Positions 1 to 64,000 of a stretch of 64,000 nucleotides of DNA are shown piece after piece. The notes beneath the pieces were generated by a model. The model saw only the letters and a program-made list of their open reading frames with translations. It had not been told where the DNA came from and ran no database searches. Made by a program: the position numbers and the translations under genes. Origin of the DNA: the human T2T-CHM13v2.0 reference genome, Homo sapiens; assembly GCF_009914755.1 (NCBI RefSeq), contig NC_060938.1; one strand, given 5' to 3'. Within the stretch, counting starts at the first letter, position 1. Every line of letters begins with the position of its first letter.

Positions 1-184
1 ACTGTTTTAAATACACAAAGAATTCCTTTCCTGCCTGAAAGGAGGGTTTCCCTCAGCAGGTACTCTAAGCAGCGAAGATGAGAGGGGGCACTATCCTAGA
101 CAGCAAGAATACAATCGTAAATGGACATGGAATATTGACCATTTCCCTGACCTCAAAGATGGAAATATCATGACAACTGTCAAT

Positions 185-345
185 TACCAAGCGCCTATCA
201 TGTGTTAGCTGCTACTCTAGGCATTTCACATATATCACCTCTAAAATGAATCCTGCAAGGTAGACGATATTATCACCACTTTACAGACAAGCAAACAGAG
301 GCTGTGAGGTCATCTGTCCAAAGTCACTCAGCTCACAAGGAAAAT
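185..345 (-). mobile_element. MIR remnant
   Basis: ATTATCACCACTTTACAGACAAGCAAACAGAGGCT...TGTCCAAAGTCACTCAGCT MIR core. Similar remnants lie near 9800-9950, 12900-13040 and 63655-64000. Confidence 0.6.
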
Positions 346-1201
346 TCACTAAAATTCTAAGATTTCTGCCTAGCTCCCAAACCTATCCCTCTTTTCATAA
401 CTCTACCCTGCTGAACATGCAATATCTCTGTGTCTTTATCTTCAGTCTCCCTAGCTTCCCATGTCACTTCTGTATTTCTGACCTGGCCATACCTCCGTAC
501 AACCCTAAGCAAGCCCACCTGCAAAACTACTTAGAGAGGGGAAAAAAGAAGAAAAAAATAAATGTCAAAAATGTTAACAGATGGGAGAAAATAAACAACT
601 ATACGGGACACTATCTCAAGCTTCAATAAAGTTGAAGTCAAACAGTATACACAACTGAAATACCCTCCTCTGATTGAAGCTTTCGCTTCAGAGTCTTTGA
701 GAATTATTCAAATTATTTAGAATAAAAAGTAAGAACTCGAGGTAGAATAGAAACTTCAGCATCTACCAAGTCAAGAAGATAACTTGGAAAACAATTCTGA
801 CTGACATTCCAATTTAATCACACTTAATGAATTCTGCACTGTCAGTGATTTCTTGGAGCCTTGGTTTCCCTCATTATATACCTACTTCAAATACACATAA
901 TGTTGTTTTTGTGAACATTATCATTCACAGACACTTTTTTTTTTTTTGAGTCAGAGTCTCACTCTGTAGCCCAGACTGGTGTGATCTTGGCTCACTGCAA
1001 CCTCCGCCTCCCGGATTCAAACAATTCTCCTGCCTCAGCCTCCCGAGTAGCTGGGATTACAGGTGCCTGCCACCATGCCTGGCTAATTTTTGTATTTTTA
1101 GTAGAAATGGGGTTTCACCATGTTGGCCAGGCTGGTCTCGAACTCCTGACCTTGTGATCCACCTGCCTCAGCCTCCCAAAGTGCTGGGATTACAGGTGTG
1201 A

Positions 1202-1453
<252 letters not shown>

Positions 1454-4228
1454 TAGCCAGGATGGTCTCGATCTCCTGACCTTGTGATCCGCCCACCTCC
1501 GCCTCCTAAAGTGCTGGGATTACAGGCATGAGCCACCACACCCGGCATAGCCACTTATTTTATTTAAATTACTTATGAAAGGAAAATTCCACAAGGGTGA
1601 ATACATTTTCTTATCTCAACAGAAACTGAAGACATGTCAATGACGACCCTCATTATCTTGAGAAAAGAATGAGAAATGAGTGTTTTGGACACTGTAATAA
1701 CCACAACTTCCCATGAGGAAGAAAAAGAAAAAAATCTAAGAATAAAGACTAAATATAGGTTTCATTGCTAATCAAAATTGCATGCGTGCAACAAATCCAT
1801 AATTTCAGTTCATAAAAATAGCTTTAAGTAAAAGTTCACAGATGAAGAAAAAATGTTTAACACAACATGAAATTCATATTCTAAGCCACCTGCTGCAAAG
1901 ATACTTTCACAAAACTCCTAGCAACTTCTTTGGATCTTGTTTAGAAGACTTTTAGATGCTCCCACTGAATGAAAGGTGTTAGGTTAATAGCGATTTCCTA
2001 TCTGTCCACGTATCATCAACGTATTTCCTACATTTGGCAACCACCACCAATCCCGATGTTTCACAGGCAAGATACCAAGATCATCACACACATCCAATTC
2101 CCCAATCTCCAACCTCCCCATCTCAACACACACCAGCTGGGAAGACAGGTGAACACAATGCTTTCACATCTGTCATAGAGCAAAGCAGCTCATATTTGGC
2201 TAGGCTAATCCTTCGGTTCAGTAATGTACTAACTTTGACAGCTTCCAAATATTACTTCACTCAAAAATTCTTTCTGAATGCTTTTTAGAGCTCAATAGCA
2301 AACCTAATATATAATATATAGTGATATATTGTTTTGCTTAAACAATTTAGTCTATGGATGAACTAAATAGATTTTTAAAAACAAACACTCACTTCCCTAA
2401 ACGTAGCATACAAAGAGATCAACTTTATAGGATCCACTTGAAACCCAAGTCTTATGACTCAAAAAATATGTATTATTTAAGAGGCAGAGAACTGGTCAAC
2501 TATCCTTGCATCTGTGGGCACAAATGAGTATCAATTGTTAACTATGACACCCTGAGGTGGTGAAATTATGTTATGACAGTACATAATTATTACCAGCCTT
2601 GCTTAAAAAAAATAAAAAATAAAAATAGGATATCCTCCTAGTCAAGTAATGTAGGTGTAGTGCCCTACATTAACACACAAATGAAAAAGAATATTCCATT
2701 AAGTAAAACTGTGAAGAAACATAATTTCACCAAGAATATTTTGATATTAAATATAGATTTGGGCCCACAGGAATGCACACTGTCTTGACTAGCCATGAAA
2801 TGACTAAAAACACTTTGAAATTTATTAACTATTTAGGTACAAGAGTGGTCATTTAAGCACTATCAAAAACCCCAAACTCCACAGTCCTTTATTTATTTTG
2901 TTAGACCCTGTCAGGTCAGAGTCTGACATAATCATGGATGATGCTTTCTTCCTTACGTAAACCATCACAAATCCAGTTTCGCTTCAAGCACTGGTACTGA
3001 AAAGCACTCACTCCACTCAATTTTCACCACCCACAAAATGCAGTGCAGATAATTCTCAATAATTTAAATTATAATAGCTCAGGAAAATTTAAAATTAGAA
3101 AGTGACAAGGAGGTGGATTCAATTTTTAACTTCATTCCATTTGTCAAATTTGAAATACTTTCAATTATTTATTTTTCCAGTCTTCACAGTAACCATAACA
3201 CCACCGATGTTAATTGCTTCACCTAACTGCGGTTTTACTGTTGCTTGCATTCTCATTTAATGAACTTCAGTTGGTACTGACAATAATTCTAGATCTAATC
3301 TTCTAAACTTTTATTCTCTTAATGAATTAATTCTATTGCATTATGTTCCCCACTATTCCAAGCAGTAGTTCATAAAATAGGGAATTAAAACACATAAAAA
3401 CTTAAGATTGTGTACTTTAATAACACAGTGGCATCCATAGAACATATAGCTGAGCCTACAGATAGATTTTATTTTATTAATTTTATTTTTTAGAGACAGG
3501 ATCTCACTCTGTCACCCAGGCTGTGTTGCAGCGATGCAATCACAGCTCACTGCAGCCTCGAACTCCTGGCCTTAAGCAATCCTCCTGCCTCAGTCTCCCA
3601 AAGCACTGGGATTACAAGCATAAGCCAACATTCCTGGCCCAGATTTTTTTGTTTGTTTATTTATTGGTCTCACTCTGTCACCCAGTCTGGAGTGCAGTGG
3701 TGCAATCATGGTTAACTGCAGCCTCAAACTCCTGGGTTCAAGGGATCCTCCTGCCTTAGCCTCTGGAGTAGCTGGGACTACAGGTATACATCACCATGCC
3801 AGGCTAATTTTTTTTTTCTTCTGTAGAGACAGGGATCTCACTCTGCTGCCCAGGTTGGTCTCAAGCTCCTGGCCTCAAGAGATCCTCCCGTCTCAGCCTC
3901 CCAAATCACTGTAATTACAGGGGTGAGCCACAGTGCCCACACAGATTTTATTTACAGTTTTTCTTTAAGAGACTTGATGTTTTTTTGTTGTATATTTCAT
4001 TTTTATGGTCTAAAAGTAAATTAGCAATATTTTTAAAAGGCAAGCAATGAAGTGACTTGTTTGCATGGAAACCACAATATCATAAAATACAATAAGCACA
4101 ATGTTACCATGACAAGAGAACTTTTTAAAATTCCAACTCCAACAATAAGACTACCTCAAAGTAATCTTCCATCATAATGTTATTATAAATAATCACATGG
4201 AAAAATAAAAGTATAATATAAGAATATG

Positions 4229-4335
4229 CAGGCTGCTCTGCCTACAGAGTAGCCATTCTTTTATTCCTTTACTTTCTTAATAAACTTGCTTTCACTTAAA
4301 AAAATTAAAAATAAAAAAATAAAAAAAATAAAAGA
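4229..4335 (+). mobile_element. Polyadenylated ERV1 LTR fragment (LTR10/HERV-I-like R region)
   Basis: GCTGCTCTGCCTACAGAGTAGCCATTCTTTTATTCCTTTACTTTCTTAATAAACTTGCTTTCACTT followed directly by an A-rich tail. Family recalled from consensus. Confidence 0.7.
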
Positions 4336-4354
4336 GGCCGGGCGCAGTGGCTCA

Positions 4355-4660
<306 letters not shown>

Positions 4661-5036
4661 TTATGACTGGGTAGGGGATCTAGAGGTGATTTATATATTC
4701 TGTGGTTGTATATTTGAGGGTGTATAAATGTTCTTGGGATCAAGGACAAACTCTTTTTTTTTCTCTTGAGACAGAGTCTTGTTCTGTCACCCAGGCTGGA
4801 GTGCAGTGGTACGATCTCTGCTCAATGCAACCTCTGCCTCCCGGGTTCAAGTGATTCTCCCCCCGAGTAGCTGCGATTACAGGCACACACCACCATGCCC
4901 AGCTAATTTTTTTTTTTTTTTTTTGTATTTTTAGTGGAGACAGGGTTTCACCGTGTTGGCCAGGGGGGTCTCGAACTCCTGACCTCAGGTGATCTACCCA
5001 CCTCGGCCTCTCAAAGTGCTGGGATGACAGGCATGA

Positions 5037-5295
<259 letters not shown>

Positions 5296-5438
5296 TGATC
5301 CGCCCGCCTCGGCCTCCCAAAGTGCTGGGATTACAGGTGTGAGCCACCACGCCTAGCTCCTACGGACAAACTCTTAATTCAGTCTTGAGGATTTGGCCCC
5401 AGAAAACCTTAATAGCCCATCCAGTCTCTGATCTCTAG

Positions 5439-5639
<201 letters not shown>

Positions 5640-5759
5640 TAGCCAGGATGGTCTCGATCTTCTGACCTCATGATCCGCCCGCCTCGGCCTCCCAAAGTGC
5701 TGGGATTACAGGTGTGAGCCACCGCGCCCAGCCAAGAAGAACCTTATCAACCTGCCTGC

Positions 5760-5995
5760 CCTGTCTTCTTCTCTCAGCATAATCGCTTCCTCTGAGAAAC
5801 CTTCCCTGAATGGCCACCCTATTTCTCCAAAAGCACTTGCCATTGTTGGAATTCTATCTTTGTCTGTTCAGGTGATTAATATCTATCTCTCCAAATATCA
5901 GAGACCAATCCTGTTATGCTCATCACTGTATTCCCAGAACAGTGTCTGGTGTATCATATGGCTCAACAGAAATGTGTTGAATGAATGAATAAATG
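5760..5995 (+). mobile_element. L2 3' end remnant
   Basis: CATCACTGTATTCCCAGAACAGTGTCTGG...GCTCAACAGAAATGTGTTGAATGAATGAAT terminus. Confidence 0.65.
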
Positions 5996-6226
5996 GACTG
6001 AACTGCATAGCCCACTGTAACAATCATAAAAATGAGAATTTAAGGCCCTTGGAGGAGACTGAGTTAGCCAGGTCCTAGGCGGACTCCTTTCATAGCTGTT
6101 TGCTTCATATACATTTAGAAAAACACATGCGTGGCCAGGTGCAGTGGCTCACATCTGTAATCCCAGCACTTTGGGAGGCCGAGGCGGGTGGATCACGAGG
6201 TCAGCAGATTGAGACCATCCTGGCTA

Positions 6227-6541
<315 letters not shown>

Positions 6542-6955
6542 CTAAAGCATATACCATTTCTAGAACATCTCACTAAACCAGTACAGTTAAAATAAATCCC
6601 AGTTACTTGAACTGCCTTTTAAAATGTTAAGACATAAATCTAAATATAATACAATATAGCTCTATTCAACATAAGTTTTAGAACTTCATCTAAACTGTTT
6701 TTGATTAAAATATCTTTAAACTTTCTTAAAGTGAAATGAGCATTATTTCTAGAAGACGGGTTACTATTAAAAACACCAGTTAGTTGGCCGGGCGCAGTGG
6801 CTCATGCCTGTAATCCCAGCACTTTGGGAGGCGGAGGCGGGCAGACCACAAGGTCAGGAGTTCAAGACCAGCCTGACCAACATGGAGAAATCCCGTCTCT
6901 ACTAAAAATACAAAAATTAGCCAGGCATGGTGGCACATGCCGGTAATCCCACTCA

Positions 6956-7138
<183 letters not shown>

Positions 7139-7336
7139 TCACAGAACAGGGAATACTGAAACTTTCTTCTACTTTAAAAAGTCCCCTGTTTCAATCTGCT
7201 TTCCAGTCCTTTTGATTTTTGCTCACAAACTGGGGGAAAACACCACTCCTTCTGATGCATGGCTATCTTCCTGAAAAATTAATTTGATGAGGTTGTGCAA
7301 CCAGAGGCTGAAGTGAAGTTACAAAGGTTACACGCT

Positions 7337-9126
7337 GCCCTCCCCCTCCCCCTCCCCCTCCCCCTCTCCCCACGGTCTCCCTCTGATACCGAGCCGAAGC
7401 TGGACTGTACTGCTGCCATCTCGGCTCACTGCAACCTCCCTGCCTGATTCTCCTGCCTCAGCTTGCCGAGTGCCTGCGATTGCAGGCACGCGCCGCCACG
7501 CCTGACTGGTTTTCGTATTTTTTTGGTGGAGACGGGGTTTCGCTGTGTTGGCCGGGCTGGTCTCCAGCTCCTAACCGCGAGTGATCCACCAGCCTCGGCC
7601 TCCCGAGGTGCCGGGATTGCAGACGGAGTCTGGTTCACTCAGTGCTCAATGTTGCCCAGGCTGGAGTGCAGTGGCGTGATCTCGGCTCGCTACAACCTCC
7701 ACCTCCCAGCCGCCTGCCTTGGCCTCCCAAAGTGCCGAGATTGCAGCCTCTGCCCGGCCGCCACCCCGTCTGGGAAGTGAGGAGCGTCTCTGCCTGGCCG
7801 CCCATCATCTGGGACGTGAGGAGCCCCTCTGCCTGGCTGCCCAGTCTGGAAAGTGAGGAGCGTCTCTGCCCGGCCGCCATCCCATCTAGGAAGTGAGAAA
7901 CGCCTCTTCCCGGCCGCCATCCCATCTAGGAAGTGAGGAGCGTCTCTGCCCGGCCGCCCATCGTCTGAGATGTGGGGAGCGCCTCTGCCCCGCCGCCCCG
8001 TCTGGGATGTGAGGAGCGCCTCTACCCGTCCGCGACCCCGTCTGGGAGGAGAGGAGCGTCTCTGCCCGGCCGCGACCCCGTCTGGGAGGAGAGGAGCGTC
8101 TCTGCCCGGCCGCCCCGTCTGAGAAGTGAGGAGCCCCTCCGCCCGGAAGCCGCCCCGTCTGAGAAGTGAGGAGCGTCACCGCCCGGCAGCCACCCCGTCC
8201 AGGAAGGAGGTGGGGGTCACCCACCGCCAGGCCAGCCGCCCCGTCCAGGAGGGAGGTGGGGGGGGTCAGCCCCCCGCCCGGCCAGCCGCCCCGTCCGGGA
8301 GGGAGGTCGGGGGGTCAGCCCTCTACCCGGCCAGCCGCCCCGTCCGGGAGGGAGGTGGGGGGGTCAGCCCCCTGCCCGGCCAGCCGCCCCGTCCGGGAGG
8401 TGAGGGGCGCCTCTGCCCGGCCGCCCCTACTGGGAAGTAAGGAGCCCCTCTGCCCGGCCAGCCGCCCCGTCCGGGAGGGAGGTGGGGGGGTCAGCCCCCC
8501 GCCCGGCCAGCAGCCCCTTCCGGGAAGTGGGGGGCGCCTCTGCCCGGCCGCCCCTACTGGGAGGTGAGGAGCCCCTCTGCCCGGCCACCACCCCATCTGG
8601 GAGGTGTGCCCGGCAGCTCATTGAGAACGGGCCATGATGACAATGGCGGTTTTGTGGAGTAGAAAGTGGTGAGAGGTGGGGAAAAGAGTGAGAAATCGGA
8701 TGGTTGCCGTGTTTGTGTAGTAGGAGGTAGACATGGGAGACTTTTCATTTTGTTCTGTACTAAGAAAAATTCTTCTGCCTTGGGATCCTGTTGATCTGTG
8801 ACCTTACCCCCAACCCTGTGCTCTCTGAAACATGTGCTGTGTCCACTCAAGGTTAAATGGATTAAGGGCGGTGCAAGATGTGCTTTGTTAAACAGATGCT
8901 TGAAGGCAGCATGCTCGTTAAGAGTCATCACCACTCCCTAATCTCAAGTACCCAGGGACACAAACACTGCGGAAGGCCGCAGGGTCCTCCGCCTAGGAAA
9001 ACCAGAGACCTTTGTTCACTTGTTTATCTGCTGACCTTCCCTCCACTATTGTCCCGTGACCCTGCCAAATCCCCCTCTGTGAGAAACACCCAAGAATGAT
9101 CAAAAATAAATAAATTAAAAAAAAAA
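7337..9126 (+). mobile_element. Full-length SVA retrotransposon (SVA_D-like), antisense to PPP2R5E in intron 2
   Basis: (CCCCCT)n hexamer head ~7337-7368, antisense Alu-like domain to ~7745, GC-rich VNTR ~7746-8610, SINE-R ~8611-9105, then AATAAA and an A tail. Flanked by ACAAAGGTTACACGCT at 7321-7336 and 9127-9142. Subfamily is tentative. Confidence 0.96.
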
Positions 9127-10959
9127 ACAAAGGTTACACGCTAAAAAAAAAAAAAAAATTAATTTGATGAGATAAAGATCAAAAGTAGCCTTCTTACCCT
9201 CAAAAAAACTCTTCACCTTTGCTATAAATATTCTTGCATTCAAAGTACTCATTCAATCAAAAACAGTGTTGTGTGCTTATAATGTGTAAGGCACACAACA
9301 GCTGTGATTCCTACACTGCTAGTAGAAGACAGCCCTTAGGAGCCTGAACCTACTCTGAATTCTCACTATATTTCCTCATAAGATATGGTGGAGGAGTATG
9401 CCCTACTATTGCCAGATATTGTTTCCTGGGGGCACTTCAGTAAAAGGTTAATTCAAGTCTGTATCTCCCTTATTAGAAGACAGTATTTTTCCTGAAATGG
9501 TGCCAAGTCTCAATTTGCTACATGTTCTTTTTAATGTTTTAACATTTTACTTTGAACAGTGTTCCAGGCACAAGCAGCCCTGAATTAATTAAATTAAAAT
9601 TTAACGTCACTGTGAGACAAAAGTCTTTCATGGTGCCTACATAACGGATGAACTTTTGCCAGATTGCTTCTCTCACAACACTGCATATTCTGAAACAAGA
9701 TCCAGGTCCACAGGGCTGACTTCAAGAAAGATAAATGGCAAACAGAGAGATGAGGGAACGCATATTTATTAAGCAGCCAACCACTATTCAGACAGTTTAC
9801 CCACAATGCCTCACTTACTCTTCACAACCACCTTGGGCAGCATGAATCTCGTTTTACCAAAAGGGAGACTGAAGTTCCAAAGACGTTTAAATAACTCACC
9901 TCAGTTCATAAAGCTAAGATTATCACCTAGACTTGAACCCAGACCCTTTCCTACAATAAGTGAGTTCCCCAAAGATGGAGGGATGAGTGTTCAAGGACAC
10001 CACAGCCAGAATGCTACCAGTTTACTGAACTGTTCCTTACTATTCCATGACTGACATGACTGACATGCCTTCACCAGGACACAGCATGAGTTGCACAGGG
10101 GCCCAGGGACACGTCTTGTGCCCAGCTCCCCGGCCTGGCCAGCCTTCTTGAGGAGCCCAGAGCCCACGGCCTGCCACACCTCTCCCCATCACCACCCACA
10201 GTGCTGCTGCAGGCCTGGCTGCTCCCCTCATTCTTCTCTTCTCTGCTTTGCTTTCTCACCACCTTCAGTCTCCTCGTAATTTTTAGAGTACTTGCAAAAA
10301 CGTCTTAGTAAATCACCCCAGCACAGTATGACCAAGATTGCGGTTAGCTGTTCTCACCTGCACACATTTATGACTAACGGCCACAACAAGGAAGTTACCA
10401 GCTTTAGAGCCAGACCGGCCTAGGGTCCCACCCCTGGCTCTCTCTGCACGAGTGGGCAAGTTACTTTGCCCTCAGTTAAAAGCAAACATCGCTTGTTCTT
10501 GGTATTGGGCGTGCAGCTTAAATGAGACGCCATGTGGTACATTGCCTGGCACACCGAAAAACCAACAGACATCTCTTCTTAACTGATTGCTAACCTATTT
10601 CTTTACCAGCAGAAACAACCTGACTTTCTCCTCCCAAATTCTCCCAGGTCCACAGCCATTCCAGAAAAATGTTTCTTTACAGGCACACTCAATTTTATCA
10701 CTGGTATTCCTATTCACCCAGCTTAATTTTTCAAATGATGCAGATCAAAATTTTCCAGCCAACCACACACTACAGTCATGTAGTAACTTCTCCCTTCAAA
10801 TACCTTTTAAAATTCTATTTGGTATCAAAAAGAATCAAAAATCAGGAAAGACATACAGGAGAAGAAACCTCTAGTCATGAGAGCTCCCTTCTACAGAGAG
10901 AGATGACAAATTCTGTCTCCACTCTGAGTGAGAAAACATGCCAACCACCCAAAGCAACT

Positions 10960-11100
10960 GTTCCTAGCCTTTGGAGAAACTCCTTTGAGAATCTGATGAA
11001 AGCTCTACCTTTGTCCGGAAAAGTGTCAGTCTGCACAGAGACACAAAATACTCCCTGGAATTTCAAGAGGGTCAAGGGCCCTCTAAAACTCACCCACTGA
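10960..11100 (+). mobile_element. hAT-Charlie MITE remnant (Charlie4z-like), copy 1
   Basis: Core CCTTTGAGAATCTGATGAAAGC...CACAAAAT...AATTTCAAGAGGGTC. Confidence 0.55.
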
Positions 11101-11235
11101 CCACAAGATAAGAGCCATCAACAAAGAGCCATCTGTGATACTCTTTAAACTGGTAAAATCCTCAATTCAGATTTTGTTTCCTTAAGGTGCAATAAACTTA
11201 AAAGCCTATGCAAAGACCTCAAGAAGGTACACTAA

Positions 11236-11601
<366 letters not shown>

Positions 11602-12243
11602 TAACATGGCTCAAAACCCAAAGAGAAAGTTCTCTCTTTGAATCTAAATATCAAAACAAAGCTGTGTTCCAGACCAGTGTGTGTGCTGGGGAATGGGCAA
11701 GCGAAATGGAGGCACGAAAGTATTAGAACTCTATATCTTATTTTTCAATATCATCCTTTTTAAACATCTCTATGTTTGTATATGTTTTAATGTTGTGTAA
11801 CAGGACAAATACAAGAGTGCTGAAGTTATATTCTCTGATAGAAGTAAGCAATTACAAAAACATTTGAAGATCCTGTCCTGGGAAACAACTTTCTCTCTTT
11901 CTGTCTCTCTGTCTCTCTTTCTCTTTCTCTCTCTCTCTCTCAATCTTTCTCTCTTTCTCTTTTTCTTTTTGAGACAGGGTCTCACTCTGTCACCCAAGCT
12001 GGAGTGCAGCAGCATGATCTTGGCTCACTGCTGCAGCCTTGACCTCCCGGAATCAGGTGATTCTCTCACCTTGGCCTGCAGAGTAGCTGGGACGACAGGA
12101 GCATGCCTCCACACCTGGCTAATTTTTCTATTTTTTGTAGAGACAGAGTTTTGCCATGCTTCCCAGGCTGGTCTTGAACTCCTGGGCTCAAGCGATCCTC
12201 CCACCTCAGCCTCCCAAAGTGCTAGGTAGGATTACAGGTGTGA

Positions 12244-12351
<108 letters not shown>

Positions 12352-12425
12352 TGAGGTTGGCAGCTCAAGACCAGCCTGACCAACACAGTGAAACCCCATT
12401 TCTACTAAAAATACAAAATTAGTCA

Positions 12426-12566
<141 letters not shown>

Positions 12567-14655
12567 TCAAAAAAAAAGAAAGTTTATCTAATAATAATTT
12601 TACCTGGTAATGCTCCATAAATGGAATTTCCCTTGAAAATAATTACATTAGCCACTTTAAATTCTGATTCCAGAAACAAGAAATCTGTCTCAAACTGACA
12701 TTAACTAAACAGTAATGCTGAGATTGTTCCATAAGAACTAGTTTCTCCTTTTTGCTTTAAAAGTATAATTCTCACAGCTGTATATACTCCATATTTTTCT
12801 TCCTTAAATGCAAAGAATCCATGTAACGTGTTAAAGGAACAAAAATCAACTAAAAGACGTTAGTAAACATTTGCCATTGTGTACTTTTTCCTATAATTAT
12901 AGTAGTTAATATTCTTCAACTCATACAGTGTATCTAGCACTAGGCTAAATGTTTTACCTGCCTTCTGGAATTTAATCTGACTCTATGATATGGCTTCTAT
13001 TACTCTCCCAGTTTTAGAGAGAAGAAAACCAAGGCTTAGAAGTCAGCTCCTGGCCAGGTGTGGTGGCTCAATGCCTGTAATCCCAGCACTTTGAGAGGCC
13101 AAGGCGGGCGAATCACACGGTCAGGAGTTCAAGACCAGCCTGGCCAACATGGCAAAACCCCATCTATACTAAAAATACAAAAACTTAGCTGGGCGTGGTG
13201 GTGGGTGCCTGTAATCTCAGCTACTCAGGAGGCTGAGGCAGAAGAATTGCTTGAACCCGGGAGGTGGAGGTTGCAATGAGCAGAGATCGCGTCACTGCAC
13301 TCCAGCCCAGGCGACAATGTAAGAAAAAAAAAAAAAAAGTCAAATGGCTTCTAATGGTGGACTCAGAATTCAAACTCAGGTATGTGTGACCCCAGGGCCT
13401 ACATTCTTACTGAGGGAAACTATGCTTAATTCTACTGTAACATAAAAATAAGATTCCATATAAGTTTTCAAAAAAAAAACCTTCAAATACAAAAGGTAGA
13501 AACCATTTTTAAGTATTAAAAGAGGATGTCATCACTTGCAAACAAAAGAACTACTTTAGCCTATTCGAAATATCTAGAAACTTTACTGATCTTTTTCAAG
13601 CACTACAAAATCTAATTACTATTATGAGCCAATATTATAAAATGTAAGTTTTACAAATCAGAGAACATTTGCCCATAAAACTCTGCTCTGAAAGTCCATT
13701 ATAATATTCAGATATGCTATTCTCTCTTAAACTATATAAAGTCTGGTGATCTGATTAGGCTATAATCAGTCCTCAAATACGCAGAACAGAGGGATTTCAC
13801 TGGACTTAACGTCTTAACTTTTGTGAAATGAAAGTGATGAATTTGCAAAGTAAAAGGAATCACTCTAAGTTTTTCGTCTATAAAATCCACTCCATTCTCT
13901 CTATATAATATACCACTTATGTTTTTAACCTGAAACATGCAGAATTACCAAAGCACAAACCCACTCAGGATTTTAATTGAACACTCAGCAATGTGATCCT
14001 TTTAAAATAAAAAGTTTTCATTAAACAAGTTTATATTTTGTGTAAATTATAAGTTAAAATAAAATTGGCATTAAAATTTTATTTTTTTAAACTAAAATTG
14101 GCCTGGGTTTTGCAAAAAAAAAATAAACTGTTTAAATATTTATGAAGGAAAAATAAATGCCTTTATTACTTATTAGTCAACTAAGTCAACCTAAATGTGA
14201 AATAAAAATGTTCGTTCATTTACTAAGAAATATTTATTGAATGCCAATTACGTACAAGGCACTGTTCGAAGCCCTAGAGATAAGAAAAACAAGATTTCTA
14301 CACAGAAGATCATATTTTAATGGGGGAGGGGAGATATATCAGACAAGTGAACAAACAAAGATAAAATAATTAAAGATTATAAGAAACAACAGAGTAATAG
14401 AAACTTCAAACACTTTTTTTTCCAAGAGACAAGGGTCTTGCTGTCACCTAGAGCAAGCAATCCTCCTTCCTGTCTCGGCCTCCCAAGTAGCCAAGACACA
14501 GGTGCATGCTACCATTTCCAGCTAATTTTTTAATTTTCTAGTAGGAACAGGGGTCTCACTATGTTGCCCAGGTTGATCTTGAACACCTGGCCTCAGGAGA
14601 TCCTCCTGCGTCCTCCCAAAGTGCTGGGATTACAGGCATGAGCCACCTTGCCTAG

Positions 14656-15012
<357 letters not shown>

Positions 15013-15415
15013 TGATCCACCAACCTCAGCCTCCCAAAGTGCTGGGATTACAGGCGTGAGCCACTGTGCCCAGCCGAAAGACTGTTTTCTAAAGTCATCA
15101 AGGAAGTCCCCAAGGAGGTCCCACTGGAGCTAAAACTTGAATGATAAGAAGTTGGGGAAGAAAATTCTAGGTAGAAAAGGACCACTTCATCTTATGAGAA
15201 CATTCATTTGGCACTTCAATATTTATATGCCCTGTCTTGCATATAAATATTGCATATAAATATCCAGGTTACATCCTGGACGGACGCACATTATGATGAA
15301 TGCTGTTTATGGCTTACAGTGTTTTATGGTAAGGGTAGATGCATATGTGCACACAGAGCAGCTAACACGATACTCAGAAAATAGTAACAACACAATTCCC
15401 ATTTAGTCTAAGCCA

Positions 15416-15944
<529 letters not shown>

Positions 15945-16598
15945 TAGTTCTTAATGGGATGAATATGAATGCAAGCTTCTATCCTACTTTTAAGTGATGA
16001 ATATATCAGGTACACTGACTCTCAATTTCTTTTTTTTTTTTTTTTTTTTTTTTTGAGACACTCTCACTCTGTCACCCAGGCTGGAGTGCAGTGATGCAAC
16101 CTCTGCCTCCCAGTTCAAGTGATTCTCCTCAGTCTCCCAAGTAGCTGGGATTACAGGTGCGCATCACCACGCCTGACTAATTTTTTTGTATTTTTAGTAG
16201 AGATGGGGTTTCACCATGTTGGCCTGGCTGGTATCAAATTCCTGACCTCAAGTGATCCACCCGCCTCAGCCTCCCAAAGTGCTGGGATTACAGGTGTGAG
16301 CCACCGCGCCTGGCCAATTTCTTTTGGCCCACATAAAACTCTGTACAATAATTTTACCTATGCTACAGAAGCAAACTATTAGGATATATTAAAAAATGTA
16401 TATTCCTTCCTAAAAGTGAATGAAATTATCTCTTCATTACAACTGGGTACAATCTTTCATAAATAAAAATACAGGAGAATTTCCTGAACTCGGGAGGCGG
16501 AGGTTGCAGAGAGCCAAGATAGCGCCATTGCGCTCCAGCCTGGGCAACAAGAGCGAAACTCCCATCACAAAAAAAGAAAGAAAGAAAAAAATAACATA

Positions 16599-16888
16599 TG
16601 TATACATGTGCCATGTTGGTGTGCTGCACCCATTAACTCGTCATTTAACATTAGGTATATCTCCTAATGCTATCCGTCCCCCATCCCCCCGACCCCACAA
16701 CAGTCCCTGGTATATGATGTTCCCCTTCCAGTGTCCATGTGTTCTCATTGTTCAATTCCCACCTATGAGTGAGAACATGCGGTGTTTGGTTTTTTGTCCT
16801 TGCGATGTATACATATGTAACAAACCTGCACGTTGTGCACATGTACCCTAAAACTTAAAGTATAATAATAATAAAATTAAAAAGAAAA
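16599..16888. mobile_element. 5'-truncated, 5'-inverted L1PA (L1PA3/4-like) 3' UTR
   Basis: Antisense L1 3' UTR at 16599-16806 joined to the sense terminal segment and poly(A) at 16807-16888. TSD AAAAAAATAACATA at 16585-16598 and 16889-16902. Confidence 0.92.
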
Positions 16889-17036
16889 AAAAAAATAACA
16901 TAGTTTGGCACTTGCTTTTGTGCAAGATCTTAAAATTGCTTCCCCCCAAAAAAATTATTACCACACTTTTTCAAAGGTTCTAAAACTGAACTTTAACATC
17001 TATTAACATATAGATGTTCTTTCAGTTCGAAAGTAA

Positions 17037-17405
<369 letters not shown>

Positions 17406-17425
17406 TCAAAGGTACAAACTAGATC

Positions 17426-17582
17426 AATAGATCTTAACCCGTTTTAAGTCAGATATCCCTTTGAGAATCTGAAAAATCCCTATTGATTCCCCATTTTTAA
17501 AATAGATACACACATACAAAATGTTCACATAATTTTAGGCTGCTCATTGCATTTTAAATCCAACCAAGGATTTAAGAATCTC
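17426..17582 (+). mobile_element. hAT-Charlie MITE remnant (Charlie4z-like), copy 3
   Basis: TCTTAACC...CCCTTTGAGAATCTGA...CACATACAAAAT...TTAAGAATC. Confidence 0.5.
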
Positions 17583-18626
17583 TATACCTACTATACAAGA
17601 GTATAATGACTGGTTGCTTCTGGGAAGGGAAACTAGGAGAAGGGATGGAAGGAAGATTTTTCACTACACTTCCTTTTGTAACCTTTGGAATTTGAACCAT
17701 ATGGCTGTATTATCTATTCAAAAAATGAATAAATTAAAAATAAAAAGCATTACACTAAATAACATGGCAAGATACTAATGCAGTAGATGCAACTCTCCAG
17801 GTGAAGATGTTTAGAATAGCTATTATATTAAATTCACCATATTTAAAAACTGCTTCTTTGAAATTTTTGGTTGAAAAACGTTTGTGGCTGCAAAATTATG
17901 CTCTTCATAATTTTCAGAGAAATTTCCAATTTCCACCTTTTTACTAGTAAAATATGTCATAAAAATTTCATATTATTCATATTCTAACTTTTGAAACCCC
18001 CATTAAATAACAACAGCTAGTATTTACTGAATGTGGCACTGTCACATCTATTGACTATTAACGTCATCATCATTTTACAGACAAGGAAAACCAAAGCTTT
18101 CAGCAGTTAACGCATTTGTCCAAGGCAACCCAGCTAGTGGTAAGCTAGGACTCTTGAGGACCAACAAAACCCATGCGACAATGTATCACGACATGGAGTG
18201 TAGTAACCACTAAAATAGATGACATTATTCCTTAAAAGACTATTCTTTTTTGAGACAGCATTTCACTCTGTTGCCCAGGCTCAAGTGCAGTGGCACAATC
18301 ACAGCTCACTGCAGCGTCGATCTCCTGGGCTCGAACTATCCTCCCTCAGCCTTCCAAGTACCTAGGACTACAGGTGTGTACCACCACACCCAGCTAATTT
18401 TTTATTGTATTTTTTTTTAGAGACAGGCCTGCTATGTTGCACAGGCTGGCCTTGAACTCCTGGGCTCAAGTAATCCTCCCACCTCGACCTGCCAAAGTGC
18501 TGGGATTAAAGGTGTGAGTTATTTACTGTACCTGGCCTCTTAAGAGACTATTCTTATTCTAATAGGTTTTAGCACATTCACTCGTTATAAAAATCTGGTA
18601 TTATATTGCATGTGCCTACTTTACTA

Positions 18627-18946
<320 letters not shown>

Positions 18947-19233
18947 CTAAACTCCGTCTAGTCATCATAGTTGTAAGAATATCTAAAAGTGAATGTACAA
19001 ACTATCTGCAAAATGCCTCGGAAATGTATAATGAATTGTGAGACAAGAAATAACAATGGCGGCCGGGCGCGGTGGCTCATGCCAAGAATCCCAGCACTTT
19101 GGGAGGCCTAGGCAGGCGGACGCACCTGTGGTCAGGAGTTCGAGACCAGCCTGGCCAACATGGAGAAACCCCGTCTCTACTAAAAATATAAAAATCAGCC
19201 GGATGTGGTGGCAGACACCTGTAATCCCAGCTA

Positions 19234-19377
<144 letters not shown>

Positions 19378-20009
19378 CTACTTTCACTATAATTCCATCT
19401 TCAAAGAGGCAGTATTCTTCAGAAAACGTTCACCCAAATCTAAACTTACAGAATTGCTTAAAGTCAACGCAAGGAAATGAGGCACAGGAGGCTGGGGTGA
19501 GGAGAGAACATAAATCACCCAGCCAGGTGCTACTACCACTGATTATTATTAACATAAATTTGTGTGTGTGTTTGTGTGTTTGCCTAACTGTTTAGTTTGA
19601 CTGTCTTACTCAACAACTTACCTAGATAACAGTCAAGGCTTGCTTCATGTCCTGCTGTGTAAGTGTAAGGAAAGTATCCAAGTCTTGACTTTCTTTTTTT
19701 TTTTAAGACAGAGTCTATAGTGGCACAATATGAGCTCACTGCAACCTCCACCTCCCGGGGTCAAGTGATTCTCCTGCCTCAGCCTCCTGAGTAGCTGGGA
19801 TTATAGATGCACACCACTACATCCACGAATTTTTGGATTTTTAGCAGAGATGGGGTTTTACCCTGTTGGCCAGGCTGGTCTCAAACTCTTGACCTCAAAT
19901 GACCCGCCCCCTGTCGGCCTCCCCCAAGATTTTACTTTCTTATCAAGTAAGTAAGGCACTAAACCTCTACTAGGTTTTCCCTATCAGTGAATGAGTAAGA
20001 ATCTTTTAG

Positions 20010-20189
<180 letters not shown>

Positions 20190-21645
20190 TAAATTATTTG
20201 TACAGATGAGGTCTCACTATGTTGCGTAGGCTGGTCTCAAACTCTTGGGCTTAAGCGAGCCTCCCAACTCTGTCTCCCTATGTGCTGGGATTATAGGTGT
20301 GAGCCACCATACCCAGCCTCAAAAATGTTAAGGCTCTCCAAGAACACTTTCACAAAAGCATATAAAGATGGAGAAAATGTAAATGTCTATCTTTGCAAAG
20401 TTCATCCTATAATTTCCTAACACACAGATACGGAAAAACCAGGTAGATTTATACAGAATTACAGGTGGTGTTGCTTTCTACAGGAAATAACATCAGTGAT
20501 ACAGATTTCAAAACCCCACCTATTAGACATAGGGCAAAATAGGCTGGGCGCAGTGACTGACGCCTGTAATCCCAGCACTTTGGGAGGCCAAGGCAGGTGG
20601 ATCACCTGAGGTCAGGAGTTTGAGACCAGCCTGGCTGGTCTCAACACGTCTCTACTAAAAATACAAAAAAATTAGCTTGGTGTGGTGGTGGGCACCTGCA
20701 ATCCCAGCTACTCAGGAGCCTGAGGCAAGAGAATCACTTGAACCAAGAGGCAGAGGTTGCAGTGAGCTGAGATCGCACCACTGTACTCCAGCCTGGGCAA
20801 CAAGAGCAAAACTCCATCTCAAAAAAAAAAGAAATAGGGCAAAACAAAAACTTTCCCTTCACATTATGTTGCAGTTTTGCAAGTGAACAGACTTTAAAAC
20901 GCTAAGAATTAATGCAGTATTATTTATAAATCAAAGATTATGATGCATATAATAAACATTCTGATAATGCATGCACAAAACGAGTGGTTATTAATGCATA
21001 TCTGAGCATTCAAAAATGACATATTAAAAGATGAGTTACATAATCACTGTTTGTATAATTATCGTATTCAAACTCCCCTGAAATTAAAGACCTTAAGGAC
21101 ACCTCTTTGACTTCATTATTTAAAACAACTCACAAAATTCAACCATATTTTATATTGTACTCCAAATAAAATTAACCCAATTTAGTCAAAGCAATACTAT
21201 AGAAAATTAAATCAATAACTACCCTTAGCATGCATATAGTGTTTATCCTGGTTTCTCTTAAGGCAATGGCCAAAAAAAATAAAATCCTAGAAAAGAAATT
21301 CCTCCTACATTTTCTTTATATTCCATAAATTACTTCCTAGAAAATCAAGAGCAAATACACATTACTGAAGTCTATTTCTGATTATACTTCCTTATGTTAT
21401 TCTACAGACAGAGATGGATTTCTAATTTATAGAATACTTTCCAGAGTATTTACCCAGAATGTGCTTACTACATAACAATCACTGTTAGTCACTCTGGAAT
21501 TAGGTTTGTGAGTATATAGTCCTGTTACTCTCCAATTCTCTCATACTGGCAAAATATACAAGTTCAAAAAATCACATTCTTGGAAAGCAGAGTTCTTGGA
21601 AAACTGGCAACACTAGCAGACTTCACTTTTAAAAGTGAGAAAAAG

Positions 21646-22440
21646 GATACAGAAATGGCCAAAAAGCACAGGAAAAGATGCTCAACATCACTAATCATTA
21701 GGGCAATGCAAATAAAAATCACACTGAAATACCACTTCATACCTATTATAATGACTACTATCAAAAAATTAAAAAGCAGAAAATGAGTGATGGTGAGGAT
21801 ATAGAAAACTGGAACCCTCATGCATTGCTAATGGGAATGAAAAATGGTCCAGTTGCTGTGGCAATATGTATGGCAATTCCTGAAAAATTCAACATATGAT
21901 CCAGCAATTACACGTCTGGGTACATACCCAAAAGAAATGAAAGCCAGAACTTAAACAGGTATCTGTACATCATGGTCACAGCAGCATTATTCACAATAGC
22001 CTGAAGGTGGAAGCAACCCAAGTGTCCACCAATGAATTAATGGATTAAAAAGTATATGGTATGTATATACACTGAAATTATTCAGCCTTAAAAAAGAATG
22101 AAATTCTGACACCTGCTACAACAGAGATGAACACTGAAGACACTTGACTAGTGAAATAAGCCAGTCACAAAAAGACAAATATTGCATGGCATCACTTATA
22201 GGAGGTACCTAGAGTAGTCAAATTCATAGAAACAAAAAACAGAATGGCGGTTGCCAAGGGCTGGTGGGGGAAACAGGGAGTCAGTGTTTAACAGGTACAG
22301 AGCTTCAGTTGGGGAAGATGAAAAGGTTCTGGAGATGGATGGTAGGGACAGTTGCATGACAATGTCAAGGCACTTAATGCACATTTAAACATGGTTAAGA
22401 TGGTAAATTTCATGTTATGTATATTTTACCATAATTTTTT
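21646..22440 (+). mobile_element. Old L1MB-type 3' end (ORF2 C-terminus and 3' UTR)
   Basis: KRCSTSLIIR.MQIK.T..YH ORF2 remnant, and a typical L1MB terminus GGTTAAGATGGTAAATTTCATGTTATGTATATTTTACCA. Confidence 0.85.
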
Positions 22441-24926
22441 AAAATGAGAAAAAAGACATGAAAGCATTAAAGAAAAAATACATTAAAGCATGTGTCCAAA
22501 TTCTTCTCATGCATGCTTCTTTCACTACCCACAAAACCAATACCCTGACTATGAGTGGTCAGTGAAGTCCTAATTTAATTGTTTACCATAAGATCCAAGA
22601 AATTAGTGTAAGTTTTTAAATTCCTTCTAATTCTAAAAAAAAAAATTTAACTGGCTTCCTCAGAATGAAGTCCTTTACAGATACAGAAGTTAACACCCAT
22701 TACATATCTACTTCAGATTAAATAGATTACTAAAAACCAGTGTCTCCCAACTTTGTATTTCAAGCATAGTTCAATCTACAGTGTTTCCTACATTTTCTTT
22801 CCAAAGCCTCATAATGACTATTTTCATTTTTACCAGCAAAATCTCTAGTCAAAATTTTCTCCCCCAAAGCTCACAGGAGCTCATCTTTACTGACTGGTAG
22901 ATATATCATCTTTACAGTAATCAGTATTCAGTTTCCAAAAATTTTGTATAAACATTGGAATCTTATTTATGAATCTCTCTCTCTTTTTTAAAAAAAGTAT
23001 TCATATGGAAAAAATAGAAGCTTGAAATATCCTAAGCTAAATTTTGAGGATCTTTTCCGGTTACATTCCAGTTTTTCTTATAATACCTTCTGATTTCACA
23101 AACTGTTACAGAAATAAGTCTGCAATAATGAACTAGCAAACCAGGTTGCCTGGTTTCCTCCAAGCCACACTAAAGCTCATTGTGTTGTTCATATCCCCTT
23201 TCTCCCATTCTTCAGTATTCAGCACATAAACATCCACCTCAAAGGTAAATTCTGATAGTTTCCACACTATAAAAGCTATGTTCTGATATTTTTCAAACAA
23301 CACCTGTTCATAAACATGAAGCAAACATGATGAAAATTAAAAGGGACAAAAAGTAACCACATACCCAAACAAAAGTTGAAATGCCTAATTTAGAAAAAAT
23401 TCTTCATATTAAAAACGTGTTGGGCCGGGCATGGTGGCTCACGCCTAAATCCTGGCATGGGAACACCATGGCAATTCGAGACCAGCCTGTGCAACATGGC
23501 AAAACTCCATCTCTACAAAAAAATGGAAAAATTAGCTGGGCGTGATGGCATGCTTCTGTAGTCCCAGCTACTCGGGAAGTTGATCCCGGCTACTCGGGAA
23601 AGGGAGGATCACTTGAGCCTAGGAAATAGAGGCCACAGTGAGCCCCAACCTGCACTTTCTTTTTTTTTTTTCCCCCGAGACAGAGTCTTGCTCTGTCACC
23701 CAGGCTAGAATGCAATGGCACGATCTGGGCTCACTTCAACCTCTGCCTCCCGGTTCAAGCAATTCTCCTGCCTCGGCTTCCCGAGTAGCTGGGATTACAG
23801 GTGCCACCACCGCGCCTAATTTTTGTATTTTTAGAAGAGACAGGGTTTCACCATGTTGGCCAGGCTGGTCTCAAACTCCTGACCTCGTGATCTGCCTGCC
23901 TCGGGCTCCCAAAGTGCTGGGATTACAGGCGTGAGCCACCACGCCCGGCCTCAACCTGCACTTTCACTCTGTCCCCACTGAACTCTAGCCAGAGTGACAG
24001 CATGAGATTGTCTCAAAAGAAAATTTAAAAAACCAAAAAACTTGTTTTTAACAAATTTCAGGCCAGGCACGGTGGCTCACACCTGTAATCCCAGCACTTT
24101 GGGAGGTCAAGGTGGGCAGATCACTTGGGGTCAGGAGTTCAAGACCAGCCTGACCAACATGGTGAAACCCTGTCTCTATTAAAAATACAAAAATTAGCTG
24201 GGCATGGTGGCGGGCACCTGTGCTCCCAGCTACTCGGGAAGCTGAGGCAGGAAAATCACTTGAACCCAGGAGGTGGAGGTTGCTGTGAACCAGCCTGAGC
24301 AACAGAGGGAGACTCTATCTCAAAAGATAAAAATTAAAATTAAAAAATTAACAAATTTCAAAGAAAAGATCATACTAAACAAGTATGATCATCATACTTG
24401 TACATAGAAAGGTATATCTTTTCTACTTGTACTATGTGAAAACAAGAGTGCATGTAAACAACTATAAATGGACCATTTTTTTCTTGATTTTTAAAAACGA
24501 ATTCTTCCAAATACCATTTTCTATATGTAAATTAATGAATGGTACCATCTCCTCTACTAGGGTCTACTTCCTAAGACCATAATCTGTAGTTGTCATTGTA
24601 TATAATGTATCCCTAAACGTCAACAGAAGAAAAAATGAAAAACACAAACCCAGACATCTTAAAGTTTCTCTAGTACTTAGTTTACCTACTCATCAATGTG
24701 AGATATTCTCCTGATAATGTTTCTTTTAACTTGCCCAAAGACAGACTAAATTGAGCCTTTAAAAAGGAGAGTGGGTATATTTGGTCACACATTAGTAACT
24801 TCAATGTATGTGAAGTATCCCATCCCTTCAATTTGCAACACATATAAAACTCTACAAAAAGGAAATTATATATAGATGTAGAAAGATCAATTGAAAAAGA
24901 ATGCATCACCTGGTCATGAGCCTTAC

Positions 24927-25083
24927 CTTTTAGCAGCGGCAGAGGTGTTAACTCAATAGGCTTGCCTTGAGACCTAAACTGTGAGGAACTTTGCGACCTC
25001 TTCTGTCTGGCTTTTCTGACGGACTTCCGAGAAAATCCGTCTACTTTATCCACTGATGGAGGAGTAGTTGGTGCTGAGGACAT
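24927..25083 (-). CDS. PPP2R5E: PPP2R5E (PP2A B56-epsilon) first coding exon, codons 1-52 plus 1 nt
   Basis: Translation [52 protein letters not shown] matches the B56-epsilon N-terminus. The donor AAG|GTAAGG at 24927/24926 ends the match, and the rest of the 133-aa track ORF is intron read-through. The acceptor ttctttctcttcag|TAGGGATATG places the exon at 24927-25090. Confidence 0.96.
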
Positions 25084-25237
25084 ATCCCTACTGAAGAGAA
25101 AGAAGTATCATAAACCCATACATTCCCAAGGTGGAAGCATACATGTGAGTTATACAAATTCTAAAATTCCCATATACAATATTCATGAAAATGGGAATAT
25201 GTGCTAAAGAAAATAAAATCAGTTAAGAAAAGTCTTA

Positions 25238-25719
<482 letters not shown>

Positions 25720-28019
25720 TCAAGAGGCTGAGAAGGGAGAACCGCTTGAACCTGGGAGGCGGAGGTTGCGGTGAGCCAAGATGGCACCACTGCACTCCAG
25801 CCTGGGCAACAGAGCAAGAGTCCATCTCAAAAAAAAAAAAAAAAAAAGCCAGGCACAGTGGCACACACCCGTAATCCCAAGGCGGGCAGATAACTTCAGG
25901 TTGGGAGTTCGAGACCAGCCTGACCAACATGGAGAAACCCCATCTCTAATAAAAAAAAAAAAATACAAAAATTAGCCAGGCATGGTGGCGCATGCCTGTA
26001 ATCCCAGCTACTCGGGAGGCTGAGGCAGGAGAATCACTTGAACCCGGGAGGCGGAGTTGTGGTGAGCCAAGATCATGCCATTGCACTCCAGCCTGGGCAG
26101 CAAGAGGAAAACTCCTTCTCAAAAAAAAAAAAAAGAAACAAACAAAGAAAAGAAAAGTCATATGTTAACAGGAAAACATGAAAATTTAGTGAAAATAATT
26201 TAAGTATCACGGAAACAATATGAGAACTCTAATGTATTGTGCCACTCCATTATAAGCATTAAAGATACTCATCTAGGCTTAAAGAAATCTATGCTGCCTG
26301 CCCATTTTCTAACTGCAAAGCTCTTCACATCTTCAAGTAATTTTTGGAGCTATTCTGTAACTGGAAAACTTCCATTGATACATTTTCCCAAGATACTTAA
26401 TATTATGAATGGGTTCTGGAGTTGAAAAACCCTTAGTGTACTTCAAGAATCTATACCAATGTATCACAGCAAGGTGAAATTTACTACTACTGAAACTATC
26501 TAGGCATAACTTTTAATGGGATGTGCTATGTTAGCTATGATAAACTATACCACACTGCAAATGAGGACAGGCTAGATTACTTTAAACAAAACACATAAAA
26601 GGCATAATTAAAATATTTCAAATAAGTCTTCTTTTTGAATGAAGCCACCTTACGTTATTAACGCTTAATAAAAACTATGAGAAAATCAAGCACCAAAGTT
26701 GAACTGAAAACATAAATTCACAGCCTACTGAAACAACCAAGTTGAGTTCCCTTGAGGTTTAGACCTTGAAGTTCATCATCAAATACCAATTTTCATTCCA
26801 TCAAACTTACGGAACTGAATAGCACTTTTGAATTGTTTAACCCTCTCGAGTTATTAAAATGAAGGCTATTTCCTGAAAGTAACAAGCGTTAAGCTTAATT
26901 TCATTCACCAAATTAAACAGATGCCATCATTTCCATGGCACTGAGGCTTCATGCAAGACTAATGGCAGACTCGGATAGAAAGAATGCATATGGGGGAAAT
27001 GCTGAAATGCAATTACTCACCTGTCATTCCAATAGACAAGACAAGTGGTTTTTAACTTCTAAATAAAACAGTAAGGGAATTTCTTCCTGAACACGTGAGA
27101 ATAAAAAGTTACCTGGATTACGTGGATTTTGACAATGTAAAAATAACAAAAACATTTTAAAACACATGCACACATATGATGTTGACGTTTGGAATTTGGA
27201 AGTCTTCTTTGGTTTTCTTTAAAAAAAAAAAAGTTTTTAAAAATCTACCTAATTTAGCCTTAATATAATGTGATGGATTCAAAATAGAATCACAAACTAT
27301 GAATGACTATAGATGTTAAGATCACTTTAAAATATCAAAATGACTGCATCAGCCAAAAGCTCCACATCTTATTTGTACGTTGTAAATTTAGGGGCCGATT
27401 TTCCATTCGGGTATGTGAATTATTTAGACTTCACTCTAACTCTAACACTACAACATTTCAGTAAATCCTCTTCCTCCATCACTCTTTTCGTCTCTTCTTT
27501 ATTCCTTATCTCTCATCTCTACAGACGATATATAGGTAGCTTTTAAAAAAATCATTTACCCCTTATGCCCGAGGCCCAGAATAAACGTCAAGGATCGCAA
27601 CCCTGAAGCACTGCAAAACTGAACGTAAGGTAACAGCGGGTCCGTGCAAAGCCCAGGGAAACAGGTTTCGCCCTGGGCCAGGGCTCCCGAAGCTTTATCA
27701 TCCTCTAATCAGCAGGCATGGGGCATTTCCATGGCTCAGGATAATCCAAAGGGGGTAAGGGGAAGTAGGGAAAGACAGGGAAGGGGTTTGTCTGTGGGGA
27801 TGCTTACATACTCCCTTTGCTCCTAACCCACACCCCAAGCCCTGGAGACGATAAGCTGCTAGAGAATCCTCCTCACACCAAACCCCTCTTTATTCCCCGC
27901 CCCCGCCAGTGGATAAAGGGGGGCAAGAAAACGCCTCCAATCCCAGAAGGTGGAGAAAAAGGGGGGAGGGGGCAGAGTGAATGAGAGGTATCATCAGAAG
28001 CATTTGTAGGTAAATCAGA

Positions 28020-29360
28020 CAAGTGGGACGGGCGCTCCCGCTCCCGCACCCCACCCCACCGCACCCCTCGCCTGCCCGGCCAGGCCTTCCCAAGGCCGGT
28101 GCCCCATAGGTTCCCCAGGAGGACCGGGAGGAAGAAGGGAAGCGGGCGAGCCGCGGTGCTGGAGGGACTAAGTTACCTTGAAGCTTCTGGGGAAGAATCC
28201 AAAGATGATCTGTGGCTTGGAGGGGCGGGAGACGGGCGAGGTGGCCGCAGCGGGGGCGGGCGGCGGGACCGGGACGTGCAGGGGGAGGTCCGGGCAGCTG
28301 CGGGGAGCCTGGGGCGACGGCTGTCCGGTACGGGGTCCCTCCGGTTCCGCGGCGGCGGAGCCTCTAGGCCTCACGGCCGGACCCGAACCTCAGCGTTCCG
28401 GTGGCGGCGGCGGCCTCACGATCCTCCCCCGCGGGCCCGTCCCATCAAATCGGCACCGACCCCGTTGCGGCTCCGCCGGTGGCTCCTCGCTCACATTCCT
28501 GGCGGGCGGCGCCTCAGCTCGTTGCCCCGGACCCGGCGGCGGCGGCGACGACGTGGGGAGGGGGGGAAGGGAGGGAGGAAGACTGGATCTGCAGCGGCAG
28601 CAAGAGAAGGGGACAGAATAAGGAGGAGGAGCCGCAGGAGCTGGAGCCGCCGCTGCCAGAGCCACCTTTCGCTACCCGCGGTGGGTCCCAGTCAATGCCC
28701 CTTTCTCTCTCCTATTGTCAATATCACCGGGCGGCTGAGTCCATGGCACACGCGCAACCGAACCTTCTGGCCAGCAGCGCCCGCCTCCGGCGCCCGCCCA
28801 CTGGAGACTTCAAACGGGAAGCGAGGCCTCATTGGCCAGTATCCGCCTTCACTCCCCTGACAGCATGTTCGGCTGAGACCTGATCAGGGATTGGCGGCAG
28901 GAGGGCGGAGAAACGGGAGGGTGGGAAGAGAGAAGGTCGAGGATTGGGCCGAAGCTTGAGGAACCCGGATGCAGCCGCGATCTCGGGCGGTGCAGCCGCC
29001 GCTTCCGCCCGGCAGTGGGGCAAGCTGAAGTGAGAAGCCGCTGGGCCTGAGAGGAGCTCTTTAATTCCGGGAGGTGTGCGACTAGCGGATCAGCGGGCTG
29101 GCTTTCCGTGCTGTGCGGAGCCTTTGGGCGGCGGTCGTCTTGGACCGGAGGATTCCAAGGGCTCGGGTCGTCTAAGGGTCGGGGAGCCCCGGAGACTTGA
29201 TCCCGCCCTGCAGCTAGTGTGGCCCCTCAGGGTTTGGGGAGTCCCACTCTGGACGGGACCCTGTGATGCGTAGGCAGGAATAAGATCCCCCGCCCGTGCC
29301 GGTGTGCCACTGCTTGTGTAAATGGGCCCCTTGAAACCCCCAGCAGTCGCTCTCCGCTGA
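28020..29360. promoter_or_regulatory. CpG island / TATA-less promoter of PPP2R5E
   Basis: Very high GC and CpG density against CpG-depleted flanks. GC boxes are present, with three CCAAT boxes on the minus strand (ATTGG at 28831, 28890, 28943). Confidence 0.9.
28177..28775 (-). other. PPP2R5E: PPP2R5E non-coding exon 1 (GC-rich 5' UTR)
   Basis: Donor TTCAAG|GTAACT at 28177/28176 inside the CpG island, 3086 nt upstream of the exon 2 acceptor. The 5' boundary (TSS) is approximate and cannot be fixed from sequence alone. Confidence 0.75.
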
Positions 29361-31472
29361 ACCTTCTTCGAATTTTCTCTCACCTCATCTCCTTTTCCTT
29401 AAACGTCTGTTTTGAATATCAGACCCCTGTAGCGTTGAAGCCAGCGCTCGTTTAATTAATGCAGGTGGGAACGCTGTCGCCACAGTTTGCAGTCTATTCA
29501 TTCAGAATAACCCGCCAGTCAGCCGACTGCTCAGAGCTCGGAAAGACCCAGCTCCAAACTAGGAGTTTCGAGATTTTAATTGGCAAGTTGGACCCGAAAG
29601 AGTTAATGGAGAAGACTACTTAAATCTATCTAGAACAAGTGATGAGATATTTGGAGATGTGTTTGCATGCTTGGTGAATGCAGACGGCCAAATGGTACAT
29701 TTCCAGATAATATTCTTGGATTAATGTATTTGAATGCACCCTACGTACATTTTTTGAGAGGAAAAAAGGAAGAAAGAAATTATTAATGCTAACTACAAAC
29801 GTCAGAGTACCAGTTGTTCAAAACTTAGAAATTGGGGGGGGGGACAAAAAAATTAACATTCTTATTTTCTCAACTCAGAGATAACCACTTACAGTATTTG
29901 CATACTTCCTTTTAGTATTTTTTCTCTTTATGTTAATAATGTGTGTCGATCTGTAGCCTAGTTTTTTCCCTCAGCATTATATCATCTTTTCGATACGGTT
30001 AGGGAATAGAGCTATATATAAATAAAACTATATGTACCATATGTACAAGTGACAACGAAAAATGCATTTGCATTTCTCCTGTTTGTGTTGTTAAACACTA
30101 GAGTTTTGAAATTTTCTTTGCACACTCCCAGAAATGGCTCTTGAGTGGAAAAATAATTTTGTGCCATGAAAGATAAAAATATTCCTGCTTTGAACTGAAA
30201 TGGAAAACGAAAAGATGACTCTTAGATGGAAGCAGTCTCCCCCTACTGACTCCAGATGATTGGCCACTGTATGGCTAGTGCCCACTTTTGCCGTGATAAA
30301 GTTCATCACCACTAAGTATGAACTATAGAATACCAGCAGTCTAGTTCCTACCCTCAAGAACCTTAAATTTTCCATATCTCAATATCCTGTACAGTCTTCA
30401 TGAAAGTTCAGTGTCCCAGCCAAGGACCTGTTTTCTTCAATCTTTGATTGAGGGTAAATTCAGAATTAAAACCAAGGAAGATTTTGAAGCCAATTCAATT
30501 TCCCTTGGCAACAGTTGAACTGTTAAAAGCATAGTGCACGTTTGAAATTCTCACAGCTGTTGCTTAGAACATGTCATAGAGTGGGGATTTTGCTTGCAAA
30601 TTATGGATCTCTATAAAGACAATTCATTTCAAAGTCATTTCACTTTCTATAAAATGGCTGAGCAACTGAAATGAGCAGGTTTTTTAAAATGGAAACATCC
30701 TTGCCTATGTGAGAAATTGTTCTCTGGACCAGTAATTTCTCCCATGTATCCCAGGGATTTCGGTACTCCAAGAATAGTGCAAGACAATCTATTTCGGATG
30801 CAGTAAAAGAAAGTATTAGGAAATATATTTACATTTAATTTTAATCTAAAAGGCATTACGGTCAACTACTATTTTATATAGAGTGAATGGCTCTGCCCTC
30901 AGTCCATGGAATGGTGCCTTGGCCTAGAACAGCATAGGAGATGTCCTCAGGGAAAAGTGGGAGTTACCCATTCCTAGGGGTTGGCAGTGGTGGGCCCACC
31001 CAATCAGCCCCTGACAACATATGACTTATTGCGGTTTCTTATTGCAGTTTCTGGATTCAACTAAGTGGACTTACTGATTATATTATCTAAGTTTAATTAA
31101 ACTAACCCTCATAAAACAGACAAATGACTCTATGAGTCCTTTGCAAATAAACCACGGGAGAACAAGAAGAAAATGTTAGAACTGACTCTTCAGTATCAAA
31201 TCTTTTTTTTCTTTTTTTTTTTTTTTTTTTGGTATTTTTAGTAGAGACGGGGTTTCACCATGTTGGCCAGGCTGTTCTCAAACTCCTGACCTTGTGATCC
31301 ACCCGCCTCGGTCTCCCAAAGTGCTGGGATTACAGGCATGAGCCACCACACCCAGCCCAGTATCAAATCTTTGACAGCCACTTTTCAAAAGTAAAATACC
31401 AATCTAATAAATTCAATCAAATTTTGACTAGAAAAAAAATCAAGGCTACTTGAAATGTAAATTTACATCCAC

Positions 31473-31518
<46 letters not shown>
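31473..31518 (+). repeat. (GTT)n microsatellite derived from an Alu tail
   Basis: About 15 uninterrupted TGT/GTT units adjoining an antisense Alu. Confidence 0.95.
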
Positions 31519-31519
<1 letters not shown>

Positions 31520-33623
31520 GAGATGGAGTCTCGCTTTGTCGCCCAGGCTGGAGTACAGTGGCGCAAACGACTCACTGCAACCTTCACCTCCCGGGTTCAA
31601 GCAATCCTTCTGCCTCAGCCTCCCAAGTAGCTGGGATTACAGGCATGTACACCTGGCTAATTTTTGTATTTTAAGTAGAGACGGGGTTTCACCATGTTGG
31701 CCAGGCTGGTCTCGAACTCCTGACCTCAAATGATCCACCCCACTCGACCCCCCAAAGTGCTGGGATTACAGGCGTGAGCCACTGCACCCAGCCTACATCC
31801 ACTGTTATTAAGAATTGAACTTCATTCTAAGTGTATATGTTGATTGAGTTAAGCTAATGATGGTAGCGTATGTCTATACTTTATGGACAAATACACATAT
31901 ATTTGGAAGAATTTTTTTGGCTGGATGTCACAGCTAATGCCTGTAATCCTAGCACTTTGGGAGGCTGAGGAGGGTGGATCACTTTAGCCCAGGTGTTTGA
32001 AACCAGACTGGGCAACATCGTGAAACCCCTTATCTACGAAAAAAATTTCAAAATCAGCCAGGCCTGGTGGCACGCTCCTGTTGTCCCAGCTACTGGGAGG
32101 CTGAGGTGGGAAGATCACCTGAGCCCAGGTGGTCAATGCTGCAGTGAGCTATGATCATGCCACTGCATTCCAGCCTGGGAGAGAAAGTGAAAACCTGTCT
32201 CAAAAAAAAGAAGTTTGGAAGCCAGGCACAATGTCACAGGCCTGCAGTCCCAACTACTCCACAGGCTGAGGTCGGAGCATCACTTGAGCCCAGGAGTTGG
32301 ATTCTGTAGTGTGACATGATGTAGCCTGTGAATAAAAACATTCTAGGCCGGGCACAGTGGCTCACGCCTGTAATCCCAGCACTTTTGAGAGGCCGAGGCA
32401 GGTGGATCACAAGGTCAGGAGTTCGAGACCAGCCTGGCCAATATGGTGAAACCCCGTCTCTATTAAAATACAAAAATTAGCTGGGTTTGGTAGCAGCTGT
32501 CTATAATCCTAGCTACTCAGGAGGCTGAGGCAGGAGAATTGCTTGAACCCAGGAGGCGGAGGTTGCAGTGAGCCAAGATCCCAACACTGCACTCCAGCCT
32601 GGGTGACACAGCAAGACTCCATCTCAAAAAACAAAAAAAAATGAAAAGAAAAACATTATAGCCATCTGAGAGGCCATTATCAAGTGACAAAATGTAGTCT
32701 ATTGCTCTCACATGAAAGCATTCACTTCCCAGATATCAAAGCTGAGCTTATCATGAATCTACTAGTGAGCTAGCCACGTGATAAGACCAAGACATTGACT
32801 ATCAAATGATGGCTGGCTGGGGAACTAAAGGAGAACTAAAATAATAAGTAGAAGCATCGTCAGAACAATTGTCAACCAGTAGAGGAGGAAAAGACCTATG
32901 CTGATTAGATATCATGATCAGAGGTAGACTAGTTTGGTGTGTGTGGAGTGGCGGGGTACATGAAGCTGGTCGTGGACTGAGAGGAAAGAACAGTGAGGGT
33001 GAGAAAGCCTGAGGCAGTAGCTGCCTCTTAGGAAAACAGAAAGAGTATACACTGCAGGTGCGGTGGTTCACACCTGTAATCCCAACACTTCTGGGAGGCG
33101 AGGCAGGCAGATCACTTGAGAACAGGAGTTCACGGCCAGCCTGGCCAACATGGTGAAACCCCGTCTCTACTAAAAATACAAAAATTAGCCGGGCATGGTG
33201 GTTCGCACCTGTAGTCCCAGCTACTCAGGAGGCTGAGGGGCAATAATCACTTGAACCTGGGAAGTGGAGGCTACAGTGAGCTGAGATCATGCCACTGTAC
33301 TCCATCCTGGGTGACAGAGCGAGACGCCCTTTCAAAGAAAAGAGTATACACAAGAAAAAAGTATACACATGGCTACTGCAGACAAGGGATTTTGGTGTCA
33401 TATTTCTCTGAGTTAACATTTATCCACCAGGAAACATCCTCAGCAGTGACATTTTCTTGGGTCACAGTTTAAATACTCTAGTTACATTTTCAGATGTGCT
33501 TCAAAGATTGTGGCTTATTCGTAGCTTTCCGTGTGATTAATATGTATAATTATTGCTTGAGATTTAAAGTGTTTAGGTGTTCCAGTTCCCTAGTTAGCAG
33601 TTTAAGCTGCATTCCAGAGATGA

Positions 33624-33941
<318 letters not shown>

Positions 33942-34877
33942 TAGAGATGGGGTTTCACCATGTTAGCCAGGATGGTCTCGATCTCCTGACCTCGTGATCC
34001 GCCCGTCTCAGCCTCCCAGAGTGCTGGGATTACAGGCGTGAGCCACCGCACCCGGCAAGAAAGCCAATTTTAAGTGCCCTTTATTTCATACAGGATAAAA
34101 TACAAAATAATGTACCACAAGCAATAATTTTGTTTGTAAAATAGTCAAATTACACAATTAAATGAGCTTAAAGCTATACCTAATAATGAGCATGATGGTG
34201 AGAACCCACTCTGAAATCCAAATTTATCTTAGCTCTGACAGTCAGGAGATAGGGCAGATTATTAACCCCTTCCTCCAGCCTTGGTTTCCTCACCTGTGAA
34301 TAAGCAGACTAACAGTTCCTAACTCAGGATACTCATCAAATTGAAATGATGTTATGCATTTACTACAGTGCTTTGCATCTATTAACTGCTTGATAAATAC
34401 TACTTATTACCACAGTCGTCTATTTTCTTATTTTTAATACTCCTTATCTGGCCAGGTGTGGTGGCTCACACCTGTAATCCCAGCACTTTGGAAGGCCGAG
34501 GTGGGTGGATCACTGAAGCCAGGAGTTCGAGACCAGCCTGGCCAACATGGCAAAACCCCATCTCTACAAAAAATACAAAAATCAGCTGGGTGTGGTGGTG
34601 CATGCCTCTAGTCCCAGCTACTTGGGAGACTGAGGCAGAGAATAGCTTGAACCTGGGAGGTGGAGGTTGCAGTGAGCCAAGATAGTGCCAGTCCAGCCTG
34701 GATGACAGAGCAAGACTCTGTCTCAAAAAAAATAAATAAATAGGCCGGGCACAGTGGCTCACGCCTGTAATCCCAGCACTTTGGGGGGCTAAGGCGGGCA
34801 GATCACGAGGTCAGGAGATTGAGACCATCCTGGCTAACACGGTGAAACCCCGTCTCTACTAAATATACAAAAAATTA

Positions 34878-35078
<201 letters not shown>

Positions 35079-35355
35079 TTAGCCATCTAAAAACTAAACT
35101 TTAGGAAGTTTTCTGTTGAGTGTTTTTTTCCCCCTCAAAATTTTCTTCTGGCATACCCCCTGTGACAGGAAGAAAACAAGGAGCAGGGAAATCACAGGCA
35201 TGCCTCTCAATCTACTTCCACACTAAATTAGACAATGTGTGTGTGGGAGCATTCATTAGCAATAGCAGGGATTTCCATTTTAGAACATCCGTTTACCTCT
35301 AAAACTGAACAAAATGGTTATTTGACTTCATTTCAGAGCTTTAGCTTCATTCTAA

Positions 35356-35479
<124 letters not shown>

Positions 35480-35987
35480 TAGCTGGGATTACAGGCACGT
35501 GCCACGTCGCCTGGCTAATTTCTGTATTTTTAGTAGAGTCAGGGTTTCACCATTTTGGCCAGGCCAGCCTTGAACTCCTGACCTCAAGTGATCTGCCTGC
35601 CTCAGCCTCCCAAAGTCCTGGGATTACAGGTGTGAGCCACCGCACCCGGCCCTTCATTCTAATATATATTCTTTTAAAAGAGGCTCAGGCTGGGCACAGT
35701 GGCTCATACCTGTAATCCTAGCACTTTGGGAGACCAAGGAGGGAGGATGGCTTGAGCCCAGGAGGTCAGGACTAGCCTGGGCAACATAGCAAGACCCCTA
35801 TCTCTACAAAAGAATTTAAAAGTTAGTCAGGTCTGGTAGTACACAAATGTTGTCCTAGCTACTCAGGTGGCCCTGTGTGTCCTAGCTACTCAGGTGGCTA
35901 AAATGGGAGGAGCGCTTGAGCCCAGGAGTTTGAGGCTGCAGTAAGCTATGATCATGCCATTGCACTCTAGCCCGGGCAAAAGAATTA

Positions 35988-36170
<183 letters not shown>

Positions 36171-36236
36171 TTAGGCCGGGCGCAGTGGCTCCCGCTTGTA
36201 ATCCCAGCACTTTGGGAGGCTGAGGCGGGCGGATCA

Positions 36237-36714
<478 letters not shown>

Positions 36715-36799
36715 CTATTTCTCATCCTCATTTTAACCTCTAAAACTGCACCAGGACTGAGATTCCAGTTTCTAATCCTAGCCCTGCGTTTAATAGTGG

Positions 36800-37275
36800 T
36801 CTGGCCTTGGTGTTTTGAATACGTGCCTCCCAACCGTCCCCTTCTTTTCCTTTGAGGCCCACACCCTCCCTCACTTTATGTGATTCTGATGGGACTGTTA
36901 CTCATGGTGCTTCCCTCTTCCCTCCCTCCTCCCCCAGAGAGATGGGTACATGACTCAACTGGGTCTTCCCCAAGATTTGCTTTTTGAATGCTGGAGGAGG
37001 GATGCCTCTCTTCCTCTTGGATCAGAAACCATGAAATGATATAAATTAGAGCTGCTTATAACTGTCTCCCTTTTCCTTCCTTCATCCTAGAGGAAGCCAA
37101 TCCTTTAGAAGAGACTTTGGCAAATTCCAAGTTCCATCAGCCTTGTTGGAACTGCTGGATTCAGCTTTACCTAAGCTAGTTTCAGTTATATGAGCCAGTA
37201 AATTCCCTTTTTTGTTTAAGCCACTGTGGAGTTTGATTTCTACAATGGACACCCAAAAGAATCCTGACAGGCAAT
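36800..37275. mobile_element. Degenerate MLT1-type LTR
   Basis: TTCAGTTATATGAGCCAGTAAATTCCCTTTTTTGTTTAAGCCA...AAAGAATCCTGAC MaLR-like 3' end. Confidence 0.5.
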
Positions 37276-37424
37276 TCACTTAACCTCTTCAAGCTTCAGT
37301 TTACTTTTTAGACCCTGAAACTGAGGTTTTCTAAATGTTGAGAACTAAGTGAAACGTTTATGAATCTTAAGCATGAAAGGAAATAATTTAAAGTGACCCT
37401 GCCAGGAGTTCTTTCCTAATGTAA

Positions 37425-37643
<219 letters not shown>

Positions 37644-37807
37644 TAGTAGAGAGAGGTTTCACCATATTGGTCAGGCTGATTTTGAACTCCTGAACTCATG
37701 ACCCACCCACCTCGGCTTCCCAAAGTGCTGGGATTACAGGTATGAGCCACCACACCCGGCTGATTTCTGTTTTTCTTAAAAGTTTAGACTCAAAGAAGAT
37801 ATTCTTA

Positions 37808-38151
<344 letters not shown>

Positions 38152-39118
38152 CTAAGTGACAGGGAGCTCAGGAAAAAAAAATTAAAAAGGAATTATGCAT
38201 ATAGAGTTAAGTCCTTCTAGAACACAAGGAAAGAATAGTGTAATGACCTACTAAACATGAAAATAAGCCTTATTTAGCAAACTGTATGCTGCTTTTCAAT
38301 AGTTTATTTTTACTGAGTCTCTTAATACACCAAGGCCATATTTTAGAAAATGCAACCTATGGTTGAGTGTTACATCTAGGCTTCTTATCGATCATAGAGA
38401 GAGAACATTGTTTTTGAGCTATCAATAAAATTGGGTAAAATCTATGAACATAGTACGAATCAGACCTAACACATTCTAAGGGGCAAGACAACCAAAAGAG
38501 GGTGAAAACTGAAATCTGAGCACACTGTTATTGAAACAAAATAAACCAATAAGGACAATGCATAGTATGGTACTTGTAAAAATCTCATATGGTATTGGTA
38601 AAAATAACTGCAAGCATGTGCATAGCAATTTAGTGCATTTTCATATGCAGTATTTAATTTGAGCCTTAACTCTGTAGATACATATTATTTTCATTTCAAA
38701 AATAAGAAAACTGAGGATCAAGGAGGTTGCCCAATGTCAGACAGCTAGTAATGAGTGGAACCACAATTTGAATCCTGTTTGTCCAAGAGCCAGGTCTTTT
38801 CACGCTATATACCAAGTTATCACTGTGTTTAAGTCATTTGCTACTAATATATCCAAGTAATTGAATATATGGCTACTATTTTCTTCATCTTACAAAGGAA
38901 AGACTAATAAGATACAGAGGTTAACTGTGACCTTTTATGAGATCATAAAGTAAAGAAAGTAGAAACAATGGTCCAAGTCTTCCATCACCATAACTCCCAT
39001 TCATTGAACACTATGAGCTAGGAACTGTGGCAGACACTTTACTTGTATTATCTTGGTTTTTGTTTCGTTTGTTTTGTTTGGTGTGGGGTTTTTTTGTTTT
39101 TTTGTTTTTTTGAGATAG

Positions 39119-39306
<188 letters not shown>

Positions 39307-39486
39307 TGATCTCGAACTCCTGACCTCAGGTGATCTGTCTGCCTCGGCCTCCCAAAGTACTGGGATTACAGGCGTGAGCCACCGAGCCTGGCCATAGTAT
39401 CTTGTTTAATCCTCAAAATAACCTATTGATGTAGGCACTATTATTCCACTTTTTTAGATGCAGAAACTAAGATACAGAAAGCTTAA

Positions 39487-39765
<279 letters not shown>

Positions 39766-40119
39766 TGATCCACCCACCTCAGCCTCCCAAAGTGCTGAGA
39801 TTACAGGCGTGAGCCACCACACCCGGCCTTTATTATTATTTTTAGAGACAGAGTCTCTGTCACCCAGGCTGGAGTGCAGTGATTCAATCATAGCTCACTG
39901 TAACCTCAAACTCCTGGGCTCAAGCAATCCCCCACTTAGCCTCCCAAGTAGTTGGAACTACAGGCAGGTGCCACCACATCTGACTAGAAAGCTTAAGTTT
40001 CTTTTCCAAGGTTATACATCTAGTAAGTGGCAGAGCTTGGATAGGAATTCTGACTAGAAGAAAGGTGCTGAAATTCTAAACTTAGTTTACTACCTTTTCC
40101 CCATAGAAATCCTCTATAC

Positions 40120-40468
40120 CAGCAGTCCACAACCTTTCTGGCACCAGGGACTGGTTTTGTGGGAGACAATTTTTCCACTGACTGGGGTGTGGGGACTTGA
40201 GTGGGTGGTTTCGGGATGAAACTGTTCCACCTCAGATCATCAGGCATTAGATTCTCCTCGTAAGGAGCACGCAACCCAGATCCCTTGCTTGCACAGTTCA
40301 CGGTAGAGTTTGCGCTCCTATGAGAATCTAATGCCACAGCTGATCTGACAGGAGGCCGAGCTCAGGCAGTAATACTGCCTTGCCTGCCACTCACCTCCTG
40401 CTGTCCAGCCCAGTTCCTAACAGGCCATGGACTGATACCGGTCCGTGGCCCAGGGTTGGGGACCCGTG
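40120..40468 (+). mobile_element. MER1B (hAT-Charlie) DNA transposon
   Basis: Starts CAGCAGTCCACAACCTTTCTGGCACCAGGGAC, contains GATGAAACTGTTCCACCTCAGATCATCAGGCATTAGATTCTC, ends GGTTGGGGACCCGTG. About 350 bp. Confidence 0.85.
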
Positions 40469-41576
40469 TTCGACACATTCTGGTCTATATATAGTGCTGT
40501 GTAGAGTATCTAGAAAACATAATGCCTTTCCAGCTCATTTCCTTTGATATTTAAGTCTTTTTAAAAAAACATAAAGAAACCCTATTCTGTCTTTGGAGAG
40601 AAGCACACTTTGCAGGTAGAGGTAAATTTCAGTGTGAATCCAAATCAAGCTTCTTTTTTTGTATCTTAAGTTTTATCTTTTTAACATGGCCTAGCATTAG
40701 AACAACTTTCTTCTTAATGAACAGAAAATGTTGTAGGAAACTTCGGTTTAAAGAGCTTTGAAAACAAGGATAGAGGCAGTAGTCATCTCCAGTACTTGAA
40801 AATGTTCCGTTTGATGGCATTTCTAAGTCAAGGAAGCATATATTCTGATTTGGAAGGTCGATGACCCAGTTAACAAGCCAATTGGCAAATGGAACAGGGT
40901 ATTTATGAAAAAGTATTTTTGAAAAAAAAAAAAGTATTGAAAGAGACTAATTCAAAGTATATAATCACAGCTGTCTTGACCCCTAAAATGAAACAAGTTA
41001 TAATTAGCTAAAAGTCACTGCCTTCATTGGCAAACTGTCGCAAACGCTCAACTTCAAGAGAATTCATCATCTCATGATGATCAGTACATTTCCATAAGCC
41101 TTTCATACACGTCATATAGAAGTTTCCTAACCAAACTTTCATTATTGTATTTAATCATTCCCTCATACATAACATTCCATACGTTTAAGTACCTACTTGG
41201 CACTCTGGGGCAACTCAAATATGAAAAAGACATAAATAGTATCACTTGGTTGGGCGCGGTGGCTCATACCTGTAATCCCAGCACTTTGGGAGGCAGAGGT
41301 AGGTGGATCACGAGGTCAGGAGTTCAAGACCAGCCTAGCCAAGATGGTGAAACCCCATCTCTACTAAAAATACAAAAAAAAATTAGCCGGGCATGGTGGT
41401 AGGCACCTGTAATCCCAGCTACTCAGGAGGCTGAGGCAAAGAATTGCTTGAACCCAGGAGGTGGAGGTTGCAGTGAGCTGAGATGGTGACACTGCACTCT
41501 AGTCTGGGCAACAGAGCGAGACTCCATCTCAAAAAAAAAAAAAAATACTATCACTCTACTCTACTACAAGATGTTA

Positions 41577-42128
<552 letters not shown>

Positions 42129-42131
42129 TTA

Positions 42132-42448
<317 letters not shown>

Positions 42449-43198
42449 TTACCAAGTGCTCCACCAGTATTAAGTTCTTCCTTCTGCTCCTCTCTTCTCC
42501 ATGGTAGACCTTCAGAGTTGGAAATTAAATGTTTCCCTCACTCCCTCTGTTCTGCAATATTGAGGCACTGAGCAGGATCTGGGGCTCTCTCTCTTGAGTT
42601 GGAGCAGCAGGAGCTTTACCAGGGACTTACTGGAGTTGGCACGCGCAAAGGAGGATAATTGCTATTAGGATTTTGGGCAGGGATGCACTTAGCCTCAGCA
42701 AGCAGGGACTAGCCGTAGGATGGAAAAGCACTCAGGCCTTTCTGTCTCTGTCCTTGCTGTGATTGTGCTTCGGTCATTCTCCTCTCACTTTTTCTGAGGG
42801 GCAGGCTAGGTTGGGCAAAATGGCAGGTCAAGCTCTCATTTTTGCATTGTCTCCATTTAATAGAGCAGCCAGAACATAGGCGAGGATCCGTTAGTGTTAA
42901 TTCAAAGTTCCTGGGAAAGCGACCCTAGCCCAGGTTAGCTCAGGTACCCTCACCTGGTCCAATCAAATGTGGTCAGGATATGAGACTCACTGCACAAAAT
43001 GAGTGTTGGAGGCTTTCTGCTGTTTCCATGTGCATTGGAGGAGAAAAAGAGGAGAAGGAGCTTGACATTTTGGGCTGGATGATTCTTCACTTGGAGGTAG
43101 TGGGGAGAAGAGTAGGAGCAGTAGCCCTGAGATGTAGCCAATGGGTGTCTACTTATGACATCTTTATTTCCTCAAATTTGTGAAAGTAGAATTCATGA

Positions 43199-43366
<168 letters not shown>

Positions 43367-43695
43367 TAGCTGATTTTTGTATTTTTAGTAGAGACAGCGT
43401 TTCACCATGTTGGCCAGGATGGTCTCGATCCCTTGACCTCATGATCCGCTCGCCTCTGCCTCCCAAAGTGCTGGGATTACAGGCGTAAGCCACTGCGCCC
43501 AGCCCCAGGATATGAATATTTTAAAGCTCTTTTTGTATTGTGGTTGTTTTTTGAGATGGAGTCTCATTCTTGCCCAGCCTGGAGTTCAGTGATGAGATCT
43601 CAACTCACTGCAACCTCCGCCTACCGAGTTCAAACGATTCTCGGACCTCAGCCTCCCAAGCAGCTGGGATTACAGGCACAGGCCACCACGCTGGG

Positions 43696-43696
<1 letters not shown>

Positions 43697-43741
<45 letters not shown>

Positions 43742-43748
43742 TTTTTTT
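43697..43748 (+). repeat. Poly(T) expansion of an Alu middle linker
   Basis: About 42 consecutive T between the two arms of an antisense Alu. Confidence 0.9.
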
Positions 43749-44329
43749 AGTAGAAATGGGGTTTTACCATGTTGGCCAGGCTGGTTTTGAATGCCTGACC
43801 TCAAGTGATCCTCCCATTTCAGCCTCCTAAAGTGCTGGGATTACAGGGATGAGCCACCATGCCTGGCCATATTTTTAAGTTCTTGCTAAAGTTCTGCCAC
43901 ATCACCATTACTTTCTCCTCTCATCTTGTTAATTACAGAGATAGAATAGTTAAAATATTTTCCATGTATTTAGTAGTCATTGGTATTTCTTTTTCTGCAA
44001 ATTGACTATTGGTGGGTTTTGCTTATTTTTTCCATTACAGTTTTAGTGCTTTTGTGATTTATCTATATGAATTTGTTATATGTTGATTTGACACAAGAGT
44101 ATACCATATCTCCCTTGAGATTTCTTTCATTACTAAGCATAAATTCTTAGAACGTCTTTCCCTTAAAAATTCCTCCCCCCTGGCCAGGCACTGTGGCTCA
44201 TGCCTATAATTCCAGCACTTTGGGAGGCCAAGGCAGGTGGATCACTTGAGGTTGGAAGTTTGAGACCATCCTGGCCAACATGGTGAAACCTCATCTCTAC
44301 TAAAAATATCAAACTTAGCCAGGTGGCTA

Positions 44330-44452
<123 letters not shown>

Positions 44453-44537
44453 CTACCTCAAAAAAAAAAAAAAAAAAAATTCCTGCCCCAGAACTCTTTC
44501 TTACAAAAATACTGCTAATGTTCACCTGGGATATTCA

Positions 44538-44849
<312 letters not shown>

Positions 44850-44885
44850 TCAAAATAATAATAATAATAATTGAAAAAAAAAAAA

Positions 44886-44988
44886 CTGTCCCCATGATCT
44901 CATTAGCTCCTCCCAGGCCCCACCTCCAGCACTGGGGATTACGTTTCAACATGAGATTTGGGTAGGGACACAGATCCAAACCATATCA
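44886..44988 (-). mobile_element. MSTA (ERVL-MaLR) LTR, 5' ~100 bp, inverted relative to the rest of the element
   Basis: Minus strand reads TGATATGGTTTGGATCTGTGTCCCTACCCAAATCTCATGTTG...GAGATCATGGGG, the start of the MST LTR. Confidence 0.85.
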
Positions 44989-45519
44989 CTACCCAAGTGT
45001 ATAATTTAATCTTTATCACCTACCTCAGTGCATGCCCAAAGATATTCACTACTAACAGTTCCATGTATATCCTTCCAATACTTTTCTAGATATGTACAGG
45101 TGTGTGTTTGTGTATGTGTATGGGTGTATATAACATAGTTTTCCCTAGTATACATAGGATACTACTTTACTTATAGTGCTGTGGCTTTTATTTTTCATGT
45201 GACATCAGAGACACTTTTCCATATGATATACATCTCCCTTATATCTTTTCTCTCTCTCTCTCTTTTTTTTTTTTTTTTTTTTTTTTTGGCATTCTGGGGT
45301 GGGCCCGAAACATCTCCCTTACATCTAATGTCTGCCTAGTATTTTATAGTATGGATGAACCTCCGCCTCCCAGGTTCAAGCATTTCTCCTGTCTCAGCCT
45401 CCGGAGTAGCTGGGATTACAGGTGCCCACCACCACGCCTGGCTAATCTTTTGTATTTTTAGTAGACATGGGGTTTCACCATGTTGGCCAGGCTGGTCTCG
45501 AACTCCTGACCTAAGGTGA

Positions 45520-46568
<1,049 letters not shown>

Positions 46569-47613
46569 TAGTAGAGACGGGGTTTCACTGTGTTAGCCAG
46601 GATGGTCTCGATCTCCTGACCTCGTGATCTGCCCACCTCGGCCTCCCAAAGTGCTGGGATTACAGGCATGAGCCACCACTCCCGGCTTACTTTTACATTT
46701 GAAGAAAAGGAAGGTAAGTGGAACTTTCCTGGAGAGACAGCCAGTAAGAACAGATGCTGGTAAAAGGAGCAGCAGCCATGCTAAGTATTCCACTTTTTTT
46801 TTTTTTTTTTTTTTTTTTTGAGACAAGGTCTCACTCTGTCTCCCAGGCTGGAGTGCAGTGGTGCGATCATGACTCACTGCAGCCTTGATCTCCTGGGCTC
46901 AAGCAATCCTCCCACCTCAGCCTCCCAAGAAACTGAAGCTGAAACTACAGGTGTGTGCCACCATGCCCAGCTAATTTTAAAATTTTGTGCAGCCACAGGG
47001 TCTTCCTATGTTGCCCAGGCTGGTCTCAAACTCCTGAGCTCAAGCGATCCTCCCACCTCAGCCTCGCAAAGTGTTGGGATTACTAGTATGAGCCACTGCA
47101 TGCAACAGGCATTCTACTTTTACATCTCAATAAACTAAGCTGAACAAACAGAAATCTGAAGTGTTTTATCCATTAGTGGAGAAAAGTAGGCTAAATATTA
47201 ATAATGCAGTATCAAAAACATAACTTACTTGTTTTTTGGTTTTGGTTTTTGTGTTTTGGAGATGGGCACGATCTTATCTCACTGCAGCCTCGACTTTCTG
47301 GGCTCAAGTTATCTTCCCACCTTAGCCTCCCAAGTAGCTGGGATTACAGTCATAAGCCACTGCACAAATATCAACTCATTTGTTAAGATTGTTTTGCCTT
47401 TCAGAGAAAAATGAGCACGTAAGACAATATAAGTCATATTCCTTTACTAGGAAGGCTTAGTTGAATTAATCAATCCTCATTCTTTCAAGTAAAAGTACAG
47501 TCAGCAATGAGTATATGTTCAAGCTCGTATACAATCCCTAATCATTCAAGATGCTCTAAAACTTAGTTTGATCTTAAATTTCTTTCTTTCTTTTTTTTTT
47601 TTTTTTTTTTTGA

Positions 47614-47933
<320 letters not shown>

Positions 47934-49267
47934 TGACCACAAAGTTGTGTGGTTTTAATACTGACACTTTACATGATAAAGAAGTGAATGGGCAGAGAAA
48001 TGCACAAAACCCAGGCAGCACCAATACGCAGGAGACATAATGTATGAGTCATCTCAAAGCTAGATGATTGAGAGTTGGTTTATGGATCAGAGAGATTGAT
48101 TTACCAGTGGTTCAGTAATTGAATAGTAAATTGATTCAATGTGACATTGCTGATTGCAGTGGCAGAAGATTACATACAATTTGCCAAATGAACAACAAAA
48201 ATCATCTGACACATTTTTCAGTTTCTCTTTTTTATTTTTCTGTATTAATTACTATAACTAATTTTAAAGAAATCGAGCCCTTTATTTAGCAGAGGTGGAA
48301 GGGAATGAGAGGTCAGTATTAACTAGGCACCTATCCTGTGCAGTCATGCTAGGCTCTTACTGAGTTCTTCCAATAACCCCAGGAAGTAGGTGTAATATTA
48401 TTTACAAATGAAAAAACTCAGATTTAGAAGGGTAAAGTTAACTTTCTAAGACATACGAGAGGAGTTGAAATTAGATGTGAATCTAGAATCGCTCCCCTTT
48501 CTTTTACTATCCCACAACCAGATCAATTTCCCTACTGATGCAAATTTAGACAGCATGTTGGGTTTCAATTAATAAATGGAATGTATTCTAAAACTTGAAA
48601 AGCTTGTCAAATAGTAAACCTGAGATGCAGGGCTTTCCAGTGCACAATGTACAGTAAGAGTAACAATACACTAGTGATATTAGAAAGATGAAACAGGTTG
48701 CATGTTATTCTCTAGAACTGCCATGAGCCTAAAGCCATCCAAAGCATATAGAAACCACCAGGTATATCTTCCTTAGGTTCTGGAGTGACATCAGAGGGAA
48801 TGACAGAGTGAAGACTTTTGAAAATATACTCTTTCATTAGAACACTGAAAACACTGACAAAAATTGTCAAAATCAATTTCTTTGGAACACTGTACAATAA
48901 CAAACGTTTTGCAGCAAGTCCAGGAGCATTTATTCGAGAAAAATGGCTGAATCTTGGTAAGAACAGTGAACTTTGTGACAATTTATCTTGTCCTATTCTC
49001 ATCCCCATCTTTTTAGGTCCACAGTAATCTTGAAAACCAACTACTCTGTATCATGGCGAACGAACAGCCTAGTAGCCACTGTAGAAAACCAAATGGGTTT
49101 AGAGCTCCCCAAAGCACCATTCACAGAGAATTCTCATTATTTGACCTGTCTGGCAGTTCCCTGGAAACCTCCACTCACAGGACTTGTCTTTATCTGATCT
49201 GACTCAGAACTCAGTGCAAAAAGTCTTTTCCCTCAGGGCATTGGTCAAAAACAATCAGTAACAATTA

Positions 49268-49690
<423 letters not shown>

Positions 49691-50429
49691 CTACAAGTCC
49701 TTGAGCATGTGCAAAGTTGTGCACTTGCCCAGAAAATGCCTGAAAGTCCCTATATTCTCATTTCTGTCAGACCCTGAGGCCCTTCACAAGCAGAAAGTAA
49801 AGGCTAAGGCAGAGTTGTGAAAATCCTGCCTGAGCATTGAAGGCAGGCCCCCCCACACAGTCTCTCAGGAAAGGCTGCGAGACTTATTGGTTCCTGGAAT
49901 TTGAGGAACTCTGTGTCCAGTAATCAGCTGACTACTAAGCTAACTGAACAGATTTCAGTGCCACACCCTTGAAAAGGAATACTGACTTGGCTGGGTGCAG
50001 TGGTTCATGCCTGTAGTCTCAGGTCTTTGGGAGGCCAGGCATTTGAGACCAGGCTGGAAAACACAGTGGGACCTATCTCTACAACAATTTAAAAAGAAAA
50101 AGGAAAGAGACTCAGCTGGGAGCAGTGGCTCACGCCTGTAATCCTAGCACTTTGGGAGACCGAGGCAGGTGGATCACCTTAGGTCAGGAGTTTGAGATCA
50201 GCCTGGCCAACACGGTGAAACCCTGTCTCCACTAAAAACATAAAAATTGGCTGGGCGTGGTGGCGGGTGCCTGTAATCCCAGCTACTTGGGAGGCTGAAG
50301 CAGGAGAATCTCTTGAACCTGGGAGGCGGAGGGTTGCAGTTTGCCAAGATCACGCCATTGTACTCCAGCCTGAGCAACGAAGCCAGACTCCATCTCCAAA
50401 AAAAAAAAAAAAGGAAAGAGACAAAAAGG

Positions 50430-51200
50430 CATAAGAATGATATAATGGACTTTGGGGACTCAGGGGTAAGGGTGAGAGGGGAATGAGGGATAAAAGACTG
50501 CACACTGGGTATAGTGTACACTGCTCGGGCGATGAGTCCACCAAAATCTCAGAAATCACCACTAAAGAACTTATCCATGTTATAGTCTTGCCAATGCACC
50601 ACAATGTAGCAGTCTCTCCTTGCCTGAGGTAGTACCCAGAGTCCTTTGTCTCACAACCAAGAAAGTTAAGGAGCACGGACACCAAGGATGAGGTTAGAAC
50701 AAAAGTTTAATAAGGGAAAGAAGAAAGCTGTCTTCTGCGGAGAGGGGACCTGAAGAGGGTTGCCATTTTTTACAGCTGAATGCAAAGGCTTTTATAAGAA
50801 ACCAGTGAGGGCTGGGCATCTCATTTGTATAAGGCGTGAATTTCTGGTAGCTTACCCCATCCTCCTAGTGCGCATGTGAGCCCTTAGCTTGAGTTACTCC
50901 ATATTGCTTTGTTCCCCTTACTAAGCAAGTGTCAGAGGATGGAATTTTCCATTGCGAGTATGTCTGGGCAAGTCACCTGGGTAACCTTTCTTATCTGTGA
51001 GACTGTGGGCATGTATTAGGCAAGCCCCCTTGTGCAAGTTCCCTTACCTGTGCCTGCAGGCTGTTCTTTTGTTTGAAAGGATTCAACCGAGGACCCACCC
51101 TAACTGCCTGCCTGACTGGGTTTTTTTCTTTCTCCTCTCTCATAACCAAACACCATCTGTTCCCCAAAAACCTATAGAAATAAAAATAAATAATAATTTA
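50430..51200 (+). mobile_element. L1PB-type 3' end split by an LTR
   Basis: ATAAGAATGATATAATGGACTTTGGGGACTC...CACCACTAAAGAACTTATCCA, resuming as TAACCAAACACCATCTGTTCCCCAAAAACCTAT plus an A tail. Confidence 0.8.
50578..51142 (-). mobile_element. ERV1 (MER4-group-like) solo LTR
   Basis: 565 bp bounded by TG...CA. The minus strand begins TGAGAGAGGAGAAAG and has an ATTAAA poly(A) signal near its 3' end. Exact family not determined. Confidence 0.7.
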
Positions 51201-51629
51201 AAGAAGAAAATAAAAGAAAAAAACTAGCTGGATGTGGTGGTGCATGCCTATAGTCCTAACCACTCAGGAGGCTGAGGCAGGAGGATTGTTTGAACCCAGG
51301 AATTGAAGGCTGCAATGAGCTAGGATTGATTGCATCACCGTGCTTCAGCCTGGAAGACCAAGAAAGACCTTGTCTTTAAAAAAAAAAAAAATACAAACTT
51401 TACAAAATGGGTTCAGGAAGTCACTAAACAAACAAAGAAACAGCAGCAGTAAAACTCCTGGGGAAAGAAGGGAATCCAATTTCAATTATTGCCATGTTAT
51501 ATTATTTTGAATCCCCAGTTTCCAACAAAAAATTACACAACATGCAAAGAACAAGAAAGTGTGTCCCAGGCACTGGGAGAAAACAGTCAATAGAAACTCC
51601 CTGAGGAAGCCTAGACTTTGTACTTACTA

Positions 51630-51947
<318 letters not shown>

Positions 51948-52683
51948 TCAATCAATAAATAATAAATTACCTAGGTGTGGTGATGCATGCCTGTACTCCC
52001 AGCTACTCAGAAGGCTGAGGTGGGAGGATCACTTGAGCTCAGAAGTACAAGGCTGCAGTGAGCCATGTTCATACCACTGCATTTCAGCCTGGGTGACAGG
52101 ACAGGAGCCTGTCTCACAAAAAAAAAGAAAAAAAAAAAAAGAAGAGTTAAAGAAAAGCATGAGAAAGATATCTCAGCAAATCTCAATGAAAACATGAAGA
52201 AATAGAAATACTTATTTCTCTACATATAACCAAATAGAAATTTTGGAGTTGAAAGTATAACTGAAATGAAAAACTCTCTAGAGGTGCTCAACAGTAACCT
52301 CTAGTTTGCTATACCCGTTCGTTACAAAAGCTTGAGGCCAGGTGCGGTGGCTCACGCCTGTAATCCCAGCTCTTTGGAGGCCAAGGTGGGCAGATCACTT
52401 GAGGAGTTGGAGACCAGCCTGGCCAACATGGTGAAACCCGTCTCTACTAAAAATACAAAAATTAGCCAGGCATGGTAGCACGCGCCTGTAATTCCAGCTA
52501 CTTGAGAGGCTGAGACATGAGAATGTCTTGAACCTGGGAGGTGGAGAGGTGGAGATTTTGGTGAGCCGAGATGGTGCCACTACACCCAGCCTGGGTGATT
52601 ATGACTCTGTCTCAACAACAACGATAAAAAAAGCTTGGGAGTGTGTTTGGGAAGAGACTGCTATATTATCATTGACATCATTA

Positions 52684-53049
<366 letters not shown>

Positions 53050-53295
53050 TCAGTTTGTCTTGACCTCTCATTTAATAGGTAAGAGAACCAGATAGCTTAT
53101 GAGATCTTGCTAAACTCCTCACCTTAGCTCCCAATGTAATTTATGATGTCTTGATGTAATGCCTTGAGACCTACAAATTAACATAACCAAGAATTTAAAG
53201 TAGATATGTTGCAGGGATGGAGGAGTGACTATAAATCTCATCTATTCCCATTTGAGCTAGCTCCATTCTCCTCCAGTGTTTCAAGAAATACCTTC

Positions 53296-53749
53296 AGGGA
53301 ACCGCTGCTTTCTTTCTCCCACAATCTGTAGTTCTCTTGCTTTCCAACTTGGGCCCGGCAGGATCGCTCTTGCAAAGAAGGATGGCAAGAAGAAGAGCCT
53401 TTCTGCCATCAGCATTCACAAGCGCATCCATGGTGTGGGCTTCAAGAAGTGTGCCCCTCGGGCACTCGAAGAGATCCAAAAATGTGCCATGAAGGAGATG
53501 GGCACTCCAGATGTGCACATTGATACTAGGCTCAACAAAGCTGTTTGGGCCAAAGGAATAAGGATTGTCCCATACCGTATCCCTGTGTGGTTGTCCAGAA
53601 AACGTAACGAGGATGAAAATTCAACAAACAAGCTCTATACTTTGGTTACCCATGTACGTGTTACCGTTTTCAAAAATCTACAGTCAATGTGGATGAGAAC
53701 TAACCACTGATTGTCGAATACATCAAATGAACTTATAAAACAAACAAAC
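53296..53749 (+). pseudogene. RPL31 (60S ribosomal protein L31) processed pseudogene
   Basis: Intronless ...[69 protein letters not shown] matches RPL31. It has a TOP-like 5' UTR at 53334, the start codon mutated to ATC (53363-53365), an in-frame deletion, a 3' frameshift and an A-rich tail. Confidence 0.95.
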
Positions 53750-54078
53750 AGAAATGCTTTCTATTTCTCAACCTATGCTTTTTTTTTTTTTTTCTTTTTT
53801 GACAGTGTCTCACTCTGTGGCTCAGGCTGGAGTGCAGCAGTGGCACAATCTCGGTTCACTGAAACCCTGCCTCCCAGGTTCAAGTGATCCTCCCACCTCA
53901 GCCCCCAACTAGCTGGGACTAAAGGCGCATGCCACCACACCTGGCTAATTTTTTTTTTTTTTTTTTGTATTTTTAGTAAAGACAGGGTTTTACCATGTTG
54001 CCCAGGCTGGTCTTGAACTCCTGAGGTCAAGCAATCTGCCCACCTCAGCTTCCCAAAGTGCTGGGATTACAGGTGTGA

Positions 54079-54407
<329 letters not shown>

Positions 54408-54775
54408 TAAAAACACTTTCTTTACTGAAACAGTGGCATTGCTGCTTTGATAGACTGTTATGATCACATGGATTGGATTTGGGCCACATACACAAATGCT
54501 TGTACAAGCATTTGTACTAAGCAAGTGCTTAGTACAAATTTATTTCAATGAATATTGATTAAATTAGTAGTCCTTTCCTCAGCTTCTTTCTTGCTGCCAT
54601 TTCTTTGCATTTAAGGGGTAGGAAGTAGGAGGAACAGAGAGACAGTTCTTTCCCACAGGTAGGCAGTAACATGGCATCATCACTGCTATCCCGGGTCTCC
54701 TTTCCATTTCAGAAAATCCAAAAACTCATTTTACAGAATTGATCAAATTATTGAGTCCTTGAGCAATTTGAATAG

Positions 54776-55607
<832 letters not shown>

Positions 55608-55901
55608 TCATGCCTATAATCCCAACACATTGGGAGGCTGAGGTGGGCAGATCACTTGAGGTCGTAGTTCGAGACCGGCCTGGACAACATGGTGAAACCC
55701 TGTCTCTACTAAAAATACAAAAATTACCCGGGCATGGTAGCACGCGCCTGTAGTCCCAGCTACTCAGGAAGCTGAGGCAGGAGAATCGCTTGAACATGGG
55801 AGGCTAAGGTTGCAGTGAGCCAAGATCGTGCCACTGCACTCCAGCCTGGGCAACAGAGTGAGACTCCATCTCAAAAAAAAAAAAAAATGGAGATAAGAAT
55901 A

Positions 55902-56640
55902 TGTGACAAAAATAGCTAATTGTCTCCCATTATCTGTTCTTCCCTTTCACAGGTATAGAATGCCAAATTTTTCGGTGGAGACGTGATACCCAGAATAAAT
56001 ACTATATTTCCCAGAGAATTTTGCTGCTAATTGTGGTTAGGAGACTGTGTTGGGCTAATGGGATGGATGTGGACTAAGAAACTGCATAATATGATAGTTG
56101 TAAAGTTCCTTTGGATTTCTTCTGTGCTATCTGGAGTGTGGATGTGATGGCTGGAGCACTAGCCAATGTCCTGGACCATAAAGGATGAAGGCCACACCTT
56201 GCTTTTGGAATAGTTGGATAAAGAAGTCTAGGATCCTGAGGTCTTTGTAGAGACAGAAATAAATTGCTTGGTTGTTTAAACCACTGTTATTTTATTTTAT
56301 TTATAATTTTTTTAAGACAGAGTCTGGCTTTGTTGCCCAGGCTGGAGTTCAGTGGCACGATCTCACCTCACTGCAGCCCAACTTCCGCCTCCTGGGTTCA
56401 AGTGATTCTCCTGCCTCAGCCTCCCAGGTAGCTGGGACTTCAGTAGGTGTGCACTATCATGCCTGGCTAATTTTTGTATTGTTAGAAGAGACAGGGTTTC
56501 ACTATGTTGGCCAGGCTGGTCTCAAACTCCTGACCTCGAGTAATCCGCTTGACTTGGCCTCCCGAGTCCTGGGATTACAGGTGTGAGCCACTGTGCCCAG
56601 CCTCACTGTTATTTTAGGTCTCTGCTCCAAGCAGTGGAAA
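55902..56640. mobile_element. Degenerate MLT1-type LTR interrupted by an Alu
   Basis: GATGTGATGGCTGGAGC...GACCATAAAGGATGAAGGCCAC...TTGTTTAAACCACTGTTATTTT motifs. Confidence 0.5.
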
Positions 56641-56687
56641 CTGCTTGCTTTGTAAAAGCTGTTCCCTCTGCCTGACAGTTTGCTTGA

Positions 56688-57277
56688 AGTATTGGTCTAG
56701 GTTGCCTAGAGAAACAGAACTAATAGGATGGATGGATGGGAAAATAGATAGGTAGACAGACAGACAGATAGATGAGAGGGGATTTATTAGGAGAATTGGC
56801 TCATGCAGTTATGGAAGCTGAGGCCTCACGACATGCTGTCGAAAGGCGGAGGACCAGGGAAGCAGGTAGGGTGGCTCAGTCCAAGTCCAGAGACTTGAGA
56901 ACCAGGGGAGTCAATGGTGTAACTCTCAGTCCAAGGCCAAAGACCTGAGAACATAGGGGTCTGCTGGTGCAAGTTCTACAGTCCAAAGACTGGACAACAT
57001 GGGGTTCTGATGTGCAAGGCAAGAAAAGATGGGTGTTTCCGTTGAAGGGGAAGAGGGGGAGTTCTTTCCTCTGCCTTTTTGTTCGATCTGGGTCCTCAGT
57101 TGATTGGATGGCGCCTGCACACATTGGGTGAGGGCAGATCTTCCTTACTCCGTCCACTCATTCAAATGCCAATCTCTTCCAGAAACATCCTTGGAGACAT
57201 ACCCAGAAATAATGCTTTACCCGCTATGTGGGTATCCCCTTAATCCAGTCAAGCTGACACCTAAATTAGCCGTCACA
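56688..57277 (-). mobile_element. MLT2 (ERVL) solo LTR
   Basis: Ends AATCCAGTCAAGCTGACACCTAAATTAGCCGTCACA, begins GTATTGGTCTAGGTTGCCTAGAGAAACAGAAC, with an internal GGAT/AGAC simple repeat typical of MLT2. Confidence 0.85.
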
Positions 57278-58083
57278 CTCAACAAACTTCTATTTATCTT
57301 TCAAGACTGAGATCAATCCATTTCCTCCTCTGTGGAACTTCTGATCTCCACCTGGGGATTTAATTCTTCTTTGGCTTCATACCAGTTCTTAATCTTTTGC
57401 ATAGTTTTATAGCAAGCTGCACATTTCCGTTTATAAATTTGTCTCCCTACTAAAACAGTCTCTCACTTAAAAAATAATTGGAATTTTTGTTTTCTTTGAG
57501 ACAGAGTTTCACTTCTGTTGCCCAGGCTGGAGTGCAATGGCACGATCTCGGCTCAACCTCCACCTCCCAAGTAGTTCAAGTGATTCTCCTGCCTCAGCCT
57601 CCCAAGTAGCTGGGATTACAGGCGCCCACCACCACGCCCAGCTAATTTTTTGTATTTTTAGTAGAGATGGGAGTTCACCATGTTGGCCAGGCTGGTCTTG
57701 AACTCCTGACTCCTGACTTCAGGTGATCCACCCGCCTCAGCCTTCCAAAGTGCTGGGATTACAGGCGTGAGCCACCGTGCCCGGCCTGAGATCTCTTTGA
57801 ATAAACATAAAAAATCTCATGGCTCATGCAGATTCTGAAACTGCCCACCAAATCTATTGCAATATTGAATATGCCAATCCTGCAAGCCACCACTACCTAT
57901 CCAAAGATTCTGATTTACTTTTTTTTCTTTTTTTGAGACATGGTCTTGTTCTGTTGCCCAGGCTGGAGTGCAGTGGCATGATCTGATCTCGCTGCAACCT
58001 CTGTCTCCCAGGTTCAAGCGATTCTCCTGCCTCAGCCTGACATGCAGCTCGGACTACAGGCATGCACCACCACACCCTGCTAA

Positions 58084-58518
<435 letters not shown>

Positions 58519-59373
58519 TGATGTACTTTTTAGGATAAGAATAACCTTCCTCTCCTCTCCTGGTCCACTCAATTGATCCATTGAATAAATACCTATTTGG
58601 TTGGGCACTGAGGTAGATGCTGGGGAGAAGAGGTTTGGGTTCTGCCCTCAAAGAGCCTGCAATGTGCTAGGTGAGACAGATCCTCAAATAATAATATGAC
58701 ATACGGAGAAGAGAAGTAGGAGAGATGAGGAAATAATTCATTCTGTTCTCAGGCACAGGTTATGATGATGCCTGGACTACATTCTGAAAGAATAATACTT
58801 TACCCAATGGACTGGGGAAAGGGGAGAAAAGGGTAACAGAAGATATAATGGGCAGAAGGAATAACATGTGTGAAGGCGCAGAGGCATAAAATACGTGATT
58901 AATTTTAGTCATGAGCATTGCACTCAGGTCTTACGAAGTTTCCCTGCAAACACATTCACAGAACATTTCTTAGGGTGAGTTACCTCTACAGATGGTGCAT
59001 CTCGTCGATTATGTCTTGATTTATCACTGTTTTAATTCTGAGGACAATGTTTCCCTGAGCCTGTTCCCTAGACTCCATACCACTTGGTAATGACTGAAGC
59101 TGTTAATTATACTGTTCCTGGAAAAAATTTTCCCTAGTGCCAGTTCAAGGCCCCACCATTGACTCATCCTGCAGTTATGTACATTCAGGAGCTCTTCCTT
59201 CTAAAGGCTTATTCTTTTTGCTGATATTCGGAACACTTGTAAGACTGTATTGTAAAAACTTCCTGGTTAGTTTTTAGCTACTTGTTTTTAGTTAACAGCA
59301 GGTTTGTCAGTTTCCTGTCGTCTGTCTTTATTTTTTGTATGTGAATATATGTTCCTTTTTTTTACATTGCATC

Positions 59374-59374
<1 letters not shown>

Positions 59375-59439
<65 letters not shown>

Positions 59440-59457
59440 GTATATGTATGTATGTAT
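59375..59457 (+). repeat. (TA)n / (TATG)n microsatellite in an Alu tail
   Basis: Long pure TA run at 59389-59432 flanked by TATG/TATATG units. Confidence 0.95.
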
Positions 59458-59470
59458 TTTTTTTTTTTGA

Positions 59471-59971
<501 letters not shown>

Positions 59972-60136
59972 TGAGAATCACTTGAACCCAGGAGGTGGAG
60001 GTTGCAGTGAGCAAAGATCATGCCTCTGTATTCCAGACTGGGAAACAGAGCAAGACTCCATCTCAAAAAAATAAAAAGAAAAAAGAAAAGTAAAATTTTT
60101 AGAGCAATTTCAATCTTTATATTGTGGTAAACAATT

Positions 60137-61378
<1,242 letters not shown>

Positions 61379-61976
61379 ATAAGAGTCTTCAATAAATAAT
61401 GTTGAATGAATGAATTTATAAAACTGTGTATACACTTATACACAGTGTATAAGTGGCTGGATAGAGCTGCAACACTCTGCCTGGTAATTCCTTTTAAAGT
61501 TGGATTGAGTTTTCTGTAAGCCTGGATGGCTATTCTGGATCTGAATGCCACCTGTAGGCACCTGGAAGTGCTATTTTCTCTCAGTTTCCATTGCTCTTTA
61601 CTCACTCTTCTGCAGTTACATGTATGACATGCTGTAGATTTTTATTTCCATTTCTGACGGTTCCCTAGTGTATGTAGCCATCAACCATTACCATCATTAG
61701 CATTGACCAAAGCCAAATAATTGAATTAATAAGAAGTAAGTGTCCCATCTTGTCAATATGGATGTTTTTTTTTCTAACAGGAGCCTCATTACTTGGCCAT
61801 GACTGATAAGGACCGAGTTAGAGTGCTGAACCTTGACATTAATCTGGCCATGCAAATGTATTCATTAATAGATGCTTAATTAATTGTTCCTTTTAGATTA
61901 GGATTGCTTGTTTTTTGCAGCAGTGTGGTCCTTTTGCTTCTCTTTGCTGCTGCATCTGTTGCAAAGCAAACAATCA

Positions 61977-62150
<174 letters not shown>

Positions 62151-62153
62151 TCA

Positions 62154-62387
<234 letters not shown>

Positions 62388-62536
62388 TCACGAGGTCAGG
62401 AGTTCGAGACCAGCCTGACCAACATGCTGAAATCCCATCTCTACTAAAAATAAAATAATAATAATAATAATAAACAACAATCACTAACTCTGGGCTCTAG
62501 GTTTGATTGCCTTCTCGGCTTTGCTACCTGAGGCTA

Positions 62537-63653
62537 TGCTATGGTTTGAATGTGTCCCCCAAAAGCATGTGTTGGAAACTGAATCCCCAATGCAACAGTG
62601 TTGGGAGTTGAGGGCTAAGAAGAGGTGTTTAGGTTATAAGGGCTTCACCTTCATGAATGGATTCATGTCAACTATAAAAAGGCTTGAGGCTGTGAGTTCA
62701 ATTTCTCTCTTGCACATGTGAGTGCTCTTTTTCCTTTCAGCCTTCTGCCATGGGATAATGGGCTAGAAGGCCTTTACATAATGTTGAGCAGATGCTGACA
62801 CCATGCTCCCGAACTTCCTAGCCTTCAGAGGCATGAACAAAATAATTTTGTTCCTTTTTTTTTTTTTTTTTGAGATGGAGTCTTGTTCTGTCACCCAGGC
62901 TGGAGTGCAATGGCGCAGTCCTGACTCACTGCAACCTCACTTGAACAGGGTTCAAGCAATTCTCCTGCCTTAGCCTCCTGAGTAGCTGGGACTACAGAAG
63001 CACACCACCACGCCCAGCTAATTTTTGTATTTTTAGTAGAGACGGGGTTTCACTATGTTGGCCAGGCTGGTCTCGAACTCCTGACCTCGTGATCTGCCTG
63101 CCTCAGCCGCCCAAAGTGCTGGAATTACAGGTGTGAGCCACTGTGCCCGGCAAAATTTTTTTCTTTCTTTTTTTTGAGGCAGAGTCTCTCTCTCTGTCAC
63201 CTAGGCTGGAGTGCAGTGGCATGATCTCGGTTCACTGCAGTCTCTGCCTCCTGGGTTCAAACTCCTGTATCAGCCTCCCAAGTAGCTGCAACTACAGGCA
63301 CACGGCACCATGGCCGGCCAAATTTTTTGTAATTTTAGTAGAGATGGGGTTTCACCATATTGGTCAGGCTAGTCTCAAACTCCTGACCTCAGGTGATCCA
63401 CCTGCCTCAGCCTCCCAAAGTGCTGGGACTACAGGTGCACACCACCATGCCCGGCTAATTTTTGTATTTTTAGTAGAGACAGGGTTTCACCATGTTGGCC
63501 AGGCTGGTCTCAAACTCCTGATGTCACGATCTGCCCGCCTCAGCCTCCCAAAGTGCTAGGATTACAGGTGTGAGCCACCACGCCCGGTCTAATTTTTTTC
63601 TTTATAAATTACCCCGTTTGTTGTATTATAACAACACAAAATGAACTTAGACA
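62537..63653 (+). mobile_element. MST (MSTD-like) MaLR LTR interrupted by Alus at 62856-63590
   Basis: Starts TGCTATGGTTTGAATGTGTCCCCCAAAAG, resumes TTTATAAATTACCCC...CACAAAATGAACTTAGACA. Confidence 0.8.
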
Positions 63654-64000
63654 GGCAGTGTTAGAGATAATCCTTGCAAACAACTTTGTGAGATAAGAAC
63701 CACTAATATGTCCATTTTATATATGAGAAAACAGAGGTTTACAGAAGTAAAGTTGATTAGGATTCCAAAATTGGAGCAAGAAGCAATGTAGGGATGGGAA
63801 AGAATGAGCTCCAGGGCTCATCCTCAGGACTTTGTGTAAGAGGCAGTAATATGAATTGGTTAACAGTGCTGACTCAGATGCCAGATTGCCTGAGTTGAAG
63901 TTCTGGCTGTATTACTTACTACCTCTGTGATTTGCGGGGGCAAGTTACAACTTTTTTGGGCCTTAGTTTCCTCATATGAAAAAAATGTGGAAATGACTAT

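What the first reader, a model, noticed from the sequence alone, without database searches (positions are those of the whole stretch)
7274..9171. SVA with two nested TSD pairs: a daughter copy carrying its parent's flanks (5' and 3' transduction)
Seen: an inner 16-bp direct repeat ACAAAGGTTACACGCT (7321-7336, 9127-9142) flanks the SVA. A second poly(A) follows it (9143-9158), and an outer 18-bp repeat AAAAATTAATTTGATGAG (7274-7291, 9154-9171) brackets everything. Between the outer and inner left repeats sit 29 extra nt (GTTGTGCAACCAGAGGCTGAAGTGAAGTT), which with the inner repeat resemble an ERV1 LTR (LTR10-like from memory). Inference: the outer pair is the real TSD here. The RNA started upstream of a source SVA elsewhere and was cleaved just past that source's 3' TSD (AATAAA 9105/9109, ATTAAA 9114). 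The insert therefore carries a barcode of its source locus, and possibly of an LTR-driven SVA lineage. 5'-transducing SVA groups are an established class.
Basis: partly seen in the sequence, partly recalled or inferred. Interest (0 to 1): 0.8.

Follow-up and report, generated by a model that had tools for sequence, protein, structure and literature searches.

The report
SVA copy carrying its parent's flanks
This SVA retrotransposon copy carries short pieces of the DNA that flanked its parent element on chromosome 16, a known kind of hitch-hiking that lets its family of eight copies be traced to a parent site that is now empty.

Summary
The outer 18-nt repeat is the real target-site duplication. 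Inside it lie an untemplated G and 44 nt of foreign 5' flank whose last 16 nt are the parent's TSD. Then come a full SVA, the parent's A-rich tail, the parent's 3' TSD copy and a new poly(A).

The 44-mer occurs elsewhere in CHM13 only at chr16:3391126-3391169, inside a 540-bp ERV1-type solo LTR. That site holds one copy of the 16-mer and no SVA.

Six other SVAs share the identical LTR/SVA junction with shorter 5' flanks, which rules out two sequential insertions. One of them, on chr9, also carries the inner 3' TSD. An eighth, 5'-truncated copy shares the group's SINE-R signature.

Private divergence (0.58% non-CpG, 3.7% CpG) suggests a burst millions of years ago, so the parent was probably lost.

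The LTR's sense strand runs opposite to the SVA, shown by a tRNA-Arg primer-binding site and the TATA/AATAAA layout. Any LTR drive is therefore antisense, from U3. The name LTR10 is unconfirmed.

SVAs with both transductions, TSD-only 3' transductions and empty source sites are all in print (Kirby 2025). This is a clean instance of a known kind.

The parts
7274..7291 (+). Left copy of the outer (true) target-site duplication of this insertion, AAAAATTAATTTGATGAG
   Evidence: Exact 18/18 repeat with 9154-9171. The A-rich start fits an L1 endonuclease nick (CTG|AAAAA on the top strand; the nick consensus is recalled).
7292..7292 (+). Single G not templated by the chr16 source (which has T there). 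Probably cap-derived, marking the true 5' end of the RNA.
   Evidence: The window has ...GAG G TTGTGCAACC and chr16 has ...GCT T TTGTGCAACC. The cap-G reading follows Damert 2018 (PMC6139936, passage seen) and is an inference here.
7293..7336 (+). 5' transduction: 44 nt identical to CHM13 chr16:3391126-3391169, from the antisense strand of the U3 part of a solo ERV1-type LTR
   Evidence: At up to 3 mismatches there are only two genome-wide matches, the window and chr16, both exact. Other copies of the LTR are at most about 87% identical to the chr16 copy.
7321..7336 (+). Inner left repeat: the source element's 5' TSD copy (ACAAAGGTTACACGCT), part of the 5' transduction
   Evidence: Exact repeat with 9127-9142. 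It is present once at the empty chr16 site.
7337..7370 (+). SVA 5' end: G plus the (CCCTCC/CCCTCT)n hexamer region. It is shorter than in the siblings, lacking a second CCACGGTCT unit.
   Evidence: TRF row 7338-7370; alignment with siblings.
7371..7745 (+). SVA Alu-like region (two antisense Alu fragments)
   Evidence: Weak antisense SRP/Alu matches at 7390-7506 and 7527-7634. It aligns along its whole length to the sibling SVAs and is 96.8% identical to the chr8 SVA.
7746..8604 (+). SVA VNTR
   Evidence: TRF arrays with periods 37-49, 117, 127 and 156 across 7746-8604.
8605..9104 (+). SVA SINE-R region, with the group signature GTGTTTGTGTAGTAGGAGG
   Evidence: Alignment. The signature is found in 8 places in the genome at up to 2 mismatches, among 228 hits at up to 3.
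9105..9126 (+). Source-encoded poly(A) signals and A-rich tail (AATAAA 9105 and 9109, ATTAAA 9114, then an A run)
   Evidence: The same AATAAATAAATTAAAA-type tail is shared by the siblings.
9127..9142 (+). 3' transduction: the source element's 3' TSD copy, ending 23 nt after ATTAAA
   Evidence: The chr9 sibling has the same structure, polyadenylated after the same ...ACACGCT.
9143..9153 (+). New poly(A) tail of this insertion. The A16 run spans 9143-9158, and its last five A overlap the outer TSD.
9154..9171 (+). Right copy of the outer target-site duplication

Best explanation
The insert at 7292-9153 is an L1-mediated retrotransposed SVA. It lies on the + strand, antisense in a PPP2R5E intron. 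Its RNA template was made from a source SVA that once sat in a solo ERV1-type LTR at what is now CHM13 chr16:3391154-3391169. That source had inserted there with the 16-bp TSD ACAAAGGTTACACGCT.

Transcription began 44 nt upstream of the source, in the antisense strand of the LTR's U3. It ran through the whole SVA and skipped cleavage in the source's short A-tail. The RNA was cleaved and polyadenylated right after the source's 3' TSD copy, 23 nt past ATTAAA. Reverse transcription at a nick in chr14 then produced the outer 13-18-bp TSD.

Shown here: the nested structure, the unique origin of the 44-mer, the shared junction in 7 SVAs, the second copy (chr9) with the inner 3' TSD, the empty chr16 site, and the LTR's orientation.

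Inferred: that the source was lost rather than hidden; that the 5' ends are real start sites, with a cap-G on this copy and a cluster within a few nucleotides in 4 of the 6 siblings; and that the LTR's upstream-antisense promoter activity supplied them. Whether this copy is a direct daughter, or itself fathered the siblings, cannot be told.
For: Structure:
- The structure and both repeat pairs are exact.

Origin of the flank:
- The 44-mer at up to 3 mismatches gives 2 places in 3.1 Gb, the window and chr16:3391126-3391169.
- The chr16 copy lies in LTR context that continues on both sides, with a single ACAAAGGTTACACGCT followed by ATGCAAGC.
- The 511-nt LTR query has no other match above about 87% identity among the 40 of 1374 candidates that were scored.

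Siblings:
- The junction GTTACAAAGGTTACACGC-N-GCCCTC at up to 3 mismatches gives 7 places, all SVA 5' ends, with 0 control hits.
- Their own TSDs and shorter 5' flanks of 21-34 nt were read.
- Poly(A) followed by the inner TSD occurs in the window and in the chr9 sibling (13 hits at up to 2 mismatches; only these two lie at SVA 3' ends of the group, and the other 11 each have 2 mismatches, against 11 control hits). Both are polyadenylated after ...ACACGCT.
- All 8 copies share the tail AATAAA(A)ATAAAT....
- The SINE-R signature marks 8 copies, including a 5'-truncated one at chr3:44.8 Mb.

Enzymology:
- The endonuclease-like target at chr16 is GTT|ACAAAG, which reads TTGT/AA on the bottom strand (the consensus TTTT/AA is recalled).

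Literature (PMC12593883, sections 7 and 10 read):
- 32 of 217 transduction-carrying SVAs have both 5' and 3' transductions.
- Ultra-short 3' transductions are the source's TSD.
- Transduction origins without an SVA are attributed to sources lost or rare.
Against: - No source SVA exists at chr16 in CHM13, nor within 3 kb either side. The parent is inferred only from its footprint.
- No offspring carries a longer 3' transduction reaching the unique chr16 sequence past the TSD; the 32-mer spanning it has 1 hit, chr16 itself. The 3' side therefore does not independently confirm chr16.
- Only 44 nt tie the copy to chr16.
- No ape or other human assembly could be searched, so neither the empty chr14 site nor a filled chr16 allele was seen.
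- One sibling (chr11) has no clean TSD.
- The 5' ends of three siblings (chr14b, chr4, chr9) show 1-2 nt of microhomology with their targets. This fits slight 5' truncation as well as it fits true start sites.
Confidence: 0.88

Rival explanations
1. Two sequential insertions at chr14. First a tiny poly(A)-tailed retrocopy of a chr16 LTR transcript (44 nt) inserted, making the outer TSD. Then an SVA inserted into it, making the inner 16-bp TSD.
For: On the window alone this is formally possible. GTT|ACAAAG is an acceptable L1 endonuclease site, and the inner repeat ends exactly at the second poly(A).
Against: Six other SVAs on five chromosomes have the very same LTR/SVA junction inside their own, different TSDs. 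The chr9 copy also repeats the inner 3' TSD plus poly(A). Independent SVA insertions at the same base of seven separate mini-retrocopies are not credible.
Confidence: 0.01
2. A variant of the lineage. The chr16 source fired once, producing this window copy. The window copy was then the master for the other group members, with their RNAs starting inside its 5' flank and ending at its first or second poly(A).
For: Every sibling's 5' flank is a subset of the window's 44 nt, and the window has the longest. The chr9 copy's '...ACACGCT + poly(A)' could be copied from the window's templated A16. This variant needs only one firing of a short-lived chr16 allele. Offspring acting as sources is documented (PMC12593883, section 7).
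Against: None of the window's private changes is shared by any sibling. These are 5 substitutions, the loss of the second CCACGGTCT unit and a 4-nt loss in the tail. No sibling carries chr14 flank. The pattern is star-like and fits a common source equally well.
Confidence: 0.25
3. The 5' ends are not start sites in the LTR. Transcripts read in from a promoter far upstream of the chr16 LTR, and the cDNAs were 5'-truncated at or near the SVA boundary during insertion.
For: There are 1-2 nt microhomologies at three sibling 5' junctions. One member is truncated inside the Alu-like part. The LTR's own promoter points the other way.
Against: Random truncation should scatter along the 2-kb RNA. Instead 4 of 6 siblings start within about 3-4 nt (CAGAGG), and chr11 is also probably nearby. 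All 7 start within 44 nt. The window copy has an extra untemplated G of the kind ascribed to the cap (PMC6139936 passage).
Confidence: 0.25
4. The source sat not at chr16 but in a near-identical duplicate of that LTR region that CHM13 lacks.
For: The chr16 site is empty and only 44 nt are shared.
Against: No paralogue of the 511-nt region above about 87% identity exists in CHM13 among the candidates scored. The 32-mer across the site is unique. The single 16-mer at chr16 is exactly the expected pre-integration state.
Confidence: 0.04

Closest known systems
5'-transducing SVA groups (Damert et al. 2009, Genome Res 19:1992; Hancks et al. 2009). Both are recalled; neither paper is held.
   Same: Non-SVA sequence lies between the 5' TSD and the SVA. 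It is shared by several copies and traceable to one origin, and is explained by initiation upstream of a source element.
   Different: This group is small (7 copies with the flank plus 1 truncated copy). The flank is only 21-44 nt and joins the intact hexamer end directly through the parent's TSD, so there was no splicing. The origin lies in the antisense strand of an LTR's U3, and the origin site is empty. I could not check whether their genome-wide inventory already lists these loci.
Ultra-short 3' transductions consisting of the source's TSD (Kirby et al. 2025, PMC12593883; sections 7, 10 and 12 passages and Tables S2/S8 seen)
   Same: Read-through of the SVA's own signal, with cleavage just past the source TSD. 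32 of 217 transduction-bearing SVAs carry both 5' and 3' transductions. Origins without an SVA are ascribed to lost or rare sources.
   Different: Their set is polymorphic, non-reference SVA_D/E/F/F1. This group looks older and is not in their tables: 0 hits for the junction strings, and none of the 55 source rows is at chr16:3.3-3.4 Mb or has this TSD.
SVA_F1 (MAST2) lineage
   Same: A 5'-acquired foreign sequence is inherited by all descendants and marks a lineage.
   Different: By the description in PMC12593883 (passage), MAST2 exon 1 was spliced into the Alu-like region and replaced the hexamer. Here the SVA is complete and the flank is contiguous genomic DNA.
L1 3'-transduction families with untraceable or extinct progenitors
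   Same: Offspring barcoded by parental flank allow a family tree and a source locus to be inferred even when the source is absent.
   Different: The element is SVA rather than L1, and both flanks are carried.

Membership tests
SVA retrotransposon (canonical full-length) | Ordered hexamer repeat, Alu-like region, VNTR, SINE-R and poly(A) | tested here: met
   The element aligns end to end with seven other SVAs and with the chr8 SVA.
L1-mediated (TPRT) insertion | A TSD of about 7-20 bp flanking the whole insert, a terminal poly(A) and an A-rich nick site | tested here: met
   Outer repeat of 13-18 bp, A16 tail, target CTG|AAAAA. The nick consensus is recalled.
5' transduction | Non-element sequence between the 5' TSD and the element that maps uniquely to another locus | tested here: met
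   The 44-mer is found only at chr16:3391126-3391169 besides the window.
3' transduction | Sequence after the element's own tail, followed by a second poly(A), matching the source's 3' flank | tested here: met
   Positions 9127-9142 equal the 16-mer at the chr16 site, followed by A16. It is only 16 nt, that is, the parental TSD.
Transduction group | Two or more elements at different loci share the transduced sequence | tested here: met
   7 loci share the junction. 2 share the 3' TSD.
Traceable source element | An SVA present at the origin of the transduced sequence | tested here: not met
   The chr16 site holds one 16-mer and no SVA within 3 kb either side in CHM13. It is not in the Kirby 2025 source catalogue (0 of 55 rows). 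Other assemblies could not be searched.
ERV1-class solo LTR (origin of the flank) | TG...CA ends, a 4-bp flanking repeat, and proviral copies with a PBS next to U5 | tested here: met
   The LTR is 540 bp, runs TGTTAC...CCTCA and is flanked by GTAA/GTAA. Other copies have 4-bp repeats. 11 of 98 copies with the exact LTR end adjoin a PBS complementary to tRNA-Arg(ACG). The 15-mer is the 3' end of tRNA-Arg(acg) genes in 7 of 7 loci scanned, out of 32 hits.
   No repeat library was available. The family's proviral copies show a tRNA-Arg PBS, which argues against an Ile-primed ERV but does not name the LTR.
LTR-promoter-driven transcript (sense) | The transcript starts at the U3/R boundary on the LTR's sense strand | tested here: not met
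   The PBS side, AATAAA (sense position 433) and the TATA-like box (about position 347) all lie on the strand opposite to the SVA. The flank corresponds to sense positions 210-253 in U3.

The most novel reading that the evidence does not exclude
The chr16 element was a short-lived master SVA. It landed about 100-135 bp upstream of an ERV1 LTR's core promoter, on the opposite strand, and borrowed that LTR's upstream-antisense start sites. That made it unusually productive, with at least 8 surviving offspring, before the allele was lost from the human lineage. It may survive as a filled allele in another great ape through lineage sorting, or at low frequency in humans.
Probability: 0.2. Interest if true: 0.45.

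Novelty: new member of a known kind. Interest (0 to 1): 0.3.

Why it matters
The locus is a very clean worked example of a retrotransposon copy that records its parent's address. The nested TSDs, the unique 44-mer and seven siblings allow a vanished source element and its exact integration site to be recovered from one genome. It also shows that SVA transcripts can begin in the antisense strand of an LTR's U3, which bears on the open question of where SVA promoters lie. It changes no concept, because every ingredient has been described in print.

Tried and rejected
- Rfam scan of 7200-9250 at E up to 10: only weak antisense Alu/SRP and chance hits, and nothing in the 44-nt flank. A small-RNA origin of the flank is therefore not supported.
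- Search for offspring with a longer 3' transduction into unique chr16 sequence: none.
- The Alu-like marker TCTGG...ATGTT as a group marker: rejected. It gave 1007 hits at up to 2 mismatches, and the exact form occurs in 13 copies, of which 3 are group members; 3 further members appear among the listed 1-mismatch hits.
- Naming the SVA subfamily: not achieved.
  - The 5' Alu-like stretch (CTCTGATACCGAG, TTTTCGTATTTTTTTGG) differs from the three labelled D, E and F examples I compared among the Kirby Table S2 rows shown.
  - The SINE-R is only 92% identical to the chr8 SLC35G5-transducing SVA that Hoyt et al. call SVA_C.
  - The 5' SINE-R variant is shared by at least 228 copies.
- Literature:
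  - Damert 2009, Hancks 2009 and Hancks & Kazazian 2010 are not held.
  - A literal search for two junction strings in full texts found 0 papers, and 0 occurrences in the Kirby supplements.
  - PMC6139936 and PMC9132208 passages mention no such group.
- TSD of the chr11 sibling: no clean repeat. There is only a loose resemblance about 60 nt downstream, left unresolved.
Full report
**1. Observation**

In order it contains:
- the outer repeat AAAAATTAATTTGATGAG at 7274-7291;
- 29 nt at 7292-7320;
- the inner repeat ACAAAGGTTACACGCT at 7321-7336;
- a complete SVA, with hexamer 7338-7370, Alu-like part, VNTR 7746-8604 and SINE-R;
- an A-rich tail with AATAAA at 9105 and 9109 and ATTAAA at 9114;
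- the inner repeat again at 9127-9142;
- a run of 16 A at 9143-9158;
- the outer repeat again at 9154-9171.

Both repeat pairs are 100% identical. Each string occurs only twice in the window even with one mismatch allowed, and none of 100 shuffles gave a match. The outer repeat's five leading A cannot be separated from the poly(A), so the secure TSD core is 13 nt.

**2. Where the extra 5' sequence comes from**

The window's own assembly (T2T-CHM13) could be searched.
- The 44 nt at 7293-7336, allowing 3 mismatches, occur at exactly two places in 3.1 Gb: the window and chr16:3391126-3391169. Both matches are exact.
- At chr16 the 44-mer continues on both sides into a repeat, and the 16-mer ACAAAGGTTACACGCT occurs once, followed by ATGCAAGC. 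There is no SVA there, nor within 3 kb either side.
- The base before the 44-mer is T at chr16 and G in the window (7292). This fits an untemplated, cap-derived G, a reading used for SVA 5' ends in PMC6139936 (passage). Here it is an inference.
- The chr16 repeat is a 540-bp solo LTR (chr16:3390839-3391378) with TG...CA ends and a 4-bp flanking repeat, GTAA.
- The first look found 1374 candidate relatives. The 40 that were scored are at most about 87% identical to the chr16 copy. The exact 44-mer is therefore specific to this copy.

**3. Siblings**

The junction of flank and SVA (GTTACAAAGGTTACACGC-N-GCCCTC, up to 3 mismatches) occurs 7 times in the genome, with 0 control hits. Every hit is at the 5' end of an SVA. 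The loci are the window, chr9:34155649, chr3:8429665, chr11:60572406, chr2:15644636, chr14:60753805 and chr4:40112261.

- Five of the six siblings have their own clean TSDs. The chr11 copy has none that I could find.
- Their 5' flanks are shorter subsets of the window's 44 nt:

| Copy | 5' flank | Starts at |
|---|---|---|
| chr3 | 34 nt | AGAGGCTG |
| chr14 (second copy) | 34 nt | AGAGGCTG |
| chr4 | about 33 nt | (not recorded) |
| chr9 | about 32 nt | (not recorded) |
| chr2 | 21-22 nt | (not recorded) |
| chr11 | unclear | unclear |

- Poly(A) followed by the inner 16-mer was searched at up to 2 mismatches. It gave 13 hits against 11 control hits. Only the window (0 mismatches) and chr9:34157634 (1 mismatch) lie at group SVA 3' ends.
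- The chr9 copy therefore also carries the parent's 3' TSD. It is polyadenylated after the same ...ACACGCT.
- A group-specific SINE-R signature (GTGTTTGTGTAGTAGGAGG within a 45-mer) marks these seven plus an eighth copy at chr3:44836404. There were 8 hits at up to 2 mismatches among 228 at up to 3.
- The eighth copy is 5'-truncated inside the Alu-like region. It has the TSD AAGAAACTGCATC and lies in an L1.
- All eight share an unusual templated tail (AATAAAAAATAAAT...). The chr3:8.43 Mb and chr4 copies share a variant of it...AAATTAATTT.

**4. What this excludes**

That would need the same base-exact event at seven loci, so it is excluded.

A small-RNA origin of the flank finds no support.

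A hidden paralogue of the chr16 region is not present in CHM13. Nothing above about 87% identity was scored, and the 32-mer across the integration point is unique. One search also shows that no offspring carries a longer 3' transduction, so the 3' side adds no independent proof of chr16.

**5. Mechanism**

*Shown.* A source SVA integrated at chr16 with a 16-bp TSD. The target GTT|ACAAAG gives TTGT/AA on the nicked strand, close to the recalled L1 endonuclease preference TTTT/AA. RNAs from that source, or from a descendant, included upstream flank. In two cases they included the downstream TSD copy.

*Inferred.* The cleavage site after ...ACACGCT lies 23 nt past ATTAAA and 28-32 nt past the AATAAA motifs. 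That is within the usual distance, and the source's short A-run allowed cleavage beyond it.

The starts cluster: 4 of the 6 siblings begin within about 3-4 nt, and chr11 is probably nearby. Together with the extra G on the window copy, this suggests genuine start sites 21-44 nt upstream of the SVA. Microhomologies of 1-2 nt at three junctions leave slight 5' truncation open as an alternative.

**6. The LTR's orientation**

- On the strand of the SVA the LTR has no AATAAA. On the other strand it has a CCAAT box (sense position 323), a TATA-like box at about 347 (TATTTAAAC in other copies, TGTTTAAAC at chr16) and AATAAA at 433. It ends ...GGTAACA at 540.
- Of 98 genomic copies with the exact end TGTTACCAGTGGAGG, 11 have the same flank, CTCCTGGCTGGCTC(A/G)CCAAAATA, next to that end.
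- The 15-mer CTCCTGGCTGGCTCG has 32 exact hits in the genome. In 7 of the 7 loci I scanned it is the 3' end of a tRNA-Arg(acg) gene.
- That flank is therefore the reverse complement of a tRNA-Arg primer-binding site, which fixes the LTR's sense strand as opposite to the SVA.
- A further 5 of the 98 share a second flank that I did not resolve.
- The transduced 44 nt correspond to sense positions 210-253, inside U3, about 90-135 nt upstream of the TATA-like box and the presumed start site.

The canonical LTR promoter therefore cannot have driven the SVA. Upstream-antisense (divergent) initiation from that promoter region is a reasonable but untested idea.

The LTR is of ERV1 type, judged by its 4-bp repeats. 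Its name could not be determined. An Arg-primed ERV does not fit what I recall of LTR10/HERVIP10 (Ile).

**7. Age and fate of the source**

Over 824 aligned Alu-like and SINE-R sites in the 8 copies, private substitutions average:
- 0.58% at non-CpG sites (35 over 8 x 760);
- 3.7% at CpG sites (19 over 8 x 64).

Shared derived states are limited to four CpG positions, so the pattern is star-like.

With recalled rates of about 0.15%/Myr (non-CpG), this is roughly 4 Myr. With slower pedigree-type rates it is over 10 Myr. Either way it is an old burst rather than current polymorphism.

The group is absent from the polymorphic non-reference SVA set of PMC12593883 (0 string hits). None of that paper's 55 catalogued sources lies at chr16:3.3-3.4 Mb or has this TSD.

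The most economical reading is that the chr16 source allele never fixed and was lost. Precise removal between the TSDs, or survival in other haplotypes or species, cannot be excluded with one genome.

It is also open whether the chr16 element fathered all eight copies, or only the window copy, which then fathered the rest. No private change of the window copy is shared by any sibling.

**8. Comparison with what is known**

- 5'-transducing SVA groups are an established class (Damert 2009 and Hancks 2009; recalled, papers not held).
- PMC12593883 (sections 7 and 10 and further passages read) reports that 40% of 543 non-reference SVAs carry transductions.
- In that paper 32 of 217 transduction carriers have both 5' and 3' transductions.
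[quoted passage not shown] Each feature of this locus is thus documented. What is particular here is the combination in an older, small family, the antisense-U3 origin and the exact recovery of an empty source site.

I found no description of this specific group (passages). However, the 2009 genome-wide inventory, which I could not read, may list these copies.

**9. Verdict**

It is a new, well-resolved member of a known kind. Interest is modest.

Noticed in passing
L031 (CHM13 chr11:60571906-60577406), 5' junction near locus position 500 and 3' end near 2870: The chr11 sibling has no clean TSD. The left flank AAGAGCTTGAAATAGAGAC only loosely resembles sequence about 60 nt downstream of its poly(A). 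This may be a target rearrangement or an unrecognised 3' transduction.
   Followed up: partly
L042 (CHM13 chr3:44835400-44841400, minus strand): Eighth group member, 5'-truncated inside the Alu-like region, with TSD AAGAAACTGCATC, inserted in an L1. It was found only through the SINE-R signature.
   Followed up: yes
L030 and L034 (the chr3:8.43 Mb and chr4:40.11 Mb siblings), 3' tails: These two copies share a tail variant (...AAATAAATTAATTT...) not seen in the others. This hints at a sub-lineage or a change in the source between firings.
   Followed up: no
window 7337-7400 versus siblings: The window copy lacks the second CCACGGTCTCCCTCT unit that all six full-length siblings have, and has a 4-nt shorter AATAAA tail (GATCAAAAATAAAT versus GATCAATAAAAAATAAAT). 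Both changes are private.
   Followed up: partly
CHM13 genome, 98 copies of the LTR end TGTTACCAGTGGAGG: 11 copies adjoin a tRNA-Arg(ACG) primer-binding site. 5 others share a different recurrent flank (TCCCTCCCACTCCTGGAGG) of unknown meaning.
   Followed up: partly
GRCh38 chr16:3370911 (Kirby 2025 Table S2, row SVA_Chr16_424): A polymorphic non-reference SVA_E with TSD TAAGAAGAGGAGTTGA is listed in the same 16p13.3 neighbourhood as the empty source LTR. Its TSD and subfamily differ, so it is unrelated to this group.
   Followed up: partly
L078 (CHM13 chr8:8407500-8410500, minus strand): The SVA next to SLC35G5, called SVA_C by Hoyt et al., shares the exact Alu-like marker with the group (96.8% identity). 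Its SINE-R is only 92% identical, so SVA 5' and 3' parts here have different affinities.
   Followed up: no
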